Positions 1-64,000 of a stretch of DNA of 64,000 bases are shown piece by piece; within the stretch, counting starts at the first letter, position 1, and the number at the start of each line of letters is the position of its first letter. The translations under genes were made by a program, and so were the position numbers. The notes under the pieces were generated by a model. The model saw nothing but the letters and a program-made list of their open reading frames with translations, did not search any database and was not told the DNA's origin. The DNA is taken from NCBI GenBank assembly GCA_032691205.1, contig GCA_032691205.1_4541.1. One strand, 5' to 3'. The DNA comes from a phage.

Positions 1-45
1 GCGAGCTTTAGTTCACTCTACCGAGGGCAATGACTGGGAAGATTA

Positions 46-249
46 ATGGCTTACAATTATTACTGCATTTATGCACATGAAAAGAAAAAAGGTGACACTG
101 GGACTAACGTTTATGCGGAGTCCGAATCTCATGCAAAAGAGATTGGTGCTATCCTTTTATCACGCTGGACTGGAAATAACTACAGTGCAGAAGATATGTT
201 TGCAGAAGTGGATTCTAGTATCCAAGAAGACAACATAACAACTACGTGA
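46..249 (+). CDS. hypothetical protein (67 aa)
   Basis: ORF track; co-oriented with downstream block; weak RBS. Confidence 0.4.
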   Translation: MAYNYYCIYAHEKKKGDTGTNVYAESESHAKEIGAILLSRWTGNNYSAEDMFAEVDSSIQEDNITTT

Positions 250-294
250 TATACTTATACTCCCTTTTCGGAGGGAGTATTTTAAGGAGGGATT

Positions 295-489
295 ATGCAG
301 AGCGGAGAAGAACTTTTAGAGAAACAATTCTCAACGCGTCAACAAGCTTTAAGTTATATGGTTTTTCTAAGCAATCTTGATGTGAATGAGATACTTTTAC
401 AGCGCGAAGGTAATTTCTGGAGCGTTAAATATCATGCAACAAGGTCTGTAATCTACCTGGAAGAGGCGGAATTCTCTTTGGTAGAATGA
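295..489 (+). CDS. hypothetical protein (64 aa)
   Basis: ORF track; RBS AAGGAGGG upstream of ATG. Confidence 0.55.
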   Translation: MQSGEELLEKQFSTRQQALSYMVFLSNLDVNEILLQREGNFWSVKYHATRSVIYLEEAEFSLVE

Positions 490-1076
490 TCCGAGGAGTA
501 GTTATGCGTTCAACTTTCACTGGCAAAATAAATGCTGGTTTGATTTTTACAGCAGTAAGCATTCTTAGCAAAAAGTTTAAAGTTGTTAACTTACCTGTGT
601 GTGTCGATTTCGATCATGTTTTTGATCCTTCGAACCCCACTCGTTGCATAGTAAGGAGTAATGTTGAAAACCCAACAGAAAATCTTTTTTATGTAACAAA
701 ACCATCTCAAAGCATACTTAACCAGGTTGAGGCGAAATTGATACCTAACGGTAAATATTACTCCTTTTTACCTTGTAAGTCGGTTGAAGTAGAGAATAGC
801 AATACTTTCGCTAATAACTTGTCTGTATTCGTTTTCTTTGTTTCACAGGAAGACGAAACAGATGAAATGGTAGCAACAGTGAGATCACTTTATGACTCTT
901 TAGGGGTTGTTTATAGTCAACAGGTGTGCGAAAATAATAAATCCTGTGTAGATTTCATTATCAACGGTATTTGTGTTTGTAGAGTAGAATCTTTTTGGCT
1001 GCACGATACATATGTGACTGTAGCAGAGGTTATATCTGAACCAAGATTTAGTCATGCGGTTTCGTTAATAATTTGA
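486..1076 (+). CDS. hypothetical protein (196 aa)
   Basis: ORF track; ATGA stop/start overlap with upstream gene. Confidence 0.55.
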   Translation: MIRGVVMRSTFTGKINAGLIFTAVSILSKKFKVVNLPVCVDFDHVFDPSNPTRCIVRSNVENPTENLFYVTKPSQSILNQVEAKLIPNGKYYSFLPCKSVEVENSNTFANNLSVFVFFVSQEDETDEMVATVRSLYDSLGVVYSQQVCENNKSCVDFIINGICVCRVESFWLHDTYVTVAEVISEPRFSHAVSLII

Positions 1077-1086
1077 GGAGGAAGGA

Positions 1087-1416
1087 ATGGAAATTACTAC
1101 AGAACAAGCCCTTATCGACGAGGGTCGTAAAATCTTAGAAAAGTATTTAGAGGAGATTCATAAAACCCCTGGCTATTTGGGTTGGAGAATTGTTGAAGCT
1201 GTAGATTTCCTTCCTCGTAACAGTAAAAGCGTCGAAATGCGATCTCTTTTCTTATTAGTAAAGGTGGATGGGGATACACCTTTTAAAGATGCCGCAGAAC
1301 ATATTGAAAAAGTTGAAGAGAAAGCTTATGCAGAATTTGCCGATCTTGTTTTAGAACAAGAGATTGAAGGAAAGGTGAATATTTTTATTTTCTTAGATTT
1401 TGAGGAGGATAAGTGA
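1087..1416 (+). CDS. hypothetical protein (109 aa)
   Basis: ORF track; RBS GAGGAGG upstream. Confidence 0.6.
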   Translation: MEITTEQALIDEGRKILEKYLEEIHKTPGYLGWRIVEAVDFLPRNSKSVEMRSLFLLVKVDGDTPFKDAAEHIEKVEEKAYAEFADLVLEQEIEGKVNIFIFLDFEEDK

Positions 1417-2156
1417 TCATACACAGAGAAATTACTGTTAAAAGCGATCAAGATCTTTTTATAATTGGAGATCTACACGGTTGTTATAATTTGTATGAAA
1501 AAGGAAAGGCAAAGTTAGGTATCCGAGATACAGATGTGGTTGTATCTCTAGGAGATCTTACTGACCGTGGAAAGCAAAACTTTCGTTGTGTTTTAGAATT
1601 TACTCGTAAACACAATCGCTACGCTATTCGTGGCAATCATGAAGACATGATGATTAAAGGTATGCTGGAAGGAGATCGTAGCTACTACGAGTGTTGGTAT
1701 CAAAATGGAGGATATACGGTCTTTGAAGAATGTGGTGAAGAAGGAGCTACAGCCTTAGCAATGATGACAGAAGATTTACCTGTTGTTCTCATTGTTAACT
1801 ACAGAGGCATGAAACTTGCGTTTATTCATGGTGGGTATCCATCTTCTTTGGAATATCTCCCTGTAACAGATATTCCAGAATACATTTCGAAGATGACAAA
1901 AACACAGGAAAACCGTTTTGCTGAAGCACTTATGTGGGACAGAGATATGGTAGACTGTGCTAAAGAGGGAATGAAACTTCCTGTTGTGATGGGTGTGGAT
2001 TATGTGTTTCATGGACACTCTTATGTAAAAACACCTATTATCAATGCGAATCGTGTTTATATGGATACTGGATCTGTGTTCAATAATAACTTAACATTTG
2101 CTTATTTCGATATGGACGGTGGTCTTCAATTTTATTCAACTCTTGAGGAGGATTAA
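1413..2156 (+). CDS. PPP-family metallophosphatase (Ser/Thr phosphatase or ApaH-like)
   Basis: Motifs GDLHG, GDLTDRG, GNHE in canonical order in the translation. Confidence 0.8.
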   Translation: MIIHREITVKSDQDLFIIGDLHGCYNLYEKGKAKLGIRDTDVVVSLGDLTDRGKQNFRCVLEFTRKHNRYAIRGNHEDMMIKGMLEGDRSYYECWYQNGGYTVFEECGEEGATALAMMTEDLPVVLIVNYRGMKLAFIHGGYPSSLEYLPVTDIPEYISKMTKTQENRFAEALMWDRDMVDCAKEGMKLPVVMGVDYVFHGHSYVKTPIINANRVYMDTGSVFNNNLTFAYFDMDGGLQFYSTLEED

Positions 2157-2464
2157 TGTATAAGATTACAATTATTCAAAGTGTAGGTAATATCCGTAAA
2201 GAAGTTATCTTAGAAACAGAAGATGTTAATCTTGTTCGTAAGATTGTTCTTAAGGAAGATAACCTGCAAGCTGTAGAATCAGATGCACCGAATCTTATGG
2301 TGGATCAAGAATATTCTGAACTTCGTCGTATTTTTGAAGAGATTCAGAAGAAAGAAACACAACCGACCATAAAACCTTTTGGTCCTTATGATCCGAGCAA
2401 TCCTAGCAGTCCTTGGATCATGAGAAATACGGAACCGTATACACCTTTTGAAATTACTTGTTGA
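2156..2464 (+). CDS. hypothetical protein (102 aa)
   Basis: ORF track; start overlaps upstream stop. Confidence 0.55.
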   Translation: MYKITIIQSVGNIRKEVILETEDVNLVRKIVLKEDNLQAVESDAPNLMVDQEYSELRRIFEEIQKKETQPTIKPFGPYDPSNPSSPWIMRNTEPYTPFEITC

Positions 2465-2471
2465 GGTGATT

Positions 2472-3053
2472 ATGGCAGAACTGTTCTATACGGGAGTTGG
2501 AAGTAGAGACATATCCGAAGAAGAGTGGGCTTTGATGGTAGGCATAGGGAAATGGCTTTCAAACCTTGGGTTTAAATTAAGGTCTGGGAAGGCAGAGGGT
2601 AGTGATTCTGCTTTTGAAACAGGTGTCCAAGAGTCTGAAAATCCTACTAACAAGGAGATTTATGTTCCTTGGGAAAATTTCAAAGGTAATCAGATTCCAG
2701 GGGATGTTATTGTTCTTGCAAAACCAGATACAATGAACTATGCTATCTCTGTGCAATGGATCAAAGATGTTCACCCAGCCTATGAAAAGCTTAAGCAGGG
2801 TGCTAGAAAATTGCACCAACGTAATGTGCATCAAGTGTTAGGTAGAGATTTGGAGAATCCTGCTCCATCATGTTTCTTGTTGGCTTGTGCTAATACTGAT
2901 AAACATGGAGATGCAAAAGGTGGAACAGCTACGGCTTGGAAGATAGCTAAAGCCAATAATGTTCCTTGTTTAAACATTCGTGGGAAAACAAAACAAGAGA
3001 TTTACGATTTTCTACGACCTTTGGTAATGAGGGCAATAACAAGTGATTCCTAA
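2472..3053 (+). CDS. SLOG/DprA-like Rossmann-fold protein (putative)
   Basis: Start moved to ATG 2472 (RBS GAGGTGA); motif GVGSR ... SGKAEGSD resembles DprA/LOG-type nucleotide-binding loop. Confidence 0.5.
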   Translation: MAELFYTGVGSRDISEEEWALMVGIGKWLSNLGFKLRSGKAEGSDSAFETGVQESENPTNKEIYVPWENFKGNQIPGDVIVLAKPDTMNYAISVQWIKDVHPAYEKLKQGARKLHQRNVHQVLGRDLENPAPSCFLLACANTDKHGDAKGGTATAWKIAKANNVPCLNIRGKTKQEIYDFLRPLVMRAITSDS

Positions 3054-3555
3054 ACGTAAACGTGGTGAACAAAGAACAAACTTGGCAGAAATCTTAGATT
3101 ACAACATGGTTAATGATGTGACAAAAGAAATTCTGCCTGTTGTAGAAAATATTCTTCAAAGAGGGTTACGATTCTGCTCGGATCGGGTGCATTTCATGTG
3201 GACACATAAAAGTGACTCCGCTTTGAATTTCTATCCTTTGGACTATACTCTGAACAATACGGAGATGAAAGATATCAACAAATACTTAATGGGATATAAA
3301 GATATAACAGAAACTGTTCTTGGAGAATTGGCAGAGATCTTGGCTAATGATATCCTTAGAAATATTAATAAGGCTCTTGACAGAAGTCCAGCAGGAGTAG
3401 TAGTATCTTTTGCTGTGCCAGATATGGTTAAATATGAGTCTACAATACCTAATAAAGCTTATGCCTTTCTTCGGAGAGACGTTCGTGGAAATGTGTTGGA
3501 GATGGAGTCAAACTACAAGATTGAGGAGGTTTTATGGCAGAGTTCGGATCAGTAA
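3043..3555 (+). CDS. hypothetical protein (170 aa)
   Basis: ORF track; GTG start. Confidence 0.5.
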   Translation: MIPKRKRGEQRTNLAEILDYNMVNDVTKEILPVVENILQRGLRFCSDRVHFMWTHKSDSALNFYPLDYTLNNTEMKDINKYLMGYKDITETVLGELAEILANDILRNINKALDRSPAGVVVSFAVPDMVKYESTIPNKAYAFLRRDVRGNVLEMESNYKIEEVLWQSSDQ

Positions 3556-3824
3556 CAAGTTTTGAAAGTAACTTCGTTACCGCTTGGGAAGCTTGGGATG
3601 AAATGGGTGTTGGGGAACTTTATTTTTACAATGTAACACTACGTCCAGAGTATGCTTACCTGGTACCAGAAGGAACAGTTCAAATTGGCATGTATTTGTC
3701 TTCTCAAGACGGTGTTGTTCAATTTGAGTTTTATTCTAACACAACGGACAACGAATTTACATACCGCGCATTTCATGTCAACATGTCTTTAGGAGAGGAG
3801 AAATTTTATGACGACCAAGTTTAA
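3534..3824 (+). CDS. hypothetical protein (96 aa)
   Basis: ORF track. Confidence 0.5.
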   Translation: MAEFGSVTSFESNFVTAWEAWDEMGVGELYFYNVTLRPEYAYLVPEGTVQIGMYLSSQDGVVQFEFYSNTTDNEFTYRAFHVNMSLGEEKFYDDQV

Positions 3825-4005
3825 AACAGTAGAAGAAGCCGTAAAAGCAGCTTATGAGGCTTTAGCGGAAGCAGAGCAGTTAGCAGATGAGACTGGTAAA
3901 GGTTTCCGTTTCTCCCCTGAATATGGGATGGGTGGTTATTATGATCCAGAAGACGAAAATGAGAACACTGGAACAAATTGGCATCCATCTTCTTTAAGTT
4001 GTTAA
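3808..4005 (+). CDS. hypothetical protein (65 aa)
   Basis: ORF track; RBS GGAGAGGAG upstream. Confidence 0.45.
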   Translation: MTTKFKTVEEAVKAAYEALAEAEQLADETGKGFRFSPEYGMGGYYDPEDENENTGTNWHPSSLSC

Positions 4006-4016
4006 TAGGAGGTAAA

Positions 4017-4286
4017 GTGGGAATCGAAGATATCAAAGGTTATAAACCGCATACCGATGACAAAATTGGTAAAGTGAATGCTATTAAAGATGCTGAAGTT
4101 CGATTAGGATTAATCTTTGATGCTCTAATGTCTGAATTGTGGGCTGAACTGGATGATTGTGAAGATTTGGAAGAGTCTACCAATATATCCACCCGCCTTG
4201 ACCAAATTTCAATAGCAAAGACTAAGTTGAAAGAAGCTTCTATGTGGGCCTGTCGTTCCGTTTTCCAACCAGAGGAGAAATACTAA
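4017..4286 (+). CDS. hypothetical protein (89 aa)
   Basis: Track ORF 3978-4286 trimmed to in-frame GTG 4017 preceded by AGGAGG. Confidence 0.5.
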   Translation: MGIEDIKGYKPHTDDKIGKVNAIKDAEVRLGLIFDALMSELWAELDDCEDLEESTNISTRLDQISIAKTKLKEASMWACRSVFQPEEKY

Positions 4287-4504
4287 TGAGTGATCGTAAT
4301 GTTGAAGAATTAACTGAAAAAGCCCAAGCTATTATGGCTTTAGTGGACGAACTTACAAAAGAAGCTGAAGATGCTGGTTTTGGTCTTAGTTTAGAAAATG
4401 ACGCAATCTGTTTTGAAGATTGGCAATCCTCTTCTTGTTATGGTGAAGGTGATGATGGTTTCGTCGTTAATTCTCAAGGCGTTTGGCACAGTAGTAGCTG
4501 TTAA
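4286..4504 (+). CDS. hypothetical protein (72 aa)
   Basis: Track ORF 4244-4504 trimmed to ATG 4286 (RBS GAGGAG; TAATG overlap). Confidence 0.5.
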   Translation: MSDRNVEELTEKAQAIMALVDELTKEAEDAGFGLSLENDAICFEDWQSSSCYGEGDDGFVVNSQGVWHSSSC

Positions 4505-4513
4505 GGAGAGATT

Positions 4514-4786
4514 GTGGAGTCTGAAGGCGAACTGCTGATAAAAAAGAAAGTTAAAGAGATGGAACAAGCACAAAGAAAGTTTCGTAAGGAGATTGAAGAA
4601 CTTTGTGAACAGTTTCAGGAACAAGCTTGGATAGGTGACTACGGTAACGGAGAAACTTATTACCCTACAGGAACGCCAGCCGCAGATCACTATATTGATT
4701 TCATTTGTGAAGATTATGGTGTAGAGTTGGATGAAAATGGTTTAACCACAAGAGGTGTTTGGATCTCTTCTTCCTCAATGTGTTAG
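4514..4786 (+). CDS. hypothetical protein (90 aa)
   Basis: ORF track; GTG start after AAGGAGAG. Confidence 0.5.
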   Translation: MESEGELLIKKKVKEMEQAQRKFRKEIEELCEQFQEQAWIGDYGNGETYYPTGTPAADHYIDFICEDYGVELDENGLTTRGVWISSSSMC

Positions 4787-4796
4787 TAAATAATAA

Positions 4797-4817
4797 CCCG
4801 CTTCGGCGGGTTTTTTA
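4797..4817 (+). terminator. rho-independent terminator
   Basis: cccgcttcggcggg hairpin followed by T7 tract. Confidence 0.7.
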
Positions 4818-4876
4818 TTGACAGGAATCTGGAAGCTTGATAAACTTAACCTATCAACCAATAGAGGAGAAATATT

Positions 4877-5818
4877 ATGGTGTTAATTGGTAGCCGTGCA
4901 TTGCAAATTCATGCTATGGACATGGGAAAAGACTTGTATCGCCCTTGTGTAGATTTAGATTACCTGTGTACAGAACAAGAGTGGGAAGAATTATCAAAAA
5001 TGTTCTCTCAAGACGAGTTTGTTGAACTTGTAGAACGTAAAGGGAACAAAGGCCATGTCAAAATGATAGCTGGCGCACATTTGGAATACGATATTGCTTC
5101 TCAAGGAGATAGCACAGAAGCTTTGATTAGTTATTGTGAAGATTCTGATGATGTTCGTCGAACTTACGCTGGACATGTTGTTGCTCCTTTAGATGTGCTC
5201 TACCTTCTTAAAATGAGTCATCGTTTTAAAAAGGATAGTCCTCACTTCTTTAAAACTATGAAAGATATTCATTTCATGCGGTCACTGGGCGCAAAGATCC
5301 CAGAAAATCTTAAGAGTATTTATGAGTTGCGTGAGAAAGAAACATACACTTACTCTCATCCGAACTTAAACGTAAAAAGTAAAGACTTCTTTAAAGGTGA
5401 TGAGGTTCCGTATGTTTATGATCATGATTCTATCCATGAAGCAATCGCGGTAATGGATGCTCCAGCATATAAATCTTATATGAAAGATGGAAGTGAAGTT
5501 ATGACCAGCAAAGAAAAGTTTTTTGCTCAACCAAAACATGTGCGCCTGTTAGGTGTTTATGAAGAAGCGTGTGTTTTGGCTTTGGAACGTTCACAAATTC
5601 CTTTCGGTGAAGAGATCGGAGGTCCAACCCCTAAGCAAAGTTTTATAATGGCTTTATCTAAAGTCTGCACATCCATCACTAGTGGTTGGTTTAGGGAATA
5701 TGCTTGGGAAAACCTTTATGTTGTTATTAAGCTATATGAAAACATGGGCGAAAACGACTATGTTGAACGTTTTAAAGCTAATCAACATGTAGTAAAGCCT
5801 TTTGAAGGAGGTTATTAA
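4877..5818 (+). CDS. putative nucleotidyltransferase-fold protein (313 aa)
   Basis: RBS GAGGAG; N-terminal GSRA...DLDY resembles Pol-beta-type NTase G[SG]-x-D-x-D motif (weak). Confidence 0.55.
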   Translation: MVLIGSRALQIHAMDMGKDLYRPCVDLDYLCTEQEWEELSKMFSQDEFVELVERKGNKGHVKMIAGAHLEYDIASQGDSTEALISYCEDSDDVRRTYAGHVVAPLDVLYLLKMSHRFKKDSPHFFKTMKDIHFMRSLGAKIPENLKSIYELREKETYTYSHPNLNVKSKDFFKGDEVPYVYDHDSIHEAIAVMDAPAYKSYMKDGSEVMTSKEKFFAQPKHVRLLGVYEEACVLALERSQIPFGEEIGGPTPKQSFIMALSKVCTSITSGWFREYAWENLYVVIKLYENMGENDYVERFKANQHVVKPFEGGY

Positions 5819-5819
5819 T

Positions 5820-6215
5820 ATGTGTGGATATCTTTCAGAAAGTTATTTCAAAGTGACGCATGAGGATTTAGAAAAAGCACGATTGAAACTGACAGCTATT
5901 ATTGAACACTCTAATACTGTTGATCACAGATTAAAGACTACTAAAGTATCTGTTCCTTGTTGGTTAGGTTTACGGCATAAAATAATGTCTCAACATGCCC
6001 ATGTTGTTCGAGAGATGCATGGTTGGTGTTGGTTTCACGATGTGGCTCTGCATTTTGGTTATATTACAGAAGAAGAGCATAGATTCTGTGAACTAACATA
6101 TCGTATTCCAACCCTTCACGATTTAGATTTGTGGAAGAAAGCAAACGAGATTTTTCTTACAGAAAGTGATTGGCGTAAAGTTATGGCTTGTCTTGAATGG
6201 AGGGGTAATGAGTAA
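5820..6215 (+). CDS. hypothetical protein (131 aa)
   Basis: Track ORF trimmed to ATG 5820 after GGAGG. Confidence 0.5.
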   Translation: MCGYLSESYFKVTHEDLEKARLKLTAIIEHSNTVDHRLKTTKVSVPCWLGLRHKIMSQHAHVVREMHGWCWFHDVALHFGYITEEEHRFCELTYRIPTLHDLDLWKKANEIFLTESDWRKVMACLEWRGNE

Positions 6216-6891
6216 AACAGTTTTGTCTATGTTTGACGGATCTGGGATCATGGTGTTACGTTATGCCGAAGCAGGTCACAAGTGTTTTTGTGTAAACGCT
6301 GATGAAGGGGATCACGGTAAATACGAGGTTAGGATGGAGCACCCAAACATAACCTATGTGAATGCCTGGATAGATTCTACATTCAACCCTGAAGATCATG
6401 GGATACCTAAACCCGATATTATTTTTGGATTTCCACCTTGCACTATGTTAGCAGGTAGTGGTAGCAAACACGAACGTAGCACAGAGGAATTAGATGAAGC
6501 TTTAGCTAATATTCGTGTAGTGGAAGCTTTGGGTAACAAATATAATGTTCCTTGGATGATTGAAAACCCAGTAGGTAAACTTTCAACCTTATGGCGTAAA
6601 CCCGATTTTTACTTTGATCCTTATGAGTATGGTGGGTATTTGTTTGAAGAGGAAGGAAGCTTTCATCCTAAAATGCCTACCCGTGATGGGTATACAAAGA
6701 AAACTTGTATTTGGCACGGCAATGGTTTTGTTCAACCAGTGAAGAAACCAGTAGATCATATAGGCTGCTTCTGGGGTTGGAAAAGCTTAGGCGGAGCTAG
6801 TGCAAAAACAAAACAACTCAGATCACTAACCGCACGTGGTTTTGCTCGTGCAGTGTTTTTGTCTAACAATCTTCTAGATAAGGAGAAATAA
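6208..6891 (+). CDS. C5-cytosine DNA methyltransferase-like protein (putative)
   Basis: Start ATG 6208 after GGAGGGG; motifs FDGSG, GFPPCT (PC-type) and ENP (ENV-like). Confidence 0.5.
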   Translation: MSKTVLSMFDGSGIMVLRYAEAGHKCFCVNADEGDHGKYEVRMEHPNITYVNAWIDSTFNPEDHGIPKPDIIFGFPPCTMLAGSGSKHERSTEELDEALANIRVVEALGNKYNVPWMIENPVGKLSTLWRKPDFYFDPYEYGGYLFEEEGSFHPKMPTRDGYTKKTCIWHGNGFVQPVKKPVDHIGCFWGWKSLGGASAKTKQLRSLTARGFARAVFLSNNLLDKEK

Positions 6892-7508
6892 TGTCAAATT
6901 CAAAACCAGTAGTTGCTTATCAAGTAGATCGTAATGATGGTGAAGGTAGTGTTGTAGTTTTTGATACACATGGTCTTGCAGCAAGACGCAAAGGTGCTTG
7001 TCTACTGGACATTGGTGGTGAAGATGAATACTGCACTGTACGTAGAGTAAAAGAATTTGATCAATATGCTGAAAAAGGTTTTGTACCCGTGAAAGCACTA
7101 TTAGAAGCTGGATGGTGGATACCTAGTGCACATGATTATGATATTTTGGAAGATACAGATGAATTCAACAGTGAAGATTTTGTTTTTTCTCTGGATGAAA
7201 AATGCGTTTGGAAGGACTGGGATGAAATGGAACGCCATGCTTATTTTATAAACGAAGCATTAGATCGTAAAACTTGGTTTGAGAATACAGTTAAAGCAGC
7301 GTATCCTCAATTTACTTTTACACAGTTTTGGGGTGGCCCACATCATATTACTCATACAGCATATTTCGAGTTCCCAGGCTCACGTTATAAAGGTACTGTT
7401 TATTGGGATTGGGACGAGGACAAAGAACCTTCTGCTCAAGACTTCCGTTGCTATGTTTGTCAAGGTGATCAAGAAGCCCTTGACAAATACCTACAAAGTC
7501 TGGTATAG
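6891..7508 (+). CDS. hypothetical protein (205 aa)
   Basis: ORF track; RBS AAGGAGA. Confidence 0.6.
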   Translation: MSNSKPVVAYQVDRNDGEGSVVVFDTHGLAARRKGACLLDIGGEDEYCTVRRVKEFDQYAEKGFVPVKALLEAGWWIPSAHDYDILEDTDEFNSEDFVFSLDEKCVWKDWDEMERHAYFINEALDRKTWFENTVKAAYPQFTFTQFWGGPHHITHTAYFEFPGSRYKGTVYWDWDEDKEPSAQDFRCYVCQGDQEALDKYLQSLV

Positions 7509-7525
7509 TGCCAACATCTGAACAA

Positions 7526-7556
7526 AGCCTCCTGTTTCAGGGGGCTTTTCTTTTAT
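7526..7556 (+). terminator. rho-independent terminator (imperfect stem)
   Basis: gcctcctg/cagggggc hairpin followed by T-rich tract. Confidence 0.5.
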
Positions 7557-7566
7557 AGGAGGGAAT

Positions 7567-8052
7567 ATGTTTCAAGTAAATGTCAATGTGCATAATAGTT
7601 ACTCTGATTGTGAAACGTGTGGCTATAATTCATCTAATGTTATTCGTATTAGTGGCGATTTAGGAGAAGCTTCTTTTGGAGAAGAAGCAAGTTGCTTTAG
7701 TGGTATGGATGCAGAATGGAATGATATTGCACATTGGTTAGTGAGCAAACTAAAAGAAAAAGAGAAACCATTTCCTACTCTGCTTGATCGTTCTCTTGTG
7801 GAAGATGCAGGTAAAGCATATGCAGACTATGCGTATGCAGACGGGAAATATTTGGAAGATGATAAGGCTAACCATTTGCTTTATGTTTATTATGAAGCTG
7901 AATCTGCCTACGATAATTATTACAGCATGTCTAACATCCTACGTCTGTTTGCAGAGTTTGATATTTATTTCGAAGTAGAATTTTCAGAAGATGATGTTTA
8001 TGAATATGATTCTTATGATCCATTTGAGGAGGAAGAATGCCAAGACGAGTGA
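7567..8052 (+). CDS. acidic hypothetical protein (161 aa)
   Basis: ORF track; RBS AGGAGGG. Confidence 0.55.
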   Translation: MFQVNVNVHNSYSDCETCGYNSSNVIRISGDLGEASFGEEASCFSGMDAEWNDIAHWLVSKLKEKEKPFPTLLDRSLVEDAGKAYADYAYADGKYLEDDKANHLLYVYYEAESAYDNYYSMSNILRLFAEFDIYFEVEFSEDDVYEYDSYDPFEEEECQDE

Positions 8053-8852
8053 TTTTTGTAAGTGGCGCAGGACTATCTGTGGATAGCGGTATCCCAGCTT
8101 TTAGAACAGATACTTCTTCAGGGGAGGCGTTATGGTCTTCTTATAATCTTTCTGAAGTCTGTGACATTTTCAACTTCCGTGACGGGTATCAGCAAGAACA
8201 AGGTATTCTTGATGCTATGGGCGGTTTAGATGCGGAAGGATATAACCTCTACCGTAAAACTCACGACTTTTACAATAAACGTCGCGCGGAATTAGAGAAA
8301 GTTGACCCGAATCCGGCACATCTTCAGATTGGGGAATGGTTCAAAAAACATGGTGCAGAAAAGATTATTAACATCACTACTAACGTTGATGACCTCCTTG
8401 AACGAGCAGGAGTAGATAGGGAAGAAGTGCTACATGTGCATGGTTTTCTTCCTGAAATTACTTTTCAAAGAAAAGCTGGACAACCTACAATTGTAAAAGA
8501 TGTTGGTTATCAAGCCATAGATGTAGATGACTACCATTATGTAAAACCTAATGTAATCTTCTTTGGGGAAGCTGCTCCACTTTACACAGATATGTATCAT
8601 ATTTTTGATACACTGACGGCTCAAGATATGGTTATCGTTGTAGGCTGCTCTAACCAAGTAATCAACTTCAACTGGGAACTCTTCCCTGCCCTGAATATTG
8701 GGGTTAAGATGGTTGTAGTTAACCCAGGTTTGAATTTTGTAGAACAAACTCTCTACGAAGAACGTGGAGTGCTTGTCTACCGAGAGAAAGCAGGAACAGT
8801 CTTCAGTGATGAAGGCTTTATCAAAATGGTTGAAGACCATTTAAACAAATAA
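8037..8852 (+). CDS. SIR2-family (sirtuin-like) protein lacking zinc ribbon
   Basis: Motifs GAGLSVDSGIPAFR, TTNVDDL..HVHG, IFFGE, VVGCS; no Cys pairs. Confidence 0.75.
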   Translation: MPRRVIFVSGAGLSVDSGIPAFRTDTSSGEALWSSYNLSEVCDIFNFRDGYQQEQGILDAMGGLDAEGYNLYRKTHDFYNKRRAELEKVDPNPAHLQIGEWFKKHGAEKIINITTNVDDLLERAGVDREEVLHVHGFLPEITFQRKAGQPTIVKDVGYQAIDVDDYHYVKPNVIFFGEAAPLYTDMYHIFDTLTAQDMVIVVGCSNQVINFNWELFPALNIGVKMVVVNPGLNFVEQTLYEERGVLVYREKAGTVFSDEGFIKMVEDHLNK

Positions 8853-8860
8853 ACCACTCA

Positions 8861-8883
8861 AGGGGCTTCGGCCCCTTTCTTAT
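8861..8883 (+). terminator. rho-independent terminator (weak T tract)
   Basis: aggggcttcggcccct hairpin then ttctt. Confidence 0.45.
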
Positions 8884-8895
8884 TAGGAGAACAAA

Positions 8896-9168
8896 ATGAC
8901 TGAAGAAATCCGTGATTACTACCTTGCACATTACGTTTACTACTTTGCTAATGCTACACAAAAAGGGGAAGGTAATCTTTACTTGGCAACAGGGCATGGA
9001 ACAGGTGTTAGGAAATCAAATATTGATAATGCCTTGGCTCAAGTGGCTGCTGGGCTAGAAGATAAACTTCAAATACCTGTAGTTGTAGTGATGCAAAACA
9101 TAAGTTACCTAGCAAGTTGTACTGAAACCGAATTTAACGCGTCTGAAACGCAATCTAACGAAGAATAA
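8896..9168 (+). CDS. hypothetical protein (90 aa)
   Basis: ORF track; RBS AGGAGA. Confidence 0.55.
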   Translation: MTEEIRDYYLAHYVYYFANATQKGEGNLYLATGHGTGVRKSNIDNALAQVAAGLEDKLQIPVVVVMQNISYLASCTETEFNASETQSNEE

Positions 9169-9171
9169 AAT

Positions 9172-9204
9172 AAAGGCACCCACTTGGGTGCCTTTTCTAT
9201 TTTA
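9172..9204. terminator. terminator hairpin at convergence of plus and minus blocks
   Basis: aaaggcaccc..gggtgccttt stem with flanking A/T tracts. Confidence 0.6.
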
Positions 9205-9237
9205 GAGCGTCTCTGTTCGATTTAGGTGGGTTCTAGC

Positions 9238-9468
9238 TTACTTGTGTAGTGCTCTCTCGTATAACTCAATGATCAATTCATCCTCTACTGTAATACGCGC
9301 CATTTGATCCGTCTTAAGTATTGTTGGTTGGTAGTGGTGCATTTCACTATTGATACTACAATCCCATTCGTCATAACCTAAATACTCTCCTACATGGACC
9401 TTAACCATAAAGGGAAACGGGTTATCTACCAAAAATGCCATACAACCTTCTTCGATTTTATTTAACAC
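9238..9468 (-). CDS. hypothetical protein (76 aa)
   Basis: ORF track. Confidence 0.5.
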   Translation of the reverse strand: MLNKIEEGCMAFLVDNPFPFMVKVHVGEYLGYDEWDCSINSEMHHYQPTILKTDQMARITVEDELIIELYERALHK

Positions 9469-9493
9469 ACGACCTCCTATTGCTATAGATATG

Positions 9494-9515
9494 AAAAAAC
9501 CCGCCGAAGCGGGTT
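9494..9515 (-). terminator. rho-independent terminator (minus strand)
   Basis: acccgccgaagcgggt hairpin; U6 tract on minus strand. Confidence 0.65.
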
Positions 9516-9559
9516 CTATTGCTACGATAGGATCACTATCCTATAGTATTGTTTCTGTG

Positions 9560-9841
9560 TCAAGCCTTAGCGTAGAAAAACTTCTCATATTCAGATTTTG
9601 TTACGATTGTGGGGCAACCTTTTGTTCCATCCTCGATAACAGGGGCTTCTACCATTCTGGTGTTGAATAAGCAATAAGTTCCACGCATGTAAATACCCAG
9701 TTTTGTTTCTACGATGTGCTCTTTACTTACGCTTGAAAACTTAATCTCACCATCGGAGTCTCTTATAGCAATAAGTGCATGTTCGGGCCAATCTTTTCCT
9801 TTTGCTCCTAAAGCATTATACAATTCTTGAACGAGTTCCAT
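9560..9841 (-). CDS. hypothetical protein (93 aa)
   Basis: ORF track. Confidence 0.55.
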   Translation of the reverse strand: MELVQELYNALGAKGKDWPEHALIAIRDSDGEIKFSSVSKEHIVETKLGIYMRGTYCLFNTRMVEAPVIEDGTKGCPTIVTKSEYEKFFYAKA

Positions 9842-9853
9842 ATGACCTCCTTA

Positions 9854-10027
9854 TTAAATAACAAATTTTTCTTCTTCTGGCTTATCGTAATCTGGAGAAT
9901 AAACATGTGCGGGATTAAAACCTTTAAAATTTCCGCGACCTTTACGTGGACAGTTGAATGTGCGAGCTTGATGATCCCCAAAAGATTTCCCACAATGCAT
10001 ACATTTAAAATCAGTGCGTTTAGTCAT
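9854..10027 (-). CDS. small Cys-rich (zinc-ribbon-like) protein
   Basis: Track ORF trimmed to ATG 10027 after AGGAG; CxxC...C pattern. Confidence 0.5.
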   Translation of the reverse strand: MTKRTDFKCMHCGKSFGDHQARTFNCPRKGRGNFKGFNPAHVYSPDYDKPEEEKFVI

Positions 10028-10190
10028 GCCATATCTCCTTTTAAAAGGCTGCACCTATTGAAGATGCAGCTTTGATAGATTATTTAGATGAGTCTAAAAT
10101 GTCTTTTACTTTTGCCGTGATAACGTCTTGATATTTGTTAATAAGATAGCCTACAACTACACCTACGATAAATGAAACCATTATTTCTCC

Positions 10191-10799
10191 TTATTTAAGT
10201 GGTGAGAGAACAATCTCTCGGTTTTTTAAGAACCAAAGCATGTCATCTTGATCATAGTCTGATCCCTCTGTAGTAGAATTTTTGATAGAATCAAAAAACC
10301 AACGAGGTATACCAAAACAACTTCCAGATGACTGTATGTCTTTCTGCGACATTTTAAATGTGATTGGAAAATCACAATTATCAATCTCTCGGATATCTGC
10401 TGAAGATAAGATTGTAACTTCAACCAGTTCGTCGTTAGATGTAGTATCGTTGTCTTCCTGAATAATGTCAAATGCTTTTTGCACATCTTTTGCATCTAAT
10501 GTTAAACCTGTGGCTTTCTGAAAAGCCGAAACAAAAATTAGAGCTTCTTCAGAGCAAGGGGCTTCCAGCAAATGAGCCATAATAGGTGACAAGCAAATGT
10601 TAAGATCTTTGTCATACCAACGAACAATCCATACAGGCGTTGCTCCGTTTTGTTTGTCACGAGCCAAAATTGTAACGTGCTGACCTTCTTCTGGTATATG
10701 ATACAAACCAGAAAAACCAGGGCCTGTAGTAGATTTTTTGACACGTGCTACGTGTCCAACTTCTAAAGGATCTTTACCATCCCAAATCTTCTCTTCCAT
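10191..10799 (-). CDS. hypothetical protein (202 aa)
   Basis: ORF track. Confidence 0.6.
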   Translation of the reverse strand: MEEKIWDGKDPLEVGHVARVKKSTTGPGFSGLYHIPEEGQHVTILARDKQNGATPVWIVRWYDKDLNICLSPIMAHLLEAPCSEEALIFVSAFQKATGLTLDAKDVQKAFDIIQEDNDTTSNDELVEVTILSSADIREIDNCDFPITFKMSQKDIQSSGSCFGIPRWFFDSIKNSTTEGSDYDQDDMLWFLKNREIVLSPLK

Positions 10800-10807
10800 A
10801 TAACCTC

Positions 10808-11071
10808 CTAAATAACATCTTTGAAATAGTGAATCACTTCAATATTATGGTACAAAGTGCTTCGCTCTTTTGTGTACTCTGTTTTAGTAACAAACACTTT
10901 TGCAATACCGTACTTATGTGCTGGTAGGTTTGGATTGGTTTGCATAATTTCTTTCACTACACTTATAGTTTCGTGCTCGGATTCCCAATAAGTGAAGTAA
11001 CCCTCACTATCAACGATTAAAGACTCGTTTTCAAGATCTACAAAACAGAAAAATATTGACGGATGGCTCAT
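10808..11071 (-). CDS. hypothetical protein (87 aa)
   Basis: ORF track. Confidence 0.55.
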   Translation of the reverse strand: MSHPSIFFCFVDLENESLIVDSEGYFTYWESEHETISVVKEIMQTNPNLPAHKYGIAKVFVTKTEYTKERSTLYHNIEVIHYFKDVI

Positions 11072-11232
11072 TCTTTTTCTTCAACCTTCCTCAAAGCTTT
11101 TTGATCGAATATGGCGTGTTGCAATTCCCCGTTTTCATCGAACCAAGTTACTTTACAGGATTCACCATAACTTTCTATTACTGTCATTTGTTTGTTTGCA
11201 CCTTTAAGGCAAACCACATCACCTACTTGCAT
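11068..11232 (-). CDS. small protein (53 aa), not in ORF track
   Basis: Own translation MQVGDVVCLKGANKQMTVIE...; ATGA overlaps at both ends. Confidence 0.45.
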   Translation of the reverse strand: MQVGDVVCLKGANKQMTVIESYGESCKVTWFDENGELQHAIFDQKALRKVEEKE

Positions 11233-11681
11233 CATGATTGAGTTCCTTTTTGTTTTTCAATAGCTGCACGAATTTCTGCTAAAGGTTCTGCTACCAAATC
11301 TTCAACTTCTTGGATTTGTTCATTCATCACATCACGAACCATTTGAATCCGCTCTTCAAGGGAAACAGCAAGTTCATCTGCATAAGCCATATTAAGAACG
11401 TGGTAGAAATTTTCTTGTGCACTTAAAGCACCAGATAACAAATAATCCTGATCTTCCTCTGGTAAAAGCATGTGTTGCTCATATTCAGCAAAAGTGTTTT
11501 TGTTAATCTCAAGCAAAGCACCCATCATAACATCATACTGATAATCTTTATGACCAGGATTGTTTAAAATAACATCTTCAAAGATATTAAGAAGAATCTT
11601 AGTAACAAAAGCATTGTTTTCGGCACCTTCCATCTGACGGATTACCGTGATTACTTCTTTTTCTTTAACGTTTTGGCTCAT
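11232..11681 (-). CDS. hypothetical protein (149 aa)
   Basis: ORF track. Confidence 0.6.
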   Translation of the reverse strand: MSQNVKEKEVITVIRQMEGAENNAFVTKILLNIFEDVILNNPGHKDYQYDVMMGALLEINKNTFAEYEQHMLLPEEDQDYLLSGALSAQENFYHVLNMAYADELAVSLEERIQMVRDVMNEQIQEVEDLVAEPLAEIRAAIEKQKGTQS

Positions 11682-11871
11682 AGTATTTCTCCTCTGACTC
11701 TGCTTGGATATAACCCGTGGTTTTGCACGGATTACACTCGTAGATTTGACCTACATCCGCCATAACATACCCTGCACCACCACAATAGGGGCAAGGCATA
11801 GGAGGACAAGGTATGGACGTAGTGATTGTTACGACATTATCAATTTTCAACATTTTCGCCATTATTACCAT
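11665..11871 (-). CDS. small Cys-rich protein (68 aa)
   Basis: ORF track; CPPMPCPYCGG and CNPC motifs. Confidence 0.5.
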   Translation of the reverse strand: MVIMAKMLKIDNVVTITTSIPCPPMPCPYCGGAGYVMADVGQIYECNPCKTTGYIQAESEEKYYEPKR

Positions 11872-12113
11872 TCCGCTATTAACGTCAAACCAAGTGCATC
11901 GTTAAAACGCTCAACATTTGAGTATAGGTATGGAGGGGTTATTTGCTCTAAAATTTGTGCTGCTTCCACTTGGTGCTCTATGTTTTGAGAAGTTCGGGCA
12001 TAAACTAAGACACCCATTTTATTCAAAATAAAAACAGAATCAGACCCATCCAGCTTATCAACGGCTGCATACATTTTAGTCATATCTTCTCCTGGATTAC
12101 CATTCAGCAACAA
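11865..12113 (-). CDS. hypothetical protein (82 aa)
   Basis: ORF track. Confidence 0.5.
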   Translation of the reverse strand: MLLNGNPGEDMTKMYAAVDKLDGSDSVFILNKMGVLVYARTSQNIEHQVEAAQILEQITPPYLYSNVERFNDALGLTLIAEW

Positions 12114-12312
12114 GACTAGGATTCATAGCAAAAGCTTTGAAATTTGTTATGTCATGACTAACATTAAAACTAACACCTTTTACTTTCTCTAGTATTTGAA
12201 CTTTTGTCTCTCCGTCCCACGGTAGGATGATAACACCATCTCCTGTGATCAACCACCAATGGTTCTCTCCATCTCGTGAATCTTTTGCTTTGTATAGAAA
12301 ATTGGAACTCAT
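12097..12312 (-). CDS. hypothetical protein (71 aa)
   Basis: ORF track; RBS GGAGGAAG. Confidence 0.5.
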   Translation of the reverse strand: MSSNFLYKAKDSRDGENHWWLITGDGVIILPWDGETKVQILEKVKGVSFNVSHDITNFKAFAMNPSLVAEW

Positions 12313-12349
12313 TCTTCCTCCTGTTCGGTATTATTCACCTGTGAGACAC

Positions 12350-12379
12350 AATGTAACACAAGCTTTGTGAGTTTGTCAA
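12350..12379 (-). promoter_or_regulatory. sigma70-like promoter (TTGACA N18 TACATT)
   Basis: Read on minus strand upstream of gene 12097-12312. Confidence 0.5.
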
Positions 12380-12513
12380 GGATCTAATTACATTCTACAG
12401 AAGAAGAGGGTTAATAACTATAGGAATAGTCTTACTATAGGTGCAATACTAGTTAAGACTTAGATTGATAGGTAAGACTTATCTTAAACAGATAATTGAT
12501 AGGTGAATCAGCA

Positions 12514-12571
12514 TTGACTTTTTCAAAAAAATATGGTACCCTAAACATATGTTTACGAGCGATAGCGAGTA
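12514..12571 (+). promoter_or_regulatory. conserved promoter-leader element, copy A
   Basis: TTGACT N17 (TG)TACCCT then 14 nt then GAGCGATAGCGAGTA; near-identical to copy at 48479. Confidence 0.45.
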
Positions 12572-12672
12572 GTAGATTTCTATATAATAATGTTTCATGT
12601 TACTCACGATAGTGAGGTATGAAACGTAAGTGAAGGTAGATAAACTATGATCATCTATCTACCATCTATTAA

Positions 12673-12882
12673 TCAGTATAGATCCAATGTTAGACTAACA
12701 GTTATCCAACAAACAATAACAGTCCATATAACAAGTAATGATCTACAAACTACATCCCATTCAAATACATTGTATGTTAACCATTCTCCCATCACAACAC
12801 AAGAACCTAACCAACATCCAACAATAACTATAATCCAATAAAAGAATCCTACAGTAGAGTATATAGCAAAAGCTTTTAACAT
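12673..12882 (-). CDS. small hydrophobic membrane protein (69 aa)
   Basis: ORF track; strong RBS GGAGGAAAG; hydrophobic translation. Confidence 0.5.
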   Translation of the reverse strand: MLKAFAIYSTVGFFYWIIVIVGCWLGSCVVMGEWLTYNVFEWDVVCRSLLVIWTVIVCWITVSLTLDLY

Positions 12883-13295
12883 CTTTCCTCCAGAAGTTGT
12901 TCAACAGTTTGACGAGTATGATTGTCCCAGTAAACCTTAGTGAAGTCAAGAGTCCCTTGTTCGTTTCTCTTAGTTTCGAAGAAGTATCCGCCTTCTCTTT
13001 CTACTCTGTCTCTAATGTGCTCTATAAGGTGCTTTTTACAAGATGCTGATAAACAATAGTCATACTCCCCACGAAGCAATGCTATAGCTGCAAGCCTGTT
13101 ATCACCAACTTGAGATATTGTCCAAGAAAGCATACTACCTTTTATACCTAAAGGTGTTTGTCGAATGGAATATCCACCATGCCGACTGATAGAAATTATG
13201 GCAAGTGGTTCTCCTGTTAGGGATCTTCCTAATGCACCTTCTGTTGGACTTCCTTCAATAACACGTTTGAAAAAAGCTTTGATCTTACCTAACAT
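12876..13295 (-). CDS. hypothetical protein (139 aa)
   Basis: ORF track. Confidence 0.6.
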   Translation of the reverse strand: MLGKIKAFFKRVIEGSPTEGALGRSLTGEPLAIISISRHGGYSIRQTPLGIKGSMLSWTISQVGDNRLAAIALLRGEYDYCLSASCKKHLIEHIRDRVEREGGYFFETKRNEQGTLDFTKVYWDNHTRQTVEQLLEERC

Positions 13296-13312
13296 AAGTC
13301 CCCCTTAAAAAC

Positions 13313-13447
13313 TTACTTGTTTAAAGTATCTCTTACTTGTTCTGCTTGACGTTTAGTAATAAAAGTCCCAACCGAAACGTTAAATTCATTGACTACAGAG
13401 AACGATCCATCACGATTCTCACGAATATTAAACAATTTCTTACTCAT
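13313..13447 (-). CDS. small protein (44 aa), not in ORF track
   Basis: Own translation MSKKLFNIRENRDGSF...; RBS AAGGAGGT. Confidence 0.45.
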   Translation of the reverse strand: MSKKLFNIRENRDGSFSVVNEFNVSVGTFITKRQAEQVRDTLNK

Positions 13448-13643
13448 TTCTACCTCCTTCGATGCTTTGTGCCGTACCATCCCAAGCCATTAGAATATTT
13501 GCCAATAGTTCACGAGGCTCTTTAAACCAAACTTCCATTTCATCAAGAATCTCGTCCGTGTCGTAAGTATAACCTGGAACACCAAGTTCGCATTTCTTAA
13601 GATAGCTTTCTAACCAGCGGTGATAATTCTTAACCCCATTCAT
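13440..13643 (-). CDS. hypothetical protein (67 aa)
   Basis: ORF track. Confidence 0.5.
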   Translation of the reverse strand: MNGVKNYHRWLESYLKKCELGVPGYTYDTDEILDEMEVWFKEPRELLANILMAWDGTAQSIEGGRNE

Positions 13644-14016
13644 ACTGTGCTACCTTTTCTTTTACCCAATCTACACGATCTTTATCATAATGTTGAGTGC
13701 CAAGGAAAAGACCATTGTGGAAACTTTCCTCACCGAAAGGATAAATCGGATCTAAACCATCTTCTTCAAATAACATTTTTAGTCTCTGTGATGTAGATTT
13801 CTTAGTCTCTGAGTTGTAGTTTGTGGTTATAAGCCAATCTTCCAAACAACGACACAAACCTTGACGAGAATCCCAAGGAAAAACACAATCTCCAACAGGA
13901 GCTTTTTCCGCCCATTCCAACCAGCCTTTAAAAAAGTTATACAATATGTAGTCTTCAGTGTAATACATTAGCGCCTCCTTTACGTATACAATAACACCCC
14001 GAAGAACGGGGTGCAA
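13630..14016 (-). CDS. paralog family A member (FY..W / GLC / PF / WVxDR)
   Basis: ORF track; shared motifs with 5 other ORFs. Confidence 0.6.
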   Translation of the reverse strand: MHPVLRGVIVYVKEALMYYTEDYILYNFFKGWLEWAEKAPVGDCVFPWDSRQGLCRCLEDWLITTNYNSETKKSTSQRLKMLFEEDGLDPIYPFGEESFHNGLFLGTQHYDKDRVDWVKEKVAQYEWG

Positions 14017-14019
14017 CTG

Positions 14020-14631
14020 TTATTTAATCTGTTTGAAAATTTCGTTTGGAACGGTACCGTTTAAAATACCTTCTACGATCTCCTGTGCAGACGTGTAAGA
14101 GAGTCCAAAAGAAGCTACGCCTAAAATTGCCTCCTTCAAAGGATCTGGCAGGGGTTCAAAATTACCTGCAACAAAGCCACCTGCACAAGCAGCGCCTTCA
14201 TCATCCCAGAAAACAACTGCTACATCGTTACCATGCGAAGTTGTGCGATGTGCAATAACTTCAACTTCTGTTCCTTCTTTAGGAACAGAATAAGAACTGT
14301 CCCAAGAATATCTTTCCAAATCAGGAACAAAGATAACCTTTTCACCTACTGGCGGCAGTTCACAACGATAATACCAAGAATTTTTTTCGTTCATTGTTTT
14401 ATTTTCCTCCACGTCTTCAAAAGTAACGATCCAATCGTAGCCGTAAGAAAACGGATATTTTAGATCTAAAGAATAAGTTTGACCTAGATCGTCCTCAACA
14501 AGAACCATCCTGTCAAAGTTTGCGATGTTAGGATTATGTTTAATGATAGGGTATGTTTCCCCTACAGTAAATTGCCCCAAATGGTAAAGTTCATCTCTCC
14601 AAGTAATTTGGATATGAGTGCATTGAATCAT
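14020..14631 (-). CDS. hypothetical protein (203 aa)
   Basis: ORF track. Confidence 0.6.
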   Translation of the reverse strand: MIQCTHIQITWRDELYHLGQFTVGETYPIIKHNPNIANFDRMVLVEDDLGQTYSLDLKYPFSYGYDWIVTFEDVEENKTMNEKNSWYYRCELPPVGEKVIFVPDLERYSWDSSYSVPKEGTEVEVIAHRTTSHGNDVAVVFWDDEGAACAGGFVAGNFEPLPDPLKEAILGVASFGLSYTSAQEIVEGILNGTVPNEIFKQIK

Positions 14632-14635
14632 AAAA

Positions 14636-14908
14636 TCACCCCCAAGAAATATTTATATATCTTACAATGTTTGCACTGTCTAAAGCCATGTTTGCACCAC
14701 ACCCACGCTCGCGCCAGTAACTAACAATACCTTCACAGATACTCTCTTGTATCTTCTTATCACTTGGCATTTCTAGTATAAGACTTGGGTTGTGGATGTT
14801 TATGTTATAATATCCTTCCTCTGCGGCTTGAGCTACCAATTTACTTACTTTTTCAAAGTACGGGGAATTAGTGGCATCTGCCATTGTTTTTAAGGTTTGT
14901 CTATCCAT
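14636..14908 (-). CDS. hypothetical protein (90 aa)
   Basis: ORF track. Confidence 0.55.
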   Translation of the reverse strand: MDRQTLKTMADATNSPYFEKVSKLVAQAAEEGYYNINIHNPSLILEMPSDKKIQESICEGIVSYWRERGCGANMALDSANIVRYINISWG

Positions 14909-15273
14909 TATTCTGCCTCATCATAGAAGAAATCCAACTCTTGTTCCAGTTGTTTAACTCGATCCTTAACCCACTGTACACGTTTTTCATTAAACATGCA
15001 ACGTTTTTCCTTACACTCTTGCTCAAAAGATTTTGCTGTGTTAAACGGGAAAGTTGTATCTAAACCAGCATTTTCAAAACTGGCTAATTGCATACCATAA
15101 ACAGAATATGCTAAAGAATGATCGGCTCGAAATTCATCACTTATATACATACGTAGACCTCGGCATAAGCCAACATCAGCGTAACCACTTTCTCGTGGAA
15201 AGAGACGGAGGTGTTCTAACCAATTATTATAGAAATCTAAAAGAATCCTCTTACACTTCAAATCAATTGTCAT
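14908..15273 (-). CDS. paralog family A member
   Basis: Track ORF trimmed to ATG 15273 after AAGGAG; GLC, PFN, WVKDR motifs. Confidence 0.6.
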   Translation of the reverse strand: MTIDLKCKRILLDFYNNWLEHLRLFPRESGYADVGLCRGLRMYISDEFRADHSLAYSVYGMQLASFENAGLDTTFPFNTAKSFEQECKEKRCMFNEKRVQWVKDRVKQLEQELDFFYDEAE

Positions 15274-15673
15274 AAAAAGTTTCTCCTTCATCGAACAAGT
15301 TGGCAAGATTGTTCACCGCAATTTGGGTGGAAAGAAGACAACTGTTTGCAGACACATAAGCACGGGCTATTTTGTAAACATAAGCTTTCGTATTGCAATC
15401 TTCTAAAATCGGAAGACTTTCATCGATAGCATCTATAACACTAAACATCACATCTAAAACTTTAATGGTGAGTGTTGTATTTGTATCTTCGTAACCTTTT
15501 TCAATCCGACCTGAATAGAAAGTATAGTCCTCAACAGTTCGTCGTTTAAATTGGCGCATAAAATCAGAACCATCTGTAGCAGAATTGAACAAATTTTCAA
15601 AAAATACCTCCCATCCGGCAAAAAGGGCTGACAGCATGATTAAGTGATCTACAGATTCATTTTCTTGTTTCAT
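15263..15673 (-). CDS. hypothetical protein (136 aa)
   Basis: ORF track. Confidence 0.55.
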   Translation of the reverse strand: MKQENESVDHLIMLSALFAGWEVFFENLFNSATDGSDFMRQFKRRTVEDYTFYSGRIEKGYEDTNTTLTIKVLDVMFSVIDAIDESLPILEDCNTKAYVYKIARAYVSANSCLLSTQIAVNNLANLFDEGETFYDN

Positions 15674-15681
15674 ATCCTCTC

Positions 15682-16359
15682 CTATTTAATGTTCAATCTA
15701 GCACACAAGCGAGAAACAGTTTTAGCATCCCACTTACCACCACGTGCTGTTGCGATTTTCTTACTATTGAATTTTTCAGCAATAGTTTTGTAAGGTGTAT
15801 TTAAATCTCTAAGGATCTCCAAGCGTTCACGGAATGTCTCTGCAAAAGCGTCTGCTTTAACAGAATTGTATTCCATTTTTCCTTTTCTACGTGCAGCGGC
15901 AGTTTTAGGATTAGCACTGCCTAATAAAACACCTTTGCTTTTTGCTACAGCAAGACCCTTTTTAATACGATCAGCAATACCTCTGACTTCTTGTTCAGCC
16001 AGAACAGACAGAAGCTGTATAACCATTTTATCTGCATCTGGCATGATGGCTATCTTAACATCGATCATTTCTAGAAGAGTTGCTACGGAGGCGTTGTTAC
16101 GACCCAAGCGGTCAACTTTAGCTACCAATAAAGTTGCTCCGGTAGCTTTACACATTTCAACCGCTTTGACCAGTTCCTTACGTTGCTTCCAATCGCCCTT
16201 ACCCGAATAGTATTCAGAAAATTGACCAATAACTTCAGCATCAGGCACAGAGTCTAAGAAGTAACGGATATCGTTCTCTTGGCTCTCCATACCATATTGT
16301 GCCTCACCTTTTTTCTGTTTAGAAAGACGACTGTAAACAACAAACTTTTTCATAACCAC
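15682..16359 (-). CDS. small serine recombinase (resolvase/invertase family)
   Basis: N-terminal VYSRLSKQ..GMESQ and RLGRN motifs; C-terminal HTH-like region. Confidence 0.75.
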   Translation of the reverse strand: MVMKKFVVYSRLSKQKKGEAQYGMESQENDIRYFLDSVPDAEVIGQFSEYYSGKGDWKQRKELVKAVEMCKATGATLLVAKVDRLGRNNASVATLLEMIDVKIAIMPDADKMVIQLLSVLAEQEVRGIADRIKKGLAVAKSKGVLLGSANPKTAAARRKGKMEYNSVKADAFAETFRERLEILRDLNTPYKTIAEKFNSKKIATARGGKWDAKTVSRLCARLNIK

Positions 16360-16423
16360 TCCTAAACCATTGCTGTATTCTCACTTTACAAAACGAATAA
16401 ACACTTGTCAAGGTATTTATTAT

Positions 16424-16636
16424 TTACAGCCATTCTACTTTTAAGCAGTATTCTTCGACATGTTGTTTACGCTTGTTTTTGTCTATGTAAGTGTATTCAA
16501 CAAATGTCCCAAGATAATCCTTGTCCACATTGTGTTGGCTATTAATTGGACATTTAGTACGACAAACCCGTTGCCACTGACGAAGAATTACGGTTTTGTT
16601 TTTAGGATCAAAGGGATGAGGGTAATGTGCCTTCAT
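16424..16636 (-). CDS. hypothetical protein (70 aa)
   Basis: ORF track. Confidence 0.5.
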   Translation of the reverse strand: MKAHYPHPFDPKNKTVILRQWQRVCRTKCPINSQHNVDKDYLGTFVEYTYIDKNKRKQHVEEYCLKVEWL

Positions 16637-16960
16637 TCATGCCTCCTGTTTTAGTCGAAAAATATTTTGAATAACGAGAGATGTATAGTTATCACTTAGT
16701 CCCATAAGTTCTACTTCCAAGTTTCGAATATCTTCCACCGTAGGAGGATATGTTGGTAAAAATGCTTGAGCATTACCAGATCCAACCTCATTGCTGTAAG
16801 CAGTTGTAAAATTGTAAGATACAAAACATGAAACACCTTTTTGTCGGTACCCGATTAATCGACGAATACACCAGATAAGAGCCAAACCTATGAGAACACC
16901 TCCTAAACCAGCTAACAAGAAGGATAAGTTCATAATAGCTTCGTTAACAACTGCTTGCAT
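16637..16960 (-). CDS. membrane protein (107 aa, one TM helix)
   Basis: ORF track; hydrophobic stretch LSFLLAGLGGVLIGLALIW. Confidence 0.55.
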   Translation of the reverse strand: MQAVVNEAIMNLSFLLAGLGGVLIGLALIWCIRRLIGYRQKGVSCFVSYNFTTAYSNEVGSGNAQAFLPTYPPTVEDIRNLEVELMGLSDNYTSLVIQNIFRLKQEA

Positions 16961-16970
16961 TCTTTTCTCC

Positions 16971-17270
16971 TTAGTTATGTAAACCCAAATGTGCTACAAC
17001 TTCTCTACGATAAGATAACTGCATAGCGATTTTATAGCCAGGATGAAAACCATTTACATCAATGTCATCAAACCAAACCTCAAATGAACCGTGTTTAAGA
17101 GTCATTAAGTTAATATACCATTCAATAGTATAATGATCGTTAGCAATACCTTCGATGTAAAATTCTCGACAACAGTGAGATAAATCTTCACTTGTTTCAC
17201 GTTTCCAGTCTTTGATAGCACCCTTCTCTTTGGCTTTATTCAGAATGTGGATCAGGTCTTCAACTTGCAT
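16971..17270 (-). CDS. hypothetical protein (99 aa)
   Basis: Track ORF trimmed to ATG 17270 after AGGAGAG. Confidence 0.5.
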   Translation of the reverse strand: MQVEDLIHILNKAKEKGAIKDWKRETSEDLSHCCREFYIEGIANDHYTIEWYINLMTLKHGSFEVWFDDIDVNGFHPGYKIAMQLSYRREVVAHLGLHN

Positions 17271-17280
17271 ATTCTCTCCT

Positions 17281-17835
17281 TTAGTTCCAACTAATAATGA
17301 TGTGTTTGATAATCCCAAAAATACTGTGCTCTGCGGTTGCCAATGTTACATCCAAACCTTTTGCACGTAGTATTGTAGCTACAACATTTGCCCCTCTTTT
17401 CTGTTCACTTATCTGTTCATAAGAAGAAGGGTTATTGCACAAACCAAAACTGGAAGGTTCAAAGTATTTTTCAAACTTCCCTTGTTCCGCACAATCTTCA
17501 ATCTCTAATAGAACGGCGTCTACCATTTCAGTAAAATGGGAATTTGCTTGCAGTGCTTTATTACGCAGTTTATCACGTAAACTTCCCGTAGATTCTTCCT
17601 GCTCTTCTGTCTGTCCCTCTTCACAGAAAGGATGAAGTTCAGCCCAGTCCCAAGCATCTCCTTCTAAAGCAAATGGAGTGTTGTAATTGAAGAAAGTGCA
17701 GCGCGGATATTCCCCGTTGAAAGAATCTTTCAGCAGAATATATTTCTTACCATTTGCATGGAAGAGTTCTCCTTTGATAACCTTACCTACAAGGATATCG
17801 CTGTTAGTGGAACGGGTGCAAATAAACTTTTTCAT
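17281..17835 (-). CDS. hypothetical protein (184 aa)
   Basis: ORF track. Confidence 0.55.
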   Translation of the reverse strand: MKKFICTRSTNSDILVGKVIKGELFHANGKKYILLKDSFNGEYPRCTFFNYNTPFALEGDAWDWAELHPFCEEGQTEEQEESTGSLRDKLRNKALQANSHFTEMVDAVLLEIEDCAEQGKFEKYFEPSSFGLCNNPSSYEQISEQKRGANVVATILRAKGLDVTLATAEHSIFGIIKHIIISWN

Positions 17836-17897
17836 GATTTTCTCCTCTTTGTTTCGATGAGATGATTATGACAAAGACAAATCCTTCTGTCAACGAT

Positions 17898-18119
17898 TTA
17901 TTTCCATTCCCCTTGGTGTTCTTTGATTTCATAAGAGTAGTATTCGAACATGCTCATACAAACCACACCAGACATTTCTAAACAAAGAGGTTTACTATTA
18001 TAAAAGGCACTTATCATTCTTCCAGCTTTATCTGCTGACTCTTTAGTATCACATCCGCAAACTGTTCTCACCCAAGGATCAGGGCCATCATATTTAAGAC
18101 GTACAATCCACATGATCAT
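17898..18119 (-). CDS. hypothetical protein (73 aa)
   Basis: Track ORF trimmed to ATG 18119 overlapping upstream TGA. Confidence 0.45.
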   Translation of the reverse strand: MIMWIVRLKYDGPDPWVRTVCGCDTKESADKAGRMISAFYNSKPLCLEMSGVVCMSMFEYYSYEIKEHQGEWK

Positions 18120-18343
18120 TCTTCCATCTCGAACCATTCAGGGAACACTTTGTGGAAGACACGTGTTGTTTCTAAGAGAAATTCCAACTCTTTTTCCAAG
18201 TCTGGGTTCCAACCATTTATTTTAACACGGATTGCCAATGTACTTGCACGGCGACTCAATTCTTGACAGATTGGATCACGCAGAACTATTGAATCATAAA
18301 ACTGACAAACAGCTTCAAGTTCATACCAGTTATAATCCGACAT
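18116..18343 (-). CDS. hypothetical protein (75 aa)
   Basis: ORF track. Confidence 0.5.
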   Translation of the reverse strand: MSDYNWYELEAVCQFYDSIVLRDPICQELSRRASTLAIRVKINGWNPDLEKELEFLLETTRVFHKVFPEWFEMEE

Positions 18344-18669
18344 TATTCATCCTCCTCTGCAATACGATCTCTTACCCAATTAATTCTGTCCACGTTCAGG
18401 TGACAGGCATCTGTATCTGACTCTAAGACATATGCATCGTAGTTCTCATTGAAAGGGAGTCCTTGATTCAACCCTTTATGGTAAAACTGTGCGTGCATTT
18501 CATCTGACAAGGTTGTTATAATGGGGTTGTAATTACCTCTGTGCACATAATCGAACAAGTTGGCACACAAACCACAATCCCGCCGAAAAGGTTTACCATC
18601 AGGAGCACCAACATCAATCCATGCTAGATAAATTTTATAAAACTCCATCAAATCTTTACTTGTTTTCAT
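18343..18669 (-). CDS. paralog family A member
   Basis: ORF track; FY..W, GLC, PFN, WVRDR motifs. Confidence 0.6.
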   Translation of the reverse strand: MKTSKDLMEFYKIYLAWIDVGAPDGKPFRRDCGLCANLFDYVHRGNYNPIITTLSDEMHAQFYHKGLNQGLPFNENYDAYVLESDTDACHLNVDRINWVRDRIAEEDE

Positions 18670-19013
18670 TATTTTACCTCGATCACGTTGATAAATACAT
18701 CTTCACGACAATCTTTATCGTCCCCGTAGATTTGACCTAATCGTACACATGCGTTAAAGGCGGATTTTGCGGGAATTTGATATTTACGGACAGGACCATT
18801 GTCTTTTGTGTAGGAAACCTCAAAGAGACGAATAGTGTCATCCTCAATTACATGAAACCGACCACAATCCATAATCAAAGAGATACACAGGGTATCCCCT
18901 TCTTCGTCTGTAATATAAAACAAACCTGGATTATCTATAACTTGGGAAGCTAGATACTGCTTACCCTCTTTAAGGAACTCGACAGAAGACTCTGCACATA
19001 AAAGTTTAATCAT
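18669..19013 (-). CDS. hypothetical protein (114 aa)
   Basis: ORF track. Confidence 0.55.
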   Translation of the reverse strand: MIKLLCAESSVEFLKEGKQYLASQVIDNPGLFYITDEEGDTLCISLIMDCGRFHVIEDDTIRLFEVSYTKDNGPVRKYQIPAKSAFNACVRLGQIYGDDKDCREDVFINVIEVK

Positions 19014-19074
19014 TTTTCTCTCCTTATCTGTGTTGATAATGTATGTATACCATACATAAAAGAAATGTCAAGGT

Positions 19075-19275
19075 TTATCGACACAGATAGTTGTAACGAT
19101 CCGCTTTATCCTCTGCTTCAGCAAAGTCAGCAATCAAGGAAGTTTTGAGTTCTTCCAACTCTTTCACCCAAGAGTCGTAATCGTTCTGTGTTTCTCCAAT
19201 AGTTTGGAGAAAACAATCGTCGTAGCCAATAGACATGGCTAACTCGATAATACGTTCCAGTTTTTCTTCCATCAC
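19075..19275 (-). CDS. hypothetical protein (66 aa)
   Basis: ORF track. Confidence 0.5.
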   Translation of the reverse strand: MMEEKLERIIELAMSIGYDDCFLQTIGETQNDYDSWVKELEELKTSLIADFAEAEDKADRYNYLCR

Positions 19276-19634
19276 TTCTCTCCTTCTACAGACTTCTGTT
19301 TAACATAAAAGTAAGCACCACGAGCAAGATACAAATCATGTTCAATATCGCTCACAGGAAAACCATCTGGATTTTTAAAACCGTCTTCTACAGCCAAAAT
19401 GAGAGATCGTAAACTGATAGCTAACAACTCCATTTGATCTTGTAGTTTTCTATTTTCTGCATAAAGGTTTTTGCATTTTTGTTCTGCATTTTTCCATTGT
19501 TCTAATGCATGATCATAGTTTCGCATAAGGATAGCTTTTTCTTGTTCACGTTTAAAAGTTTCTTCACAAATGAAACCCGTGCCTAAACCAGTTTCTTCAT
19601 CTTTGACAAATACTTCAACAAAATCTTTAGACAT
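19272..19634 (-). CDS. hypothetical protein (120 aa)
   Basis: Track ORF 19272-19754 trimmed to ATG 19634 (RBS AGGAG) to avoid overlap with 19636-19899. Confidence 0.5.
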   Translation of the reverse strand: MSKDFVEVFVKDEETGLGTGFICEETFKREQEKAILMRNYDHALEQWKNAEQKCKNLYAENRKLQDQMELLAISLRSLILAVEDGFKNPDGFPVSDIEHDLYLARGAYFYVKQKSVEGEK

Positions 19635-19635
19635 A

Positions 19636-19899
19636 TTATCTCCTATTTGCTTTTGGATACTCCCAGCCCTCTGGGAGATCTTCTTTACACATCCACTCAA
19701 AAGGCCAGCGACAATAACTGTGCCACTTCCCATCGAGATACAAGCAATCTTCATCTACTGGTCCACAAGGATTGATAACTACAACACACCCTTTTGCTCG
19801 CCAATACTGAACTATTTCGGGGTAAAAGCAAGAAACGTCGGTCCACTCCCAAATACGTTCATCATTCAAACGATATGCTGCTGGCAATGTTTCTTTCAT
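19636..19899 (-). CDS. hypothetical Cys/Trp-rich protein (87 aa)
   Basis: ORF track. Confidence 0.5.
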   Translation of the reverse strand: MKETLPAAYRLNDERIWEWTDVSCFYPEIVQYWRAKGCVVVINPCGPVDEDCLYLDGKWHSYCRWPFEWMCKEDLPEGWEYPKANRR

Positions 19900-19903
19900 A
19901 TTG

Positions 19904-20362
19904 TTAAACCTGAATCAAAGAGTCACGCCAATTACGGCTGTCTCCTTCTCCTAAATACCAACAATCTGCAACATTGATTACTTCATAAGGAATACGCCAA
20001 GCATGAACGAAATCTGGAATCTCTGGCTTATGACTGTAACCATAACGATCACCACTTGAATCTGTTGTAATATAATTAACAAATTCAGGAACATCTAGAG
20101 TTTCACCTTGATATTGCACACGCTTAAACCCTTCTTCTACCTCCTTTGGCAAACCTTCTACTAGACAAGCAAGAAGTTGAATGTGAGGACAAGTGAAGTC
20201 TTGTCCTGGATAACGTGAACGAATATCGTCTAACAATGCGATCACAGCATCTAATAATTCTTTATAATCCTCGTATCTTACAAATGTCCCTTCTGTAGGG
20301 TCATCTTTACATAGAGGCCAAGCATCACTCCAATTTACACCATAATGTTTAACTTTAGACAT
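19904..20362 (-). CDS. hypothetical protein (152 aa)
   Basis: ORF track. Confidence 0.6.
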   Translation of the reverse strand: MSKVKHYGVNWSDAWPLCKDDPTEGTFVRYEDYKELLDAVIALLDDIRSRYPGQDFTCPHIQLLACLVEGLPKEVEEGFKRVQYQGETLDVPEFVNYITTDSSGDRYGYSHKPEIPDFVHAWRIPYEVINVADCWYLGEGDSRNWRDSLIQV

Positions 20363-20449
20363 TTAAACTCCTATTCATAAACTAAGCTACCTAAAAGAAA
20401 TATACACACAGTGAAAAATATGATTTCGAACATCTTACGGTGAACTCTC

Positions 20450-20848
20450 TTAGTGTTGAGTACAATCAGCTTCTAGAGTAAGAACATTTGTTATTGTTTT
20501 ATCATTTTTAAGAAATGCAAACCAAGCTAAAGTGTCCCGATATTCTGTGCGTAGCATAACCACTTCAGTAGTGCCAATAAATTGTTGTGAACCGTACATA
20601 GCACTACCATCTTTACTTTTTTCTCCTGTGTATTGCAGAATGCCACTCATCAAAGCACCACCTGAATTTTTAAGGATAAAGGAGTTATCTTTATTAATGA
20701 CAACAGAAGCCATTTTCTTAGGACCAGAAATCACTTCACCTTTCAGATTTTTAACAACCACATCTGACACACACTCATAAACTTGAGACGCATTTGCTGT
20801 TCCAAGTGATGCAATGAGTAACAAGAAACCTACGATGATCTTTTTCAT
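20450..20848 (-). CDS. secreted/periplasmic protein with signal peptide (132 aa)
   Basis: N-terminus MKKIIVGFLLLIASLGTANA. Confidence 0.6.
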   Translation of the reverse strand: MKKIIVGFLLLIASLGTANASQVYECVSDVVVKNLKGEVISGPKKMASVVINKDNSFILKNSGGALMSGILQYTGEKSKDGSAMYGSQQFIGTTEVVMLRTEYRDTLAWFAFLKNDKTITNVLTLEADCTQH

Positions 20849-20943
20849 ATAAACTCTCCTCTTTATTTACCCGACGCGCCCCTGTTGGGCGGAAAGGGTT
20901 GTACGCAAAATTTTTAGCTCCAATCGTCGGGTGTCCCGACTCC

Positions 20944-21150
20944 TTACGCTTTTAATGTTTTAACAGAATGACAAGCTTTGCAAACAATAACCGGAACAAG
21001 TTCATCTCCATTATCCGCATAAATCACTGTTTTCTTCATTTCGCCACCGCATGAACAATACTCTGTATGATCCGCAGGAATATTAAATATTCCGTAATCA
21101 CTTTCATACTGTTTCTTACATATGGACACTGCTTTCGTAAAACAAGACAT
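20944..21150 (-). CDS. small Cys-rich protein (68 aa)
   Basis: ORF track; CSCGG and CKACH. Confidence 0.5.
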   Translation of the reverse strand: MSCFTKAVSICKKQYESDYGIFNIPADHTEYCSCGGEMKKTVIYADNGDELVPVIVCKACHSVKTLKA

Positions 21151-21152
21151 GC

Positions 21153-21374
21153 CTACTCCGCAAGAACATTCACTTCGTCAGAGAAGAATACGTAATCACA
21201 ACCTTCCCAAACATCTTCTTCAAACCACTCCCATCCCTCAACTTTGGACATTTCTTCTATCGTAACAAAGAATGTTGTCATATCATCGCTAACAAGATGT
21301 GCTTCAACAACAAAAGGAATCTGAACATTCTCAAAACCAACATAACCCAATACATCACAAACTCTAATTTTCAT
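21153..21374 (-). CDS. paralog family B member (EWFxE...DYVFF)
   Basis: ORF track; similar to 25461-25691. Confidence 0.5.
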   Translation of the reverse strand: MKIRVCDVLGYVGFENVQIPFVVEAHLVSDDMTTFFVTIEEMSKVEGWEWFEEDVWEGCDYVFFSDEVNVLAE

Positions 21375-21375
21375 A

Positions 21376-21576
21376 TTATGCTCCTTTGTAGATTATGTTG
21401 GTGCGTTCACACTCTGCTACCAGCAAGCGATTAGCAATGTTGTCCATAGGAACATCAATCTCTACGCTCCAGGCATTGATATACACTTCTTCAATCTTTG
21501 CTCCAAGCATTTGTGCGATCAAAGCAACAGCCCCAGCATATTCAAGTTTAATCTCAATTACCATTTTGCACCTCAA
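21376..21576 (-). CDS. hypothetical protein (66 aa)
   Basis: ORF track. Confidence 0.5.
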   Translation of the reverse strand: MRCKMVIEIKLEYAGAVALIAQMLGAKIEEVYINAWSVEIDVPMDNIANRLLVAECERTNIIYKGA

Positions 21577-21578
21577 GG

Positions 21579-21779
21579 TTATTTATCTTGCTTGTATCTT
21601 ACAAGGCGATCACACTCCAGGTCAAGAAATTTCTCCGCATTTCGTTCATGTTTGAGCACAATACATTGTTCTTTCCAGTCTGTAGCTCTTTGCTGCGCTG
21701 CTCCTGGGTCAAAATCCCAAAGCCATGCCGCGAAAAGAACAACCATAACAATTACCAAGAAACTAAACACTATTGGCAT
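21579..21779 (-). CDS. small membrane protein (66 aa)
   Basis: Track ORF trimmed to ATG 21779 after AGGAGG; one hydrophobic helix. Confidence 0.5.
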   Translation of the reverse strand: MPIVFSFLVIVMVVLFAAWLWDFDPGAAQQRATDWKEQCIVLKHERNAEKFLDLECDRLVRYKQDK

Positions 21780-22084
21780 TGCACATCCTCCTGTGTAGCA
21801 TGATCTTTTACCCATTTTATACGGGCAGCATTCAAATGCAATAGCCCGTTTCTTTGTGCAAAATCATATTTAAACCAGTCTCCGTCATCAAACGGGTATT
21901 CTTCAGACAACCCTGCTTCGCGGAATTGCATTTGCATTTCATAATTTAGATCATCATAGCCACCAGACCAAAGATAGAGGCAACTGCACAAACCTTTATC
22001 ATGCCAGAAAGGATTATTATCTGGAGCACCAGCTAACAGCCAATTATGATAGGCTTGATAAAATTCTTTAAGTTCCTCTGACAT
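21770..22084 (-). CDS. paralog family A member
   Basis: ORF track; FY..W, GLC, PF, WVKD motifs. Confidence 0.6.
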   Translation of the reverse strand: MSEELKEFYQAYHNWLLAGAPDNNPFWHDKGLCSCLYLWSGGYDDLNYEMQMQFREAGLSEEYPFDDGDWFKYDFAQRNGLLHLNAARIKWVKDHATQEDVQCQ

Positions 22085-22282
22085 TTAGCCTCCCGTATGC
22101 AGTGTTGAAAGATACACAGCAAAAGCATTCTCGGCTGTTTTCACCTCCTCTTCAAGATCTTCACGCTCTGCTGGCGTTAGCGCATTTCGCACAGCAGCGT
22201 CTGCTTCTCGGATTTTTCTTACTAAACGTGAAACATCTTTCAGTTGTTGAAAAGTAGCCATAATCTTTCTCCTTTTAGTCAA
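22085..22282 (-). CDS. hypothetical protein (65 aa)
   Basis: ORF track. Confidence 0.5.
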   Translation of the reverse strand: MTKRRKIMATFQQLKDVSRLVRKIREADAAVRNALTPAEREDLEEEVKTAENAFAVYLSTLHTGG

Positions 22283-22508
22283 ACCAGTTGTATTCAGAAG
22301 GGTAACGAGCGTAGTTTGGCTTGTACCCCAGCCTTTTCATCTTAACAGACATACGAGTGAAGCCAAAGGTTGTTTTGCCCTTAGACATAAACTTCTTCCC
22401 ACTCTTCATTGGCTTCTTAGGATTTTTGATCGTCTGGTGTAACGCTCGCGCAAGCCACAAAGTGTATGCACTCGGTACCTGATTAACTTTCATCTTGTTA
22501 CCTTTCAT
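22275..22508 (-). CDS. basic hypothetical protein (77 aa)
   Basis: Track ORF trimmed to ATG 22508 after AAGGAGGT. Confidence 0.5.
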   Translation of the reverse strand: MKGNKMKVNQVPSAYTLWLARALHQTIKNPKKPMKSGKKFMSKGKTTFGFTRMSVKMKRLGYKPNYARYPSEYNWFD

Positions 22509-22518
22509 CGATACCTCC

Positions 22519-22746
22519 TTAGTGAACTTCGTGCCAAGTGCCAAACTCTTCTGCTGATACTTTAGGAACGGCATGAGTTTCTCGGTATTTGTTTAAAGCT
22601 TTCTCAACGGCTGTAGCAAAAATATCTTGAGATTTGTGAGGCATATAATAAGCGCGTCCCATATATGCCAGTGCATCACGTAATTCTTCTGCTTGCTCTT
22701 GTGTAACTGTCAATGTGATAGTAACCATTATTTCACCTCCGACCAA
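22519..22746 (-). CDS. hypothetical protein (75 aa)
   Basis: ORF track. Confidence 0.5.
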   Translation of the reverse strand: MVGGEIMVTITLTVTQEQAEELRDALAYMGRAYYMPHKSQDIFATAVEKALNKYRETHAVPKVSAEEFGTWHEVH

Positions 22747-23027
22747 TCAATAGTGATCCACTCGTATGCCCCGTTCAAATCCATTTCTTTATAAACAATA
22801 AGCCCACGCTCACGAAGAATTGCTACTGCTTCATCCATCCATTTCACCTGATTGTAGATTTCCCCTGGGTGGGTAGGGGAATTATCCAGACCAAAATCAG
22901 ATGGCGTGAAATTTCTTGAAGAGTTTCCCGCTCGTGCTTCAGCAAAACATGTCTCGATCACTTCTTCAACAGGGAAGTTGAAGGAAGCTTCTTTTGCAAT
23001 ACGGCGTAACTGTTCGGTCAGATTCAT
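22728..23027 (-). CDS. hypothetical protein (99 aa)
   Basis: ORF track. Confidence 0.55.
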   Translation of the reverse strand: MNLTEQLRRIAKEASFNFPVEEVIETCFAEARAGNSSRNFTPSDFGLDNSPTHPGEIYNQVKWMDEAVAILRERGLIVYKEMDLNGAYEWITIDWSEVK

Positions 23028-23054
23028 TTTATTCTCCTTTCGATGTGCGAAACA

Positions 23055-23492
23055 TTATAACAGATCTAATGCTTTCAACTCTTCTTTCAATGATTCAGGC
23101 AGGTCACATTCAATGTCAATCAGAGATAACAAGTGACCAACAATGCCTTCCAGATGTTGATACTCACTATAACTTATAAATTCAGAATTGTAAACAGAAA
23201 CATCCTTAGTTTCTTTCACAACTTCCCCCGCAGACACGCACATAAAAAAGTTACGCTCTCCGCGAGCTAACAATATCTCCCAACTCCTGAACGGATACTG
23301 TCCAGCTTCAATAATATCCCCGCTGTCCAATAAAGTCAATGAGCAAACAGACCCTGATTCACTAACATCTTCGACGCGGAAACAAGACCCTTCAATCAAA
23401 GCTGCCATTTTGAAATTTTCATCAGAGATCATAGAGAAAGCTTCACATGCAGCTTTGCTTTTGAAACAGTAAACAGCATTAACTTTGAACAT
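23055..23492 (-). CDS. paralog family C member (MFKV..VY.F N-terminus)
   Basis: ORF track; tandem with two related ORFs. Confidence 0.6.
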   Translation of the reverse strand: MFKVNAVYCFKSKAACEAFSMISDENFKMAALIEGSCFRVEDVSESGSVCSLTLLDSGDIIEAGQYPFRSWEILLARGERNFFMCVSAGEVVKETKDVSVYNSEFISYSEYQHLEGIVGHLLSLIDIECDLPESLKEELKALDLL

Positions 23493-23501
23493 AATAGCTC
23501 C

Positions 23502-24287
23502 TTATTTTATTACCGCAGTAGGCTCAATACTAACAACACCAATACGCTCATAGATCTCAACAGTAGAAATTGGGTATTCTTCCTTCATCTTTTTTGCTTC
23601 TGTGGCGATCTCTTCGTAAGAATGTGACACCAGTTGGACATTCATACCTTTAACAATAGCATAGTGTTTAAAATTCTCTGCGGGTTCCTCTTGTTTAGGC
23701 TCAACAGCATCTTTAATATTTTTAAAGTAAGGGTTATCGCTTTTGATTAGCAGTGCACAAGCTTCCTTGAACCAGCCTTCACCTGCTACATGATTTGTAT
23801 TACATACAAGCCTACGGATTGCTGTTACATCTTGTCCAACCATCTTTGTGATCACGAAAGGATCATCGCCAATAAGATCGGAAATTTTTCGGTTTACATT
23901 GTTTGTCGTTTGTCCGCCGTCAATATAATTGGCGAAAAGCTTACGATCTTGTTCACTTGCAAACTTATAGACACCACCTTCTACAAAGACACAGCCTCCT
24001 GTAGGAGAATCTTCATAATCTTCAGGAGTATGTTCTTCAAAACGAGTATAATCCATACAACTTACAAGCTTATAACCTTCAGGGAAAAGCCCAGAACCAG
24101 CTTCGATGATTTTATTTGTGTCTAATACCTTCACCTTAGATACAGAACCAAGAAAATCAACATCCAAAACTTTAAACTTGCTATCTTGAATGCAACCTAC
24201 AAAGAAAGCGTTACCAATACTAGCTTTACCAAAATTCTTTTTGGTATCTTCCGATTTGAAATTATAAACAAAACCTACTTTAAACAT
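23502..24287 (-). CDS. paralog family C member (261 aa)
   Basis: ORF track; N- and C-terminal similarity to 24300-24758. Confidence 0.6.
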   Translation of the reverse strand: MFKVGFVYNFKSEDTKKNFGKASIGNAFFVGCIQDSKFKVLDVDFLGSVSKVKVLDTNKIIEAGSGLFPEGYKLVSCMDYTRFEEHTPEDYEDSPTGGCVFVEGGVYKFASEQDRKLFANYIDGGQTTNNVNRKISDLIGDDPFVITKMVGQDVTAIRRLVCNTNHVAGEGWFKEACALLIKSDNPYFKNIKDAVEPKQEEPAENFKHYAIVKGMNVQLVSHSYEEIATEAKKMKEEYPISTVEIYERIGVVSIEPTAVIK

Positions 24288-24299
24288 AACATTCTCCTT

Positions 24300-24758
24300 T
24301 TAAACAAAAGATACACCGATGGTAGCAACAACCATACGTTTATAAACTTCAACCTCTTCTGTAGGATTAGCCATTTTATGCTCTGCGGCTTCTTTCAAAG
24401 CTTCTTCATAACTTTCAAATCCAGAAATACAGGTGTCATCAGTCATTACAACATACCACTCTTCTTTTGTTGTATCAACAGGTTCTTCTTGGGGTTTTCC
24501 ACGACCACCACGAACACCACCGTCAACAAAATAATCTATATGAGCAGAATTGATTATGTAACGATCCCCTTCACCAGCAGTGATAATACCATCTCTCATA
24601 CCTATTACAACCATTGACAAGATATTACCATTTGCATCAGTGCTCAACACCTCGAAAAAATTCTCTCCAATGATAGCCGCAATACTGCTATCAAAGGTAG
24701 AATATAGTCGCATATAATCCTCATCCTGGAAACGGTAGACATGACCTTCTTTAAACAT
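24300..24758 (-). CDS. paralog family C member (152 aa)
   Basis: ORF track. Confidence 0.6.
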   Translation of the reverse strand: MFKEGHVYRFQDEDYMRLYSTFDSSIAAIIGENFFEVLSTDANGNILSMVVIGMRDGIITAGEGDRYIINSAHIDYFVDGGVRGGRGKPQEEPVDTTKEEWYVVMTDDTCISGFESYEEALKEAAEHKMANPTEEVEVYKRMVVATIGVSFV

Positions 24759-25212
24759 TGCTCTCTCCTCCTAACTCATCATACCATTTCAAAGCGTCTT
24801 TTGGAAGCATACCAAAATCTTCTTTTAGTTCTTTTTCAATCTCTTCTTGCATTTCCATCAGCGTTTTCAGTTGACGGACTTTTTTGTGCATAGCCACATT
24901 CCTTTCATTAAGGTTTGTCACTACATTATTTGTACGACTCGGTGGAAATGACAAAGGTTTCACGGGAAGATAATCTTCGATATTATCTAGTGCGTTACGA
25001 AAATTATGATCCAAGAAACGCACATCTACACGATTGTAATCAGCAGCTACAACAGTGAACACTTTAAACGGCACATTGGATAAAGTATGTTGCACACAGA
25101 CAGTACCCATATTACCTTCAATTTTACTGGTAACTTCCAGCAAACCTGTATGAGCACTAACATAATCGTGAACACATTGCACATAAGCTGCCAGTATAGT
25201 GAATTGTCTCAT
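24751..25212 (-). CDS. hypothetical protein (153 aa)
   Basis: ORF track. Confidence 0.55.
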   Translation of the reverse strand: MRQFTILAAYVQCVHDYVSAHTGLLEVTSKIEGNMGTVCVQHTLSNVPFKVFTVVAADYNRVDVRFLDHNFRNALDNIEDYLPVKPLSFPPSRTNNVVTNLNERNVAMHKKVRQLKTLMEMQEEIEKELKEDFGMLPKDALKWYDELGGESNV

Positions 25213-25457
25213 TTTCTACCTCCCCATAATGCTAACATTTTATTGAAAATGGAAACGCGTCGTGCGCGAGATGCCATATCATAATTCATTCTTTCCGTCT
25301 CTGCAAGAAATTGATCTACTGTAATCAACGCTTCTGTCTTCTCTTTCAGAGTTTGCATATTCATCCATTCACATTCAGAGTACCAATTATCGAAATACAA
25401 ACTATCGAGAAGATCCATTGCTGCTTCATTCTGTTGTGGTGTGATCATTGCACACAA
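25209..25457 (-). CDS. hypothetical protein (82 aa)
   Basis: ORF track. Confidence 0.5.
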   Translation of the reverse strand: MCAMITPQQNEAAMDLLDSLYFDNWYSECEWMNMQTLKEKTEALITVDQFLAETERMNYDMASRARRVSIFNKMLALWGGRK

Positions 25458-25460
25458 CCT

Positions 25461-25691
25461 TTAATAGACAATTTCATATTCGTGAGGAAAGAAAACATAA
25501 TCTTCCCCTTCTCGTGCATCTATCTCGTCCCAAAACCATTCCTGCACTTCCATCATCTTCGAGAATCGCACATGAGCAAGCCCACTGTATTCCACAGTAG
25601 CTTCCAACACAAGTGGAAATTTTGCATGTGCCAATCCTTTATAACCACCATCATTCTCAATACGAATTTTCATGCGTTTCATGTTATGCAT
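25461..25691 (-). CDS. paralog family B member
   Basis: ORF track; EWFWDE..DYVFF. Confidence 0.5.
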   Translation of the reverse strand: MHNMKRMKIRIENDGGYKGLAHAKFPLVLEATVEYSGLAHVRFSKMMEVQEWFWDEIDAREGEDYVFFPHEYEIVY

Positions 25692-25893
25692 CCTTCAGAC
25701 CCTTAATAAAGTAACGACCAACCGGATTCCCTCGGAAGTATTCGTTAATGAAATCGATAACACACGTTTCACTGCCTGTCACAACGGACGGCTTAAAGTT
25801 TTGGAATTCTACAACTACACGGCTGGCTTTAGCCAGTGCTTGCACACGTGTAGGATCAGTCAAGAACATTGTGACAGTTTTCAAATTCTTCAT
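25684..25893 (-). CDS. hypothetical protein (69 aa)
   Basis: ORF track. Confidence 0.5.
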   Translation of the reverse strand: MKNLKTVTMFLTDPTRVQALAKASRVVVEFQNFKPSVVTGSETCVIDFINEYFRGNPVGRYFIKGLKDA

Positions 25894-25942
25894 TTCATCT
25901 CCTCATTGGCTATCTGTTATGTCATCCATTATACAAACATCT

Positions 25943-26311
25943 TTATTCAATGCAAGCATTATTTGCATCTTCAATCCGATCTTTCACCCACTGAAGACGT
26001 AACGTGTTGGTATGACACGCCAAGTTTATACACTCTGAAAGGTAATCCATGCAATCCACATTGAACGGAAGATTGTAGTCCAGCCCTGCACATGTAAATT
26101 GTTTCCTCATTTCATATTTCAAACGGTCCAACAAATGATCACGCCATTTTCTATCTTCTTCTCTAGGTGTATCACCAACAAAATCATCTACATAATCTAC
26201 CAGACAACCACATAAGCCACTCGTTGTGCGATTCATTGCAGGATAGTTGGCAATCCATGCTTTATAGAAGCGAAGCAATGTTGCACTGCTCAACGGAATA
26301 CTATTTGTCAT
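25943..26311 (-). CDS. paralog family A member
   Basis: Track ORF trimmed to ATG 26311 after AAGGAGAG; GLC, PFN, WVKDR. Confidence 0.6.
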   Translation of the reverse strand: MTNSIPLSSATLLRFYKAWIANYPAMNRTTSGLCGCLVDYVDDFVGDTPREEDRKWRDHLLDRLKYEMRKQFTCAGLDYNLPFNVDCMDYLSECINLACHTNTLRLQWVKDRIEDANNACIE

Positions 26312-26645
26312 CTTTCTCTCCTTCATAATCTTGAATTCTATCTAGCACCCATTGTATACGATGTTTGTTTTTATGGCAAATATGTTTTTTATGTTCAAAG
26401 GTGTATTCCTCATAACCACCTTCATTAAACGGGAAATTGTAATCCAATCCTGCACCAATAAACTGTGATTTCATCTCCTGTTGTAGACGAGGTAACAGTT
26501 CATCAGGATATGTTCCCTCTACATACTTAATCAAACATATGCACAAGCCACTCGTTGTGTGACCTTCTACCTCACCAGCAAGCCAAGCTTTGTAAAACTT
26601 CATTAGACGTAAACTACTTAACGGAACATTTTTACTCTCTTGCAT
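26301..26645 (-). CDS. paralog family A member
   Basis: ORF track; FYKAW, GLC, PFN, WVLDR. Confidence 0.6.
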   Translation of the reverse strand: MQESKNVPLSSLRLMKFYKAWLAGEVEGHTTSGLCICLIKYVEGTYPDELLPRLQQEMKSQFIGAGLDYNFPFNEGGYEEYTFEHKKHICHKNKHRIQWVLDRIQDYEGEKDDK

Positions 26646-26985
26646 GACAATCTCCTCTCATCGTTAGCCATCTTTCATGGCAATCATCAATCACCAACAT
26701 CATACGATCAATCTTAAGGAATTACAATCGAATTATCATAGGGGATTCCTATCAATTATCCCATATATACCGATTATTTTTGACACCCCCACTCTTGTAT
26801 AAAAAGTAACCCAAAATATCTACGGGGAGAGATTATTTCGACACACCCTGTTTCATGGCAATCATGGCAAGAATATCTAATAGAATCAATATGATATGGC
26901 AAAAATCATGGCGCATACGTAAGAAGTGCTTAACGCGAATTTTCGGGCCGTCAGGTCCACGCAGCGACAATTCCCAAATATCATG

Positions 26986-27008
26986 CGAATGAGAATAATT
27001 ATCATTCG
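26986..27008. promoter_or_regulatory. Fur-box-like palindrome (candidate operator)
   Basis: cgaatgagaataattatcattcg, near-palindromic. Confidence 0.3.
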
Positions 27009-27338
27009 TATTCAATGACTTATGCAAGGCTCATGCCAACATAGCGACAAGGTGGGCCACCTGATTATAAATCACACAAACACTTATTTATCAATGGCTT
27101 GGCAACTTCATCATATGACGGAACAATGTCAACTGATCCCGCTCATGACAAGCAGACTATTATTTATATGAGAATGATTATTATTTAAACGTTTATTAAC
27201 ATAAAAACTAAAATAAATCAAGATTATTCTGATTTTATTTACGTTTAAGAGAAGGTGCTCAACATATCGCGTAGCGATAGTATTCGCCCCCAAAATTATT
27301 GACTTTTATTCTATTATGTGCATAGTGTGCAATGTATC

Positions 27339-27357
27339 GGAATGATGATAATCATCC
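27339..27357. promoter_or_regulatory. Fur-box-like palindrome (candidate operator)
   Basis: ggaatgatgataatcatcc. Confidence 0.3.
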
Positions 27358-27400
27358 TCCCATTGCCCCCATAATTATTGCCATGCTAATTGTTTCCTTA

Positions 27401-27423
27401 CATAATCATTACAATGATTATTG
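27401..27423. promoter_or_regulatory. inverted repeat ATAATCATT/AATGATTAT
   Basis: cataatcattacaatgattattg. Confidence 0.3.
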
Positions 27424-27901
27424 TTATTGCGCTAATGTTATGATCTTGGTAATTACATATAATGCTAATAATAAGCCAGCGCAATAAGTGTAAGCGTCAT
27501 TACGCTTGCAATTATTGCAAGCTACGCAGTAACAAGAAATAACCGTCACCGATGGTTATGATTGTTGGGGTGTAGTTGGCTTATTATTAGCTCGCTATGT
27601 GTCCGGCATAGCGTGCTAATGATGACTCTGTGAATGATTCGTTTTGTAATGATTTCATTCAGGCACTATTTTGCTAATAGTTATTATTTTAATGGTTTCG
27701 TTTGTTATTGTTCGTTAGTTGGTTGTTTTGTCGTGTTATCGTTATCTTGCTTAGTATTCATCATGGTTCGATTGTTTGTCGTTATCAATCATCTTGCTAT
27801 TATTCCTTTGATTATGATTAGTTTGCTTATTGTTTTATGTTGTTTGTTGGTTAGTTGTTGCGAACTATTATCAACATTATAATTATGCGCTTATATTGCA
27901 T

Positions 27902-27937
27902 AGATAATCATGGGTAGATGATAATGGTTATCATTGC
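27902..27937. promoter_or_regulatory. tandem Fur-box-like sites
   Basis: agataatcatgggtagatgataatggttatcattgc. Confidence 0.3.
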
Positions 27938-28142
27938 ACTAGAAAGGAGGTAAAAGGGTGTTTTTGATGGTTTGTTGTTGGTTGTTGATCGATTTTAACC
28001 GCTCTAAATGGCTCTCTAACAGCCTGTAACCCTGGGAGGTATGGTTATTCGTTTGCTGGTTGATTAGCTCGATACCGCAATTTATTCAGTTTTGTTCTGT
28101 GTCGGTTTTCCATAGGCGGAATCTATCAACATTGTTCGGGGC

Positions 28143-28169
28143 AAAAAGAAAGGGCGCTCGGTGCGCCCC
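28143..28169 (-). terminator. rho-independent terminator (minus strand)
   Basis: gggcgctcggtgcgccc hairpin; U-rich tract on minus strand. Confidence 0.6.
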
Positions 28170-28184
28170 TTGTTTTGTTGTCGA

Positions 28185-28604
28185 TTATAACGCTTCATAG
28201 ATTGAGTAGATCCGGTTTGCCAGGTCATTACGAAAGCGGAATTTTTCATCACGTTTAATCATCAGATCCTTAAAACCGTATTCTTTCAATGCTTCATTAA
28301 CTTTATGGCGGCAAACGTTCATATTATCCTGCGCGTCACCAATAAACTTATTACTGTGATGCATTGCTTTGATCTCTTCCTCTAATACCAGGGCAACTAC
28401 ACGGATCGGATCAAGCTGATATGCGGTAACATCCATGCGGCATTGTAAACGGCTTTTAACATCGTTTACCGGATACACTGCAACCTCTTCCCCGTCAACG
28501 TTCACGATAACCAATTTACCATCAATTTCGAAGCCTTTGGCGGCGCTACCGTGACAAAAAGCGTTATCGAAGGAGTAAGCTGGATTATTTGATTTAATGT
28601 TCAT
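28185..28604 (-). CDS. hypothetical protein (139 aa)
   Basis: ORF track; RBS AAGGA. Confidence 0.6.
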   Translation of the reverse strand: MNIKSNNPAYSFDNAFCHGSAAKGFEIDGKLVIVNVDGEEVAVYPVNDVKSRLQCRMDVTAYQLDPIRVVALVLEEEIKAMHHSNKFIGDAQDNMNVCRHKVNEALKEYGFKDLMIKRDEKFRFRNDLANRIYSIYEAL

Positions 28605-28639
28605 GGTGTTGTCCTTTGTTTCGTTTCGTTGTTTGCTGC

Positions 28640-28672
28640 CAGTGAGTTAAATATAATATAACGCCGATCCCC
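28640..28672 (-). promoter_or_regulatory. promoter with -35 inside a hairpin (TTGACA ... TATTAT)
   Basis: Minus-strand read cccctaTTGACAgggg...TATTAT upstream of 28185-28604. Confidence 0.45.
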
Positions 28673-28715
28673 TGTCAATAGGGGATAGCGCATTATTTAC
28701 ATTTCTTTACGTTAA

Positions 28716-28732
28716 AGGGCGCTTAGTGCGCC
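28716..28732 (-). terminator. GC hairpin downstream of 28746 gene (possible terminator)
   Basis: gggcgcttagtgcgccc. Confidence 0.4.
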
Positions 28733-28745
28733 CCCTTGTATAATC

Positions 28746-29114
28746 TTACTTTGTGCGGTTGTGAACGTTATCGCGTTCAACCATCAGGGCAAGGCGGATC
28801 AGTTGATCAGTTGTATCGCGTAAATTGTCGGGCCATGTTTTACTGTTCCAGCTATCCAGGTTTGATTGTATATAGGTTTCAATGGCTTGATCCATACTAT
28901 CAAACAAGTTTTCCTCCAAGCTCTCGGCTGTTTCACACTGGAAAGCATTAGCGACACTGTTAATCAATAAGCAAGCCAGTAAATCAGCATTACGCCAATT
29001 TTTACGGATAGTTTCATCTGTCAGATAACAAACGAGATTAACCTTTGCGCCAGTGGTTGACGTTGCGATCACTTCTTGTGCTTTTTCAAGTGCTTTAATT
29101 GCTGATTTGCTCAT
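28746..29114 (-). CDS. hypothetical protein (122 aa)
   Basis: Track ORF trimmed to ATG 29114 (RBS AGAGGA) so that it begins downstream of the promoter cassette. Confidence 0.55.
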   Translation of the reverse strand: MSKSAIKALEKAQEVIATSTTGAKVNLVCYLTDETIRKNWRNADLLACLLINSVANAFQCETAESLEENLFDSMDQAIETYIQSNLDSWNSKTWPDNLRDTTDQLIRLALMVERDNVHNRTK

Positions 29115-29131
29115 TTTATTTTCCTCTTTGT

Positions 29132-29192
29132 GGGCTTGCTGTATTGCTCGCCCTACGTGATAAATAATAATGTAAGCGTGATCCGGTGTCAA
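29132..29192 (-). promoter_or_regulatory. PeSL-like cassette (degenerate hairpin + TTGACA promoter)
   Basis: -35 tgtcaa at 29187-29192 (plus-strand spelling); gccctacgtg box. Confidence 0.45.
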
Positions 29193-29321
29193 TAGGTAGG
29201 ATTGTAAAGATTTGATAGTTTATCTCTTTGATGTTTTGTTGTTTGATAGGTATTAGCTATCGATATATAGCGGGATCTTCCGGTGATTATCTTCCCCTGC
29301 TCCCAGGTGCCGCCCGTTCAA

Positions 29322-29355
29322 TAAGTATAACAAAAAACAGGACAAAAACAAGCCC
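29322..29355 (-). terminator. rho-independent terminator (minus strand)
   Basis: aacaggg...ccctgtt hairpin; T-rich after it on minus strand. Confidence 0.45.
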
Positions 29356-29367
29356 TGTTTATTTATC

Positions 29368-29502
29368 TTAAAACCAGGTGCCAACCGTTTCCAATAGGTC
29401 GCTGACTACTAGGACAACATTGATCAGCACATGTTCAACCATGAAGGGGATAAGCGCCAGCGTTGCTACTACGATCCCCATTGTGATGATTACCTTTCTC
29501 AT
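29368..29502 (-). CDS. small membrane peptide (44 aa), not in ORF track
   Basis: Own translation MRKVIITMGIVVATLALIPF...; ATGA overlap with upstream gene. Confidence 0.4.
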   Translation of the reverse strand: MRKVIITMGIVVATLALIPFMVEHVLINVVLVVSDLLETVGTWF

Positions 29503-29789
29503 TGTTGGCGGTTTACGTAAGCTTTACCGTTTACGGTCATCGGTATGGCCTCAAGGTCTGGATCTCCCTTAAGGTCGCGTGCAAGCTCACCGCAGCGGGT
29601 ACCCTCGAATCCGTAGTACTCTGTTGTGCCGTCCTGGAAAGTTTTAGCGGCAAGGCATAGGCGATAATTAACGCCGATCCGGTTTATTGCGTTGATATCG
29701 GTTAGCGCGATGGATTCTGGCAACTCATTAGCCAGTACAGGCGCGTTAATACCAACAACCAGGGCAACTACTGCGATCATCTTTTTCAT
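29499..29789 (-). CDS. small secreted protein with signal peptide (96 aa)
   Basis: N-terminus MKKMIAVVALVVGINAPVLA. Confidence 0.55.
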   Translation of the reverse strand: MKKMIAVVALVVGINAPVLANELPESIALTDINAINRIGVNYRLCLAAKTFQDGTTEYYGFEGTRCGELARDLKGDPDLEAIPMTVNGKAYVNRQQ

Positions 29790-29843
29790 GCGTCTATCCT
29801 CTTCCTATTGCGTTTAATGGGGTGTTACCGCCCCGCTTATGGT

Positions 29844-30080
29844 TTATTGATTGATGTTATGATGAAAGTTATTTTCTTCAATAGCTTTTAAAATAAAAGC
29901 CGTGATCGCTTTCGTGTCTACTTGTTCGAACGTATCAGAATAAGCCCAATAATAATCATCCCCTACTTTCGGCGGGTAAACCTGGACAAGGAGATCGCCA
30001 CCTGGTTGATCTATAAGCTCAACATGCAAGCCGGATGATTCAGCGGTTTTAACGGCGTTTAATACTGTTGCAATACTCAT
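29844..30080 (-). CDS. hypothetical protein (78 aa)
   Basis: ORF track; GC hairpin in 5' leader. Confidence 0.55.
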   Translation of the reverse strand: MSIATVLNAVKTAESSGLHVELIDQPGGDLLVQVYPPKVGDDYYWAYSDTFEQVDTKAITAFILKAIEENNFHHNINQ

Positions 30081-30124
30081 AATCTTTTCCTTTCTGATGT
30101 GGGGCGTTGCCGCCCCTTTGTTGA

Positions 30125-30424
30125 TTAGATCGCTGTTTCCAGTAGTTCGGCTAACGTCTTACCGCCTGATAGTTGGTCTAACGTTTGCTCTTCTGGCAAG
30201 AAATTAGCTGATATTAAACCAACTTGATTTCCTTTGTGCCAGTTAGCCTGGCGGATGATTCCATCCTTTAAAGATTTTACCGCCATTGTGCAACCGTCGC
30301 CAAATGATTCATTTTTATGGTCCATCACTTCATAAGCGCCCAGTTTGCTGCTGTTAGGCACCATTAACGCGAACACATCACCAACAACCAGTTTTTCTAC
30401 GGTAACAATAGCGATAGTTTCCAT
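30125..30424 (-). CDS. hypothetical protein (99 aa)
   Basis: ORF track; RBS GAGGAAAG. Confidence 0.55.
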   Translation of the reverse strand: METIAIVTVEKLVVGDVFALMVPNSSKLGAYEVMDHKNESFGDGCTMAVKSLKDGIIRQANWHKGNQVGLISANFLPEEQTLDQLSGGKTLAELLETAI

Positions 30425-30442
30425 TTTACTTTCCTCATTATC

Positions 30443-30498
30443 GGCGGCACCATTGCCGCCCTACGTGGTAAATATTAGCACACTGCCGATCTGTGTCA
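30443..30498 (-). promoter_or_regulatory. PeSL-like cassette: TTGACA N17 TAATAT promoter + stem-loop ggcggcaccattgccgcc
   Basis: Hairpin 30443-30460; -35 at 30493-30498. Confidence 0.6.
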
Positions 30499-30505
30499 AT
30501 ACTTT

Positions 30506-30892
30506 TTATTCAATATAAATCAAATTATCTTCACCAATGTAAGCCGACACGTTCGGCATAAACTTAGCTGCATTTGTTAGGCGGTTGGCTGTGTTAGTGG
30601 TGTATATTTCAGGGCGATCCCAAAAGCCTACGCCGTGACTGTTACGGGTAAAATGTAAATCATTCCCGATCTGGTTGGCTGTTGCGCCGTCGCTCATTGC
30701 CTCAGAGATAGCGGCAAGATTAGCATTAATAAAGGCTGTTACATCCTGGGCGATCCGTTCGTCCGCGCTAGGAGAAAAATCATAATCAGTCATGTCATCT
30801 ATAAAATTACCTTCATGATCCCTTGCGGATTCAGCAAAAATAAAGGCTTCTTTATAACCGTTGATGATTTCAATAATGATTTCTGTTTTCAT
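30506..30892 (-). CDS. hypothetical protein (128 aa)
   Basis: ORF track. Confidence 0.6.
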   Translation of the reverse strand: MKTEIIIEIINGYKEAFIFAESARDHEGNFIDDMTDYDFSPSADERIAQDVTAFINANLAAISEAMSDGATANQIGNDLHFTRNSHGVGFWDRPEIYTTNTANRLTNAAKFMPNVSAYIGEDNLIYIE

Positions 30893-31104
30893 GCTGTACG
30901 CTCGACAATAATAATAGTTTGCGGGATCTCATTTTCTACTACTAACAAGGCTTTTTTCTGCGTAATAGATATTTTAACACGTTGTAACGTGGCGGTAAAG
31001 TCTTTCATCTCATTATGCGCGGATTTAGTGCAATGCCAGATCTCAGGCTTACCTATTTGCAAGCCGCGTAAAAATTCTGTTTTACCTGTCTTATTCGTGA
31101 TCAT
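30889..31104 (-). CDS. hypothetical protein (71 aa)
   Basis: Track ORF (TTG start) trimmed to ATG 31104 after AAGGTG. Confidence 0.5.
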   Translation of the reverse strand: MITNKTGKTEFLRGLQIGKPEIWHCTKSAHNEMKDFTATLQRVKISITQKKALLVVENEIPQTIIIVERTA

Positions 31105-31114
31105 TTGATTCACC

Positions 31115-31219
31115 TTAACCAATACCGTGGGAAGATAGGATCATATTAGCCATAGTTGCAACCAATCCAACCGATAACGCCAGGCCAACTATTACAACCG
31201 TGAAAATTTTCTCTAACAT
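31115..31219 (-). CDS. small hydrophobic peptide (34 aa), not in ORF track
   Basis: Own translation MLEKIFTVVIVGLALSVGLVATMANMILSSHGIG. Confidence 0.35.
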   Translation of the reverse strand: MLEKIFTVVIVGLALSVGLVATMANMILSSHGIG

Positions 31220-31237
31220 GATTCTACCCTCATTAAT

Positions 31238-31299
31238 GGGCGTTGCCTTATTGCCCCGCCCTACGAAATACATTCTATCAGATAACAAATTATCGTCAA
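31238..31299 (-). promoter_or_regulatory. PeSL-like cassette (variant hairpin gggcgttgcc..gccccgccc)
   Basis: -35 cgtcaa at 31294-31299. Confidence 0.5.
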
Positions 31300-31442
31300 G
31301 ATTTATTTTTTACTTCCCAAACGGAAAATTCGCTGCCTGTTGGGATCATCTTTTTAATCTTGTTTGCTGCCGCTACCAGGTCAACGGCTTGCACTGTAAT
31401 AATATAACCAATTGTCGAGGCTGTTGCGTTGAAAGTTTTCAT
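31296..31442 (-). CDS. small protein (48 aa), not in ORF track
   Basis: Own translation MKTFNATASTIGYIITVQAVDL...; stop lies within the downstream -35. Confidence 0.4.
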   Translation of the reverse strand: MKTFNATASTIGYIITVQAVDLVAAANKIKKMIPTGSEFSVWEVKNKS

Positions 31443-31486
31443 TATATTATCCTTTAATACAGGCGGGATTAATCCCGCCTTATTAA

Positions 31487-31657
31487 TTACTCTTCATCGT
31501 CGCCGTTATAGTATTCAATGCCGTTTTCATCGGTTACAGTGATGTTAACGCCACCGATAGCAACACGATCACGGGCAAACGTCATAGCTTCATTTAAATC
31601 TTCAGACCAAAAAATATTGTGACCTTTGCGCGATACATAAAACATAGTCGGGATCAT
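31487..31657 (-). CDS. hypothetical protein (56 aa)
   Basis: Track ORF trimmed to ATG 31657 because the cassette hairpin lies inside the track ORF. Confidence 0.45.
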   Translation of the reverse strand: MIPTMFYVSRKGHNIFWSEDLNEAMTFARDRVAIGGVNITVTDENGIEYYNGDDEE

Positions 31658-31680
31658 GATTTGTTTCTCTTCTGTTGTGA

Positions 31681-31741
31681 GCGGTGGACCATTCCGCCGC
31701 CCTATGTGGTAAACTTTACTACGTTGTTTGCGTGCTGTCAA
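31681..31741 (-). promoter_or_regulatory. PeSL-like cassette (hairpin gcggtggaccattccgccgc)
   Basis: -35 tgtcaa at 31736-31741. Confidence 0.55.
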
Positions 31742-31742
31742 A

Positions 31743-32078
31743 TTATTTTTTAATGTTTTGCCCTACAAAATTAATCATTTCCTTAAGCTGTCTCTCTGTC
31801 ATGATCGTACCTGGTAACTCTTCTTTAATTTCTTCCGGTAAATAAATATTACCGCGCCAGGTTAACAAACAACCGTTTTGATCTTCGCAGATAGAATAGG
31901 AAAACATCCACTCGCAATCATTTTCAAGCTCCCAAAAACACAAAAAGTCTTCTTTCCCTAAGTTTTCAACGGTTAAACATAATCCGCGACGTGCTGCATA
32001 ATTAGTTAGGCTTTTTGTGATTTTCATGATTTTTCTCTCTTCTTGTGAGCGGCACCATTGCCGCCCTACAAGATACAT
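31743..32078 (-). CDS. hypothetical protein (111 aa)
   Basis: ORF track. Confidence 0.55.
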   Translation of the reverse strand: MYLVGRQWCRSQEERKIMKITKSLTNYAARRGLCLTVENLGKEDFLCFWELENDCEWMFSYSICEDQNGCLLTWRGNIYLPEEIKEELPGTIMTERQLKEMINFVGQNIKK

Positions 32079-32104
32079 ATTACCAGACTAAGCCGACTTG
32101 TCAA
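32049..32104 (-). promoter_or_regulatory. PeSL-like cassette (hairpin gcggcaccattgccgcc)
   Basis: -35 tgtcaa at 32099-32104. Confidence 0.55.
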
Positions 32105-32105
32105 A

Positions 32106-32216
32106 CTATTTTTTCTTTTTCTTTGCTTCCAACCGTCTAAGGTTACGGCTTGACTTATTGCGCAAGGCGCTTAGATCGTCGTACCCTTTCCATGCTTGCA
32201 TATCTTTCGGATTCAT
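32106..32216 (-). CDS. small basic protein (36 aa), not in ORF track
   Basis: Own translation MNPKDMQAWKGYDDLSALRNKSSRNLRRLEAKKKKK; RBS AAGGGG. Confidence 0.35.
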   Translation of the reverse strand: MNPKDMQAWKGYDDLSALRNKSSRNLRRLEAKKKKK

Positions 32217-32225
32217 GTTATCCCC

Positions 32226-32387
32226 TTACTTGTTAGCCGGATTATATGCCAGGACCGCGCCGCTTGCTTTCACGCTTTCCGCTTCATAGTTGCGCAGATC
32301 GTTTTCTGTAAGGTTGAGCGCGATCACTTCCTCGATCTCAACGTCAGCGGCAAGGGCGATCTCTTTGATAATGTCTGTTGTTTTCAT
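32226..32387 (-). CDS. small protein (53 aa), not in ORF track
   Basis: Own translation MKTTDIIKEIALAADVEIEEVIALNL... Confidence 0.4.
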   Translation of the reverse strand: MKTTDIIKEIALAADVEIEEVIALNLTENDLRNYEAESVKASGAVLAYNPANK

Positions 32388-32397
32388 AGTACGCACC

Positions 32398-32517
32398 TTA
32401 TAAGATGATTGATAAGATAGTGATAACGAAAGCGATTATACTGATGGCAAATGTCATCTTTTTACCTTCGGATACTGCCGGATTCTCTACCGTGTATTCT
32501 ACTGTGTACTTGCTCAT
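32398..32517 (-). CDS. small membrane peptide (39 aa), not in ORF track
   Basis: Own translation MSKYTVEYTVENPAVSEGKKMTFAISIIAFVITILSIIL. Confidence 0.4.
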   Translation of the reverse strand: MSKYTVEYTVENPAVSEGKKMTFAISIIAFVITILSIIL

Positions 32518-32537
32518 CGTGTAATCCTCTCGTTTGC

Positions 32538-32597
32538 TTTGGGAACTATTCCCGCCGCCCTATGAATTAAATATACACTATCTCAAAATGATTGCAA
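32538..32597 (-). promoter_or_regulatory. PeSL-like cassette (hairpin gggaactattccc; -35 TTGCAA)
   Basis: -35 at 32592-32597. Confidence 0.5.
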
Positions 32598-32613
32598 GCC
32601 TTTTTCTAAATTT

Positions 32614-32928
32614 TTATGCAGTAAACAAACCATCATTTACAACGGCGGCGATGATCTCCCGCGCCATTGATTCAGGGAAAGGGGCGCTATAGTCCTGGCT
32701 TGTCTCATCGGTATCAGTGATCCAATGATAAGCTAACGAGTAAAAGCCTTTACTAACTGTTTTCAGTGAGATGACGATCACTCGGTCAAGCTTATTGGTG
32801 AATGTTGCCGTTAATGTGTTACCCTCCTGCGTCATGTTGGACAAGTAAGCGGGATCATTAATCAGGGAAAACATTAGCACGGTGTTAGCTTTACTCATGA
32901 TTGCATCCTCAAAGGGGCGCGGCACCAT
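32614..32928 (-). CDS. hypothetical protein (104 aa)
   Basis: ORF track. Confidence 0.55.
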   Translation of the reverse strand: MVPRPFEDAIMSKANTVLMFSLINDPAYLSNMTQEGNTLTATFTNKLDRVIVISLKTVSKGFYSLAYHWITDTDETSQDYSAPFPESMAREIIAAVVNDGLFTA

Positions 32929-32974
32929 TGCCGCCCTACACGATAACTATAACACAATGTAAAACAGGATCAAC
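32917..32974 (-). promoter_or_regulatory. PeSL-like cassette (hairpin gcggcaccattgccgcc; -35 TTGATC)
   Basis: Hairpin about 32919-32935. Confidence 0.45.
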
Positions 32975-33176
32975 CTTTATTTTTCCACGGTGTCAGCTTG
33001 TTAATCATTGGTGATAAATAGCGTTTACCAACGTAAAACAGCACGCCAACTGATGCAACGGCGGCGATCTCATGCATAGCCGACGGGAAACGGGTATCAT
33101 AATAAGATCCAATAATAGCAATAGCGGCAACGGCTGCAACGTCGATAATGATTTTTTCTTGTTTTGCGGTGATCAT
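32970..33176 (-). CDS. small membrane protein (68 aa)
   Basis: Track ORF trimmed to ATG 33176; two hydrophobic segments. Confidence 0.45.
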   Translation of the reverse strand: MITAKQEKIIIDVAAVAAIAIIGSYYDTRFPSAMHEIAAVASVGVLFYVGKRYLSPMINKLTPWKNKG

Positions 33177-33196
33177 AATATTTACCTTTTTGTATG

Positions 33197-33256
33197 GTGG
33201 GGGAACTATTCCCCGCCTGATGTAATACAGTTTAACAGGTCCGGTTATGGTGTCAA
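33197..33256 (-). promoter_or_regulatory. PeSL-like cassette (hairpin gggggaactattcccc)
   Basis: -35 tgtcaa at 33251-33256. Confidence 0.55.
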
Positions 33257-33262
33257 CCACTT

Positions 33263-33448
33263 TTAAAGATATTTTATACTGATAACGTTTTCCGGTTTAA
33301 CCTTGTTGTGATGTGCATCAACATAGATCAAACCATCGTCAGAAAAGCCCAGGATCACGCCCTGCGCAATAAAACCGTATTCGTCACGGTAACGCACGGC
33401 TATTTTTAACGTTGCGTTGTAGGCTGTTTTAAGCTCGCTTAAAGTCAT
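33263..33448 (-). CDS. hypothetical protein (61 aa)
   Basis: ORF track. Confidence 0.5.
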   Translation of the reverse strand: MTLSELKTAYNATLKIAVRYRDEYGFIAQGVILGFSDDGLIYVDAHHNKVKPENVISIKYL

Positions 33449-33465
33449 CTTTGTTTATCCTCTAC

Positions 33466-33496
33466 ATGTAAAAAGAAAGGGCGCTTGGTGCGCCCC
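33466..33496 (-). terminator. rho-independent terminator (minus strand)
   Basis: gggcgcttggtgcgccc hairpin; U tract on minus strand. Confidence 0.6.
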
Positions 33497-33504
33497 TTAT
33501 TATG

Positions 33505-33651
33505 TTAATCCTCTAAATCCATCCAATTATATTTGTCACTCTTCCCGCGCTTTGTTTTATTGCGCTTGTCGCCTTTGCGGATCACTTCCTCGTTCCAGGC
33601 CTTGCGGATCTTGGAAGATTGAATTTTTTCTGCGCGATTAGATGTATTCAT
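33505..33651 (-). CDS. small basic protein (48 aa), not in ORF track
   Basis: Own translation MNTSNRAEKIQSSKIRKAWNEEVIRKGDKRNKTKRGK... Confidence 0.4.
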   Translation of the reverse strand: MNTSNRAEKIQSSKIRKAWNEEVIRKGDKRNKTKRGKSDKYNWMDLED

Positions 33652-33671
33652 TTTGTTTCCTCTTCATATGA

Positions 33672-33724
33672 GCGGCACCATTGCCGCTATATTGTTAATT
33701 TAAGCTGTTTTGTAAAATTGTCAA
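33672..33724 (-). promoter_or_regulatory. PeSL-like cassette (hairpin gcggcaccattgccgc)
   Basis: -35 tgtcaa at 33719-33724. Confidence 0.55.
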
Positions 33725-33730
33725 GGTTTA

Positions 33731-34084
33731 TCATTCATAAGAGCAAGCAAGGATCACGCCTGCAATATAAAGCCAATAATTTTCCCTTTCTCGTTGGATT
33801 TTATCATCGCTGCTATTCTCTTTAATGTATCCCCAGGATGTTAACAAGCGATCAATTTCCCAATATTCGAAAGCGATATTGATATCTGATGGCAAACCTT
33901 GTAACCATGATGCAAGTGCTTTAACAATACTATAATTAAAACGTGATTGGTTATCAGGGTACCAGTACTCGGAATTAAAACGGCGCATCAATTCCGCGAT
34001 CTTCTCTTTTTCGGTTGTAATACCGTAATCATTAAAATCGATAGCGGCAAGTATGTACTCTTTAATTGCATTTTGTGCTTTCAT
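33731..34084 (-). CDS. hypothetical protein (117 aa)
   Basis: ORF track. Confidence 0.55.
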   Translation of the reverse strand: MKAQNAIKEYILAAIDFNDYGITTEKEKIAELMRRFNSEYWYPDNQSRFNYSIVKALASWLQGLPSDINIAFEYWEIDRLLTSWGYIKENSSDDKIQRERENYWLYIAGVILACSYE

Positions 34085-34103
34085 GGTCTTTCTCTCTTTT
34101 TGA

Positions 34104-34160
34104 GCGGGAACTATTCCCGCCCTACGTGTAACAGTTTACTAAAAATTAAATCGGTGTCAA
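34104..34160 (-). promoter_or_regulatory. PeSL-like cassette (hairpin gcgggaactattcccgc)
   Basis: -35 tgtcaa at 34155-34160. Confidence 0.6.
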
Positions 34161-34163
34161 GCT

Positions 34164-34385
34164 TTATTTTGTTACTACCATTTGGTACCCTGTTTCAATG
34201 TTAGTAAATACTGTTATTCCGTCCTGGCGTTCACTCATTAGCATACAAGGCGCTAACATCCTTTCTACTGCCTTGCACTCATTGTAAACGGCGGTTATGT
34301 CTCCTGCGGCCTTGTCTTCTGTGGTGAATGTATCGTTTACGTAAACCTGACCAGCGACAACGGCGACAATAGCGAAAGTGATCAT
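34164..34385 (-). CDS. hypothetical protein (73 aa)
   Basis: ORF track; begins ATGATCACTTT like the next ORF. Confidence 0.5.
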   Translation of the reverse strand: MITFAIVAVVAGQVYVNDTFTTEDKAAGDITAVYNECKAVERMLAPCMLMSERQDGITVFTNIETGYQMVVTK

Positions 34386-34459
34386 GATGTTTCCTTGTTA
34401 GTAGTGGTTTCTCTTCTCTATAGCGCCCATTATAAGGCGCTATAACGAAAAGTCAACGA

Positions 34460-34627
34460 TTATTTTTTAAGGCTTAAAGTACCTAACTTGTCAGCATGAC
34501 GCAGACCAGGGAAGATCCATTTTCCTGATTCATCTTTTACAGGGGCTTTAAGCGTAGCGCCCAGGTTGGCGGCGTTAACTTTACGGGCAACGTTGCGAGC
34601 GGCTTCACGGGTAGTAAAAGTGATCAT
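34460..34627 (-). CDS. small protein (55 aa), not in ORF track
   Basis: Own translation MITFTTREAARNVARKVNAANLGATLKAPVK... Confidence 0.4.
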   Translation of the reverse strand: MITFTTREAARNVARKVNAANLGATLKAPVKDESGKWIFPGLRHADKLGTLSLKK

Positions 34628-34651
34628 GATGTTTTCCTCTTCTCTTTGTTA

Positions 34652-34713
34652 GGCGGTGGACCATTCCGCCGCCTTGATGTAATACAGTTTACTTTATTTT
34701 TGCAGTATTGCAA
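34652..34713 (-). promoter_or_regulatory. PeSL-like cassette (hairpin ggcggtggaccattccgccgcc; -35 TTGCAA)
   Basis: -35 at 34708-34713. Confidence 0.55.
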
Positions 34714-34718
34714 GCGTT

Positions 34719-34931
34719 TTATGAAATAATCGTCAAAGTAAAATTGTAATCACCTGATTGGTACAATACTTTATCACCGAACGTTCCAACACGTTTAACA
34801 TTGCAATATATACCCATAACACTTTTTACATCTTTGATATTCTTCACGCCTGTAATATCTTTATTAAAATGATCGTGATCAGAAAATAAAACTTGACTTG
34901 CATTTTTTAACAGTGTGCGGATATTAGCCAT
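34719..34931 (-). CDS. hypothetical protein (70 aa)
   Basis: ORF track. Confidence 0.5.
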   Translation of the reverse strand: MANIRTLLKNASQVLFSDHDHFNKDITGVKNIKDVKSVMGIYCNVKRVGTFGDKVLYQSGDYNFTLTIIS

Positions 34932-34956
34932 CGTGATAATCTCTCTTCTGTTGTGA

Positions 34957-35012
34957 GCGGCACTATTGCCGCCCTACGTAATACAGTTTACTCTTTTTCT
35001 TTCCCGTGTCAA
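34957..35012 (-). promoter_or_regulatory. PeSL-like cassette (hairpin gcggcactattgccgcc)
   Basis: -35 tgtcaa at 35007-35012. Confidence 0.6.
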
Positions 35013-35021
35013 CAATCTTTT

Positions 35022-35249
35022 TCAGATTAATTCATCCAGGCATAACAGGCGATCAACGTTGAGATCGGTCAGGCTGATGGTTGGCACCTGGTAGGATTCG
35101 ATGTACTCGACGCTTGCATATTCCCCAAAATTAGCAATAGCCCACTTATTCAAGATCTCACATACATCATTAATCTTTTTGTTTGTTACAACTGCAATAA
35201 CCTGGGAAGTGCCAACGGTGCCGGATACGCGAACAATATTGATAGCCAT
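35022..35249 (-). CDS. hypothetical protein (75 aa)
   Basis: ORF track. Confidence 0.5.
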   Translation of the reverse strand: MAINIVRVSGTVGTSQVIAVVTNKKINDVCEILNKWAIANFGEYASVEYIESYQVPTISLTDLNVDRLLCLDELI

Positions 35250-35270
35250 AATCTTTAATCTCTCTGTTGT

Positions 35271-35330
35271 TGGCGGGAAACCACTTCCCGCCCTATGTGA
35301 TACATCTTACACTAATTTTAAACGTTGTCA
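35271..35330 (-). promoter_or_regulatory. PeSL-like cassette (hairpin ggcgggaaaccacttcccgcc)
   Basis: -35 tgtcaa at 35325-35330. Confidence 0.6.
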
Positions 35331-35340
35331 ACTGTTTTTA

Positions 35341-35580
35341 TTACATTCCAACCATCGCGGCGCGGATCGCAGTTTTACTATACTTAAAGCCGTCTGGCGT
35401 TGTAGTGATTCCATCCTGTTTCAAACGGTAGCACATTAAATCAGCCGCCTGATCTTTATTACCGCACTCATTGATCAATCCCAATGCAAACCGATACAAT
35501 CCCTCATCGTTATTAATCCACAGGCTTACATTCCAATGAGTTTTGTTTTTGTGACCGTTGTACATTTTAGATTTAGCCAT
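35341..35580 (-). CDS. hypothetical protein (79 aa)
   Basis: ORF track. Confidence 0.5.
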   Translation of the reverse strand: MAKSKMYNGHKNKTHWNVSLWINNDEGLYRFALGLINECGNKDQAADLMCYRLKQDGITTTPDGFKYSKTAIRAAMVGM

Positions 35581-35604
35581 GATTTTTCTCTCTTTTTCAG
35601 TGAG

Positions 35605-35663
35605 GCGGGAAGTGTTCCCGCTCTCTATGTAATACAGTTTACTCTTTTTATTCGTGCTGTCAA
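35605..35663 (-). promoter_or_regulatory. PeSL-like cassette (hairpin gcgggaagtgttcccgc)
   Basis: -35 tgtcaa at 35658-35663. Confidence 0.6.
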
Positions 35664-35669
35664 TGCTTT

Positions 35670-36023
35670 TTATAAATCTTTTTTACGTTTTACATCGCTT
35701 GCATGACTGTATACAGCGATCCCATTATCACGACAAAAACGGGTAAGGTATGATCCGCGTGAAAACTCTTTCCCTTCCAGGTCAACAACCTTGCTAAATT
35801 CTTCCAGGGCAACGGTATCAAAATGATCACCATAACCATATTGAAACGGCACGTTAACAACTTCAATCAATTTACCGCCGATCTCAACGTCCACGCTTAA
35901 AGAAAAATATGTGTTACCGTAGGACTGTTGAAACCAGCGACGGGCGCTAATGTGAACGGCTTCAATCTCACCAATTTTAAATTGAGTGTTACCCAGGATC
36001 GCAACGTTGATATTTTTAGCCAT
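35670..36023 (-). CDS. hypothetical protein (117 aa)
   Basis: ORF track. Confidence 0.55.
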   Translation of the reverse strand: MAKNINVAILGNTQFKIGEIEAVHISARRWFQQSYGNTYFSLSVDVEIGGKLIEVVNVPFQYGYGDHFDTVALEEFSKVVDLEGKEFSRGSYLTRFCRDNGIAVYSHASDVKRKKDL

Positions 36024-36048
36024 GATTTTTTCTCTCTTTTTGGTTAGT

Positions 36049-36100
36049 GGGAAGTGTTCCCGATAAAAGTTATTATGCTTATACTATCGTTTTTTGTCAA
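36049..36100 (-). promoter_or_regulatory. PeSL-like cassette (short hairpin gggaagtgttccc)
   Basis: -35 tgtcaa at 36095-36100. Confidence 0.5.
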
Positions 36101-36119
36101 TAGTATAAGACTAAAACTT

Positions 36120-36299
36120 TTAACGATAATCGTCGTAGGCTTTATTAACCTGGCGAATATAACATTCGAAAGCGAGATCAATAGAATCATATTCCCGCAC
36201 ATAATCCCCGTAAGAAACTACATACACACCTTTTTGATCCTCAAACGTCATGATGATAGAATCCAGGCCGATGATTTCAGTTTTAGCGATGATAGTCAT
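36120..36299 (-). CDS. small protein (59 aa), not in ORF track
   Basis: Own translation MTIIAKTEIIGLDSIIMTFEDQKGVYVVSYG... Confidence 0.45.
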   Translation of the reverse strand: MTIIAKTEIIGLDSIIMTFEDQKGVYVVSYGDYVREYDSIDLAFECYIRQVNKAYDDYR

Positions 36300-36320
36300 A
36301 ATAATAACCTTTTTATTGTT

Positions 36321-36377
36321 GGCGGCACCATTGCCGCCCTACGTGATAAACTATACCAGAATTTTAAACAGTGTCAA
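36321..36377 (-). promoter_or_regulatory. PeSL-like cassette (hairpin ggcggcaccattgccgcc)
   Basis: -35 tgtcaa at 36372-36377; -10 TATAGT. Confidence 0.6.
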
Positions 36378-36387
36378 ACGTTTTTTC

Positions 36388-36633
36388 TTAGTTTGCGAAA
36401 TATGGCGCGGCGGCTGATGCCGTTAATCTCCAAGTGATTTGGCTATCGATCAAGTATTCTTCATTCTTGATCCGCACGGTATCAATCGAGAAGTTACTGA
36501 AAGGCTTGCTCTTGATTTTACGAACAACCGTTACACGACGGTTATTTTTCATCTCTTTTAACTGAATCCAGGCGTAACCTTTTTCATTGACAAATATTTC
36601 ATTGTGATTGGTGATAGATGATAAGTGTTTCAT
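36388..36633 (-). CDS. hypothetical protein (81 aa)
   Basis: ORF track. Confidence 0.5.
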   Translation of the reverse strand: MKHLSSITNHNEIFVNEKGYAWIQLKEMKNNRRVTVVRKIKSKPFSNFSIDTVRIKNEEYLIDSQITWRLTASAAAPYFAN

Positions 36634-36654
36634 GATTTGTTTCTCTTCTGTTTT

Positions 36655-36714
36655 GAGCGGTGGACCATTCCGCCGCCCTATGTGTTACATCTTACTACTT
36701 TTTTAAACATTGTC
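36655..36714 (-). promoter_or_regulatory. PeSL-like cassette (hairpin gcggtggaccattccgccgc)
   Basis: -35 tgtcaa at 36709-36714. Confidence 0.6.
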
Positions 36715-36724
36715 AAGGATATTT

Positions 36725-37006
36725 TTAACTATATGATCCACATCGTTCGCAGTAGTGATCATCGTCGTCATCTGCTACCTGGCTGATAAAATGATCTACC
36801 TTTGCTTTCAAATTATTATAATTGCTTTCTACTTCCTGTAGTCGTCGTTGGTAGTATTCCAGGGCTTGCACATAGGCCATTTGTTCGGTTTTAGCTTGCA
36901 CAGCTAAATTCATGCCGCGCGTTTCATCGTATAACCAATAACCATCATTACATTCACTAATAGATAGTGTAGGGCTTAGTTTTTCGTGACGGATAACCTT
37001 GCTCAT
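36725..37006 (-). CDS. hypothetical protein (93 aa)
   Basis: ORF track; C-terminal CERCGS. Confidence 0.55.
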   Translation of the reverse strand: MSKVIRHEKLSPTLSISECNDGYWLYDETRGMNLAVQAKTEQMAYVQALEYYQRRLQEVESNYNNLKAKVDHFISQVADDDDDHYCERCGSYS

Positions 37007-37016
37007 GGTGTGCCCC

Positions 37017-37124
37017 TTACTTCAAAATGATTGTTGTGATAACTGCTACGGTGATCCAAAATGGAACGGCTAGAATGATAGCGTTAATCGTTCCAACCGT
37101 CAAACTATTTCCTTTATTAATCAT
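37017..37124 (-). CDS. small membrane peptide (35 aa), not in ORF track
   Basis: Own translation MINKGNSLTVGTINAIILAVPFWITVAVITTIILK; RBS AAGAGG. Confidence 0.4.
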   Translation of the reverse strand: MINKGNSLTVGTINAIILAVPFWITVAVITTIILK

Positions 37125-37153
37125 TGTAAGCCTCTTGCATAATTTCACTATGA

Positions 37154-37210
37154 GCGGCACCATTGCCGCCCTACGTGGTAAATATTATGCCAGTGGCGGC
37201 GATATGTCAA
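37154..37210 (-). promoter_or_regulatory. PeSL-like cassette (hairpin gcggcaccattgccgcc)
   Basis: -35 tgtcaa at 37205-37210 overlaps stop of upstream gene. Confidence 0.6.
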
Positions 37211-37773
37211 AGACTATTTTCAAAGTTTTCTAGTGCGATCCTTTTTTCTTCCTCTGTCGGCTGATAATCAGGAAAAGCATCAACACACAACAACGGCGGG
37301 ATCTCTTCGTACTCTTCCTCTTCCGTTGTCTCCTCGTCTTCCTCCTGGGCTATGGCTGCAATTTTGGCTAATTTTCTTTCAGCTTGAATCAATTTACCAT
37401 CAAGTACGTTTTTTGCCATGTTGTAAGCGGTCCAGGTGATGCGCTTACTTTCCAGGGCCTGATCGAGCGCCGCTATCTTGCTGGGGTATTCATCCAGGAC
37501 ACGAAAAGCCGGATCAACTTTGTACAAAGGATTATCTTTCGCGCCGTCGCTCGCATCTTCCGCACTGGATAAATCAGCGTTACCATTTGCCAGCCAGCCA
37601 GGGCGCACATAACGCGCTTTTACGTTGCCGTTACTACGTGCTAATCTGTTACCTATTTGCTCACCGCTATATCCCGTGGATTCATCGATAAGATGATCGG
37701 GAATGATGCGCGGATCATCTGCTTCATGTTTTACCCAAGACTGGATCACATATTCGCGGCCCATATTAACCAC
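37207..37773 (-). CDS. hypothetical protein (188 aa), acidic C-terminus
   Basis: ORF track. Confidence 0.6.
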   Translation of the reverse strand: MVNMGREYVIQSWVKHEADDPRIIPDHLIDESTGYSGEQIGNRLARSNGNVKARYVRPGWLANGNADLSSAEDASDGAKDNPLYKVDPAFRVLDEYPSKIAALDQALESKRITWTAYNMAKNVLDGKLIQAERKLAKIAAIAQEEDEETTEEEEYEEIPPLLCVDAFPDYQPTEEEKRIALENFENSL

Positions 37774-38023
37774 CTTTTTTCAACAATTGGCATACTTTAA
37801 AAAGACTTGCTGAATCCTTGCAAGGGTAGAAAGATGTACGATAATCACGTACGCCAACCTTGCGGATCTCGATGTTCTCGCATGTTGTTTGATCAAAGAT
37901 ATTTATTTCATCACGCCCCCTTATATAAACATAGTGGGGATGTATTAACGCATATTTTGCTAATCTGTAAAAAGCGTTATCTTTGAACGCGATCACGTGA
38001 CCTTTTAATTTGATGTAAAACAT
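37766..38023 (-). CDS. hypothetical protein (85 aa)
   Basis: ORF track. Confidence 0.5.
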   Translation of the reverse strand: MFYIKLKGHVIAFKDNAFYRLAKYALIHPHYVYIRGRDEINIFDQTTCENIEIRKVGVRDYRTSFYPCKDSASLFKVCQLLKKGG

Positions 38024-38041
38024 TCTACCACCTTACAAATA

Positions 38042-38096
38042 GCGGGAACTATTCCCGCTTTATGTAACATATTAACAAATTATTCGTTAATGTCAA
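38042..38096 (-). promoter_or_regulatory. PeSL-like cassette (hairpin gcgggaactattcccgc)
   Basis: -35 tgtcaa at 38091-38096. Confidence 0.6.
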
Positions 38097-38099
38097 GCC

Positions 38100-38372
38100 T
38101 TAAAGCAAAAACGCTACATCTTGCGCTTTTAGTGTAGTATCAACCATTTTCGGGCTTTTATAATCAACAAAGCGCGCGGTTTTTTCAATAGCGAAACCGA
38201 GATAATCTTGCTTGTTGAAATTACATTCTTTCTTAAATGTTTCCCGTGCAATGGCAATCGCTGCGTCCAGGGATAAACGCCCGTCAATATTGATATTAGC
38301 GAAAGATCCGCCACCGCTCATAGGTTTACCAGTTGTGCCAGCTACGATCATTGTTGCGCTATATGATGCCAT
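38100..38372 (-). CDS. hypothetical protein (90 aa)
   Basis: ORF track. Confidence 0.5.
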   Translation of the reverse strand: MASYSATMIVAGTTGKPMSGGGSFANINIDGRLSLDAAIAIARETFKKECNFNKQDYLGFAIEKTARFVDYKSPKMVDTTLKAQDVAFLL

Positions 38373-38407
38373 GATGATAATCTCTCTTCTGTTACGAGCG
38401 GGAAACC

Positions 38408-38466
38408 ACTTCCCGCCCTATGTGATACATCTTATCAGGTTGTTGTTTGTTGTCAATACTTTTTAT
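38408..38466 (-). promoter_or_regulatory. PeSL-like cassette (hairpin gcgggaaaccacttcccgc)
   Basis: -35 tgtcaa at 38461-38466 overlaps stop of upstream gene. Confidence 0.6.
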
Positions 38467-38660
38467 TCTATCCCTGCAATTTGATTAACGCGCTTGCATT
38501 TTGTAGCGTGCTGGTCTTCTGTAATGACTCCCATTTCTAACAGGGAATCAATGAAAGATAAAACCGTTTCATGATCATCCTGGGGATGACTGAACTCAGT
38601 AAAACCGTTTACTATTACGTTGATTTGTCCAGCTTTCGCCACAATGTGCAATGTTGCCAT
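38463..38660 (-). CDS. hypothetical protein (65 aa)
   Basis: Track ORF trimmed to ATG 38660 (RBS GGAG) because the cassette hairpin lies inside the track ORF. Confidence 0.45.
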   Translation of the reverse strand: MATLHIVAKAGQINVIVNGFTEFSHPQDDHETVLSFIDSLLEMGVITEDQHATKCKRVNQIAGIE

Positions 38661-38681
38661 GATCTTAACTCCAAATAGTGA

Positions 38682-38738
38682 GCGGCACCATTGCCGCGCT
38701 ACGTGGTAAATATTATGCCGCCACCTGGCGAACGTCAA
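38682..38738 (-). promoter_or_regulatory. PeSL-like cassette (hairpin gcggcaccattgccgc; TTGACG N17 TAATAT)
   Basis: -35 at 38733-38738. Confidence 0.6.
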
Positions 38739-38847
38739 CCACTTTTTCAATCTTTTTTATTTTCTTTTTGCTTGCTATATATAAAGGAAAGGGTTATCAT
38801 CTTTCTACCGCGCCAACCAGGGCGCACAACAAAGAAAGGGCGACACC

Positions 38848-39114
38848 ATGACAAATACTACATTACATCTTATGCACTCATTGGGCTGGCAAGGCGGCAC
38901 GGTGCACCAGGTAGCAAGCGCAACGGGCTTAAAGGTTGAAACCGTTCTCAACCTATCAGATTATAAGGTCGAGGATAGTTATCAATTACAAAGTTACACG
39001 GGCGGTTTTACCTGGGCGCGTGAAGGTGGGAAAGAAAGCAATATACCACATTGGGGAAAAGGTGATATTCATTTTTGGCTAGGTGTCCTGACCTGGCAAG
39101 AAAACAAAAAATAA
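38848..39114 (+). CDS. hypothetical protein (88 aa)
   Basis: ORF track; RBS AAGGG; isolated plus-strand ORF between minus blocks. Confidence 0.4.
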   Translation: MTNTTLHLMHSLGWQGGTVHQVASATGLKVETVLNLSDYKVEDSYQLQSYTGGFTWAREGGKESNIPHWGKGDIHFWLGVLTWQENKK

Positions 39115-39116
39115 TC

Positions 39117-39145
39117 TTGACAAGCCCAGGGATAGGGCTTATACT
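39117..39145 (+). promoter_or_regulatory. consensus sigma70 promoter TTGACA N17 TATACT
   Basis: Exact -35 hexamer; 17-nt spacer; -10 TATACT. Confidence 0.6.
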
Positions 39146-39151
39146 GTTTTA

Positions 39152-39370
39152 CATACAGAAGAGGAAGCGCCACCCCACGGCGTAAAGGCGGGGCTAACAT
39201 ACCAGGGGCACTGGTTGGAAGGTTGATCGCCGGTAGGCTGGGCGCTATATATTTGTAAAGAAATGTAAAGATAAAATAATCGCTTGCTTTCCTGGCTGGA
39301 TCTGTTATTCTTATTACATGGCGAGGGGACACGGGAGCGCGAGACAAACACCGCCCCTGCGCGTCATTCT
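39152..39370 (+). ncRNA. candidate structured small RNA (GC-rich island downstream of promoter)
   Basis: GC-rich self-complementary segments (gcgccacc..ggcgc; gaggggac..cgcccctgcgcg) with no convincing ORF. Confidence 0.3.
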
Positions 39371-39394
39371 CTAAATGAGAATGATTATCATTTA
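39365..39394. promoter_or_regulatory. palindrome CATTCTC-taaa-TGAGAATG plus Fur-box-like AATGATTATCATT
   Basis: 16 of 19 positions match the Fur-box consensus as I recall it. Confidence 0.3.
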
Positions 39395-39434
39395 CCTTAT
39401 CAAATAAGAATAAATCTCATTTATAAACTTAAAT

Positions 39435-39478
39435 GCGAATCATTATCATTTGCATTTCCATATGAGAACTCTTCTCAT
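39435..39478. promoter_or_regulatory. Fur-box-like site and ATGAGAA-ctc-TTCTCAT palindrome
   Basis: gcgaatcattatcatttgc ... atgagaactcttctcat. Confidence 0.3.
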
Positions 39479-39501
39479 TCTCACCTGCATAAAAATTTTT
39501 G

Positions 39502-39544
39502 TAAACTTTAAATTTTGCTTTTGTACTTTCATTTTTGTAAAAGC
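39502..39544. repeat. direct repeat copy 1 (about 43 bp)
   Basis: taaactttaaattttgcttttgtactttcatttttgtaaaagc. Confidence 0.55.
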
Positions 39545-39639
39545 AAAAAAACTTTAAATACTGTGGGCGCGCAAAATTTTTAAAATTTTCCTTGACTTTT
39601 GAGTTTTGTTTTGTATCTAACATTTTAAGATAATTTTCC

Positions 39640-39679
39640 TAAACTTTAAATTTTGGTTTTCAACTTTCACTTTTGTAAA
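39640..39679. repeat. direct repeat copy 2
   Basis: taaactttaaattttggttttcaactttcacttttgtaaa. Confidence 0.55.
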
Positions 39680-39921
39680 TTCTTAAAAAGTTTAAATAAT
39701 TTGAGGGATTTTTGAGATAATGGATAGTGGGAATTTGATATAACCTTTAATCTTATTAGTAGACCTTCAGGAACCCACCTAGATCGAATCCTAGTGATGC
39801 AAACTGAAAAAGATAAGTGTTTGTATAGGACAAAATAACAGGCTCTCTACGGTGCTGTAGGAGCCTTATTTCTGTGCTACAAAGTGACACCTTTGTTCTA
39901 AAAATGAAAAAAGTTAAAATA

Positions 39922-40464
39922 TCACAAATATCGTCTTTGCGGTATTTTGTCTGGGAAAAGTATTTCGATCAGTTTATTATGATATTTGCCTAAAAGATTC
40001 TGCCCTTTCCAGGTGGCAGGGTTTAGCACCCCTGGTTCATACATCCCCATTCCAATTCCGTAAACCTTATCGTAGGGGCTTGCTTCAACAAACGTTTTGT
40101 ATTGGTAAAGGTGTAAGTCTGCATACAAATCTGGATTCTGTACATATTTCAAGCATAAACCTCGCATAACAATACGCTCACGGTTCTCTTCCCATACATT
40201 GTTATCAAAATCCGACACTGCCCTACCCATACGTTTGTAATAAGCTTGGATCTTCTCATCTTTCCGTATCAAACTATGAGTCAGAATAGCCTGTGCAGTG
40301 TTGTGGTCATTAAAAAGCAAAGCTTTACGCCACATCATATATTGTTCGACACAATTAAATGTCTGATTGTAACCTGGTTCGGTTTCTGTAAAGGGTGCAA
40401 TATACCAATTACTAAAAACATCTTTATGTGAAAAGAAGAATACATAATCATCAGTTATTCGCAT
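39922..40464 (-). CDS. NADAR/YbiA-like (DUF1768) domain protein
   Basis: FFFSHKDVFSNWY, EQYMMWRKALLF, KRMGRAVSDFDNNVWE and EASPYDKVYGIG match the NADAR pattern as I recall it. Confidence 0.65.
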   Translation of the reverse strand: MRITDDYVFFFSHKDVFSNWYIAPFTETEPGYNQTFNCVEQYMMWRKALLFNDHNTAQAILTHSLIRKDEKIQAYYKRMGRAVSDFDNNVWEENRERIVMRGLCLKYVQNPDLYADLHLYQYKTFVEASPYDKVYGIGMGMYEPGVLNPATWKGQNLLGKYHNKLIEILFPDKIPQRRYL

Positions 40465-40675
40465 TTTTCATGCCTTCTAAAACTTTAGCTTGCCCGTCTT
40501 GAAAAGCTTTCATCAGAACTATCTTAAGATTGATTTCCAAACGTTCTTCATCCTCTCTATAACAATCCAACACTGCTTTAAGTTCATCATAGTGGTTCAG
40601 AATAGGTTTAAAGATTTCATGGTCTGCTAAACGTGCCATAGTTTCTCCTTTGTTAATCCATCCACCAGTAGCCAT
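40451..40675 (-). CDS. hypothetical protein (74 aa)
   Basis: ORF track. Confidence 0.5.
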   Translation of the reverse strand: MATGGWINKGETMARLADHEIFKPILNHYDELKAVLDCYREDEERLEINLKIVLMKAFQDGQAKVLEGMKNANN

Positions 40676-41018
40676 AAACTGCGTCTGCGTCGATGAGTTT
40701 GTGTTTGTTGTTCCGCATGTAGTCTAAGATAAGTAGACGTTTATTGTATCTGGAGAGATTATGACCCTCTTTTCCGCCATAGTCAAAATATTTTGCAAGA
40801 TCTTTACACTCAAACAAAATCAGTTCGGGAGTTTCTTCACACTGGTCTGTCTGGTACACTTGACGAATGATCATGTATACATCGTCGTCTTCCGCTAAAT
40901 GCTCTACTGGTCCACATCCAGCAGGAACAAATTCATAGTCCCATCTGATCAGATGTTTCTCTACTGCTTCAAAGAAGTCCATTCTTTCGTTGCGCATAAT
41001 TTGAACGTCAACTAACAT
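40653..41018 (-). CDS. hypothetical protein (121 aa)
   Basis: ORF track. Confidence 0.55.
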   Translation of the reverse strand: MLVDVQIMRNERMDFFEAVEKHLIRWDYEFVPAGCGPVEHLAEDDDVYMIIRQVYQTDQCEETPELILFECKDLAKYFDYGGKEGHNLSRYNKRLLILDYMRNNKHKLIDADAVYGYWWMD

Positions 41019-42472
41019 GTTTCCTCCTCTCTCATTATTCCACCTGCTTGGTTGATAGCACTTAAGACGATAGCCAAATCCTCGCGCAGGAAGGTTTCAC
41101 TATGACCATCTTTCATGTGCAAGCGTTCTACACAGCCAATAGACGGTAGAATCTGATCAGTCTTAGACTTTAGCTTACTCTCTAACGCCCTGCAAGCTTG
41201 GTAGGACGGCAGATCGAACAATGCTATACGGCGCATAGAGTAATTGTTGTTTGCATTCTGCCCTTTGATCCTGATATCACTGTCCTTTGCAATCCCCAAC
41301 TTGTAAGCTCCCGTGTCTTCTCCGTACTCATCAAGAATAATATTGATGTAAAATTCTTGCATATTTCTGTTCTTACAGCCTGGACAACCTTTCCCATTGA
41401 GATAATCGGTAGGTGTGATCGTTTGCTCTCCATGCTCCCTACATAGATATTTAAACTTGCTGTTATTGCTTACCTTATCAATGAATCCTATAAATTGATC
41501 CCCTCGTTCCTGGCAAGCTTTGGTCATACGGTAGGCCCATTGTTCAGGAGTGTAATGATAATATTTAGAACAACGGCAAGGAAGGCCACCCCTTTTCAAA
41601 TGACTCATCTTCATCTCAAATTTATTATCGCATAAGCCTTCTTTACAATAATCATCCTCTGCACATATAGGACATTCTACAGTCCAGTAAACCTGACGAC
41701 CTAATCTATCTACTCTATCGCTACGATAATATTTACGCTCTACATTATCAGGACAAGCTTTTATAAAATCTTCAACATGTTGTTTATCCTCCATTGTATT
41801 CCTTTGTTTCGTCATTTCTCTTTGACAACTGTAGCATCCAGTCCCTTGTTTAGCACTGTTTACAGTGGTAGTGCACCATTGACCATGAACCTTACACTCA
41901 CAAATCAACTTAGTGCGGGAACCGTTCCACGGTTCCACATAGCCTCTAACAATCCAGGGTTTTTCTTTATAAGCTTCTTCTACTTCTTCTTTATGTTTCT
42001 CCCATGCAATCGATGTTCTTTCTCTGTTTGCTTCTCCCATACACTTCCTGCATCCACTCCCGTTTTTCGCAGAAGATATAGAAGTAGACCTCCACTCCCC
42101 ATGTAAAGCACAACAACAAACCAGTTTAGTATTCCATCCTTTCCATTCTCCGTGCCATCCTGTAACAGTCCAAAACTTACCTGCCTGATTGTAAGTGGTT
42201 TGCACTTCTTCTTTATATTGCTCCCAGGTTTTTGATTTGTTTATAGATACTGCTTTACTTATAATCTCCCTACCGCATTCTGGACAACCCCTCCCTAGTT
42301 TAGCGGTATTTATGCTTGTTGTTTTCCATTCTCCATGCAGAGCACAGATGCATCTAAGTTTAGTTTTATTGCCGTTCCACGGCTCAATATAATCTACAAC
42401 AGTCCAAGACTTACCTTGATAAGCTTGTTTTATATCTGTTTTATATTGTTCCCAAGTGACTATTTTTGGCAC
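41012..42472 (-). CDS. zinc-ribbon tandem-repeat protein with C-terminal T5orf172/GIY-YIG-like domain (putative)
   Basis: Three-plus repeats of W.V..Y.EPWNG..TKL.C.C..HGEW.TT....AK.G.GC..C; C-terminus FYINIILDEYGEDTGAYKLGIAKDSDIR. Confidence 0.6.
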   Translation of the reverse strand: MPKIVTWEQYKTDIKQAYQGKSWTVVDYIEPWNGNKTKLRCICALHGEWKTTSINTAKLGRGCPECGREIISKAVSINKSKTWEQYKEEVQTTYNQAGKFWTVTGWHGEWKGWNTKLVCCCALHGEWRSTSISSAKNGSGCRKCMGEANRERTSIAWEKHKEEVEEAYKEKPWIVRGYVEPWNGSRTKLICECKVHGQWCTTTVNSAKQGTGCYSCQREMTKQRNTMEDKQHVEDFIKACPDNVERKYYRSDRVDRLGRQVYWTVECPICAEDDYCKEGLCDNKFEMKMSHLKRGGLPCRCSKYYHYTPEQWAYRMTKACQERGDQFIGFIDKVSNNSKFKYLCREHGEQTITPTDYLNGKGCPGCKNRNMQEFYINIILDEYGEDTGAYKLGIAKDSDIRIKGQNANNNYSMRRIALFDLPSYQACRALESKLKSKTDQILPSIGCVERLHMKDGHSETFLREDLAIVLSAINQAGGIMREEETC

Positions 42473-42527
42473 ACCTCCCCCTTTAGCTATTAGTGCGAGC
42501 CTACAACAAAAGAATAACTAAAATCCC

Positions 42528-42554
42528 TCCATAACAAATGCCCCTTGCGGGGCA
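42528..42554 (-). terminator. possible terminator hairpin (minus strand)
   Basis: atgccccttgcggggcat. Confidence 0.45.
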
Positions 42555-42560
42555 TCTTTA

Positions 42561-43700
42561 TTAGAACACGCTACCAAGTGTAGTGGAACGTTGTGTTACA
42601 GGCTCCAGCACCACTCGCAGAGTGTTTCCTGGTGTAGTGCTCATCACCAGAATCTTACCACCTTCAATCAGATCACAAGTTAGACCATCAGCAGTTGCAC
42701 ATAGATCAATATGTGGATCGCCATCTTCGTCTAGGATAACATAACTGTTGGTTTCCATTGCTTCCACTTCATCATCTTTCAAGCTTTGCAGATAGATGTT
42801 CAGGGAACAAGCACCCGACAAAAACTTAGTAGGGGTGAAGTCGTGCCAGTTATTGATCCAATTCACCTTCAAGGTTTTGCCATTAGCTACGATAGAAGCC
42901 ACATTCCATTTAGCATCGTTGCCTAAAGAAATACCCATCATTTCAAGACATTCTTTAAAAGTCATTTTTGGATAGAAATTCAATTCTTCTACAATGCCTT
43001 GAATAACATCGAAAGACAACTCTGTGCTAACATCCCATAAACGTTGGAAGTTATCTACGTGCTTTTTATTTACCAAGTTCTTATCCAAGTAATCTAACAT
43101 GGTTTCACTAGACAGTTTATCGTAATTGAAACTGTAATAGATACGACTAGGACGGTTTACAAAATATTCCGAGATATAGCCACTATTTTTAGTGAGGATG
43201 TAAAGTTTATTCCCACTTCCTGTTCCATCCAACAAGGTCAACAGTGCTTCCTGATCTTCTTTTTTAGCGTACACTTTATCAAATTCGTCAAATAAAACAA
43301 CAGCACGATCTGTAATTTTACTCATAAATTCTAAGAATCCAGCATCTGTGTAAGGTTGTGTAACCAAAATGGTTGGAATACCTAAACCTTCTGTGGACAT
43401 TAAAGACATGCTAATCAGTTTAGCTAACATCGTCTTACCACTGCCCTTTGTCCCTGTCAGTAACACCCCAGTATTTTTACCTTCTTTACTACGACGAGCA
43501 AATGTTTTAATAACATGTGCGGCGCGGTCTTTAGTTTCCCCATAAAGAGTGTTCGGAAGAGAGAAACTTTCGCCACGCACTAAAGAGTAGTTACCGTGCG
43601 GATCGCAGTTGACAACCCAAACTCCAGCAGGAAGTTTATTAGCTTCAACGCCATATTCCTTATTTACAACAGCCACATCTCCAAAAATAGTGTATTTCAT
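42561..43700 (-). CDS. P-loop NTPase (AAA-like ATPase)
   Basis: Walker A GTKGSGKT; Walker B-like VVLFDEFD. Confidence 0.7.
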   Translation of the reverse strand: MKYTIFGDVAVVNKEYGVEANKLPAGVWVVNCDPHGNYSLVRGESFSLPNTLYGETKDRAAHVIKTFARRSKEGKNTGVLLTGTKGSGKTMLAKLISMSLMSTEGLGIPTILVTQPYTDAGFLEFMSKITDRAVVLFDEFDKVYAKKEDQEALLTLLDGTGSGNKLYILTKNSGYISEYFVNRPSRIYYSFNYDKLSSETMLDYLDKNLVNKKHVDNFQRLWDVSTELSFDVIQGIVEELNFYPKMTFKECLEMMGISLGNDAKWNVASIVANGKTLKVNWINNWHDFTPTKFLSGACSLNIYLQSLKDDEVEAMETNSYVILDEDGDPHIDLCATADGLTCDLIEGGKILVMSTTPGNTLRVVLEPVTQRSTTLGSVF

Positions 43701-44086
43701 TAGAACGTTTCTCCTTTTAAAATAATTACTGTAAACTTTGCAGTTTTTTCACTCTTAATATTCTTGATTAATAAGTATTCTCCTCCAGGGGCATCTTTAT
43801 ATTGTTTAATAGCTACTATTTCATTTTTGCAAGTGGCTATAATCGAATAAAAAGGACGTTCCGTGTTATCTTCTTTTCCTGTATATGCCTCAACATCTTT
43901 ACACTCTTCTAGAACACCATTTCCAGGTGTATAGTAAAATTTGTTGCCTGTGATCACAACATCTTTACCAATATCCGTTTTAACTGCTACAAATTTTTGA
44001 GCGTAAGTGGTGAAGCTTACGGTAGCCAGCAATGTGGCTAAGATTAATTTTTTCATAAACTTCCCTCCTATTCCCACAACATACAA
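43700..44086 (-). CDS. secreted/periplasmic protein with signal peptide (128 aa)
   Basis: N-terminus MKKLILATLLATVSFTTYA; RBS AGGAGGGAAG. Confidence 0.6.
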   Translation of the reverse strand: MYVVGIGGKFMKKLILATLLATVSFTTYAQKFVAVKTDIGKDVVITGNKFYYTPGNGVLEECKDVEAYTGKEDNTERPFYSIIATCKNEIVAIKQYKDAPGGEYLLIKNIKSEKTAKFTVIILKGETF

Positions 44087-44232
44087 ATCGCAGCGACAAA
44101 CATATTAGCAATAGCCGCACCAAGAACTATAAACATCGCCAGTTCTGAACAATATTCACCAACCAGAGGGGATACTATTGCACAAAGTAGTCCCAATGTC
44201 AAACACAAATTGATGATGAAGTTTAAAATCAT
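44068..44232 (-). CDS. possible small membrane peptide (54 aa), not in ORF track
   Basis: Own translation MILNFIINLCLTLGLLCAIVSPLVGEY...; overlaps next gene by 19 nt. Confidence 0.3.
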   Translation of the reverse strand: MILNFIINLCLTLGLLCAIVSPLVGEYCSELAMFIVLGAAIANMFVAAICMLWE

Positions 44233-44241
44233 ATTCTCTCC

Positions 44242-44433
44242 TTACAACCAACCCTTTGCCCGGTAGCCTTTAGAAAATCCATCTTCCCATTCTTCGAATT
44301 CCTTTTTGTGTGTCTTTGGACAATATGGATTTACTTTATTAAACATACCAAACTTGAACCCTGCGGTATACCCTTTCTTAAAAGCTATTGATTCTAAAGA
44401 GATCATATTCTTTCTCCTCTTAGAACTCGACAA
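44242..44433 (-). CDS. hypothetical protein (63 aa)
   Basis: ORF track. Confidence 0.5.
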   Translation of the reverse strand: MSSSKRRKNMISLESIAFKKGYTAGFKFGMFNKVNPYCPKTHKKEFEEWEDGFSKGYRAKGWL

Positions 44434-44671
44434 TGATTTTGTCTAAGTGTTCTGCTTCAACTTGGGATAATGTTAACACCTGCACCAAACCTCTGTCAAT
44501 GCCTAATTTGATCACTTGCAAATAATCACCGAAAAGATCAGAGATTTCAATCTGGTGTTCAGTAACCACCACGACCTCGTTACCCTTGGTATACTCTCTC
44601 CAGATTCGTCCACACTTGTAAATGAAATCTTTCTGGTCTTCACTGATCATCTTAGGCTTAACGCTTAACAT
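44420..44671 (-). CDS. hypothetical protein (83 aa)
   Basis: ORF track. Confidence 0.5.
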   Translation of the reverse strand: MLSVKPKMISEDQKDFIYKCGRIWREYTKGNEVVVVTEHQIEISDLFGDYLQVIKLGIDRGLVQVLTLSQVEAEHLDKIIVEF

Positions 44672-45027
44672 TACATACTCCCGTATTCTGGTTCAATATT
44701 ATGTTTACGACAAATGGTATCCCAACGTTCATTACCAAAACTTCTTCCATGTAGAGCGTTAAATGCGAAATGCTCTGCCAACCACAATACTACATCATCA
44801 GGATCTGTGTCAAGAGGAATTCTAAACTCTCGATCATAACGCATACGCAGAATAAAATCCTTATCATCTTCAAGGAGATACATGTGACTTTTAGCCCGTG
44901 ATGCCAAATCAAAGAAAGGAGGCTCATCTTTCCAAACGTGACGCTCAACTTCAACACCATGATCAACTACCAGAGTAGCAATCACCTCTCTCATTTCTTT
45001 ACTAAACATATTACCTCCATTAACCAA
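44671..45027 (-). CDS. hypothetical protein (118 aa)
   Basis: ORF track. Confidence 0.55.
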   Translation of the reverse strand: MVNGGNMFSKEMREVIATLVVDHGVEVERHVWKDEPPFFDLASRAKSHMYLLEDDKDFILRMRYDREFRIPLDTDPDDVVLWLAEHFAFNALHGRSFGNERWDTICRKHNIEPEYGSM

Positions 45028-45208
45028 TTAGTTCAACCGATTTGCAAATGTAAATCCAAACTGGAGTGAGCATAAGAGCTATACCGAATACACAATTCCA
45101 CTTAATTCCCATTTCCTCTATTAGAGACATGATTAAGCCAACAGCACTAATAATCAGATAGATCCCTAAGAAAGCCATTGTGAAGAATTCAGACATATTT
45201 AGCTCCAA
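45020..45208 (-). CDS. small membrane protein (62 aa)
   Basis: ORF track; two hydrophobic segments. Confidence 0.5.
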   Translation of the reverse strand: MELNMSEFFTMAFLGIYLIISAVGLIMSLIEEMGIKWNCVFGIALMLTPVWIYICKSVELIG

Positions 45209-45555
45209 AGATTATCAAAATAACTAGCGAATAAAAGACGGCCCTCTAATCGTGCCTTCCTTTGATCTTCAGCATACACGATTTCTGGATTACCACTATC
45301 AATAAAAGCATTCTCCATCTTTTCTAAAATATTTAACCACTCTCTTCTACCTGTCTCCTCTTCTTCATCTGTATACGGCGCACTTCTATTTGGATACAAA
45401 ACACGCATCAGTTTAGTGGGGATCATGACAAACGTGCTATTGTTTGCCTTCTCACGGAAGGCTTTAATTCCTGCATAGATTACCTTCCCCAAAGCTGCAT
45501 CCAAATCCATCAGGTCACTTTCTTCTATTTGAATTTCATCGTGTACAATTTTCAT
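45199..45555 (-). CDS. hypothetical protein (118 aa)
   Basis: ORF track. Confidence 0.55.
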   Translation of the reverse strand: MKIVHDEIQIEESDLMDLDAALGKVIYAGIKAFREKANNSTFVMIPTKLMRVLYPNRSAPYTDEEEETGRREWLNILEKMENAFIDSGNPEIVYAEDQRKARLEGRLLFASYFDNLWS

Positions 45556-45839
45556 CGTGCCTTCTCCCGATCTGCATCTAATTTCAACAAGAAAGCTGTA
45601 TACTCTTCCGAACCTTGGTGTAAAAACATGCGATAAGAGCTTACCAGTTTCTTCGTTGTCGTATAACGTTCCATTTCCCCAACAACACCTCCACCTAGTG
45701 TGTAGAGCACAATACCTTCAACTCCAACATAGGTTACTACTTCAACCAAATCTGTGTTATCCCAATAGTAGTTAGGTGACACAATAAGATCGCCCACTGC
45801 CAGTTTAATGTTTGCTACTTCATCTTGTGAATAATACAT
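45552..45839 (-). CDS. hypothetical protein (95 aa)
   Basis: Track ORF trimmed to ATG 45839 after GAGGAG. Confidence 0.5.
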   Translation of the reverse strand: MYYSQDEVANIKLAVGDLIVSPNYYWDNTDLVEVVTYVGVEGIVLYTLGGGVVGEMERYTTTKKLVSSYRMFLHQGSEEYTAFLLKLDADREKAR

Positions 45840-45876
45840 TTGGTTCTCCTCTCTTAATTGATGGAAATAGTATACC

Positions 45877-46368
45877 TTACCACATAATCTCGCGCAACTC
45901 TTTTTCTTCTTTAAAATTACGCAAGTTTTCCAGTGCACGGTTTAGGTCTTCTTCCGTCTCTGCTTTCTGGACTTTTTCCATCATTTTTGCAACAATATTT
46001 TTCTTAACTTGCAAATCTGGAACAGGCATACGTTTTTCCATTTCATAAACTTCTCGTTTATGGCGTTCCTCCATCTCTGCTTTTTCTTTTACCCAATCCG
46101 CCTCGTCCATTGCACCTTTGCAGACACAAGTGTAACCTTTAATAGTATAATCACCATGTTCAATACCAGGTTGAAGAGCTAAGGCTTCATTACCACAATA
46201 CGCGCACAACGGACGACCTGGCATTTTCAAAGTTTTGGTAGCCTTAGCGCCACATTGACTATCCCAGCTTGTTTTATAACTGGAACCGTTGTCTCCGTGA
46301 GAACGACCAACCAAGAAGTTACGGAAGAAACCCATAGCACGTTCGTCAATGTAATCAGGGTAAGCCAT
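45877..46368 (-). CDS. Cys-rich hypothetical protein (163 aa)
   Basis: ORF track; CAYCG and CVCKG motifs. Confidence 0.55.
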   Translation of the reverse strand: MAYPDYIDERAMGFFRNFLVGRSHGDNGSSYKTSWDSQCGAKATKTLKMPGRPLCAYCGNEALALQPGIEHGDYTIKGYTCVCKGAMDEADWVKEKAEMEERHKREVYEMEKRMPVPDLQVKKNIVAKMMEKVQKAETEEDLNRALENLRNFKEEKELREIMW

Positions 46369-46380
46369 TATATTCTCCTT

Positions 46381-46674
46381 TCACATTAAGACACGTTTTG
46401 TGTCGATGGGTGCATTATCAAACATGTTAAGAACATTGTCAAGCAGTTTTACTAATTCGTTTGTAATTTGTTCCTTTGAACGGGAGGAAGTGAGCACTTT
46501 GCTTTCACCAACAATATGCATAACTTTTATAGGAGCGTCTAAAATGATGTTGTGCTGACGATCCTCTTCAAAAGAAGCCAACCATTTCTCATTGTTACCG
46601 TGCAAGGCTACAATCACACCAAAACCGTTAATTGTTTCAGAAATATTCTTAGTTGCTAAAGTAATGTTCATCAT
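46381..46674 (-). CDS. hypothetical protein (97 aa)
   Basis: ORF track. Confidence 0.55.
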   Translation of the reverse strand: MMNITLATKNISETINGFGVIVALHGNNEKWLASFEEDRQHNIILDAPIKVMHIVGESKVLTSSRSKEQITNELVKLLDNVLNMFDNAPIDTKRVLM

Positions 46675-46729
46675 CTACCTCTCTTGTTAATGTTCATACA
46701 TGATACCTGAAAATAATTTCAGATCAAGT

Positions 46730-46757
46730 ATTGACATACTTTTTAATCTTGTTAAGA
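46730..46757 (+). promoter_or_regulatory. sigma70-like promoter TTGACA N16 TAAGAT in divergent region
   Basis: Upstream of the plus-strand block starting at 46789. Confidence 0.55.
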
Positions 46758-46788
46758 TCAACTCCTACCAAACAAAAGGAGAAAACAA

Positions 46789-47232
46789 ATGCAAAACATC
46801 CAAAACATCAAACTGACTTGGCCCGAAGCTAAAGAAGCAATGAAGGAAGGTAGACGTGTTGAGCACCGCCATTTTTGTGGTGGCGAATGGTTTGAGATGC
46901 GAGATGGTGTTATTCTCGACGAACAAGGTTATAACATGGAAACTTGGTTCAGAGGGGAAGCTTGGCAGGAAGAGGGTTGGTCTGTAATTGAAAAAGAGGA
47001 CAGTAAGGAAGAAGGCGTGTTGTCTAATGTAGAACGCGAGGTGAGGGAAACAAAGACACCTGTTTTGGATTTTGTATACCTGGAAGAACTTGTGGCAGCA
47101 TCTTTTGTAGCAGGAAACCTTTGGAATACACCTGTTAGCCGACTGGAGAACCAAAATAACCCGTCTGCTCGTAATCACAAGCTTTATAAGGGTAAAGGTC
47201 ACAACAAATTAAAGAAAGGAAAGAAGAAATGA
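46789..47232 (+). CDS. hypothetical protein (147 aa)
   Basis: ORF track; RBS AAAAGGAGAA. Confidence 0.6.
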   Translation: MQNIQNIKLTWPEAKEAMKEGRRVEHRHFCGGEWFEMRDGVILDEQGYNMETWFRGEAWQEEGWSVIEKEDSKEEGVLSNVEREVRETKTPVLDFVYLEELVAASFVAGNLWNTPVSRLENQNNPSARNHKLYKGKGHNKLKKGKKK

Positions 47233-47375
47233 TCTACAAAAACAAGTTCACTGGTTGTCTCCGTAAATTTATCGATAAGAAAGGGTTTGTTTCTCTTGAC
47301 AACGGGGTTACATGGACAGAGAATGGCACTTCAGAACAGTTAATCAAAGCTTTGCCTTACTACGAGGAGGTTTAA
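47229..47375 (+). CDS. small protein (48 aa), not in ORF track
   Basis: Own translation MIYKNKFTGCLRKFIDKKGFVSLDNGVTW...; ATGA and TAAATG overlaps. Confidence 0.45.
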   Translation: MIYKNKFTGCLRKFIDKKGFVSLDNGVTWTENGTSEQLIKALPYYEEV

Positions 47376-47699
47376 ATGTCAAACAGTCTGTTTAGCGTGT
47401 CAATTGCACCACGTGTCAATATCCGTTGTCAGTTTGTTACTTTACCTGGTGTAACGCATATCACATTAGAATACGATCCTCGCTCACGAGACAACCCAAT
47501 CACAGGGAAAATTGATTGTGCTTATGGTGATTTTGTTATGGATCACCAAACCATCTTATGCTGTGTGCAACGCTTACAGGCAGGATCTTTATACATCTTT
47601 AAGAAAACTGTGTTCCAAGAGATTGCTCAAGCAGTTGAAAGTGGTATGGAGACTCTTAACGCTATGATTGAAGCAGCCAACAAGAAGGAGGTTTTATGA
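47376..47699 (+). CDS. hypothetical protein (107 aa)
   Basis: ORF track; RBS GAGGAGG. Confidence 0.55.
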   Translation: MSNSLFSVSIAPRVNIRCQFVTLPGVTHITLEYDPRSRDNPITGKIDCAYGDFVMDHQTILCCVQRLQAGSLYIFKKTVFQEIAQAVESGMETLNAMIEAANKKEVL

Positions 47700-47956
47700 C
47701 ACTTTATCACGTAACTACAGAAGGCGACTGTGAAGGCCGCACTACAAAAGATTTGGGGTATGTTGAAGCAGATTCACCTGAACATGCTATCAAATACCTG
47801 CATTCCATCGGGAAGTATGCGGGTTATGAGTATACTATCTACGAGGTTGAAATTATTAACCTTATACAAGTGGCAACTCCTATGGCAGAGTTGAAACATC
47901 TTAAGGCAAAAGTAAGACCTGGTATAGTGTCCGATTACAAAGGGGAAGTAAAGTGA
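47696..47956 (+). CDS. hypothetical protein (86 aa)
   Basis: ORF track; RBS AAGGAGG. Confidence 0.55.
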   Translation: MTLYHVTTEGDCEGRTTKDLGYVEADSPEHAIKYLHSIGKYAGYEYTIYEVEIINLIQVATPMAELKHLKAKVRPGIVSDYKGEVK

Positions 47957-48165
47957 GTGGATGGATTAAAGTATCTGGTACTGAGGATGTTCCTATCGGA
48001 GAGTGGCTTGTAATCATGGCAAACGGCAAGAAGGGATTCTGTGAAGTTAACAAAACACGCAATGGCACGATAGCTGTTATCAATGGTCATTTTTATTTTG
48101 ACTTGGCACCTGTGATCGCATACCATGAACTACCAACATATGAAGAGGAGATTAACAATGGCTAA
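47953..48165 (+). CDS. hypothetical protein (70 aa)
   Basis: ORF track; GTG start. Confidence 0.5.
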   Translation: MSGWIKVSGTEDVPIGEWLVIMANGKKGFCEVNKTRNGTIAVINGHFYFDLAPVIAYHELPTYEEEINNG

Positions 48166-48475
48166 CAAAGAACCACATGTATATACTGCACTGGTAAAAC
48201 ATTTGAACAAAGAACGTAACAGGATCATTGCAGATTATCGTAAATTTAAACGTAGTAGTCTAAATCGTAAATACATGCCACATGCAGCTTTTGACGCTAC
48301 ACGTGCAGTGTTTCGTGCAAAGATTGCGGAAATGGATAATCTGCTTAAGCTTGCACGATTATCTATTCAGGCATCCAAAGTAACAGGGGTCACTCACTTC
48401 TTTGACTTCGATACTAAAGCACTATATGCACCAGAAGCAGGTGAACAATTGATTTATCTACTTACCAAAAAATAA
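48158..48475 (+). CDS. hypothetical protein (105 aa)
   Basis: Track ORF trimmed to ATG 48158 after GAGGAG. Confidence 0.55.
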   Translation: MANKEPHVYTALVKHLNKERNRIIADYRKFKRSSLNRKYMPHAAFDATRAVFRAKIAEMDNLLKLARLSIQASKVTGVTHFFDFDTKALYAPEAGEQLIYLLTKK

Positions 48476-48478
48476 GTG

Positions 48479-48536
48479 TTGACTTTTTTCAAAAAATATG
48501 CTACCCTAACCCCGAAGGGTCGAGCGATAGCGAGTA
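48479..48536 (+). promoter_or_regulatory. conserved promoter-leader element, copy B
   Basis: TTGACT N17 (TG)TACCCT then 14 nt then GAGCGATAGCGAGTA; same spacing as copy A. Confidence 0.5.
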
Positions 48537-48651
48537 TAGATTATGTAATAGATTAATCTCTATCGTTAGATGTTCGAAGAACAGAGATTTAAGTACTTGT
48601 TCTTATCGGTAGATGATCGTAAGATCAAGAACAATAATAGGAGAGTGTGTT

Positions 48652-48849
48652 ATGTTAGTCAGTGAAATACTACCTGACTCTAATGGTAATCAGATCACTA
48701 TTGATTGGTTTCCTGGTACTGGTACGCTAGATCTAACTGCTGAATGGTCTGGTGATATTTATGGAGAAGGTGTATTATCATTGTCTACAGAACAAATGAT
48801 CATCCTTCGTGACTTCTTAATTAGTTTAGATCTAGGAGAAAACAAATGA
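48652..48849 (+). CDS. hypothetical protein (65 aa)
   Basis: Track ORF trimmed to ATG 48652 after AGGAGAG. Confidence 0.5.
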   Translation: MLVSEILPDSNGNQITIDWFPGTGTLDLTAEWSGDIYGEGVLSLSTEQMIILRDFLISLDLGENK

Positions 48850-49115
48850 GTAAAACTTCTGTTGAGTTTATCGAGAAATCCCCTGTTCCAAAGTTATACC
48901 GTTTATCTGAAATTGAACCTATGTCTGTTTTCTACTATTACATTGCAGAAGTAGATGAACAAGAACGGGAATACTATTTGGCTACAGATACAGGTGCAGT
49001 GTGCTTAACAGGTTCTCGTGCAGGAGAATACATTGTGAATAGTCGTTTTAATGAAGCAGACTCCTGTTGGGCTAAGGTTGAAACTAAGATTGTCATCAAC
49101 ATCACCAATCATTAA
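48846..49115 (+). CDS. hypothetical protein (89 aa)
   Basis: ORF track. Confidence 0.55.
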   Translation: MSKTSVEFIEKSPVPKLYRLSEIEPMSVFYYYIAEVDEQEREYYLATDTGAVCLTGSRAGEYIVNSRFNEADSCWAKVETKIVINITNH

Positions 49116-49197
49116 GACTAATCTGACAAAGAGTTACTTGACATGTGCAAAGCTCTTTGTGTAGAATAAAGATTCACTTACTAAGGAGATTTTATAA

Positions 49198-49395
49198 ATG
49201 GCTACAAAGAAACAGAAAATGAAATGTCTTACTCTCACTGAACTGGGTCAAGCTTCCAACTGCGTTACTGTTGGTAAGATTTATTCTACAGTTCTTGATA
49301 AAGACAACAACAGTTTTACTTTCAAAGATGATAACGGAAACCCTCAAGTTGGAATCTACCCTTCCTGTGCTTTTGGTACTTGGGAAAAAGTTTAA
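49198..49395 (+). CDS. hypothetical protein (65 aa)
   Basis: ORF track; RBS AAGGAG. Confidence 0.55.
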   Translation: MATKKQKMKCLTLTELGQASNCVTVGKIYSTVLDKDNNSFTFKDDNGNPQVGIYPSCAFGTWEKV

Positions 49396-49414
49396 TTAAC
49401 TGATCGGAGGGAGT

Positions 49415-49588
49415 ATGCAAGACAAGAAAAACAATGTTCGTTATGCTTTGTACGGACGTATGGGCGTAGATTGTGAATGGAGACTTCTGTTACAGCGTAT
49501 TCCCTCTTATCAAGAAGCTATGACGAAGCGAGAACATTATAAGAAGACGTGGAGACACGTTGTTTGCAAACATTACGAGGAGGCATAA
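49415..49588 (+). CDS. small protein (57 aa), not in ORF track
   Basis: Own translation MQDKKNNVRYALYGRMGVDCEWRLLLQ...; RBS GGAGGGAG. Confidence 0.45.
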   Translation: MQDKKNNVRYALYGRMGVDCEWRLLLQRIPSYQEAMTKREHYKKTWRHVVCKHYEEA

Positions 49589-49896
49589 TGAGCACATTAT
49601 CAACAGCAGTCAAGTTCCACCAAGATTATGAAGAAGCTGTCAAAGATGCTGACAATCCTTCCTCATTAGTGTTTGAGGATCGTACAGGTTTGAAGTGGGT
49701 TAAATCTTTCGATGAGATCTATTTCTGGTATCCGCAGGGAGCCACAAGCGATAGTTCTCTGTATAGCTACGAACTGGAATACCGTGGCCCTGTAGACGAA
49801 GATGAAAACTTTATCATGTATTTCGTAAATAATGGTTGCGGTGAAACGTTTAATGTTGTATTCTCTAAAGCAGATGAGTCTGACGAGGAGGTGTAA
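49588..49896 (+). CDS. paralog family D member
   Basis: Track ORF trimmed to ATG 49588; FIMYFVNNGCGETFNVVF similar to next gene. Confidence 0.55.
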   Translation: MSTLSTAVKFHQDYEEAVKDADNPSSLVFEDRTGLKWVKSFDEIYFWYPQGATSDSSLYSYELEYRGPVDEDENFIMYFVNNGCGETFNVVFSKADESDEEV

Positions 49897-50201
49897 TGTT
49901 GTATAACCCGACTTTAAGCTTGGCAGTTGCAGCCCACATGCTGTACAATGATTCTGTGAAGGATGAGTTGTCGCCTGTGAGTTTAGCTTTCTATCTGATA
50001 GACAGGGATTGGATGTTCTCTGGCGAGGATGAAATCTACTACGTAAATTCACGCGGTTTTATTGAAAGTTTTGAACTTGAACATCGCGCACCAACAGCAG
50101 AAGATGATCGTTTTATTATGTTCTGTGTAAATGATGGTTACGGAGAGGTATATGACGTAGTATTCTTCAAAAACCGACAGAAGACTGAAGAGGAATTCTA
50201 A
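49896..50201 (+). CDS. paralog family D member
   Basis: ORF track; FIMFCVNDGYGEVYDVVF. Confidence 0.55.
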   Translation: MLYNPTLSLAVAAHMLYNDSVKDELSPVSLAFYLIDRDWMFSGEDEIYYVNSRGFIESFELEHRAPTAEDDRFIMFCVNDGYGEVYDVVFFKNRQKTEEEF

Positions 50202-50564
50202 ATGAAAAGGCTACTTTGTGTCCTGATGTTGATGATTGCCACCAATGCTACAGCCGCCCGTGATGGTTTCAAGATTGGGGTGGAAGGTAGCCAATTCTTC
50301 ACTTGGTATGGTGGGGAGGCTGTCTACCAAGTGGATGATAAAAAGTATAACTGCAAGTTTGATCGTATAGATCGTGGAGTGGATAATTGGGGTGACGCTT
50401 ACAAAGCCACAGGTTTCTATTGCACAAAAGATTTATATATTACAGTCAAAGAACCACAAGACAACAGAAAGGTGTTGTTCATTGTGGTAAACCCTGCTAA
50501 ATTTGAAGAACGTAAAGCTTACTATGCAGATATGTTCATTGAATACAAAAAGGAGGAAAAATGA
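50202..50564 (+). CDS. secreted protein with signal peptide (120 aa)
   Basis: N-terminus MKRLLCVLMLMIATNATA. Confidence 0.6.
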   Translation: MKRLLCVLMLMIATNATAARDGFKIGVEGSQFFTWYGGEAVYQVDDKKYNCKFDRIDRGVDNWGDAYKATGFYCTKDLYITVKEPQDNRKVLFIVVNPAKFEERKAYYADMFIEYKKEEK

Positions 50565-50923
50565 GAGAAACAATCGTAGATGTTGTTATTAATGGTCAAC
50601 GTTATGTGCCTGTTGTAGAGAAAGCTGAACCAGATGCTTTAGATGTTGTTTTTGAAGACGATGATCTTGGCACTGTTACTGTGCGTGAATATTTCAGACG
50701 ACTGCTCTCTACGCTTTGGGAAGAAGAAGATAGTTTCAGTGGAAAACGCCCTTTCGGTAACTCTTGCTGGCAGTTCGATTTGATTATTGGTTTGATCGAT
50801 GCTGGGTACCTGGAAGGTAAAGTTTATCGTGACGAAGATGGTGGTATAGAAGATACCGACTATGATCGTGAAGAAGCAGATAAACTCATCCAGGGTCTGA
50901 TCGCACGTATGTGTTTAGGTTAA
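50561..50923 (+). CDS. acidic hypothetical protein (120 aa)
   Basis: ORF track. Confidence 0.55.
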   Translation: MRETIVDVVINGQRYVPVVEKAEPDALDVVFEDDDLGTVTVREYFRRLLSTLWEEEDSFSGKRPFGNSCWQFDLIIGLIDAGYLEGKVYRDEDGGIEDTDYDREEADKLIQGLIARMCLG

Positions 50924-50924
50924 T

Positions 50925-51293
50925 ATGAAGGTATTAAACTTTTACCATTTAGGCAAAACAATCCCAGAAGGTGCTGTTTATATTGGTAGAGCAATGCCAC
51001 ACATGGGGCTAAAAGCCTCCAAGTTTGCAAACCCTTTTAAGTTAAAAGATGATGAACCACGAGGATCAACTATACAAAGGTATAAAGAGTGGTTGTGGGA
51101 GCAAATTCGTTGTGGTAAGATCACTCTTGAAGATTTATTAGGGTTAGAAGGGAAAGATTTAGTTTGTTTCTGCTCACCTCAACCTTGTCATGGAGATGTA
51201 TTGGTAGCAGCCGTAGCTTGGGCTAGAAAAGAGTGGGACAAAAGGCATCCTACTTATGTAGACAATTATTGGATTTGGGAGGAGAATTTTTGA
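50925..51293 (+). CDS. DUF4326-like protein (putative; CFCSPQPCHGDVL motif)
   Basis: ORF track; motifs YIGR, SKFANPF, CFCSPQPCHGDVL. Confidence 0.5.
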   Translation: MKVLNFYHLGKTIPEGAVYIGRAMPHMGLKASKFANPFKLKDDEPRGSTIQRYKEWLWEQIRCGKITLEDLLGLEGKDLVCFCSPQPCHGDVLVAAVAWARKEWDKRHPTYVDNYWIWEENF

Positions 51294-51643
51294 AAAATAT
51301 TATTGATGTGGATGTGTTTGGTATCACAACACTACAAGACAAACAAGCAACATTGTATTATCATAAAAAAGAGGACCAAGCTTACATCTACATCGGGGCA
51401 GAAAAGTTTGGTGTCGGAGATATGGTTTTAAATGTTGAAGGAGATCTTCCTTTAGAACAAAAGTTGAAAGTTTTTCGTTTCACAGGAGATGTTAAACTAG
51501 ATGGCGTTATCGCAATCCTACAAGAAGACCATTATTATATGGTAACTTTCGTTACTCCTGCTTTCTCTGGCCTTAATGGAGAAGAAGCTCTTAATGATGT
51601 TATTATCTTAAAGATTGGTAATGCTCTAAACGATGTAAACTAA
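51290..51643 (+). CDS. hypothetical protein (117 aa)
   Basis: Track ORF trimmed to TTG 51290 after GGAGGAG. Confidence 0.45.
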   Translation: MKNIIDVDVFGITTLQDKQATLYYHKKEDQAYIYIGAEKFGVGDMVLNVEGDLPLEQKLKVFRFTGDVKLDGVIAILQEDHYYMVTFVTPAFSGLNGEEALNDVIILKIGNALNDVN

Positions 51644-51650
51644 AGGGGGA

Positions 51651-52166
51651 GTGAGTATGTTCTTTGATGCAAATTCTCTTTTTGTATCTACAGCAGGGCA
51701 GTCTGCTGTTAATGCAGAATTTGAGGAAAGAGAAGAATGGATTGATAATCACAACTACGATCCAAGTAATTTAAACTGGTGCAGTTTGGATGTTGGTAAT
51801 CTTAGTAGAGATAATGCACTTAGAGCATACTACTCTGTATATACTGTTGACAATCTTTATCAATACTACGTGTTTCGTAGTCTTATTGTTAATCTTAATT
51901 TAGCTGGACGTTTAAAGAACAATAAGGCATTCACATTGGGACATTATATTCCCTTCCGTAAAGGTGGTGTGCATTTTCCATGCAATTGGATTATTCAAAC
52001 ACGAAAAGAAAACAGTTTAGCAGGAGACACCATGCCAAGATTTAAAGATAAGTGGACATGGGAAAAACAAATGGGGTACATTAATGCACATTTGCCACCT
52101 AATCTAAAAGAACCTTACGCCAGCAGAGCTAAGGAAATGATGAGGATTGTCAAGAGTTTTTATTAA
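51651..52166 (+). CDS. HNH-type nuclease-like protein (putative)
   Basis: HYIPFRKGGVHFPCNWIIQTRKEN resembles the His-Me finger pattern. Confidence 0.5.
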   Translation: MSMFFDANSLFVSTAGQSAVNAEFEEREEWIDNHNYDPSNLNWCSLDVGNLSRDNALRAYYSVYTVDNLYQYYVFRSLIVNLNLAGRLKNNKAFTLGHYIPFRKGGVHFPCNWIIQTRKENSLAGDTMPRFKDKWTWEKQMGYINAHLPPNLKEPYASRAKEMMRIVKSFY

Positions 52167-52180
52167 GAGAGGAGAAATAC

Positions 52181-54811
52181 GTGTCTACACAATTGAGTTT
52201 TACACCTACTGATGAACAATACGCTATTGAAAGCGGGTATAAAGAAAATCGTTTCGTTACAATTCAAGCTAAATCTGGATCAGGTAAAACGTCAACACTG
52301 TATATGTTGGCTAATGGCACAAATGATAGTATTCTATATTTGGCATTTAACAAAAGTATGGCAGAGGAAGCTCGACGTAAAATGCCGCCCAATGTTATGT
52401 GCCGAACGCTACATTCAATCTGTTACCAACGTCTTCCACAAAACCTTCGACACAAATTGTCTCGTCCAGAAGGTCAATATGTTAACGTAGCTGGAACTGG
52501 TAGTGAGATTGCCAAAAAATTCAAGATTCAGAATTTGATTGATAAGAATGGTAAAGTGCTACTGACTCGTGCAATGATCGGGTTAATGGTAAAACAAACT
52601 TTAGCTAAATATGAGTTTTCTGACGATGAACATATTGGACATAAACATTTTCCTAAAGTGCATATGTCAGATCTTAAACGTAAGAACATCAACGAACAAA
52701 AACTTATTAACGAAGTTGTTAAATATGCGAAGCAACTTTGGCGTGAGCGTATTGATCCTAAATCAGAAACCATTATGACTCATGACACCTATGTGAAACT
52801 CTTTGAATTGAGTAAAGAAGATTTAGGATACGATATTATTTTTGGAGATGAATTCCAGGATGTTAACCCTGCATTCCTGTCTATCCTTCGCAATGCTAAA
52901 TCGGCTAAACGTATTGTTGTTGTGGGTGATGAGTTTCAGTGTGTGTCTGAGAACACTTTGCTTAACACTGAACAAGGGAAAGTTTTAATGAAAGATCTTC
53001 AGGTCGGGGATAAAGTAGAGTCTTACTTAAACGGTAAAGTGGTGTTTAAAACAGTCACAAACAAAACTTTATCTACTCGAACAGAAGGCAGAAACATTAT
53101 TACATCCAAAGGGAATACGTTAGACATGACTCACAATCATCGCATATGGGCTTCTTCTTACACTTTAAAAGAAGACCAAATGATTGTTTACCTTATGTGG
53201 AGAAAAGATTTAGGCTTTCGTGTAGGAATTACTAACAAATTCGATGATAAAGAAGGTTTTTCTAAACTGGGGCAACGTACACGTTCTGAAAAAGCACAGA
53301 AATTGTGGGTGTTGGATATTGTTGAAAACCGTGAAGCTGCTATGGAAAAAGAAATGGCATACAGTTTACAATATGGCATTCCTACTTGTGTATTTGAAGC
53401 AAGTTCACGCAGTATTAATCAAGAAAGGGTCAATAACATTTTTGAACAATTCGGACAAAACGGTTTTAAACTTTTAGAGGATAAAGATTATCATTTTGAC
53501 TATCCTCATTGGCACAGTATTAACTCTTCAACAGAGAATCGCAAAATGCTTACTGTCTCACTGCGTGCTCAAGGTAAGAAAGGGACTGAGGTGCACTTTG
53601 AATGGACAGAAGAAGAGATGCAGATTTTCGATACTTTGGTAGAGGCAGGTGTTAAGATAAGTAATGCTAAAAATGCAGGTCGTTTCCGTGTTCGTAAGTA
53701 TTTTGCATCTTATAGTGAAGCTTTAACTTTCGCAGAAGAAATTTTAACTATTATTCCTTTCGCCTCTTTGAAAGAGTCTATGGCATCTGTAGATGGTGTA
53801 AAGTATAACTTAATACCTGCCGCAGGATTGTTTAAAGGAATGTCTGTGCTTGTTAAAAACGGGGATACTGTTGTTGCTGAAGAGATTGTAGAGATTGAAG
53901 ATACTCAAGGTTTCTACTATGATGTAGAGATTGAAGATACTGCAAACTTCTTTGGGAATAACATTTTAAGTCATAATTGTATCTACCAGTTCCGAGGTAG
54001 TTCTAATATGATGGTTGAGACTGCCACATATGGGGTTGAGTTGCCTCTGACAGCTTGTTTTCGCTTTGGTCCTAAAGTTGCGGACATTGCTAATGCGATC
54101 CTTTCTGATCGCTCACCTCTGAAGCATCCGCTGGTAGGGAAAGGTTATGATACTGTCACTGGAAGTTTTCATTCTGATGTGGTAGATTATAGTAAACCTT
54201 ACACCATTATTTTCCGTAAGAATTTGACCCTGTTGCTCGAAGCTATGGATCGAATCGCTAACGGAGAAGAGATTATTATTAACGTAGATACCAAAGATTT
54301 CATTTCTATGGTTGATAGTGTTAATGCTTTACGTAGAGGTGATTTGGACAAAGTTAAGCATGAGACAGTTCTACCTTACACTTCTTGGGAAGAATTTGTA
54401 GAGTGTGCAGAATCAGATCCTGATGCAAAACGACTTTTAAACATCGTTGTTTCTGGTAAAGCTAATAATATTGCATACACTTTACGTATGCACCGTAACT
54501 CTCCAACGGCTAAAGTTACTTTAACTACAGCCCACAAATCAAAAGGTTTGGAATGGGATCAGGTTATTGTTGCAAATGACTTCCCTTCTAATTATGATAA
54601 GAAGGGTGAGTGGGTAGGTCTTGAAGAATCAGAACGAAATCTTCTGTATGTTGCACATACACGTTGTATTAAATGTCTGCAATGGAACCGAACTGTTCAA
54701 GAGATTTTAGACATGCATCGTTTAGGTAAGAGCACGGCTCCTGTATCTGAAGAAGATAAGCTTATAGCTGCCCTTGCTCGTAAGATTAATCAAATCAGAG
54801 AGGATCGTTAA
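52181..54811 (+). CDS. UvrD/Rep-like SF1 helicase interrupted by an intein
   Basis: Walker A SGSGKTST; VVGDEFQ then intein then CIYQFRGSS (motif III); TAHKSKGLEWD; YVAHTRC. Confidence 0.8.
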   Translation: MSTQLSFTPTDEQYAIESGYKENRFVTIQAKSGSGKTSTLYMLANGTNDSILYLAFNKSMAEEARRKMPPNVMCRTLHSICYQRLPQNLRHKLSRPEGQYVNVAGTGSEIAKKFKIQNLIDKNGKVLLTRAMIGLMVKQTLAKYEFSDDEHIGHKHFPKVHMSDLKRKNINEQKLINEVVKYAKQLWRERIDPKSETIMTHDTYVKLFELSKEDLGYDIIFGDEFQDVNPAFLSILRNAKSAKRIVVVGDEFQCVSENTLLNTEQGKVLMKDLQVGDKVESYLNGKVVFKTVTNKTLSTRTEGRNIITSKGNTLDMTHNHRIWASSYTLKEDQMIVYLMWRKDLGFRVGITNKFDDKEGFSKLGQRTRSEKAQKLWVLDIVENREAAMEKEMAYSLQYGIPTCVFEASSRSINQERVNNIFEQFGQNGFKLLEDKDYHFDYPHWHSINSSTENRKMLTVSLRAQGKKGTEVHFEWTEEEMQIFDTLVEAGVKISNAKNAGRFRVRKYFASYSEALTFAEEILTIIPFASLKESMASVDGVKYNLIPAAGLFKGMSVLVKNGDTVVAEEIVEIEDTQGFYYDVEIEDTANFFGNNILSHNCIYQFRGSSNMMVETATYGVELPLTACFRFGPKVADIANAILSDRSPLKHPLVGKGYDTVTGSFHSDVVDYSKPYTIIFRKNLTLLLEAMDRIANGEEIIINVDTKDFISMVDSVNALRRGDLDKVKHETVLPYTSWEEFVECAESDPDAKRLLNIVVSGKANNIAYTLRMHRNSPTAKVTLTTAHKSKGLEWDQVIVANDFPSNYDKKGEWVGLEESERNLLYVAHTRCIKCLQWNRTVQEILDMHRLGKSTAPVSEEDKLIAALARKINQIREDR
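52940..53977 (+). other. intein (346 aa) within helicase motif III, possibly with a homing-endonuclease domain
   Basis: Starts Cys (CVSENTLL), internal TLDMTHNH block, ends ...NNILSHN followed by Cys. Confidence 0.7.
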
Positions 54812-55063
54812 ATGGCAGGGTATCACATAACAGACATTAAGAAACAATCTTACGGAAGCATAGAAAAGATTAAAGAGGAAGTGGAAGAACTTTTCGATGC
54901 TGTTGAACAGGATTGCAAAATAATGCAACTTGTTGAACTATCTGATATTATAGGTGCTGTCGAGGGAGTGTTAGAACAACAGTTCCCAGGTACGACTTTA
55001 CAAGATTTGATCATTATGTCAAACATTACTAAACGTGCGTTTCGCACAGGAGGAAGGTCATGA
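54812..55063 (+). CDS. MazG/HisE-like NTP pyrophosphohydrolase (putative, 83 aa)
   Basis: EE/ExxD-rich helices IEKIKEEVEELFDAVEQD ... VELSDIIGAVEGV. Confidence 0.45.
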   Translation: MAGYHITDIKKQSYGSIEKIKEEVEELFDAVEQDCKIMQLVELSDIIGAVEGVLEQQFPGTTLQDLIIMSNITKRAFRTGGRS

Positions 55064-55617
55064 ACACAGGTGTGATTGCCGAAGCCATCCAGAGTTATGG
55101 ACGCTTTGCTGAAATGTTAGATGTTCCTTATTTAGTGGATGCAGATATTTTGGCATTCACACTGCCACCTGGCAAAGAAGATGCTCCTTTGGGGCATCCT
55201 AATGGGAAGTTTTATGTTGCCAGTGCCGAGCAATCATTCTTGCAAATGGAAAAGGATGGCTACGAGTTTATCGCTGGTCATCCCTACATGGCCCTGACAC
55301 CATGTTACCGCACAGAGGAAGTGTTGGATGATTCTCACTTCAACATCTTCTTGAAGCTGGAGTTGATTGAGTTCTATCCCAGCTTTGGTGAAGTGAAAGA
55401 GTATGCCGAAGAAATGCGATACTTCTTCTGGACCTACTACAAAGTCCAAACAAGAATTGTAGAAACAGAAATAGGGCTTGACGTGGAAGACATGAATGGT
55501 TTAGAATTAGGGTCATTCGGAACAAGATTGTCCCCACAAGGTCATCCATATATTTATGCAACAGCCATAGCCGAACCTCGTGCATCTATGGCAATTAACA
55601 GGAGGAATCATGATTAA
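55060..55617 (+). CDS. hypothetical protein (185 aa)
   Basis: ORF track. Confidence 0.55.
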   Translation: MNTGVIAEAIQSYGRFAEMLDVPYLVDADILAFTLPPGKEDAPLGHPNGKFYVASAEQSFLQMEKDGYEFIAGHPYMALTPCYRTEEVLDDSHFNIFLKLELIEFYPSFGEVKEYAEEMRYFFWTYYKVQTRIVETEIGLDVEDMNGLELGSFGTRLSPQGHPYIYATAIAEPRASMAINRRNHD

Positions 55618-56995
55618 TAAATTTGCCCGTAAACAGGAAGTTGCTGAAGCAGCACGTCGCGCTGGTGTGTATGACAAATTGTGTGAAGGTATTGTGAAGG
55701 TGTATGGCTGGGAGGGAGAAGATGATCCAACCTGTTCAGGTGATTTTGCAATGAACGATATGACCTTCCCATATATTTCCTACAATGCCTCCACTGGTGA
55801 AATAAACGGTGTAACCAGCACCAGTGTTGATCGTTATCCAGACGCAGAACAAACCACAGGAGGTTACATGTTAGATCTGATTCTTAAGAAATCAGGGTTA
55901 TTGGGAATCGAAGACGTTTTCGTAGATGCAGATAGTTTATCATTAGGAGATGTTGTTAAACTACTGGTAGACTTTAGATTTGCAACAGGTAAAAGCTTCT
56001 GGAAGCCAGAAGATGCTGAACGTTTGAAGACAATCGATCCAAGTATGTATGAACTGCCACAATATAAAGATAAACAATTCCGCAAGGTTATCTTCTTTGA
56101 TCGTCAAGCAGGCTTAGATGCAATGCATATTGAAGTTGGGGATTTACCACGCCCACACTCTGCTGCTACTGGTGATCGCGGCCTTGTAGAAGTCACGGCT
56201 CAAGAATTTAAAAATATGTTTGCTGCGAAATACGATGAAGCTGCGCCTGTGCCAAGTATTGAAGAGCAAGAGGAAGAACAGTTTGTAGCGGAAGATACTG
56301 CATTTGAATATCTGCCGAACACAGGTGTTATGCCTTCAGAAGATTTCGTGCAGGTTCGCTTCAACAATGGTCAAACAGATGTTGCTAAGGGAACAGTATT
56401 CACTTGGAATATCGACAATCTGGAAGAGTGGGCGATTAAAGAATACTTCATTCTCCCGCGCACGGCAAAATACAACTATAATAATGGTGGACACCGCCCT
56501 TGTGGTGGTCACGTAGAAGTTCTCTTTCGTGACGGAACTACGGATAGTGGATCGGCTACGCATTTCACTTGGGGTCATGTTGGATATGATCGGGATATTG
56601 TTGGTTGGCTTCCAACTAACAACCCTAAACCACGTTACCGTAAGCCTCGTAAGAAGCCTCCGGTAGGTAAGAAGAGTGTCGTTCGTGTCCTCTACACTAC
56701 GCAACAGACCTACACATTTAAAAATGTGGTAGACGTGCAAGTAACCGAGGAGCGAGTTTATATCCAATATGATCGTGAAGTTACAGAGGGTATCAAAGAA
56801 TCGGTTACTACCGAAATTGAAAATAAGCTTGTTATGGCAATCATTGTGGAAGAAAGTAAAGTAGAGAACGGTAAAGCCTATACTGTTCGTGATAGCTTCT
56901 TGCGTAATATCGATGGAACCTGGGATTACAATGGACACGATGGGACCGCTGTGAAGAACGGTAAGATCATGGGAAGACAATTCCTCTCCAAATGA
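55610..56995 (+). CDS. hypothetical protein (461 aa)
   Basis: Track ORF trimmed to ATG 55610 after AGGAGGAA. Confidence 0.6.
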   Translation: MINKFARKQEVAEAARRAGVYDKLCEGIVKVYGWEGEDDPTCSGDFAMNDMTFPYISYNASTGEINGVTSTSVDRYPDAEQTTGGYMLDLILKKSGLLGIEDVFVDADSLSLGDVVKLLVDFRFATGKSFWKPEDAERLKTIDPSMYELPQYKDKQFRKVIFFDRQAGLDAMHIEVGDLPRPHSAATGDRGLVEVTAQEFKNMFAAKYDEAAPVPSIEEQEEEQFVAEDTAFEYLPNTGVMPSEDFVQVRFNNGQTDVAKGTVFTWNIDNLEEWAIKEYFILPRTAKYNYNNGGHRPCGGHVEVLFRDGTTDSGSATHFTWGHVGYDRDIVGWLPTNNPKPRYRKPRKKPPVGKKSVVRVLYTTQQTYTFKNVVDVQVTEERVYIQYDREVTEGIKESVTTEIENKLVMAIIVEESKVENGKAYTVRDSFLRNIDGTWDYNGHDGTAVKNGKIMGRQFLSK

Positions 56996-57004
56996 TAAAA
57001 CTTA

Positions 57005-57028
57005 AAGGCGCACTTTGCGCCTTTTTTG
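57005..57028 (+). terminator. rho-independent terminator
   Basis: aaggcgcactttgcgcctt hairpin followed by T6. Confidence 0.7.
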
Positions 57029-57098
57029 ATTTCCCTCAAAGCTTTTTTCGGTTGAAAGAGGTAGAATAATAGTTCTACTCACAAAATAAGGATTAATA

Positions 57099-57971
57099 AT
57101 GAAAGATTTGTACCAAGATGTTTTTTCTTTTTTAGATCGCACTTCAGAAACATACACTAGAGAGAATGCAAACAAACCTTCCCACCTTGTTAACACGCAC
57201 AGGGATCTCTTGGCGGGGATTTTAAGCAAACATATGGCAATGACACAGATACTGCCAAAAAACTTGTCAGAGTGGCATACAGAAGGTTTTGGACATATTC
57301 ACGACTTGGATTATCTGCTCTCTCCTCTTACAAACTGTTGTCTTGTTAATTATCAAGATATGTTAGAGAATGGTTTTAAGATCGGTGCTGCACAGATAGA
57401 AAAACCAAAATCTATTGGAGTAGCTACTACAGTGCTAACTCAAATCATCCAAGCTGTTGCCTCCAGTCAGTATGGAGGTCAGACGTGTGCTCACATTGAT
57501 AAAGGTCTTAGTCCTTATGTTGAAGCCAGTTTCCTTAAAAACATGGAGATAACCAAACGTCGCTACGGTTGTTATGCAAGGAAAGAAGCCCTAGAAATGA
57601 CCGAACAAGATGTATATGACGCTATGCAAACTCTCTTGTATCAGGTTAACACTTTAATGAGTGTTAATGGACAATCTCCTTTTATTACAATCAGTATGGG
57701 TCTGGATACCTCTGTTTTTGGCAGAATGATCACAGCTAACTATCTTAAAGTGCATAGTAACGGTCTAGGCAAAGATCATGTAACGCCTGTATTCCCTAAA
57801 GTTATTTTCTTTTTACAAGAAGGTGTTAACATGAAACCTAGTGATCCTAACTACGACCTTAAGCAACAAGCTTTGGCATGTTGTGCTGATCGTATTTATC
57901 CAGATTTTATTTCTGTTCCTTTGAACAAAGAAGTTACGGGATCAGCAGATGGTACCGTTACGAGTATGGGT
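57099..57971 (+). CDS. nrdD: anaerobic ribonucleoside-triphosphate reductase, exon 1
   Basis: NrdD-like N-terminal translation; exon ends at ...VTSMG (codon ggt ending in T) before the in-frame stop. Confidence 0.8.
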
Positions 57972-58740
57972 AAACTATAACTGCTCATGTAAAATCTGCC
58001 TAAACGGGGGAACTCTCAACGAGACAATCCCGTGCTAAACGTAACAGAACTCCCAACACAGAAGAAGGGGGTACTGATATGAGAAAACAAATTCGTGATT
58101 TTGAAGGGTATGAAATTGACGAGCTTGGAAATGTTTATTGTACCAGGTATAAGGATGAAAGAATCCTTCGCTCGTGGGAAGAAATAAACACAGGATACCA
58201 ACTTGTCAGAATACGTAAAAACAAGAAAACTGTTTGCTTTCGGGTGCACAGACTTGTAGCTGAAGCGTTTTTACCCAATCCAGACAATTTACCTTATGTG
58301 AAGCATAAAGGTGACAATAGGAAAGACAACAGTGTATACAATCTTGAGTGGGGATCTTGTCCAGACAACACGCAAGAGGGTTACGATAATAACTGTTATG
58401 CTTTCTATACAAGGTGTCACAGTGTAAAAGCTACTCATAAGGCTACTGGTGAAGTTTTTTACTTTAAAAGTCTGAGATGTTGTGCTGACGCTTTAGGGTT
58501 GGACAGAAAAAGAATATCTGCAATCTTAAAGCGAGGAGCACCAAATAATTATGATTATGAGTTCTGTTACGAAATGCCTAACGACTAGCTGTGATGAATG
58601 TAGCAGCGTAGGGTGTAAGCCTATGACACCCCAAATGGTAGACATGCTTTAAGCATGAAGATATAGTCTGATCTGCATGGTGACATGCAGCAGCACGTAA
58701 TGGTGCGGGAGCGGCCTTGCGAGCCACTTTGAACATAATG
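57972..58740 (+). mobile_element. group I intron in nrdD (boundaries inferred)
   Basis: Splits the conserved ...TSMG/CRSFL... junction; ends in G; contains an HNH endonuclease ORF. Confidence 0.6.
58079..58588 (+). CDS. intron-encoded HNH homing endonuclease
   Basis: YEIDELGNVY (NUMOD4-like) and HRLVAEAF..VKHKGDNRKDN..NLEW (HNH_3-like). Confidence 0.8.
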   Translation: MRKQIRDFEGYEIDELGNVYCTRYKDERILRSWEEINTGYQLVRIRKNKKTVCFRVHRLVAEAFLPNPDNLPYVKHKGDNRKDNSVYNLEWGSCPDNTQEGYDNNCYAFYTRCHSVKATHKATGEVFYFKSLRCCADALGLDRKRISAILKRGAPNNYDYEFCYEMPND

Positions 58741-59682
58741 TGTAGAAGTTTCTTGTCGTACTATGCCACCGAACAAGGAGAAAAATATGATGGACGATTC
58801 AACCTTGGAGTAGTTTCTATCAACTTGCCTCTGATTGCTGCGGAAGCGAGAAGTAAAGGAGAATCTTTCACCGATCTTCTTAATAAACATATGGAGATAG
58901 CCTACGATGCTCACATGTTACGTGTAAACCGTATCAGACATACCAAAGCATCGGAAAACCCTATTCTTTTCATGGAAGGGGCTTTAGCGCGTTTAAATGC
59001 CAACGATGAAATTGGTGCTTTGTTTGAAGGTGGTTATGCTTCTATTAGTATTGGTTATGTAGGTCTTGCCGAAGCTTTGGAAATCCTTTATCCAGAGGAA
59101 AAAGATAAAAAGGAACTAGGTAAAAACATTCTGCAACATATGAAAGATGTGTGTGCTGTGTTTAAAGAACGATCTAAGTTGGCATTTAGTCTTTATGGAA
59201 CTCCAGCAGAATCCTTGTGCTATAAATTTGCAACAGCTTTAAATGAAAAATATCCAGGTCTGGTAGAAAGAGACTATCTTACTAATTCTTTTCATCAACC
59301 TGTAGGGTTGGTAACAAATCCTTTTGAAAAATGGGATTATGAAGCAGGTTTTGCACAGATTAGCAATGGTGGTAACATAAGTTATGTCGAAACACCAAAC
59401 TTAAAGAATAACTTAGAAGCTTTGGAGACTTTAGTAGACTACGCTTATGAACATATTCACTATTTTGGTATTAATCAGCCCGTGGATCAATGCTTTAAGT
59501 GTGGTTTTCATGGAGAATTTAAGGCAACGGCTAAAGGGTTTGAGTGTCCTGATTGTGGCAACCATGAAGAAGAAACTATTTCTGTAGTTAGACGTGTATC
59601 AGGGTATCTTTCTGCCCCTAATTCACGGCCTTATAACAAAGGTAAAATGCAGGAAGTTTTGCAAAGGGAGAAACATCTTTGA
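58741..59682 (+). CDS. nrdD: anaerobic ribonucleoside-triphosphate reductase, exon 2
   Basis: C-terminal Cys cluster CFKCGFHG..CPDCG and glycyl-radical motif RVSGYL. Confidence 0.8.
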   Translation, partial: CRSFLSYYATEQGEKYDGRFNLGVVSINLPLIAAEARSKGESFTDLLNKHMEIAYDAHMLRVNRIRHTKASENPILFMEGALARLNANDEIGALFEGGYASISIGYVGLAEALEILYPEEKDKKELGKNILQHMKDVCAVFKERSKLAFSLYGTPAESLCYKFATALNEKYPGLVERDYLTNSFHQPVGLVTNPFEKWDYEAGFAQISNGGNISYVETPNLKNNLEALETLVDYAYEHIHYFGINQPVDQCFKCGFHGEFKATAKGFECPDCGNHEEETISVVRRVSGYLSAPNSRPYNKGKMQEVLQREKHL

Positions 59683-60149
59683 ATTTTGCAGGATATGAAC
59701 CTGTAGATCTTATTAATGGTGAGGGAGTTAGGTGCTCCCTCTGGGTTAGTGGTTGTAGCCACGGTTGTCGTGGCTGTTTTAACCAGAAAGCCTGGTCTTA
59801 TTCTTATGGGAAACCGTTCACTAACGAAAATGTAGAGCAAGTTTTAAAAGATTTGTCAAGACCATTTGTAAAAGGTTTAACAATTTTAGGAGGAGAACCA
59901 TTAGATCCGCAGAATATTTACAATGTTAAAAACCTTATAGAAAAGGTTAGAGACGTTTATGGGTCAAGCAAAGATATAATGGTGTATACAGGATATACTT
60001 TTGAGGAAGTGCCTTTGTATATTAAAAATCTTGTTGACATTATTGTAGACGGAAAGTATGAAATAAACAATCCAACCACAAAACCTTTCAGAGGGTCAGA
60101 TAATCAAAGATTATGGACCAAAACGGCAAGTGGTTGGCAATCAGATTAA
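59679..60149 (+). CDS. nrdG: anaerobic RNR activating protein (radical SAM)
   Basis: CSLWVSGCSHGCRGC motif; immediately downstream of nrdD. Confidence 0.8.
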   Translation: MNFAGYEPVDLINGEGVRCSLWVSGCSHGCRGCFNQKAWSYSYGKPFTNENVEQVLKDLSRPFVKGLTILGGEPLDPQNIYNVKNLIEKVRDVYGSSKDIMVYTGYTFEEVPLYIKNLVDIIVDGKYEINNPTTKPFRGSDNQRLWTKTASGWQSD

Positions 60150-60162
60150 CTTAGGAGGTTTC

Positions 60163-60354
60163 ATGGTTACATATTTTGCTGTAGGAGATAGAGTAGGGAC
60201 GGCAGGAGAACTTTTGAAGAACAGTGATCGGGACGTTAAGGACATTCTTGCAACCCTTGCGGATATTTTACAAAGAAAAGAGTTGCTTTCTGATCGAGAT
60301 GTTGCTAAATTACTTGATATCGGAGGAGATGAACTTCAAAGACTTCCATTTTAA
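60163..60354 (+). CDS. hypothetical protein (63 aa)
   Basis: Track ORF trimmed to ATG 60163 after AGGAGG. Confidence 0.45.
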   Translation: MVTYFAVGDRVGTAGELLKNSDRDVKDILATLADILQRKELLSDRDVAKLLDIGGDELQRLPF

Positions 60355-60369
60355 GTGAGGAGATAAGTA

Positions 60370-60975
60370 ATGCAACATAGTGTAGTAGTCAATATGCCGA
60401 ATAGTGGGGATAAATCTTTTGGTGTCCCTGCTAAAAAAGTGTGGAAAGCCCATTTTCATCTTACTTTATCTAACGTTAGTTCTGAAGAGTTGATGAAAGC
60501 AGCTAAGATTATTGGTGCCAAATGCACAACAATTGATTTACATCGGGATACAAAGTCTCAACGTGATCGTATGTTAACAAAGTATCAAAGCGATCTCGAC
60601 ACTACTTTAATGTTGCAGTGTGTAGAAAAACTTGAGAATGCAGGTTTCAATGTTGTTCGTTACAAACTGGAACGAATGTTTAAACATGTTGCCTGTGTTC
60701 TTTTCATGGATCTAAGTAAAGAAAATTATGGAGAAGTTCACATTAAGACTTCAGCAAGTGATCCCGAAGTAGAAACAAACTTCTTCCGTATTTCTTCTAA
60801 TGCTGAAGAAATTGATTACCGATTTTATAATGCTCGCTTATATTCCGCAGAAGATAAGTTGCGTTTCAATGAAGCGTATGATATGCTCTTGAACAGTGGG
60901 ATACAGATAAAAGGCTACCACATAGAACAAGTTGTGGTAGACAGTAACTTAAATCTTGATGCGTGGTGGGCCTAG
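60370..60975 (+). CDS. hypothetical protein (201 aa); one HxTx motif
   Basis: RBS GAGGAG; FHLTL resembles a 2H-phosphoesterase motif but no clear second copy. Confidence 0.55.
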   Translation: MQHSVVVNMPNSGDKSFGVPAKKVWKAHFHLTLSNVSSEELMKAAKIIGAKCTTIDLHRDTKSQRDRMLTKYQSDLDTTLMLQCVEKLENAGFNVVRYKLERMFKHVACVLFMDLSKENYGEVHIKTSASDPEVETNFFRISSNAEEIDYRFYNARLYSAEDKLRFNEAYDMLLNSGIQIKGYHIEQVVVDSNLNLDAWWA

Positions 60976-60976
60976 T

Positions 60977-61633
60977 ATGACAATAAAACATATTTCTTTT
61001 GATGTATGGAATACTCTTATTTCTGCCAATCAAAACTATGCAGATGCACGTACGCACACTATTGCTACATATGGTAGAATGTCTGAACGTGCGGCAAAAG
61101 AAGCATATAAAGATGCCAAAGAAATTATGGATAATGCTGCACTAAATGGGTGTGCAGAAGGTGTAGCATATGCATGGAATATGTTGGGAAGAAAGATAGG
61201 TTTAACCCCTGTAGAATCTGCACAAATGCGTTTTGAGTGTGAGCAATGGTTTCTTAAATTTCCTCCACATATCGCTTTAGATTTGCCAGTTTGTTTGCTA
61301 TACTTGTCTGGTAAATATGATCTTAGTATTAAAAGCAATACTAATTTTATATCTGGGGATATTTTGCGTCGTGCTTGTATGTTCGACAGTTGGAATTGTT
61401 TTGAATTTATGCATTTTTCAGACGAACATCTGTTATGTAAACCAGATCCTAGATTCTTTGTTAGGACCGCCACATATTCAAGCATTCCTTTGAAGGCTGA
61501 AGAGATTTTACATGTTGGGGACAGCGAAGAATTTGATGGTAAATGTGTTGACATAGGGATTAACTTCTGTCATATTAAGAACCCTAACGATTTACTAGAG
61601 AAACTTAAAAGAGGAGAAATTGTAAATGCGTAA
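60977..61633 (+). CDS. HAD-like hydrolase with non-canonical motif I
   Basis: FDVWNTL (second Asp replaced by Trp), KPDP, GDS. Confidence 0.55.
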   Translation: MTIKHISFDVWNTLISANQNYADARTHTIATYGRMSERAAKEAYKDAKEIMDNAALNGCAEGVAYAWNMLGRKIGLTPVESAQMRFECEQWFLKFPPHIALDLPVCLLYLSGKYDLSIKSNTNFISGDILRRACMFDSWNCFEFMHFSDEHLLCKPDPRFFVRTATYSSIPLKAEEILHVGDSEEFDGKCVDIGINFCHIKNPNDLLEKLKRGEIVNA

Positions 61634-62453
61634 TCAAACTCAAATTTTTGCAAATAAATTTGATGACCTGGAAACTGCTACTTTTGATATCAAAGACTAT
61701 TCAAAATTGAAATTTGGTTGTAACCAAGCTGCGCGTCGTATGGGTAAAGAATTGGCACTTCAGTTTTTTGCTCAAGTGGCAATGAAACATATTGGGGAAC
61801 AATTTGTTATCATCCCTTCTCCTTATAACCATGTGCACAATGCTGCAACAATGATGACAGATCATTTTATTAATTACTTTAATATGTTGCAAGCACAATA
61901 TGATCAAGGTCGTTCAGCAGAACTGGATATTATTCATCGTAAAGTTAGCTATATCAACGATTATGGTTTCTTGGATAAAGCTAGTCGTAAGAAACTTATT
62001 GATGGGGATACATTCTACTGCAACAAAGAATTCTGGGGTGATAAGAAGCTTGTGTTCATTGATGATGTAAATATCACCGGAACTCATGAAGACAAACTGA
62101 TTGAGATTCTTGATGAAAATCAAGTTAAAAATGATGTTTACTTCTTGTATTTTGCAAAATATGAAGGTAATCAAGCAGATACTGAAGCTAAACTGAATTT
62201 TAACTACATCAATACACCAGAAGCGTTTGTTAAAATGATTAATGAAGAACGTGATGCACAGTGTCTTGTTCGTCCTATTAAGTATCTTATGGGCCAAAAT
62301 CACGAAGACTTCAAAATCATTCTTAGCCAATTGCCACACTACTATGTAGAGCAACTTTTCTTCGGATGTTTGGGAGAAGGTTACAACCGAATTTCAAAGT
62401 ATGCTGAAAACTTTGAATTCTTGGATCGTTACACAAAACAACACATTCTGTAA
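61626..62453 (+). CDS. type I phosphoribosyltransferase-fold protein (putative)
   Basis: KKLVFIDDVNITGTHEDKL resembles the PRPP-binding loop. Confidence 0.55.
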   Translation: MRNQTQIFANKFDDLETATFDIKDYSKLKFGCNQAARRMGKELALQFFAQVAMKHIGEQFVIIPSPYNHVHNAATMMTDHFINYFNMLQAQYDQGRSAELDIIHRKVSYINDYGFLDKASRKKLIDGDTFYCNKEFWGDKKLVFIDDVNITGTHEDKLIEILDENQVKNDVYFLYFAKYEGNQADTEAKLNFNYINTPEAFVKMINEERDAQCLVRPIKYLMGQNHEDFKIILSQLPHYYVEQLFFGCLGEGYNRISKYAENFEFLDRYTKQHIL

Positions 62454-62466
62454 TAAGGAGCTAAAA

Positions 62467-62940
62467 ATGCTTAAAATGAAAACAGGTAATCTTATTGATG
62501 CCGCTAAAGCAGGTGAAGTAACTGTTATTGCTCATTGTTGCAATTGTATGTGTAATATGGGAGCAGGAATTGCTCCGCAAATTAAACGAGCATTCCCTTA
62601 TGCATATGCGGCAGATTTAGACACAATGGCTGGTGATCAAAGTAAGTTAGGTTCTTTTAGTTTAGGGGTGCCAGACGAACAATCAGACCCTTTGGTATAT
62701 AATCTATACGGGCAATACCGTTACGGATACAATGCTAAAGGTCGTCAGTTGGACTATGATGCACTTTACGATGCACTAATAGCTATGGCTAATGATTTGC
62801 TTCTCCGTGACCAAAAATGTAAGATAGGTTTACCTATGATTGGAGCGGGACATGCCGGAGGTAATTGGGCTATCATCCAAGTGATGATTGAAGAAACTTT
62901 AGTAAAAACAGGTCACGATGTGACTATTTATAAACTTTAA
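62467..62940 (+). CDS. macro domain protein (ADP-ribose binding/processing)
   Basis: Start ATG 62467 after AAGGAG; VIAHCCNCMCNMGAGIA and GLPMIGAGHAGG. Confidence 0.7.
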   Translation: MLKMKTGNLIDAAKAGEVTVIAHCCNCMCNMGAGIAPQIKRAFPYAYAADLDTMAGDQSKLGSFSLGVPDEQSDPLVYNLYGQYRYGYNAKGRQLDYDALYDALIAMANDLLLRDQKCKIGLPMIGAGHAGGNWAIIQVMIEETLVKTGHDVTIYKL

Positions 62941-62952
62941 GAGGAGATTAGT

Positions 62953-63174
62953 ATGGGTGTTTTTGCAGGTATTGTTGCAGTGGTAAGCTTTTTTGTTATT
63001 GCTTTTATGCTTAGTTTGATTCCAGCTTGGTTACTGTTGCTGGCTTACAACTATGTTGCTGAAGTTATGGGTCATGCAGATATCACTGTCCCAGTAACCT
63101 TCTGGACCGTGGTTTGTGTTTCGTTTATTTTGGCGGTATTACGAGGAATCTTTTCCTCTCATTCAACAAAATAA
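62953..63174 (+). CDS. small membrane protein (73 aa, two TM)
   Basis: ORF track; RBS AAGAGGAG. Confidence 0.55.
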   Translation: MGVFAGIVAVVSFFVIAFMLSLIPAWLLLLAYNYVAEVMGHADITVPVTFWTVVCVSFILAVLRGIFSSHSTK

Positions 63175-63177
63175 GTG

Positions 63178-63236
63178 TTGACATAGTTCTTAAAAAGAGT
63201 AAGATATATCACATGAAGCGGGGAATAGTTCCCCGC
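63178..63236 (+). promoter_or_regulatory. PeSL-like cassette on plus strand: TTGACA N16 TAAGAT + stem-loop gcggggaatagttccccgc
   Basis: Hairpin 63218-63236 is the same family as the minus-strand cassettes (reverse complement of gcgggaactattcccgc type). Confidence 0.55.
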
Positions 63237-63252
63237 AAAGAGAGGAGAAAAG

Positions 63253-64000
63253 AATGCAACTCGGTTTCCCAATTATTGATGTAGTTGTTTTAGTTGGTAT
63301 TTTAGCATTGTCTATTGGTATCGATTTCTTTGGTCATAAAGAGAATAAAGAAATTGGAATTAAATCTGCTTTGCTTTGGTCTGTTTTTTGGATTGCTTTA
63401 GCTTTAGGGTATTACGCATTCATTTGGGTAGAACATGGTAAAGAGTTTGCCGCGCTTTTCCTAAGTGGCTATGTGTTGGAAAAGAGTCTTTCTGTAGATA
63501 ACCTAATGGTGTTCATGGCAATTTTTGCAAGCTTTGGAATTAAGAGCACACATCTCCAACATAAGATTCTACTTTGGGGGATTGCAGGAGCCATTGTCTT
63601 CCGAGGTATTTTTGTTGCAGCAGGGACCGCTTTGTTTAACCTTCATTGGTCGGTCCAAGTGTTGTTCGGTTTGATTGTAGCTTGGTCTGCCGTGGCTATC
63701 ATCAAAGGTGGTGACGAAGAAGAGGATATTGATTACTCTAAACATTGGGCTGTTCGTTTAGTAGGTAAAGTTCTGCCTGTGCACAATGCACTGGATGGTG
63801 AAAAGTTCATCACCATTAAGAATGGTATTAAATATGCAACTCCTGCTCTTCTTTGTGTGTTTGTTATTGAGCTTACAGATATTGTCTTCTCTTTTGATTC
63901 AGTTCCGGCTGTGATCGGTGTGACACAAGAACCTCTGCTAGTTTATTCTGCAATGCTGATGGCTGTTCTTGGTTTACGTGCACTTTTCTTTGTGTTAAGT
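63253..64000 (+). CDS. TerC-family integral membrane protein (partial, runs off window end)
   Basis: Own translation from ATG 63253 (RBS AGAGGAGAA): multiple TM helices; not in ORF track because no stop. Confidence 0.6.

Follow-up and report, generated by a model that had tools for sequence, protein, structure and literature searches.

A class-1 intein in motif III of a phage UvrD-type helicase carries a putative homing endonuclease domain, possibly of a divergent GIY-YIG-like type

Helicases of the UvrD type host inteins in both bacteria and phages. The available part of Novikova et al. 2016 (PMC4760082) lists 16 UvrD inteins and gives neither insertion site nor endonuclease type. The inteins of bacterial UvrD/PcrA-type helicases, found in proteins of 800–2500 aa, are inserted within motif III, just ahead of its (S/C)IYxFRG part, as in a Margulisiibacteriota UvrD that reads GDDSQ^C...THN^SIYSFRG (^ denotes the junction); most are followed by Ser at the +1 position, and a few end with S-N, not H-N. 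In GenBank, "intein" mat_peptide features are annotated at the same site in related phages, the Justusliebigvirus examples being Escherichia phages PaulScherrer (MZ501100), JohannJBalmer (MZ501084), and vB_EcoM_ZYD (PQ110661). Coliphages are said in a 2024 paper to have no reported inteins, and full-text literature searches returned no paper naming a UvrD intein of coliphages. The intein described here lies in a phage DNA stretch of 64,000 nucleotides, hereafter the window (contig GCA_032691205.1_4541.1). It occupies the same gene and the same point as the intein of the Justusliebigvirus UvrD/Rep helicase (phi92 gp198 group; GDEFQ^C...SHN^CIYQFRGS), with equal length and equal domain order, and it shares its central domain and Hint termini with the bacterial inteins, the central domain being 30–48% identical to theirs.

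The helicase is encoded as one precursor, in which the insert separates two exteins:

52181..54811, + strand: open reading frame of the UvrD/Rep-type SF1 helicase precursor, with the intein inside (GTG start, 876 aa plus stop)
52181..52939, + strand: N-extein, 253 aa, with Walker A (AKSGSGKT), motif II (FGDEFQD), and motif III up to the junction (VVGDEFQ)
53978..54811, + strand: C-extein, 277 aa plus stop, opening with Cys as the +1 nucleophile (53978-53980) and the remainder of motif III (CIYQFRGS)

The frame reads across the insert (...KRIVVVGDEFQ^CVSENT...(346 aa)...NILSHN^CIYQFRGSS). Three Pfam models score above cut-off on the precursor, namely UvrD-helicase (PF00580; 49.7 bits, cut-off 23), UvrD_C (PF13361; 41.3 bits, cut-off 25.6), and AAA_19, and PHROG 1967 "DNA helicase" matches it with an E of 1e-154; these profile matches support the UvrD-type helicase host that a sequence-only reading of the window had proposed. 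The interrupted motif is SF1 motif III, with motif II (FGDEFQDVNP) located 25 residues upstream; motif III reads VVGDEFQSIYQFRGS in the intein-free allele, and the conceptually spliced helicase contains motifs I, II, and III (GSGKT, DEFQD, and GDEFQCIYQFRGS, respectively). The identical precursor protein in NCBI (ELO6086397.1) is labelled "AAA family ATPase", and many sister records are labelled "hypothetical protein" or "DNA helicase"; the gene should rather be annotated as the precursor of a UvrD-type helicase that contains an intein and gives rise to two mature proteins.

The insert comprises the following splicing elements:

52940..53977, + strand: intein, class 1 (Cys1 ... His345-Asn346), exactly 346 residues by in-frame translation
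52940..53152, + strand: N-terminal half of the Hint domain, intein aa 1-71, from partial Pfam Hint and Hint_2 matches (aa 1-79) and direct reading
52940-52942, + strand: Cys1 of block A, by direct reading
53129-53140, + strand: T64-H-N-H67 of block B (TxxH, within LDMT64HNH67), by direct reading
53795..53977, + strand: C-terminal half of the Hint domain, intein aa 286-346, from TIGR01443 intein_Cterm and a phmmer match to the gp41-1 intein C-terminus
within 53795..53977, + strand: block F, YD328VEIEDTANFFGN
53972-53977, + strand: final two codons of block G (ILSH345N346), followed by Cys+1 at 53978-53980

The 346-aa intein that had been read from the letters at 52940-53977 is borne out by the in-frame translation, by the complete class-1 set of block A Cys, block B TxxH, block G His-Asn, and Cys at +1, and by profile scores. 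The Pfam Intein_splicing model has a gathering score of 35.8; the insert alone reaches 36.4 bits, and the whole precursor 33.8 bits, slightly below it. For TIGR01443 intein_Cterm (cut-off 15.6), the whole protein scores 16.7 bits. In the family alignment, the C-terminal end reads ...NFFGNxILSHN; an AF2 model has low confidence at intein aa 1-47. Residues and profiles together support a Hint-fold intein with a full set of class-1 splicing residues. As these residues are intact and the insert breaks an essential helicase motif, we infer that the protein splices. In established intein chemistry, the 876-aa precursor would be translated and Cys1 would undergo an N-S acyl shift, the thioester then being handed to Cys+1; Asn346 would cyclise with the help of His345 to free the 346-aa intein, and an S-N shift would remake the peptide bond, yielding a 530-aa helicase with motif III restored as VVGDEFQ-CIYQFRGS (junction peptide VVGDEFQCIYQFR). 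Overall, it is highly probable that positions 52940-53977 encode a class-1 intein that splices out of motif III of a UvrD-type helicase and whose central domain is most likely a homing endonuclease, probably divergent GIY-YIG-like.

Comparison with intein-free homologues had been suggested as a check. The window has a Phapecoctavirus backbone, and almost all sequenced members of this genus are intein-free. In phAPEC8_ev052, the helicase CDS is 1593 nt, equal to the sum of both exteins (759 + 834), and the alignment contains one clean gap of 346 residues exactly at the intein limits, so that the in-frame insertion splitting motif III is precisely missing from 98%-identical orthologues. The exteins are 99% identical in protein to those of phAPEC8_ev052; the N-extein has 98.6% nucleotide identity, its final 39 nt before the junction being without differences, and the C-extein has 97.7%, the +1 residue being Ser (AGT) in phAPEC8_ev052. 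The intein-free junction of the phAPEC8 type is GGTGATGAGTTTCAG^AGTATTTATCAGTTCCGTGG, also given as ...GGTGATGAGTTTCAG^AGTATTTATCAGTTCCGTGGAAGC.... Among phage records, the junction is contiguous in 67 and occupied by an intein in 39, and presence and absence alternate among phages that are 96–98% identical. No copy of the window's allele above ~80% nucleotide or 82% amino acid identity was found among INPHARED phages or in IMG/VR, and the exact allele was found in a single public protein cluster. Homologues bearing an insertion without Cys and HN-Cys limits, which would have spoken against an intein, did not appear: homologues either lack the insert or end it with ...HN^(S/C), with S-N in a few.

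Between the two Hint halves lies a further domain, for which the sequence-only reading had left room as an endonuclease "of non-obvious type", a description that proved apt:

53153..53794, + strand: central inserted domain, ~214 aa, intein aa 72-285, putative homing endonuclease
intein aa ~80-150: lobe 1, of predicted beta-beta-alpha-beta-alpha order, with conserved Y84, R94-x-G96, R113, E117, and E138
intein aa ~190-270: lobe 2, a beta-sheet plus helix module, joined to lobe 1 by a helical linker

The central domain is widespread in public data and absent from every domain library searched. It is kept in 1122 cluster representatives in an exhaustive search of representatives, more than 100 distant relatives carry it just ahead of ...HN^(S/C)IYxFRG, and some 20 positions reach a conservation of 90% or more among 41 diverse members of 30–48% identity. 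Outside the SF1 helicases, the BFVD methyltransferase A0A8S5TZY8 is one example of a protein that carries the domain. A profile search of genome contigs, made with a two-sequence alignment, found it in two MAGs only. Neither LAGLIDADG nor HNH models of Pfam match the window domain or the 41 family members at E up to 10, and the predicted structure opens with a beta-hairpin, not a helix, which rules out both of these endonuclease types. PHROGs and NCBIfam yielded scattered chance matches only on the 41 members, and the 41-member alignment, run as a profile against PDB sequences, matched none of them at E up to 10. The structure predictions (pLDDT 67.6 and 75.6) were built on alignments of 5-6 sequences, which limits fold searches.

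Several weak signals point to the GIY-YIG superfamily. Foldseek relates the predicted structure to phage GIY-YIG_SF and NUMOD endonucleases with a probability of 0.85-0.92, and the predicted secondary-structure order of lobe 1, modelled from a few-sequence alignment, would fit GIY-YIG. In weak hhalign matches (probability <5% in both), E138 pairs with the catalytic E75 of I-TevI (P 0.014-0.026; I-TevI-family alignment built from 23 IMG/VR loci), and the alignment to E. coli UvrC extends over the GIY-to-Glu stretch of UvrC (P 0.078). The weak signals share one register, with Tyr in beta1, Gly ending beta2, Arg-x3-Glu in alpha1, and Glu in the helix that follows beta3; of the residues involved, Y84, R113, E117, and E138 each reach a conservation of 90% or more among the 41 members. 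No clear counterpart of the canonical GIY-YIG Asn was found in the central domain, and sequence models gave no significant match among the 41 members (Pfam PF01541 in 1 at E 2.8; T5orf172 in 1 at E 0.092). Weak but mutually consistent, this evidence suggests a GIY-YIG-like nuclease lobe combined with a DNA-binding lobe. GIY-YIG endonucleases were not known within inteins according to Dassa et al. 2009 (PMC2677866), and full-text searches found no paper naming one in an intein. It may be, though this is slightly less likely than not, that the central domain represents an uncatalogued and widespread homing-endonuclease family, in which a divergent GIY-YIG-type lobe is fused to a MotA/AP2-like DNA-binding lobe; it would be the first clear intein-nested case of the GIY-YIG class, and would also escape as a free-standing gene beside UvrD. 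Free-standing, intein-derived copies of the central domain directly adjoin intact UvrD genes in two phage-like contigs (L050 and L051), a further sign of homing. An alternative, possible but less likely than not, is that the central domain drives homing without being GIY-YIG. It would then be either a new nuclease fold or just a DNA-binding part, another phage nuclease making the cut in trans ("collaborative homing"). The agreement of several independent weak signals on superfamily and register argues against this, as does the free-standing copy that, in one of the two contigs, has no further linked nuclease beside it.

Signs of mobility are found on the 3' side of the junction and within the intein:

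53978..54034, + strand: presumed co-conversion tract, 57 nt, the first 19 codons of the C-extein, differing from the intein-free allele
53231..53498, + strand: recombination patch, 268 nt, intein aa 98-187, near-identical to the Justusliebigvirus allele, the rest of the intein being anciently diverged

Compared with phAPEC8_ev052, the 19 codons of the tract comprise 7 identical, 8 synonymous, 3 non-synonymous, and 1 gapped, whereas 255/258 codons are identical in the C-extein past the tract. Presumably, the tract arrived together with the intein through homing; co-conversion is seen on the 3' side only. Phapecoctavirus DIJ07P2 has the other intein allele, 98% identical to that of Justusliebigvirus, with a C-extein tract of ~270 nt, which marks an independent invasion. 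The patch differs from PaulScherrer at 6 positions in 268 nt, with ~25–30% divergence on both flanks; dS is 0.105 within the patch; over the rest of the intein it is saturated (>2.7 or undefined). Throughout the intein, central domain included, dN is low (0.08-0.24) and dS is saturated, which indicates purifying selection.

These comparative data make it most likely that the intein is mobile by homing. It is improbable that the intein splices but is immobile, with a central domain that has decayed or been kept as a structural or maturase-like part under vertical inheritance. The restriction of the exact allele to one protein cluster and the lack, in every library searched, of a recognizable nuclease motif or matching family would fit such an element, but the low dN against saturated dS in the central domain, its conserved positions across diverse members, the patchy occurrence of the intein among closely related phages, the foreign C-extein tracts on its flanks, and the independent entry of two different alleles into Phapecoctavirus would not. 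It is scarcely credible that the helicase keeps the insert for good, as an accessory domain that does not splice: SF1 helicases tolerate such domains elsewhere and nothing specific favors one here, while the insert cuts catalytic motif III between Gln and Ser/Cys, has the Hint fold with complete splicing residues, is missing from near-identical phages that function without it, and retains HN^(S/C) at the junction in relatives.

In the homing reading, helicase alleles that lack the intein would be cleaved by the central domain at GDEFQ^SIYQFRG during co-infection, and repair off the intein-bearing copy would bring in the intein plus a short C-extein stretch. The weakest step of this scheme is the type of the nuclease lobe, which probably has a divergent GIY-YIG-like fold; its candidate catalytic residues are Y84, R113, E117, and E138. 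The beta-sheet/helix lobe that follows would bind DNA. The locus would serve as a natural archive of intein homing across two coliphage genera, preserving alleles with and without the intein at 98% identity, two independent invasions with tracts of unequal length, and a patch of inter-allele recombination. Since the phages are easily cultured in E. coli, homing is directly measurable. The central domain offers the most useful lead; should it prove to be of the GIY-YIG type, the homing endonucleases borne by inteins would gain a third nuclease class, and a new scaffold for site-specific nucleases would become available.

As an intein, the element is ordinary, because related phages already have an annotated version of it, the exception being the central domain, which matches no catalogued family. 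Its closest relative found is a Justusliebigvirus-type intein (IMG/VR locus L047) with 82% protein identity; the nucleotide identity to the Justusliebigvirus intein is just 78.7–79%, synonymous divergence is saturated outside the 268-nt patch, and the window intein sits in Phapecoctavirus, unlike these relatives. Canonical full-length inteins such as PI-SceI, PI-PfuI, and PI-PkoII have LAGLIDADG or HNH signatures, whereas the domain nested here has neither. Compared with GIY-YIG nucleases, namely the I-TevI catalytic domain, the UvrC N-terminal domain, and SLX1, the central domain has a longer beta2-alpha1 loop and no significant sequence-model match, but seems alike in its predicted order of secondary structures and in the positions of conserved Tyr, Gly, Arg-x3-X, and Glu, and gives weak structural and profile matches.

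The insert in motif III of the UvrD-like helicase is an intein, as the sequence-only reading had proposed. The translation confirms the coordinates, the 346-aa length, and the residues at both boundaries as that reading gave them. The features are:

52181–54811, + strand: helicase precursor, a single long ORF with a GTG start, 876 aa
52181–52939: N-extein
52940–53977, + strand: intein, translating to exactly 346 residues, Cys first and His-Asn last
53978–54811: C-extein
Intein residues 72–285, counted from Cys1: uncatalogued central domain

The precursor reads KRIVVVGDEFQ and then CVSENTLLNT at about residue 253, and NFFGNNILSHN and then CIYQFRGSS at about residue 599, with LDMTHNH at intein residues 61–67. 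The in-frame, Hint-fold insert has the full set of class-1 splicing residues, comprising Cys1, T64xxH67, Asp328 (block F), His345, Asn346, and Cys+1, the first C-extein residue. With Pfam Intein_splicing (gathering score 35.8), the isolated insert reaches 36.4 bits and the whole precursor 33.8 bits, and the whole protein passes the cut-off of TIGR01443 (intein_Cterm). By established intein chemistry, an N–S shift at Cys1 would be followed by transfer to Cys+1, after which cyclization of Asn346 and an S–N shift would release the 346-aa intein and leave a helicase of 530 aa.

The host protein matches UvrD-helicase (49.7 bits), UvrD_C (41.3 bits), and AAA_19 in Pfam, each above the curated cut-off, and PHROG 1967 (“DNA helicase”) with an E-value of 1e-154. 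Conceptual removal of the insert gives a 530-aa product with Walker A AKSGSGKT, motif II FGDEFQDVNP, and an unbroken motif III, VVGDEFQCIYQFRGS. The exact 876-aa protein is held at NCBI as ELO6086397.1, named “AAA family ATPase [Escherichia coli]”; it is the sole member of its own 90%-identity cluster, and its contig, 153,336 bp long, is part of an E. coli assembly, indicating that a phage genome was filed inside a bacterial assembly with its intein unannotated. Two neighbors of the helicase gene are kept in related phages: ORF 50925–51293 (122 aa), a DUF4326 protein (Pfam, 76 bits), and ORF 54812–55063, which has weak PRA-PH/MazG-like similarity.

The window belongs to Phapecoctavirus, and the 20 kb around the helicase gene is 96–97% identical to PNJ1809-36, nieznany, phAPEC8, and ESCO5. 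The insert is exactly missing from such near-identical phages: in phAPEC8_ev052 the helicase CDS measures 1593 nt, precisely the length of the two exteins combined (759 + 834), its protein aligns with a single clean 346-residue gap between exteins that are 99% identical, and its empty allele reads VVGDEFQ-SIYQFRGSQ. A 382-nt query spanning the spliced junction matched contiguously in 67 phage records at 94–95.5% identity, and the intein DNA matched in 39 phage records. Homologues were checked for an insert without Cys and HN-Cys boundaries, and each was either insert-free or bounded as an intein. In Klebsiella phage KP13-16 (OP617741.1, 137 kb), positions 100290–100999, within a “hypothetical protein”, match the intein DNA partially (68% coverage, 66.6% identity); this may be an intein copy that is decayed or more distantly related.

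Inteins at this site have been annotated in sister phages. The records of the Escherichia phages PaulScherrer and JohannJBalmer, Justusliebigvirus members of the BASEL collection, annotate an “intein-containing UvrD / Rep family helicase precursor” and mark both the helicase and the intein with mat_peptide features, the site being the same as in the window, and vB_EcoM_ZYD carries “intein-containing UvrD”; the BASEL paper identified its inteins via comparative annotation (PMC8594841). According to a 2024 paper, no inteins had been reported in coliphages (PMC11162368). As these annotations exist and the window protein is nevertheless named “AAA family ATPase”, the kind of element is known and its annotation has propagated poorly. 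The window intein is a new, divergent allele of the one annotated in sister phages; a closer relative was found neither in INPHARED (<80% nt identity) nor in IMG/VR (one match, 82% aa identity).

The N-extein is 98.6% identical at the nucleotide level to the empty phAPEC8_ev052 allele and 73.4–73.6% to the Justusliebigvirus phages PaulScherrer and muut; the C-extein is 97.7% and 71.5–71.7% identical, respectively; and the intein, missing in phAPEC8_ev052, is 78.7–79.0% identical to PaulScherrer and muut. C-extein differences from the empty allele cluster in the 19 codons after the junction (53978–54034), of which 7 are identical, 8 synonymous, 3 non-synonymous, and 1 gapped, while 255 of the 258 codons beyond are identical. 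This tract, which includes the Ser-to-Cys change at +1, is the expected trace of co-conversion during homing; no such tract is visible 5′ of the intein in the N-extein. Comparative data suggest that the free intein or precursor would cut empty alleles during co-infection, and that repair would copy the intein in.

Phapecoctavirus DIJ07P2 (OZ035771.1; locus L003, 2001–4631) carries the other allele, 98% identical in nucleotides to that of PaulScherrer (Justusliebigvirus type). It is followed by about 270 nt of C-extein identical to Justusliebigvirus, a tract that exceeds the window’s in length, and preceded by an N-extein with 97% identity to phAPEC8. The DIJ07P2 intein is the product of a homing event independent of the window’s, and the two different alleles show that separate donors have passed the intein to Phapecoctavirus on at least two occasions. 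Between the window and Justusliebigvirus inteins, dS is saturated (>2.7 or undefined) and dN is 0.08–0.24, which indicates that the whole intein, including the central domain, is under purifying selection. One patch, 53231–53498 (intein residues 98–187), spanning the core of the putative nuclease lobe, has only 6 differences in 268 nt from the Justusliebigvirus allele (97.8% identity, dS 0.105); recent recombination between alleles of the intein is the best explanation. In these culturable coliphages, homing and recombination have left an unusually clean record, which merits follow-up.

The window also contains a split nrdD (anaerobic ribonucleotide reductase) at 57099–59682, with an insert at about 57981–58716. 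A 293-aa ORF (NRDD profile positions 1–263 of 562) and a 321-aa ORF starting at 58717 are separated by about 740 nt, which hold a 169-aa ORF (58079–58588) resembling, by eye, a NUMOD4/HNH-type homing endonuclease, and a sub-threshold Rfam group I intron match at 58583–58690 (39.3 bits, gathering score 50, E 9e-8). The insert probably represents a group I intron that carries its own endonuclease. The nrdD of PaulScherrer is contiguous (610 aa), and the reductase is annotated as two pieces in other Phapecoctavirus records.

The central domain shows no LAGLIDADG or HNH signature; NCBIfam, PHROGs, and a profile search of PDB sequences gave no match to it, nor did Pfam, at E-values up to 10, for the domain or 41 relatives. 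When 1.84 billion representatives were searched exhaustively with a profile, 1122 matched at E-values of 1e-3 or below and 94 of these at 1e-30 or below; almost all lie in proteins of 800–2500 aa. Most of the 111 matches covering the full-length domain continue into a Hint C-terminus and then HN followed by SIYxFRG or CIYxFRG, which places them at the same SF1-helicase motif-III site; a Margulisiibacteriota UvrD, for example, reads GDDSQ/CLKKGT...VTHN/SIYSFRG. The window intein belongs to a large family of SF1-helicase motif-III inteins, and a bacterial survey by Novikova et al. lists UvrD with 16 inteins (PMC4760082). Some relatives end in TSN/SIY, with Ser replacing the penultimate His, and others have an extra unrelated insertion between the central domain and the Hint C-terminus (examples of these variants are the proteins P0028, P0030, P0034, P0076, and P0084). 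Across 41 members with 30–48% identity to the window sequence, Y84, L85, M86, R88, G92, R94, G96, R113, E117, A119, W123, E138, S142, L143, P148, F168, G172, N174, G175, L179, and P189 are either fully invariant or conserved to at least 90%. The module may also occur in inteins of other host proteins, as Foldseek also detected it (E 3.3e-5, 21% identity) in BFVD entry A0A8S5TZY8, a phage protein of 782 aa from Myoviridae sp. ctCuC1 that bears the name adenine-specific DNA methyltransferase. This uncatalogued domain is part of the finding worth following up.

A word-indexed search, which returned few relatives, yielded two stand-alone ORFs of 265–305 aa homologous to the central domain, both on phage-like Logan contigs: P0002 (SRR21713527_33579, locus L050, 4001–4798) and P0004 (SRR26268931_724450, locus L051, 4001–4918). 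Vestiges of the N- and C-terminal Hint strands persist in both; Cys1, TxxH, and the terminal HN are gone. Each directly adjoins an intact, intein-free UvrD-type helicase gene, lying upstream of it in L050 and downstream in L051; motif III of these helicases reads GDSYQAIYGFR and GDTNQAIFGFS, with Ala at the +1 position. Both ORFs resemble free-standing homing endonuclease genes of intein origin, which fits an autonomous homing-endonuclease module able to reside either within an intein or next to the gene it targets. A Pfam GIY-YIG gene lies on the other side of the L050 helicase.

GIY-YIG endonucleases were not known in inteins according to Dassa et al. (PMC2677866), and we found no later report of one in the open literature. 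An AF2 model of the domain alone (pLDDT 75.6) has two lobes, the first ordered β-β-(α)-β-α and followed by a long helix, the second a three-stranded sheet and helix followed by another strand and helix. Foldseek on BFVD retrieves a GIY-YIG_SF protein (26% identity, probability 0.89) together with NUMOD proteins and a “homing endonuclease”, at E-values of about 0.03–0.06. We give roughly even odds to the central domain being a GIY-YIG-like nuclease lobe joined to a DNA-binding lobe, in which Y84, R113, E117, and E138 would form the cleavage site. When the central-domain family profile was aligned by hhalign with E. coli UvrC (residues 1–110; P 0.078), IVY corresponded to GVY, RVG to YVG, and E138 to the Glu helix of UvrC; with an I-TevI-like profile built from 23 IMG/VR domains (P 0.014–0.026), β3 and the next helix were aligned, and E138 fell opposite the catalytic E75. 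Each of these fold and profile signals is weak individually, and together they are mutually consistent in register.

Follow-up and report, generated by a model that had tools for sequence, protein, structure and literature searches.

Why does the nrdD reading frame of this phage stop in mid-gene and resume further downstream? An earlier note, made from the DNA letters alone, had proposed a group I intron carrying an HNH endonuclease. We examined this proposal in the window, that is, the whole stretch of 64,000 nucleotides that was analysed; all features described below lie on its plus strand. The first nrdD ORF (57099-57980) terminates as ...VTSMGKL-stop, just as the note had described, and the second spans 58717-59682. 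The Pfam NRDD profile (562 positions) is divided between them, with positions 1-263 in the first ORF and 263-562 in the second. The locus was aligned with the uninterrupted allele of ESCO13, a 99.6%-identical sister phage. The intact ESCO13 NrdD reads ...TSMG-CRSFL... straight across, confirming that the frame resuming at CRSFL is contiguous with the first in an intact gene. The alignment splits nrdD between 57971 and 57972 and between 58740 and 58741. The insert is exactly 57972-58740, 769 nt, and its flanks are 99.6-99.7% identical to the ESCO13 nrdD. The KL and stop at the end of the first ORF represent read-through into the intron, and the true end of exon 1 is therefore GGT (57971). Exon 1 (57099..57971) comprises codons 1-291, ends in ...Thr-Ser-Met-Gly, and keeps 99.7% identity to ESCO13 up to base 57971. 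Exon 2 (58741..59682) comprises codons 292-604 and the stop codon, and contains NRDD profile positions 263-562 with the glycine-radical domain. The 5' exon ends in T (base 57971) and the insert in G (base 58740), as the note had it.

The insertion lies between codons Gly291 and Cys292. Joining 57971 to 58741 yields an in-frame NrdD of 604 aa that is colinear with the NrdD proteins of ESCO13 and T4. The comparison with T4 NrdD, which the note had proposed as a check, runs colinearly across the exon junction and sets Cys292, the first residue of exon 2, against Cys290 of T4 NrdD (1H78). In the T4 protein, 288-MGCR-291 lies at the finger loop's tip (PMC4493059). According to this alignment, the insertion is directly 5' of the codon for the predicted catalytic (thiyl-radical) cysteine, in keeping with the rule that elements of this kind target a gene's most constrained DNA. 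The intron-less site of the ESCO13 type is written ACGAGTATGGGT followed by TGTCGTTCCTTT, and the site sequence is also given as ACGAGTATGGGTTGTCGTTCCTTTTTGTCG. The predicted ligated junction of the window nrdD reads ...AGTATGGGT joined to TGTAGAAGT..., with ..GGTTGTAGAAGTTTC.. as the spliced-type site. The activase gene nrdG (59679..60149; Pfam Fer4_12, E=3e-42, and Radical_SAM) overlaps the nrdD stop codon, and its place next to nrdD indicates an intact operon.

Does the insert have the structure of a group I intron? With the Rfam group I model, the whole window gave no match at the gathering threshold (50 bits). In E-value mode, RF00028 scored 39.3 bits over P7-P9 only (58583-58690; E=2e-8 locally and 1.7e-6 window-wide). 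Relatives whose core is uninterrupted by an ORF scored 70.6 (phi92), 79.8 (18-1-2), and 105.3 bits (T4 nrdD) against the same threshold. In phi92, the same intron occurs naturally in ORF-less form, with a core 99% identical to that of the window. The window copy falls below the threshold because an ORF (about 490 nt) in P6a splits the core. The Rfam check suggested by the earlier note gave a partial match in the window and passing scores in the ORF-less copies. We rejected the low score as evidence against an intron, considering it an artefact of the ORF in the core. Since no match reached the curated threshold, confirmation was drawn from comparative structure analysis.

The structure model covers eight homologues and contains 75 pairs, with 94.5% of the pair cells paired. 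When partners were slid by 1-3 columns, only 32-44% were paired. Compensatory changes were found at 35 of the 75 pairs. The slid controls had 5-9 such pairs and the shuffles 18.3±2.7, and none of 500 shuffles reached the observed number. They are distributed over P3 (4), P4 (2), P5 (2), P6 (1), P6a (7), P7 (1), and P8 (4), among other helices. The P3/P7 pseudoknot was counted with separate brackets; nested-only notation gave 25-30% pairing for P3 and P7, low values that result from the pseudoknot. P3, P4, P6, P6a, P7, P8, and P9 are each 100% paired in the 8 homologues.

The predicted intron (57972..58740, 769 nt), absent from ESCO13, begins with AAACUAUAA, which creates the in-frame stop (..GKL-stop) in unspliced RNA. 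The 5' strand of P1 is ATGGGT (57966-57971), the final six bases of exon 1, and pairs with the internal guide sequence GCUCAU (P1 3' strand, 57983..57988; 100% paired in 8/8 sequences). The splice-site wobble U57971·G57983 is an invariant U·G in all eight. The intron strand of P10, CUAUA (57975..57979), pairs with UGUAG of exon 2 (58741-58745) and is the weakest element of the model (81-88% paired). The 5' half of the core (57995..58035) contains the 5' strand of P3 (57995-58000), P4 (58004-58008 and 58029-58033), the P5 hairpin (58014-58017/58021-58024), and the 5' strand of P6 (58034-58035); P3, P4, and P6 are 100% and P5 94% paired, with compensatory changes in each. The 5' strand of P6a, GUAACAG (58041..58047), is fully paired with CUGUUAC at 58564-58570, with compensatory changes at 7/7 pairs, and the loop between them contains the HNH ORF. 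In the 3' half of the core (58564..58690), where all helices are 97-100% paired, the 3' strands of P6a and P6 (58576-58577) and the 5' strand of P7 (GACUA, 58583-58587) are followed by P7.1 (58588-58592/58603-58607; 97.5% paired, 4 covarying pairs) and P7.2 (58611-58616/58626-58631; 97.7% paired, 3 covarying pairs). Both of these IA-specific extra helices between P7 and P3' are present. The 3' strand of P3 (58637-58642), P8 (58643-58647/58653-58657), J8/7 with the 3' strand of P7 (AAGAUAUAGUC, 58658-58668), and P9 (58673-58679/58684-58690) complete the core. The 3' peripheral elements (58693..58740) include P9.1 (58693-58696/58703-58706) and P9.2 (58708-58715/58723-58730), which are 73-80% paired with compensatory changes; P9.2 has a window-specific C58712·A mismatch. 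The 3' tail, GAACAUAAUG, ends at G58740, the omega-G. The P1 U·G, the pseudoknot core, the omega-G, and the in-frame joining are all present in the model. Together with the covariation of a complete IA2 structure, they support the group I intron reading of the earlier note.

The same data bear on an explanation that does without splicing, in which NrdD residues 1-293 and a C-terminal piece starting at TTG58717 or AUG58738 would assemble. Aeh1 NrdA, split by mobE, is an example of such a gene with two assembling polypeptides. Annotation pipelines call two CDSs in nieznany, VEcB, and others, the intron ends with an AUG that is in frame with exon 2, and there are documented HNH insertions of phages that do not splice (PMC7344957). 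However, the terminal AUG is not conserved (the introns of Vibrio 1.084.O and T4 end in UUG, that of Meda in AAG), and it lacks a Shine-Dalgarno sequence upstream. The ribozyme core, moreover, is kept by compensatory substitutions across Vibrio phages, Felixounavirus, and the T4-like JSE, and such maintenance of a complete core across distant lineages makes no sense without splicing. We consider the unspliced two-piece gene hardly credible and return to the spliced intron.

The ORF in the P6a loop (58079..58588) encodes an I-HmuI-like, intron-encoded HNH homing endonuclease of 169 aa. Its residues 3-166 align with residues 4-172 of I-HmuI (PDB 1U3E), that is, over the full length (E=8e-9), and it matches PHROG 59 'HNH endonuclease' (E=2e-34), in agreement with the claim of a full-length HNH type. 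The same note had called the ORF free-standing. The ORF does lie in the intervening DNA, but being encoded within an intron loop it is not free-standing in the technical sense. An intein was also considered and rejected: the ORF has no in-frame fusion with exon 1 or exon 2, the stop falls two codons past the junction, and the sequence on either side of the ORF is non-coding. The final 25 nt of the ORF double as the 3' strands of P6a and P6 and the 5' strand of P7, and its UAG stop lies inside and adjoining P7. Upstream of the ORF, a hairpin (ACUCCC...GGGGGU, 58049..58072; fold -11.9 kcal/mol, z=-3.0) encloses the Shine-Dalgarno-like AAGGGGG, 7 nt 5' of the AUG. A13b has the same hairpin with changed pairs (ACUCCU/AGGAGU), and the ORF-less phi92 intron retains it. 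From this predicted fold, we infer that the hairpin is probably a translational brake on the endonuclease. A sigma-70 promoter scan found no enrichment (8 found vs 8.4 expected), and therefore no promoter is claimed for the ORF. No further copies of the HNH gene or the intron were found within the window.

Is the endonuclease still at work? The intron could splice while its endonuclease is no longer active, in which case it would no longer move and would be passed on only by vertical descent or ordinary recombination. Lys75 of the ORF occupies the position of Asp74 in I-HmuI, a metal ligand. The Pfam HNH_3 score is 22.0 vs a cut-off of 24.8 (E=1e-4), and that of I-HmuI_NUMOD-like is 25.4 vs 27.0 (E=1e-5); both are significant by E-value yet below gathering. 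ORF-less derivatives are common in Justusliebigvirus, indicating that the ORF decays in that lineage. The roles of the I-HmuI catalytic residues were reportedly described by Shen et al. in 2004. H76, N88, and N97 of the ORF align with H75, N87, and N96 of I-HmuI and are invariant in six aligned homologues. The residue at the Asp74 position is K, R, or C in relatives. Lys or Arg stands there in 5/6 of the diverged homologues aligned (the VEcB ORF is identical to that of the window), which makes it a family trait and not a lesion. Compared with an 85%-identical Vequintavirus copy, the ORF shows a dN/dS of 0.037 over 169 codons at a dS of about 1.26. The ORF is intact and under strong purifying selection, which speaks against an inactive enzyme.

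The distribution of the intron among related phages provides further evidence on this point. Most Phapecoctavirus records are without the intron; apart from the window, the intron-bearing minority consists of nieznany, nepoznato, DIJ07P2, and 536P1. Many Justusliebigvirus copies are ORF-less and measure 279-290 nt. Between Phapecoctavirus and Justusliebigvirus the intron is 99.5% identical, whereas the exons are 70-84% identical and thus differ by 16-30%. The window exons are 100% identical to those of the intron-less ESCO13 at -100 to 0 and +12 to +100, and at +4 to +12 each of their six differences agrees with the allele of Justusliebigvirus. The first 12 nt of exon 2 (from 58741), TGTAGAAGTTTC, thus appear to be a donor-type tract travelling with the intron; in nieznany the donor-type tract is longer, reaching at least +33. 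This population signature supports a recent horizontal transfer of the intron with a short co-conversion tract. Taken together, the near-identical intron, the diverged exons, and the 12-nt donor tract argue for a very recent, endonuclease-driven transfer, and we regard loss of endonuclease activity as improbable.

The tract itself has a wider occurrence. In IMG/VR, 17 nrdD genes from other phages that are uninterrupted contain exactly ATGGGT followed directly by TGTAGAAGTTTC, so the tract alone is no proof of co-conversion or target immunity. Vibrio F88 and Meda have the intron without the full 12-nt tract. The 17 uninterrupted carriers and these two phages weaken the idea that only intron alleles have the tract, as an adaptation for immunity or P10, and for the window only the reading as a probable co-conversion tract was retained.

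Did the intron and the HNH gene move as one unit? It is conceivable, though we think it rather unlikely, that the two are separate mobile units and that the HNH gene invaded P6a of a resident ORF-less ribozyme of the T4 type. The HNH gene with its flanks, and not the whole intron, may then be what moves today. The last codons of the ORF (..EMPND-stop) are encoded by core sequence (GAAAUGCCUAACGACUAG), which is also present in the P6a/P7 regions of the ORF-less T4 and 18-1-2 ribozymes without an upstream ORF, as if an incoming ORF had read through into the ribozyme. The homologous ribozyme of T4 has another enzyme (GIY-YIG) elsewhere, between P9.1 and P9.2. However, all 769 nt, core and ORF alike, are 99.5% identical between the window and Justusliebigvirus, indicating that the last transfer moved both together. 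The phi92 intron keeps the ORF-upstream hairpin, so it derives from a deletion and is not ancestral. Separate origins would be an evolutionary refinement and no true alternative for the present element.

Collectively, region 57972-58740 is very probably a mobile group I intron of subgroup IA2 in the nrdD gene of a Phapecoctavirus (phAPEC8-like) coliphage. In the pre-mRNA, exon AUGGGU and guide GCUCAU would form P1, and a free guanosine bound in P7 would attack after U57971. P10 (CUAUA/UGUAG) and the terminal G58740 would then position the 3' splice site. Exon ligation would produce GGU-UGU and restore the finger-loop MGCR with its catalytic cysteine. In unspliced RNA, translation would end three codons into the intron. 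The 169-aa I-HmuI-like enzyme would be translated from the intron, its ribosome-binding site partly hidden in the hairpin. During mixed infection, it may nick or cut intron-less nrdD near the insertion site, and recombinational repair from an intron-bearing genome would copy the intron and, with it, a short part of the 3' exon.

Automatic annotation renders this locus as two 'NrdD' fragments and a 'hypothetical protein'. Recognizing the intron restores a single 604-aa enzyme of an essential pathway, and the exact splice coordinates can be transferred to dozens of genomes of therapeutic-candidate coliphages. Four stages of the homing-endonuclease life cycle are visible: intron-less alleles, a recent invasion that brought a co-conversion tract of 12 nt, deletions between short repeats that removed the ORF, and compact ORF-less introns. 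One report (PMC11620839) indicates that intron endonucleases can serve as weapons between co-infecting phages. Such competition is relevant for cocktails that mix phAPEC8-like, phi92-like, and rV5-like phages. The window intron is genuine, but as a selfish element it is of an ordinary kind, and current understanding is unchanged because this kind of element is textbook.

Judged by their sequences, near-identical copies of the putative intron are present in other published coliphage genomes. Introns at the same nrdD site, between MG and CR, occur in five phage lineages, namely Stephanstirmvirinae, Vequintavirinae, Ounavirinae, the T4-like Krischvirus, and unclassified marine Vibrio phages. The carriers are phi92 and other Justusliebigvirus, Vequintavirus, Avunavirus, Krischvirus JSE, Felixounavirus Meda, Vibrio 1.084.O, and F88. 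These introns share the insertion point, have cores 70-99.6% identical to that of the window, and carry homologous HNH ORFs in P6a that end in ..EM(P/S)ND-stop. The GenBank records of phi92 and Meda already annotate a joined (spliced) nrdD CDS. In the searchable literature, we found for this intron in Phapecoctavirus, phi92, rV5, or JSE database annotations only, and no paper describing the intron family, the MG-CR site, or the link to T4; nor did it show splicing or DNA cleavage for any intron at this site.

A close counterpart is the T4 nrdD (sunY) intron, which resides in the same host gene and belongs to the same ribozyme lineage. The two are about 80% identical in core pieces (BLAST) and 68% over the whole aligned core, with identical guide (GCUCAU), P9 hairpin, and J8/7-P7 segment. 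Both are IA2 with P7.1 and P7.2, and both 5' exons end in AUGRGU. The T4 intron is 1033 nt long and follows ..AYE-Y, which places it about 110 codons upstream of the window site, while T4 nrdD is uninterrupted between MG and CR. Its ORF, as opposed to the HNH gene in the P6a loop of the window, is the GIY-YIG I-TevII between P9.1 and P9.2. The remark in the earlier note that T4 itself has an nrdD intron therefore holds, with the addition that gene site, endonuclease, and loop all differ.

These similarities raise a broader possibility, which we offer only tentatively: the T4-type nrdD ribozyme may have colonised two nrdD positions via one unchanged guide, with endonuclease capture and spread through five lineages. 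At the T4 site, GCUCAU would pair with AUGAGU, and GIY-YIG (P9.1/P9.2) would have been gained; at the catalytic-cysteine site, it would pair with AUGGGU, and HNH (P6a) would have been gained. If true, nature would have preserved here a record of an intron that transposed, through reverse splicing or illegitimate homing, before endonucleases were captured. The spread over at least five lineages would also contradict the view of 2010 that the introns of T-even phages had stayed within cluster boundaries (PMC2993671).

With respect to the endonuclease, I-HmuI (the HNH nicking endonuclease of the SPO1 DNA polymerase intron) and its relatives I-BasI, I-TwoI, and I-PfoP3I share with the window ORF their length and domain order, consisting of an N-terminal beta domain, HNH, and a C-terminal NUMOD-like helix-turn-helix. 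All are encoded in phage introns of the IA2 type. I-HmuI differs from the window ORF in its target gene, in the low identity (E=8e-9), and in the replacement of Asp74 by Lys. Two reports (PMC1865063, PMC2988022) describe I-TevIII of RB3 nrdB, an HNH endonuclease likewise placed in P6a of a T-even ribonucleotide-reductase intron. In contrast to the window element, I-TevIII belongs to nrdB and not nrdD and, according to PMC1865063, is a dimer with zinc fingers that makes double-strand cuts.

Across 57000-59800, identity of the window to Escherichia phage nieznany, an intron-bearing relative, is 99.1%; for other Phapecoctavirus (phAPEC8-like) genomes it is 98-99%. Most Phapecoctavirus records match in two pieces covering 72% of the query, indicating that approximately 770 nt are absent from them. 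Direct alignment with ESCO13, an intron-less sister phage, showed that the additional 769 nt run exactly from 57972 to 58740, between flanks of 99.6-99.7% identity. The nrdD gene is read as two ORFs, 57099-57980 (Pfam NRDD profile positions 1-263) and 58717-59682 (NRDD positions 263-562 and the glycine-radical domain), and nrdG follows at 59679-60149. Removal of 57972-58740 yields a 604-aa protein with no internal stops, which is colinear with T4 NrdD from end to end (PDB 1H78, E=6e-168), and the ESCO13 protein runs uninterrupted across the junction (GTVTSMG/CRSFLSYY). An earlier note had proposed an nrdD interruption with precisely these limits, and the ESCO13 alignment and joined frame confirm it. 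The stop it saw after KL is real, but this KL end is read-through into the intron. The bases it expected at the splice sites are present, T at 57971 and G at 58740. The insertion point, MG/CR, lies between the codons of Gly291 and Cys292 and is among the most constrained stretches of nrdD; exon 2 opens with the codon of Cys292, whose counterpart in the T4 NrdD alignment is Cys290.

Immediately before nrdD comes a 471-aa ORF (55580-56995, + strand), with a terminator-like hairpin (57004-57024) after it. The homologue of this ORF is labelled "class III ribonucleotide reductase" in the ESCO13 record and hypothetical in nieznany, and the ORF matched no Pfam family. Downstream of the nrdDG module, a 275-aa ORF (61626-62453, + strand) encodes a ComF-like phosphoribosyltransferase (PF15610, E=9e-42).

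The earlier note read the insert as a group I intron and suggested an Rfam check, which gave a divided answer. No match was obtained at the curated threshold. In E-value mode, RF00028 scored 39.3 bits (threshold 50; E=2e-8 in a 900-nt scan, 1.7e-6 over the whole window), confined to 58583-58690, which is the P7-P9 segment and contains the hallmark AAGAUAUAGUC. Natural ORF-less alleles pass the threshold, with 70.6 bits for the Justusliebigvirus phi92 and 79.8 bits for the Avunavirus 18-1-2, as does the T4 nrdD intron (105.3 bits). Since the phi92 core is 99% identical to that of the window, the low score is attributable to the 490-nt ORF interrupting P6a. With only this partial Rfam match, the structure was built by comparison. 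Eight cores were aligned with the ORF-containing loop trimmed, and a subgroup-IA2 model was drawn comprising P1, P3, P4, P5, P6, P6a, P7, P7.1, P7.2, P8, P9, P9.1, P9.2, and P10. P3 and P7 cross in all group I introns and were written as a pseudoknot in pair counting. Standard pairs occupy 94.5% of 586 pair cells, compared with 32-44% when partners were slid by 1-3 columns. Both-sided changes occur in 35 of 75 pairs, compared with 5-9 in the slid controls and 18.3±2.7 in shuffles (0/500 reached the observed value). Covarying pairs include 7/7 in P6a, 4/5 in P8, 4/6 in P3, and 4/5 in P7.1, and in P7 one exchange, from U-A to C-G, was seen in 18-1-2. In P1, exon AUGGGU is matched by GCUCAU (57983-57988), and all eight sequences have the splice-site U·G. 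The comparative structure and the scores of the ORF-less alleles support the group I assignment. Relative to VEcB (a Justusliebigvirus) and nieznany, a window-specific U to C change at 58712 leaves the peripheral helix P9.2 with a C·A mismatch.

The P6a loop carries an ORF of 169 aa (58079-58588), correctly described earlier as a full-length HNH type: it aligns over its whole length with the HNH endonuclease I-HmuI (PDB 1U3E, E=8e-9). It also matches PHROG 59 "HNH endonuclease" (2e-34), and the Pfam HNH_3 and I-HmuI_NUMOD-like matches are significant, slightly below their gathering scores. Residues H76, N88, and N97 align with H75, N87, and N96 of I-HmuI and are invariant in the homologues of VEcB, A13b (a Vequintavirus-type copy), JSE, and two Vibrio phages. 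In place of I-HmuI D74, all members of this subfamily have K, R, or C. Comparison with the Vequintavirus-type copy gave dS 1.26 and dN 0.046 (dN/dS 0.037), indicating that the HNH gene is maintained by selection. The final 25 nt of the ORF (CUGUUACGAAAUGCCUAACGACUAG) double as the 3' strands of P6a and P6 and the 5' strand of P7. This overlap explains why all homologues end in EM(P/S)ND-stop and why exactly that tail is kept in the ORF-less phi92 intron. The Shine-Dalgarno-like AAGGGGG upstream of the ORF lies within a hairpin (58049-58072; -11.9 kcal/mol, z=-3.0), which A13b forms too, with altered pairs. Since phi92 retains this hairpin without the ORF, its ORF-less form arose by deletion, between two CUG repeats. 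A window-specific change at 58066, relative to VEcB and nieznany, shortens the G-run of this hairpin by one base.

In a BLAST search with the insert, Justusliebigvirus (99.2-99.5%) and Vequintavirus (~85%) gave full-length copies, and those of phi92-like phages (279-290 nt) and Avunavirus (252 nt) have no ORF; the T4 nrdD intron also emerged as a homologue. The same codon boundary is occupied in four further phages: T4-like JSE, Vibrio phages 1.084.O and F88, and Felixounavirus Meda. In JSE (Krischvirus), the homologue is 760 nt long with an HNH ORF (locus L007, 1501-2260). The nrdD of 18-1-2 shows an apparent second interruption, ~260 nt long, farther downstream, near codon 450 (locus L008, 1932-2196); its record annotates three NrdD CDS fragments, and RF00028 gave no match to this interruption at E<=0.001. 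About 12 "UNVERIFIED Campylobacter phage" records, including MG065677 ("Campylobacter phage A13b"), carry coliphage-type nrdD introns and are classified as Vequintavirus or appear phi92-like, and their host labels look doubtful. An insertion splitting the large terminase gene of Aeromonas phage 4L372XY (locus L011, 1424-1806) matches the 3' half of the core at 68%, which points to a related IA2 intron in another gene.

Between the window and VEcB, the intron shows 99.5% identity, whereas every exon bin shows only 70-84%. Compared with ESCO13, the window exons are 100% identical over positions -100 to 0 and +12 to +100 relative to the junction. Near the junction, the two differ solely by six substitutions from +4 to +12 (TGT AGA AGT TTC versus TGT CGT TCC TTT), all synonymous and all matching the Justusliebigvirus allele; the serine change TCC to AGT is unreachable through single synonymous steps. 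This pattern looks like homing in which co-conversion extended only a very short way, on the 3' side. In nieznany, with the same intron, the donor-type tract extends to at least +33, so either two separate events occurred or one event was resolved differently in the two phages. The 18-mer ATGGGT-TGTAGAAGTTTC is uninterrupted in 17 other phage nrdD genes from IMG/VR (loci L012-L028; divergent phages of the PCMGCRSFLTP type). The tract is therefore a natural allele rather than created by the intron, and we do not claim that it confers immunity. Either these 17 sites are ready-made P1/P10-compatible targets, or an intron was once present and has been lost precisely.

In the RefSeq entry for phi92, a "spliced variant" nrdD CDS spans the ORF-less copy, and the Meda record has a joined nrdD CDS; other records, including those of the nearest relatives of the window, show NrdD as two fragments alongside a hypothetical protein. 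In the literature searched, we found no paper describing the intron, its site, or its kinship with T4. The rV5 paper treats terminase introns only, and a survey of split phage RNR genes covers other phages. A 2010 review (PMC2993671) counts only three endonuclease-bearing introns in T4-related phages, with no movement between clusters, and for JSE lists the gene 43 intron only, without mention of the nrdD intron.

Both the observation and the interpretation of the earlier note are correct: the element is a well-formed group I intron of subgroup IA2, apparently mobile and carrying an HNH gene of the I-HmuI type, for which splicing and cleavage are predicted. This kind of element is thoroughly known, and public genomes already contain near-identical copies. 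T4 indeed has its own nrdD intron, 1033 nt in length, the closest T4 match to that of the window (~80% identity over core pieces by BLAST, 68% over the whole aligned core). The two share the guide GCUCAU, the P9 hairpin, and the J8/7-P7 segment. However, the T4 intron lies after AYE-Y, ~110 codons upstream, and its ORF, between P9.1 and P9.2, encodes the GIY-YIG enzyme I-TevII; at MG/CR, T4 is uninterrupted, though ATGGGT is present. The 5' exon hexamers AUGAGU (T4) and AUGGGU (window) both pair with the same guide, and these sequences are compatible with one ribozyme having transposed between the T4 site and MG/CR. The modest added interest lies in a clean co-conversion footprint and in a two-site, two-endonuclease history common with the T4 intron.

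Follow-up and report, generated by a model that had tools for sequence, protein, structure and literature searches.

Three accessory modules side by side downstream of nrdG in an Escherichia coli phage: a HAD-PRTase_3 pair, a macrodomain protein and an AbiEi-like protein

The four genes that follow nrdG in this E. coli phage are best explained as a mosaic of three independent accessory modules, lying side by side in an early "nucleotide metabolism and accessory" region, and we put the probability of this explanation, including the roles given to the modules, at roughly 0.6. The HAD and PRTase_3 genes (60977-62453) appear to form the "biosynthetic module" of two enzymes known from Ter stress systems, the macrodomain protein is a predicted ADP-ribosyl glycohydrolase countering DarTG2, and the protein encoded upstream of both is a candidate orphan antitoxin, counter-defence protein or nucleotide-directed enzyme. 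This explanation starts from observed family memberships, gene linkages and phyletic patterns, while the biochemical activities are all predictions. As a whole the run is fairly ordinary, and each of the three modules is of a kind that has already been described.

The window, by which we mean the whole stretch of 64,000 nucleotides analysed, is Phapecoctavirus DNA and shares 99.7% identity with phage ESCO13. Apart from a corrected start of the macro gene, the four tightly packed plus-strand ORFs were found where the sequence-only reading had placed them (Table 1); at least 80% of the interval 60100-63300 is present in 71 phage records, and all four genes are real and conserved. Every Stephanstirmvirinae locus has the gene of the 63-residue acidic protein ahead of the module, and in Phapecoctavirus and Justusliebigvirus the two are syntenic. 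The remainder of the window is not colinear with phage nieznany.

Table 1. Genes of the region discussed here, with positions in the window, strand and basis of assignment
Small acidic protein, 63 aa, function unknown	60163..60354	+	PHROG 17780 full length
AbiEi-like orphan protein, 201 aa	60370..60975	+	PADLOC AbiEi models, bacterial homologues
HAD-IA type phosphoesterase, 218 aa from RefSeq ATG	60977..61633	+	NCBIfam, catalytic motifs
PRTase_3 (ComF-like type I phosphoribosyltransferase), 275 aa	61626..62453	+	PF15610
Macrodomain protein, TARG1 / DarG / SCO6735 clade, 157 aa	62467..62940	+	PF01661, T4 Tk.4 homology
Two-pass membrane protein, 73 aa	62953..63174	+	PHROG 16065, synteny, two hydrophobic segments
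TerC integral membrane protein, truncated by window end	63254..64000	+	ESCO13 match, Pfam

Read directly from the letters, the junctions leave a single nucleotide between the TAG of the first gene and the ATG of the HAD gene, and the HAD and PRTase genes share 8 nt, ATGCGTAA. The run had been called operon-like, and as a description of the packing this stands; as evidence for an operon the packing is weak, since the whole region is equally dense and promoter-like sites did not rise above chance in our scan, which found no terminator-like site inside the region either. The order of the four genes is constant throughout Phapecoctavirus and, given this, some functional coupling among them is conceivable.

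The HAD-PRTase_3 pair and the Ter genes

In all 27 distinct PRTase_3 loci the HAD and PRTase_3 genes are neighbours, with the HAD gene directly upstream in every locus examined; the loci come from E. coli, Klebsiella, Xanthomonas, Rhizobium, Caulobacter and Brevundimonas phages, from metagenomic phage contigs and from rhizobial plasmids. The PRTase belongs to PF15610 (PRTase_3), a ComF-like type I family; its structural neighbours are type I PRTases and its PRPP-binding loop (hydrophobic, D-D, x-x-T-G-x-T) lies on a Rossmann-like core, which bears out the fold and the loop proposed from the sequence. Within the pair it would carry out the PRPP-dependent step. Although ComF/ComFC shares the PRTase fold, identity to PRTase_3 is only 8%, no match to the N-terminal zinc-finger region, a feature of ComF, was seen in PRTase_3, and an N-terminal strand and helices of its own together with a C-terminal helical bundle of 80 residues are peculiar to the phage protein. 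The PRTase was found in 157 phage records, the named PRTase_3 relatives from a separate protein search were all rhizobial, and a scan of 100,044 species genomes for the motif of the phage clade returned only a contaminating phage contig in a MAG; this PRTase_3 clade is almost entirely phage-borne.

The HAD fold was likewise upheld: the Pfam match is weak (19.7 bits vs a cut-off of 26.4), and NCBIfam HAD-IA models match down to E=1e-8, with all four catalytic motifs present (D9, S120, K155 and G181-D182...D187). The unusual DxW motif I that had been remarked upon is real. It reads D-V-W-N-T, with Trp at the Asp+2 general acid position and motifs II-IV intact, in place of the canonical DxDx(T/V) with its Asp+2 general acid/base, and among the 27 distinct HADs adjoining PRTase_3 it follows D-x-(W, once Y)-(N/Q/G)-T, so that the residue is aromatic in every one (Trp in 26, Tyr in the other). 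The string FDVWNTL also occurs in PDB 2om6. The protein is the predicted phosphatase step of a Ter-type biosynthetic pair, and a simple nucleotidase role is not certain because the Asp+2 general acid is absent.

TerC starts 80 nt past the gene of the 73-residue membrane protein, which itself comes after the macro gene, and the 248 TerC residues that the window encodes match ESCO13 TerC with 100% identity. According to the annotation of ESCO13, TerC opens a Ter cluster that continues with SprT-like, TelA, vWA-TerF-like and TerD genes (Pfam matches: TerC 3e-40, TelA 3e-33, vWA-TerF 2e-37, TerD 3e-28), TelA, vWA-TerF and TerD being encoded within 10 kb downstream. The gene of the 73-residue two-pass protein lies between macro and TerC in all Stephanstirmvirinae loci, and its product may assist the membrane part of the Ter system. 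Ter genes occur within 10 kb of the pair in all Stephanstirmvirinae loci and in six other lineages, two of which have the order TerC, x, TerD, x, vWA-TerF, HAD, PRTase_3; with ESCO13 TerD as query, the phage records carrying TerD and those carrying PRTase_3 are near-identical by genus. Outside Stephanstirmvirinae, 10 of the 16 pair loci have no Ter gene within 10 kb, TerD was not detected in the Rhizobium phages and rhizobial plasmids that carry the pair, and Pseudomonas phiPsa374-like phages have TerD and no PRTase_3. The Ter link of the pair is frequent, not obligate.

A PRTase together with a HAD enzyme is reported to be always found in Ter biosynthetic modules (Anantharaman, Iyer and Aravind 2012), with a predicted nucleoside-like product, and phage copies of the Ter module have been noted in Acinetobacter phage vB_AbaM_ME3, for example, and in "certain other related smaller tailed phages" (Iyer et al. 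2021). The arrangement had not been recognised from the sequence alone, yet a PRTase and a HAD beside Ter genes is a published module. The likeness consists of the Ter-associated PRTase (PF15610), the adjoining HAD and TerC, TelA, vWA-TerF and TerD in one gene block. The phage pair differs from the published module in being a minimal two-enzyme version, in which ATP-grasp, TIM-barrel and second PRTase are absent and TerB was not seen, in the invariant aromatic residue at Asp+2 of its HAD, and in belonging to a largely phage-borne clade whose pair also occurs without Ter genes. Our literature searches found no paper characterising the HAD-PRTase_3 pair and no match for PF15610.

We would regard the pair as a fixed two-enzyme cassette, a minimal "biosynthetic module" of Ter stress-response systems, in which the PRTase would make a riboside 5'-phosphate out of PRPP and a base or an amine, and the HAD would then remove the phosphate, releasing a nucleoside-like small molecule. 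Such a molecule may act with the phage TerC, TelA, vWA-TerF and TerD encoded just downstream, and during infection these Ter proteins may in turn be active at the cell membrane, by excluding rival phages, for instance, or by buffering envelope or ion stress.

A serious, if unlikely, alternative is that HAD-PRTase_3 is an autonomous mobile two-gene cassette with no functional tie to Ter, its adjacency to Ter genes being coincidental here; its role could be nucleotide or base salvage, the making of a modified nucleoside to be used in nucleic-acid modification, or a PRPP drain in host takeover. The ten loci without nearby Ter genes and the Rhizobium phages without a TerD match fit this well, as do solitary copies of the pair on plasmids of Rhizobium and Sinorhizobium and in a chromosomal region that resembles a prophage, its position next to ribonucleotide reductase genes here and at locus L007, and the RNA ligase and tRNA-repair genes near it in XaC1 and at locus L008. 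Coincidence, however, sits poorly with a tight linkage to TerC, TerD and vWA-TerF that recurs independently in phage lineages unrelated to one another, and with jumbo phages of Caulobacter and Brevundimonas whose genomes hold both the pair and TerD at a distance of 30 kb; moreover, the Pfam family PF15610 was itself presumably defined from Ter neighbourhoods.

An AbiEi-like protein without a toxin partner

The 201-residue protein encoded upstream of the pair is built of two tandem beta-alpha-beta-beta-alpha-beta repeats, modelled by AF2 with a pLDDT of 84, whose strands carry alternating invariant polar residues (HxHxT, RxKxE, ExHxK and FxNxR). Its single HxT motif is part of the invariant H28-x-H30-x-T32. 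A check for a 2H phosphoesterase had been proposed; this fold (LigT/ThpR, CPDase, Acb1) was ruled out, the protein lacking the bilobed 2H architecture with its pair of HxT/S motifs. PADLOC AbiEi models PDLC02277/02279 match the full length of the protein in 50 of 50 diverse family members. A Deinococcus homologue (hhalign 97%, E=5e-11) is encoded by a gene that overlaps an AbiEii gene (PF08843, 4e-13) by 4 nt, and a Streptomyces rimosus homologue has the same layout, with a 4-nt overlap with the gene of an AbiEii nucleotidyltransferase toxin; both of these AbiEii-overlapping homologues sit on plasmids. A Kitasatospora homologue has no recognisable AbiEii neighbour, its neighbours being without Pfam matches.

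In its full-length homology to the PADLOC "AbiEi" models and to bacterial proteins encoded upstream of, and overlapping, AbiEii, the phage protein thus resembles the AbiE system. It differs in that it has no Pfam match, that of the AbiEi family included, no match by sequence to a solved structure in the PDB and no detected winged-helix region. The AbiEi link is thin, its whole basis being the name of a PADLOC model and two pairs annotated in bacteria. With its invariant polar residues in alternation, the protein looks more like an enzyme or a ligand binder than a repressor. The domain is found elsewhere fused to NUDIX, MazG-like, HD_4 or Ham1 domains, that is, to four different nucleotide pyrophosphohydrolase folds, and one homologue gene overlaps an Acb1 gene, with a NADAR gene close by.

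The family is mostly phage-borne, and most of its members lie in phage contigs with no toxin nearby; in the scan of viral contigs the diverse alignment was too divergent to yield a pattern, and a narrower alignment gave five loci. In the window, neither the Pfam and PADLOC searches of the neighbouring proteins nor tblastn with the Deinococcus AbiEii found an AbiEii toxin, so that the phage copy is an orphan, without an AbiEii partner. In lacking a toxin it fits the orphan-antitoxin idea (AdfN, AdfM). It may be seen as an orphan homologue of the upstream partner, in antitoxin position, of AbiEii/AbiGii nucleotidyltransferase toxins. Nucleotides or the product of the toxin are its probable targets, and it may shield the phage from AbiE-type abortive infection. 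We found no phage anti-AbiE factor in the literature.

Instead of acting against AbiE, the protein might be a third enzyme working with HAD and PRTase_3 on a shared nucleotide-like product in Phapecoctavirus, which we hold to be improbable. The 1-nt spacer to the HAD gene, the constant order in all Phapecoctavirus-like loci and fusion partners that are all nucleotide pyrophosphohydrolases would agree with it, but phi92-like relatives retain the pair and lack the first gene, Rheinheimera phages have the first gene alone, in two more distant phages with both the first gene is not adjacent to the pair, and the bacterial homologues partner AbiEii, not PRTases.

The macrodomain protein and the question of a shared pathway

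For the macro gene, 62467 is the most likely start: an AAGGAG site precedes it, and the resulting short form of 157 residues is homologous to DarG and T4 Tk.4 from its residue 1 onwards. A start at 62401 is improbable. The macro fold read from the sequence was confirmed by PF01661 (E=1e-4, 22.8 bits, just over the cut-off of 22) and by PDB macrodomains matching down to E=1e-12, the best being SCO6735, BT1257, T. aquaticus DarG and TARG1. The protein also matches models of DarG (4.5e-9 and 1.6e-10), and its identity to T4 Tk.4/AdfM is 37% (E=2e-21). The Asn of the N-x-x-N region is conserved, N22 of T. aquaticus DarG aligning with it. At the place of DarG K80 and TARG1 K84 the phmmer alignment shows GQY; SCO6735, with GQH there, and T4 Tk.4, with TQF, may likewise lack an aligned lysine, going by alignments made to the phage protein and not to DarG, and T4 Tk.4 still gives protection from DarTG2. 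Since the catalytic Lys is not aligned, the chemistry may differ from that of DarG.

Knockout of tk.4/AdfM sensitises T4 to the ADP-ribosylating DarTG2, and the AdfM of PhiKZ (gp104) strips ADP-ribose from DNA. With these proteins the phage macrodomain shares the single-domain form of about 155 residues, whereas it departs from DarG and TARG1 at the lysine position. It would thus be an AdfM-type orphan antitoxin, which by analogy may remove from thymine in phage DNA the ADP-ribose added by DarT2. A literature search for Phapecoctavirus and macrodomains found no paper. Macro family members were found in 2,930 phage records, against the 157 that carry the PRTase, and nearly every one of the 2,930 lacks it. 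A macro gene after HAD and PRTase_3 is confined to Stephanstirmvirinae; an HNH gene stands between the pair and the macro gene in FKP3, and in two metagenomic relatives the macro gene is about 0.6 and 0.9 kb from the pair.

Counter-defence had been suspected in this region in the form of one nucleotide, NAD and ADP-ribose conversion pathway. The homology of the macrodomain to T4 Tk.4/AdfM speaks for counter-defence, but the single pathway is not supported: the four genes do not travel together, only HAD and PRTase_3 being always paired, which makes one pathway unlikely. Nor does the PRTase look like an NAD-pathway enzyme; within the four-gene block the only Pfam families are PRTase_3, HAD and Macro, with no Prs-like kinase, NAMPT or NMNAT. 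NARP1 (Adps and Namat) and NARP2 (NAMPT and NMNAT) resemble the run as phage-encoded PRPP/ADP-ribose chemistry directed against immunity, yet no component of the block is homologous to theirs, and the PRTase here is of the ComF-like type I. That the four proteins together interconvert PRPP, NAD+ and ADP-ribose against NAD-depleting or ADP-ribosylating immunity is therefore very improbable, despite the tight packing, the ADP-ribose binding of macrodomains and the NAD-salvage genes close to the pair, namely an NMN adenylyltransferase/NUDIX gene 250 nt downstream of it in Rhizobium phage TM61 and, in a lineage unrelated to TM61, PnuC-like and AAA_28 genes some 2-3 kb downstream of it at L007, given that the phyletic patterns of the four genes differ, that HNH genes or extra DNA part the PRTase gene from the macro gene in relatives, that the PRTase, a PF15610 protein, has no NAMPT/NAPRT-type or Prs-like match, and that a PRTase followed by a 5'-phosphatase would lead to a riboside, away from NAD+.

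Implications for these phages

Close packing in a phage genome is not the same as a functional operon, and a pathway made of "PRPP + phosphatase + ADP-ribose" dissolves when the distributions of the genes are traced one by one. What the mosaic of three modules offers instead are three leads: a minimal form, of two genes, of the Ter pathway to a "nucleoside-like metabolite", an AdfM-type macrodomain beyond T4-like and nucleus-forming phages, and a protein family without earlier annotation by which phages are connected with toxin systems of the AbiE type and with four nucleotide-hydrolase folds. A bolder version, which we consider doubtful, would make the 201-residue protein the founder of a new, mainly phage-borne family of enzymatic orphan antitoxins against AbiEii/AbiGii and would have the riboside of HAD-PRTase_3 activate the phage Ter membrane apparatus. 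It is conceivable that such an antitoxin works, for instance, by reversing or pre-empting nucleotide addition, with the NUDIX, MazG, HD and Ham1 fusions as variants. If true, either part would open to biochemistry, for the first time, a system that since 2012 has been known from genomics alone, and the phage group in which these leads lie grows on E. coli K-12.

Four genes after nrdG and their surroundings

The best description of the four genes that follow nrdG is a set of three accessory modules that abut one another, all of kinds already known, the HAD-PRTase_3 pair with its Ter cluster having been described computationally and the anti-DarT factor macrodomain, AdfM, in 2025-2026. The run itself, as noticed by the sequence-only reading, is confirmed. 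Over the interval 60100-63300, identity to Escherichia phage ESCO13 is 99.7%, and dozens of further genomes of Phapecoctavirus (family group Stephanstirmvirinae) reach 93% or more; at least 80% of the interval is present in 71 phage records. Given this conservation across relatives, the four ORFs are real, conserved genes. A longer macro ORF starting at 62401 is probably not the form used, since homology to DarG and T4 Tk.4 begins with the first residue of the shorter one.

Features of the region in window coordinates
Feature	Position	Remark
nrdD	57099-59682	two parts: 57099-57980 and 58717-59682
HNH-type ORF	58079-58588	between the two nrdD parts
Group I intron match	58583-58690	Rfam, sub-threshold: 39.3 bits vs gathering score 50; E=2e-7
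63-aa gene	60163-60354	upstream of the run; syntenic in all relatives
Unknown (first) protein	60370-60975	boundaries of all four genes of the run read directly
HAD	60977-61633	1-nt spacer after TAG of upstream gene
PRTase	61626-62453	8-nt overlap with HAD
Macro	62467-62940	AAGGAG site precedes start
Two-pass membrane protein gene, 73 aa	62953-63174	downstream of the run; syntenic in all relatives
Gap before TerC	63175-63253	no other intergenic gap here is sizeable
Promoter-like TTGACA-16 nt-TAAGAT	63178-63205	inside the gap
TerC	starts 63254	its 248 residues within the window match ESCO13 TerC at 100% identity

No terminator-like sites were seen within the run, and its promoter-like sites do not exceed shuffled expectation. 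Tight packing alone is little evidence, because everything from nrdD onward is packed just as closely. The promoter-like site in the gap before TerC, of a kind not above chance here, means that TerC may have its own transcript start.

Further upstream, the ~0.8-kb insert in nrdD resembles a mobile intron carrying a homing endonuclease, present in some strains only: it is missing from ESCO13, ESCO5 and phAPEC8_ev052 and present in phages nieznany and nepoznato. It is worth noting that the host labels of several records look doubtful. Genes of those labelled "Campylobacter phage" (A145 and B15; MG065645.1, MG065650.1 and others) match E. coli Stephanstirmvirinae phages, the TerD of B15 being 100% identical to that of ESCO13, and the PRTase of "Acinetobacter phage vB_AbaM_ABPW7" is 99.3% identical to ours; record OP562383.1 was grouped with these questionable labels.

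HAD-PRTase_3 and the Ter genes

PRTase_3 was found by tblastn in 157 phage records, and a HAD gene lies directly upstream of it at every fetched locus, in agreement with a scripted scan of all loci; those fetched come from phi92-like, Xanthomonas and Rhizobium phages, metagenomic phage contigs, rhizobial plasmids and one prophage-like chromosomal site. The macro gene stands 3' of the pair in Stephanstirmvirinae only, and 2,930 phage records carry a member of its family, T4-like, rV5-like, Felix O1-like and Pseudomonas phages among them. At the PRTase_3/macro junction, Klebsiella phage FKP3 (6117-6770 of its locus) has an HNH endonuclease gene and two metagenomic relatives have ~0.6 kb (L014, 4016-4577) and ~0.9 kb (L015, 9112-10058) of extra DNA; this junction may be a hot spot for insertions, and its variability speaks against the two genes being coupled. 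The first gene is present in Phapecoctavirus-like phages, absent from phi92-like phages, alone in 110 Rheinheimera phage records, and located apart from the pair in two more distant phages carrying both. From these differing distributions, the conserved unit is HAD plus PRTase_3, and the macro and first genes are its neighbours, not its partners. As this pair is the sole conserved unit of the four genes, the single PRPP/NAD/ADP-ribose pathway formerly proposed for the whole run is unsupported.

The phi92-like phages, such as Justusliebigvirus Bas62 (locus intervals noted: 3785-4945 and 6833-7567), encode, between nrdG and the 63-aa gene, a 386-aa protein that lacks annotation in Bas62; an FKP3 protein of equal length is annotated "ATPase". 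In these phages a 51-aa ORF precedes HAD, the 201-aa gene is missing, and the macro protein is annotated as 244 aa, its N-terminal extension overlapping the PRTase gene.

The HAD, PRTase and macro folds claimed from sequence hold, by HAD-IA models and motifs, the PRTase_3 family and matches to solved macrodomains, respectively. The HAD protein scores under the Pfam cut-off, matches several NCBIfam HAD-IA models (best E=1e-8) and PDB 2om6, and keeps the catalytic residues (nucleophile Asp9, Ser120, Lys155, Gly181-Asp182...Asp187). Its "unusual DxW" motif I is real and a family trait: D-x-W-(N/Q/G)-T occurs in 27/27 distinct PRTase_3-adjacent HADs, Tyr replacing Trp once, so that the usual Asp+2 general acid is always missing, which makes a plain nucleotidase role less certain.

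In ESCO13, genes for a SprT-like protein, TelA, a vWA-TerF-like protein and TerD occupy the 8 kb after TerC. Two unrelated metagenomic phages show the order TerC, x, TerD, x, vWA-TerF, HAD, PRTase_3, and TelA, vWA-TerF or TerD lies within 10 kb of the pair in four further lineages. Genera carrying TerD (query, ESCO13 TerD) nearly coincide with those carrying PRTase_3; Caulobacter and Brevundimonas jumbo phages have both, ~30 kb apart. This linkage agrees with the published biosynthetic module of Ter systems, which, in a summary of Anantharaman, Iyer and Aravind 2012, comprises two or five enzymes, PRTase and HAD always among them, with a nucleoside-like compound as predicted product. The link is not obligate. 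No Ter genes lie within 10 kb of the pair at ten loci, TerD is not detectable in Rhizobium phages and plasmids carrying the pair, and Pseudomonas phiPsa374-like phages have TerD and no PRTase_3. It is tempting to propose that PRTase_3 would convert PRPP and some base into a riboside 5'-phosphate, which would then be dephosphorylated to the riboside; no experimental work on the pair was found in the literature searched.

The PRTase_3 clade is almost wholly phage-borne, and the named bacterial relatives found are rhizobial only. On large Sinorhizobium and Rhizobium plasmids (L030, L031) the pair forms a lone two-gene cassette, and on a rhizobial chromosome (L036) it lies in a prophage-like region with YdaS, GcrA, HTH and transposase genes; none of these three loci has annotated Ter genes nearby, and Rhizobium phages share the same pair.

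The macro protein and AdfM

The macro protein narrowly exceeds the Pfam cut-off, matches solved macrodomains of the SCO6735, BT1257, DarG and TARG1 clade (down to E=1e-12), and is hit by the DarG models of NCBIfam and PADLOC. Its 37% identity to T4 Tk.4 (E=2e-21), recently named AdfM, makes a putative AdfM-type orphan antitoxin the best reading. When T4 grows on a DarTG2 host, transposon insertions in tk.4 are depleted, and cleanly knocking the gene out renders T4 sensitive to DarTG2; in a separate, unrelated study, PhiKZ AdfM strips DarT2-made ADP-ribose from DNA. A caveat to this reading is that, unlike DarG and TARG1, the window protein has Gln/Tyr aligned with the catalytic lysine; T4 Tk.4 has TQF at the place matched through the window protein rather than by direct alignment to DarG. 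The counter-defence interpretation proposed earlier thus holds in part: such a role is suggested for the macro gene, as an AdfM homologue, and perhaps for the first gene, and not as one joint pathway.

The first protein of the run

The 201-aa protein has no sequence match in Pfam, NCBIfam or PDB. An exhaustive profile search gave a family of 260 cluster representatives, phage-like in every context examined, and none of ten clusters checked bears an informative name. The AF2 model (pLDDT 84) contains two tandem beta-alpha-beta-beta-alpha-beta repeats and matches generic ferredoxin-like or ACT-like folds only; the protein is not a 2H enzyme. Across 50 diverse members, H28, H30, T32, T70, R97, K99, E101, E122, H124, S142, N144, F152, E186, D191, D197 and W200 are invariant and alternate along strands, which suggests that a single polar face of the sheet would bind or cleave a charged ligand.

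Two PADLOC models named AbiEi match all 50 of these members over their full length. On one plasmid each of Deinococcus and Streptomyces rimosus, the homologue runs 4 nt into the start of an AbiEii/AbiGii nucleotidyltransferase toxin gene. Elsewhere the domain is fused to NUDIX, HD_4, Ham1 or MazG-like domains, four different nucleotide pyrophosphohydrolase folds. In a 110-kb JGI metagenome phage contig, a homologue (38% identity) and a homologue of Acb1 (anti-CBASS) lie at 8001-9021 with an 8-nt overlap, with a NADAR (AdfN-like) gene 4 kb downstream (12545-12976), a region that looks like a small counter-defence neighbourhood.

RNA ligase genes lie close to the Deinococcus AbiEi-like/AbiEii pair (L049, 4092-4838, minus strand) and a few kb upstream of HAD-PRTase_3 in Xanthomonas phage XaC1 (L004, 3518-4780) and a T4-like metagenomic contig (L008, 2443-3648); this proximity may be coincidence or a hint at RNA or tRNA-end repair.

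The window phage has no AbiEii partner for the first protein. Because of this, and of the AbiEi, fusion and Acb1 contexts, we read it, on thin evidence, as a nucleotide-directed protein resembling an orphan antitoxin and as a candidate anti-AbiE factor, with rather low confidence in that function. The AbiEi-like family link, apparently unreported in the literature searched, is the most novel lead.
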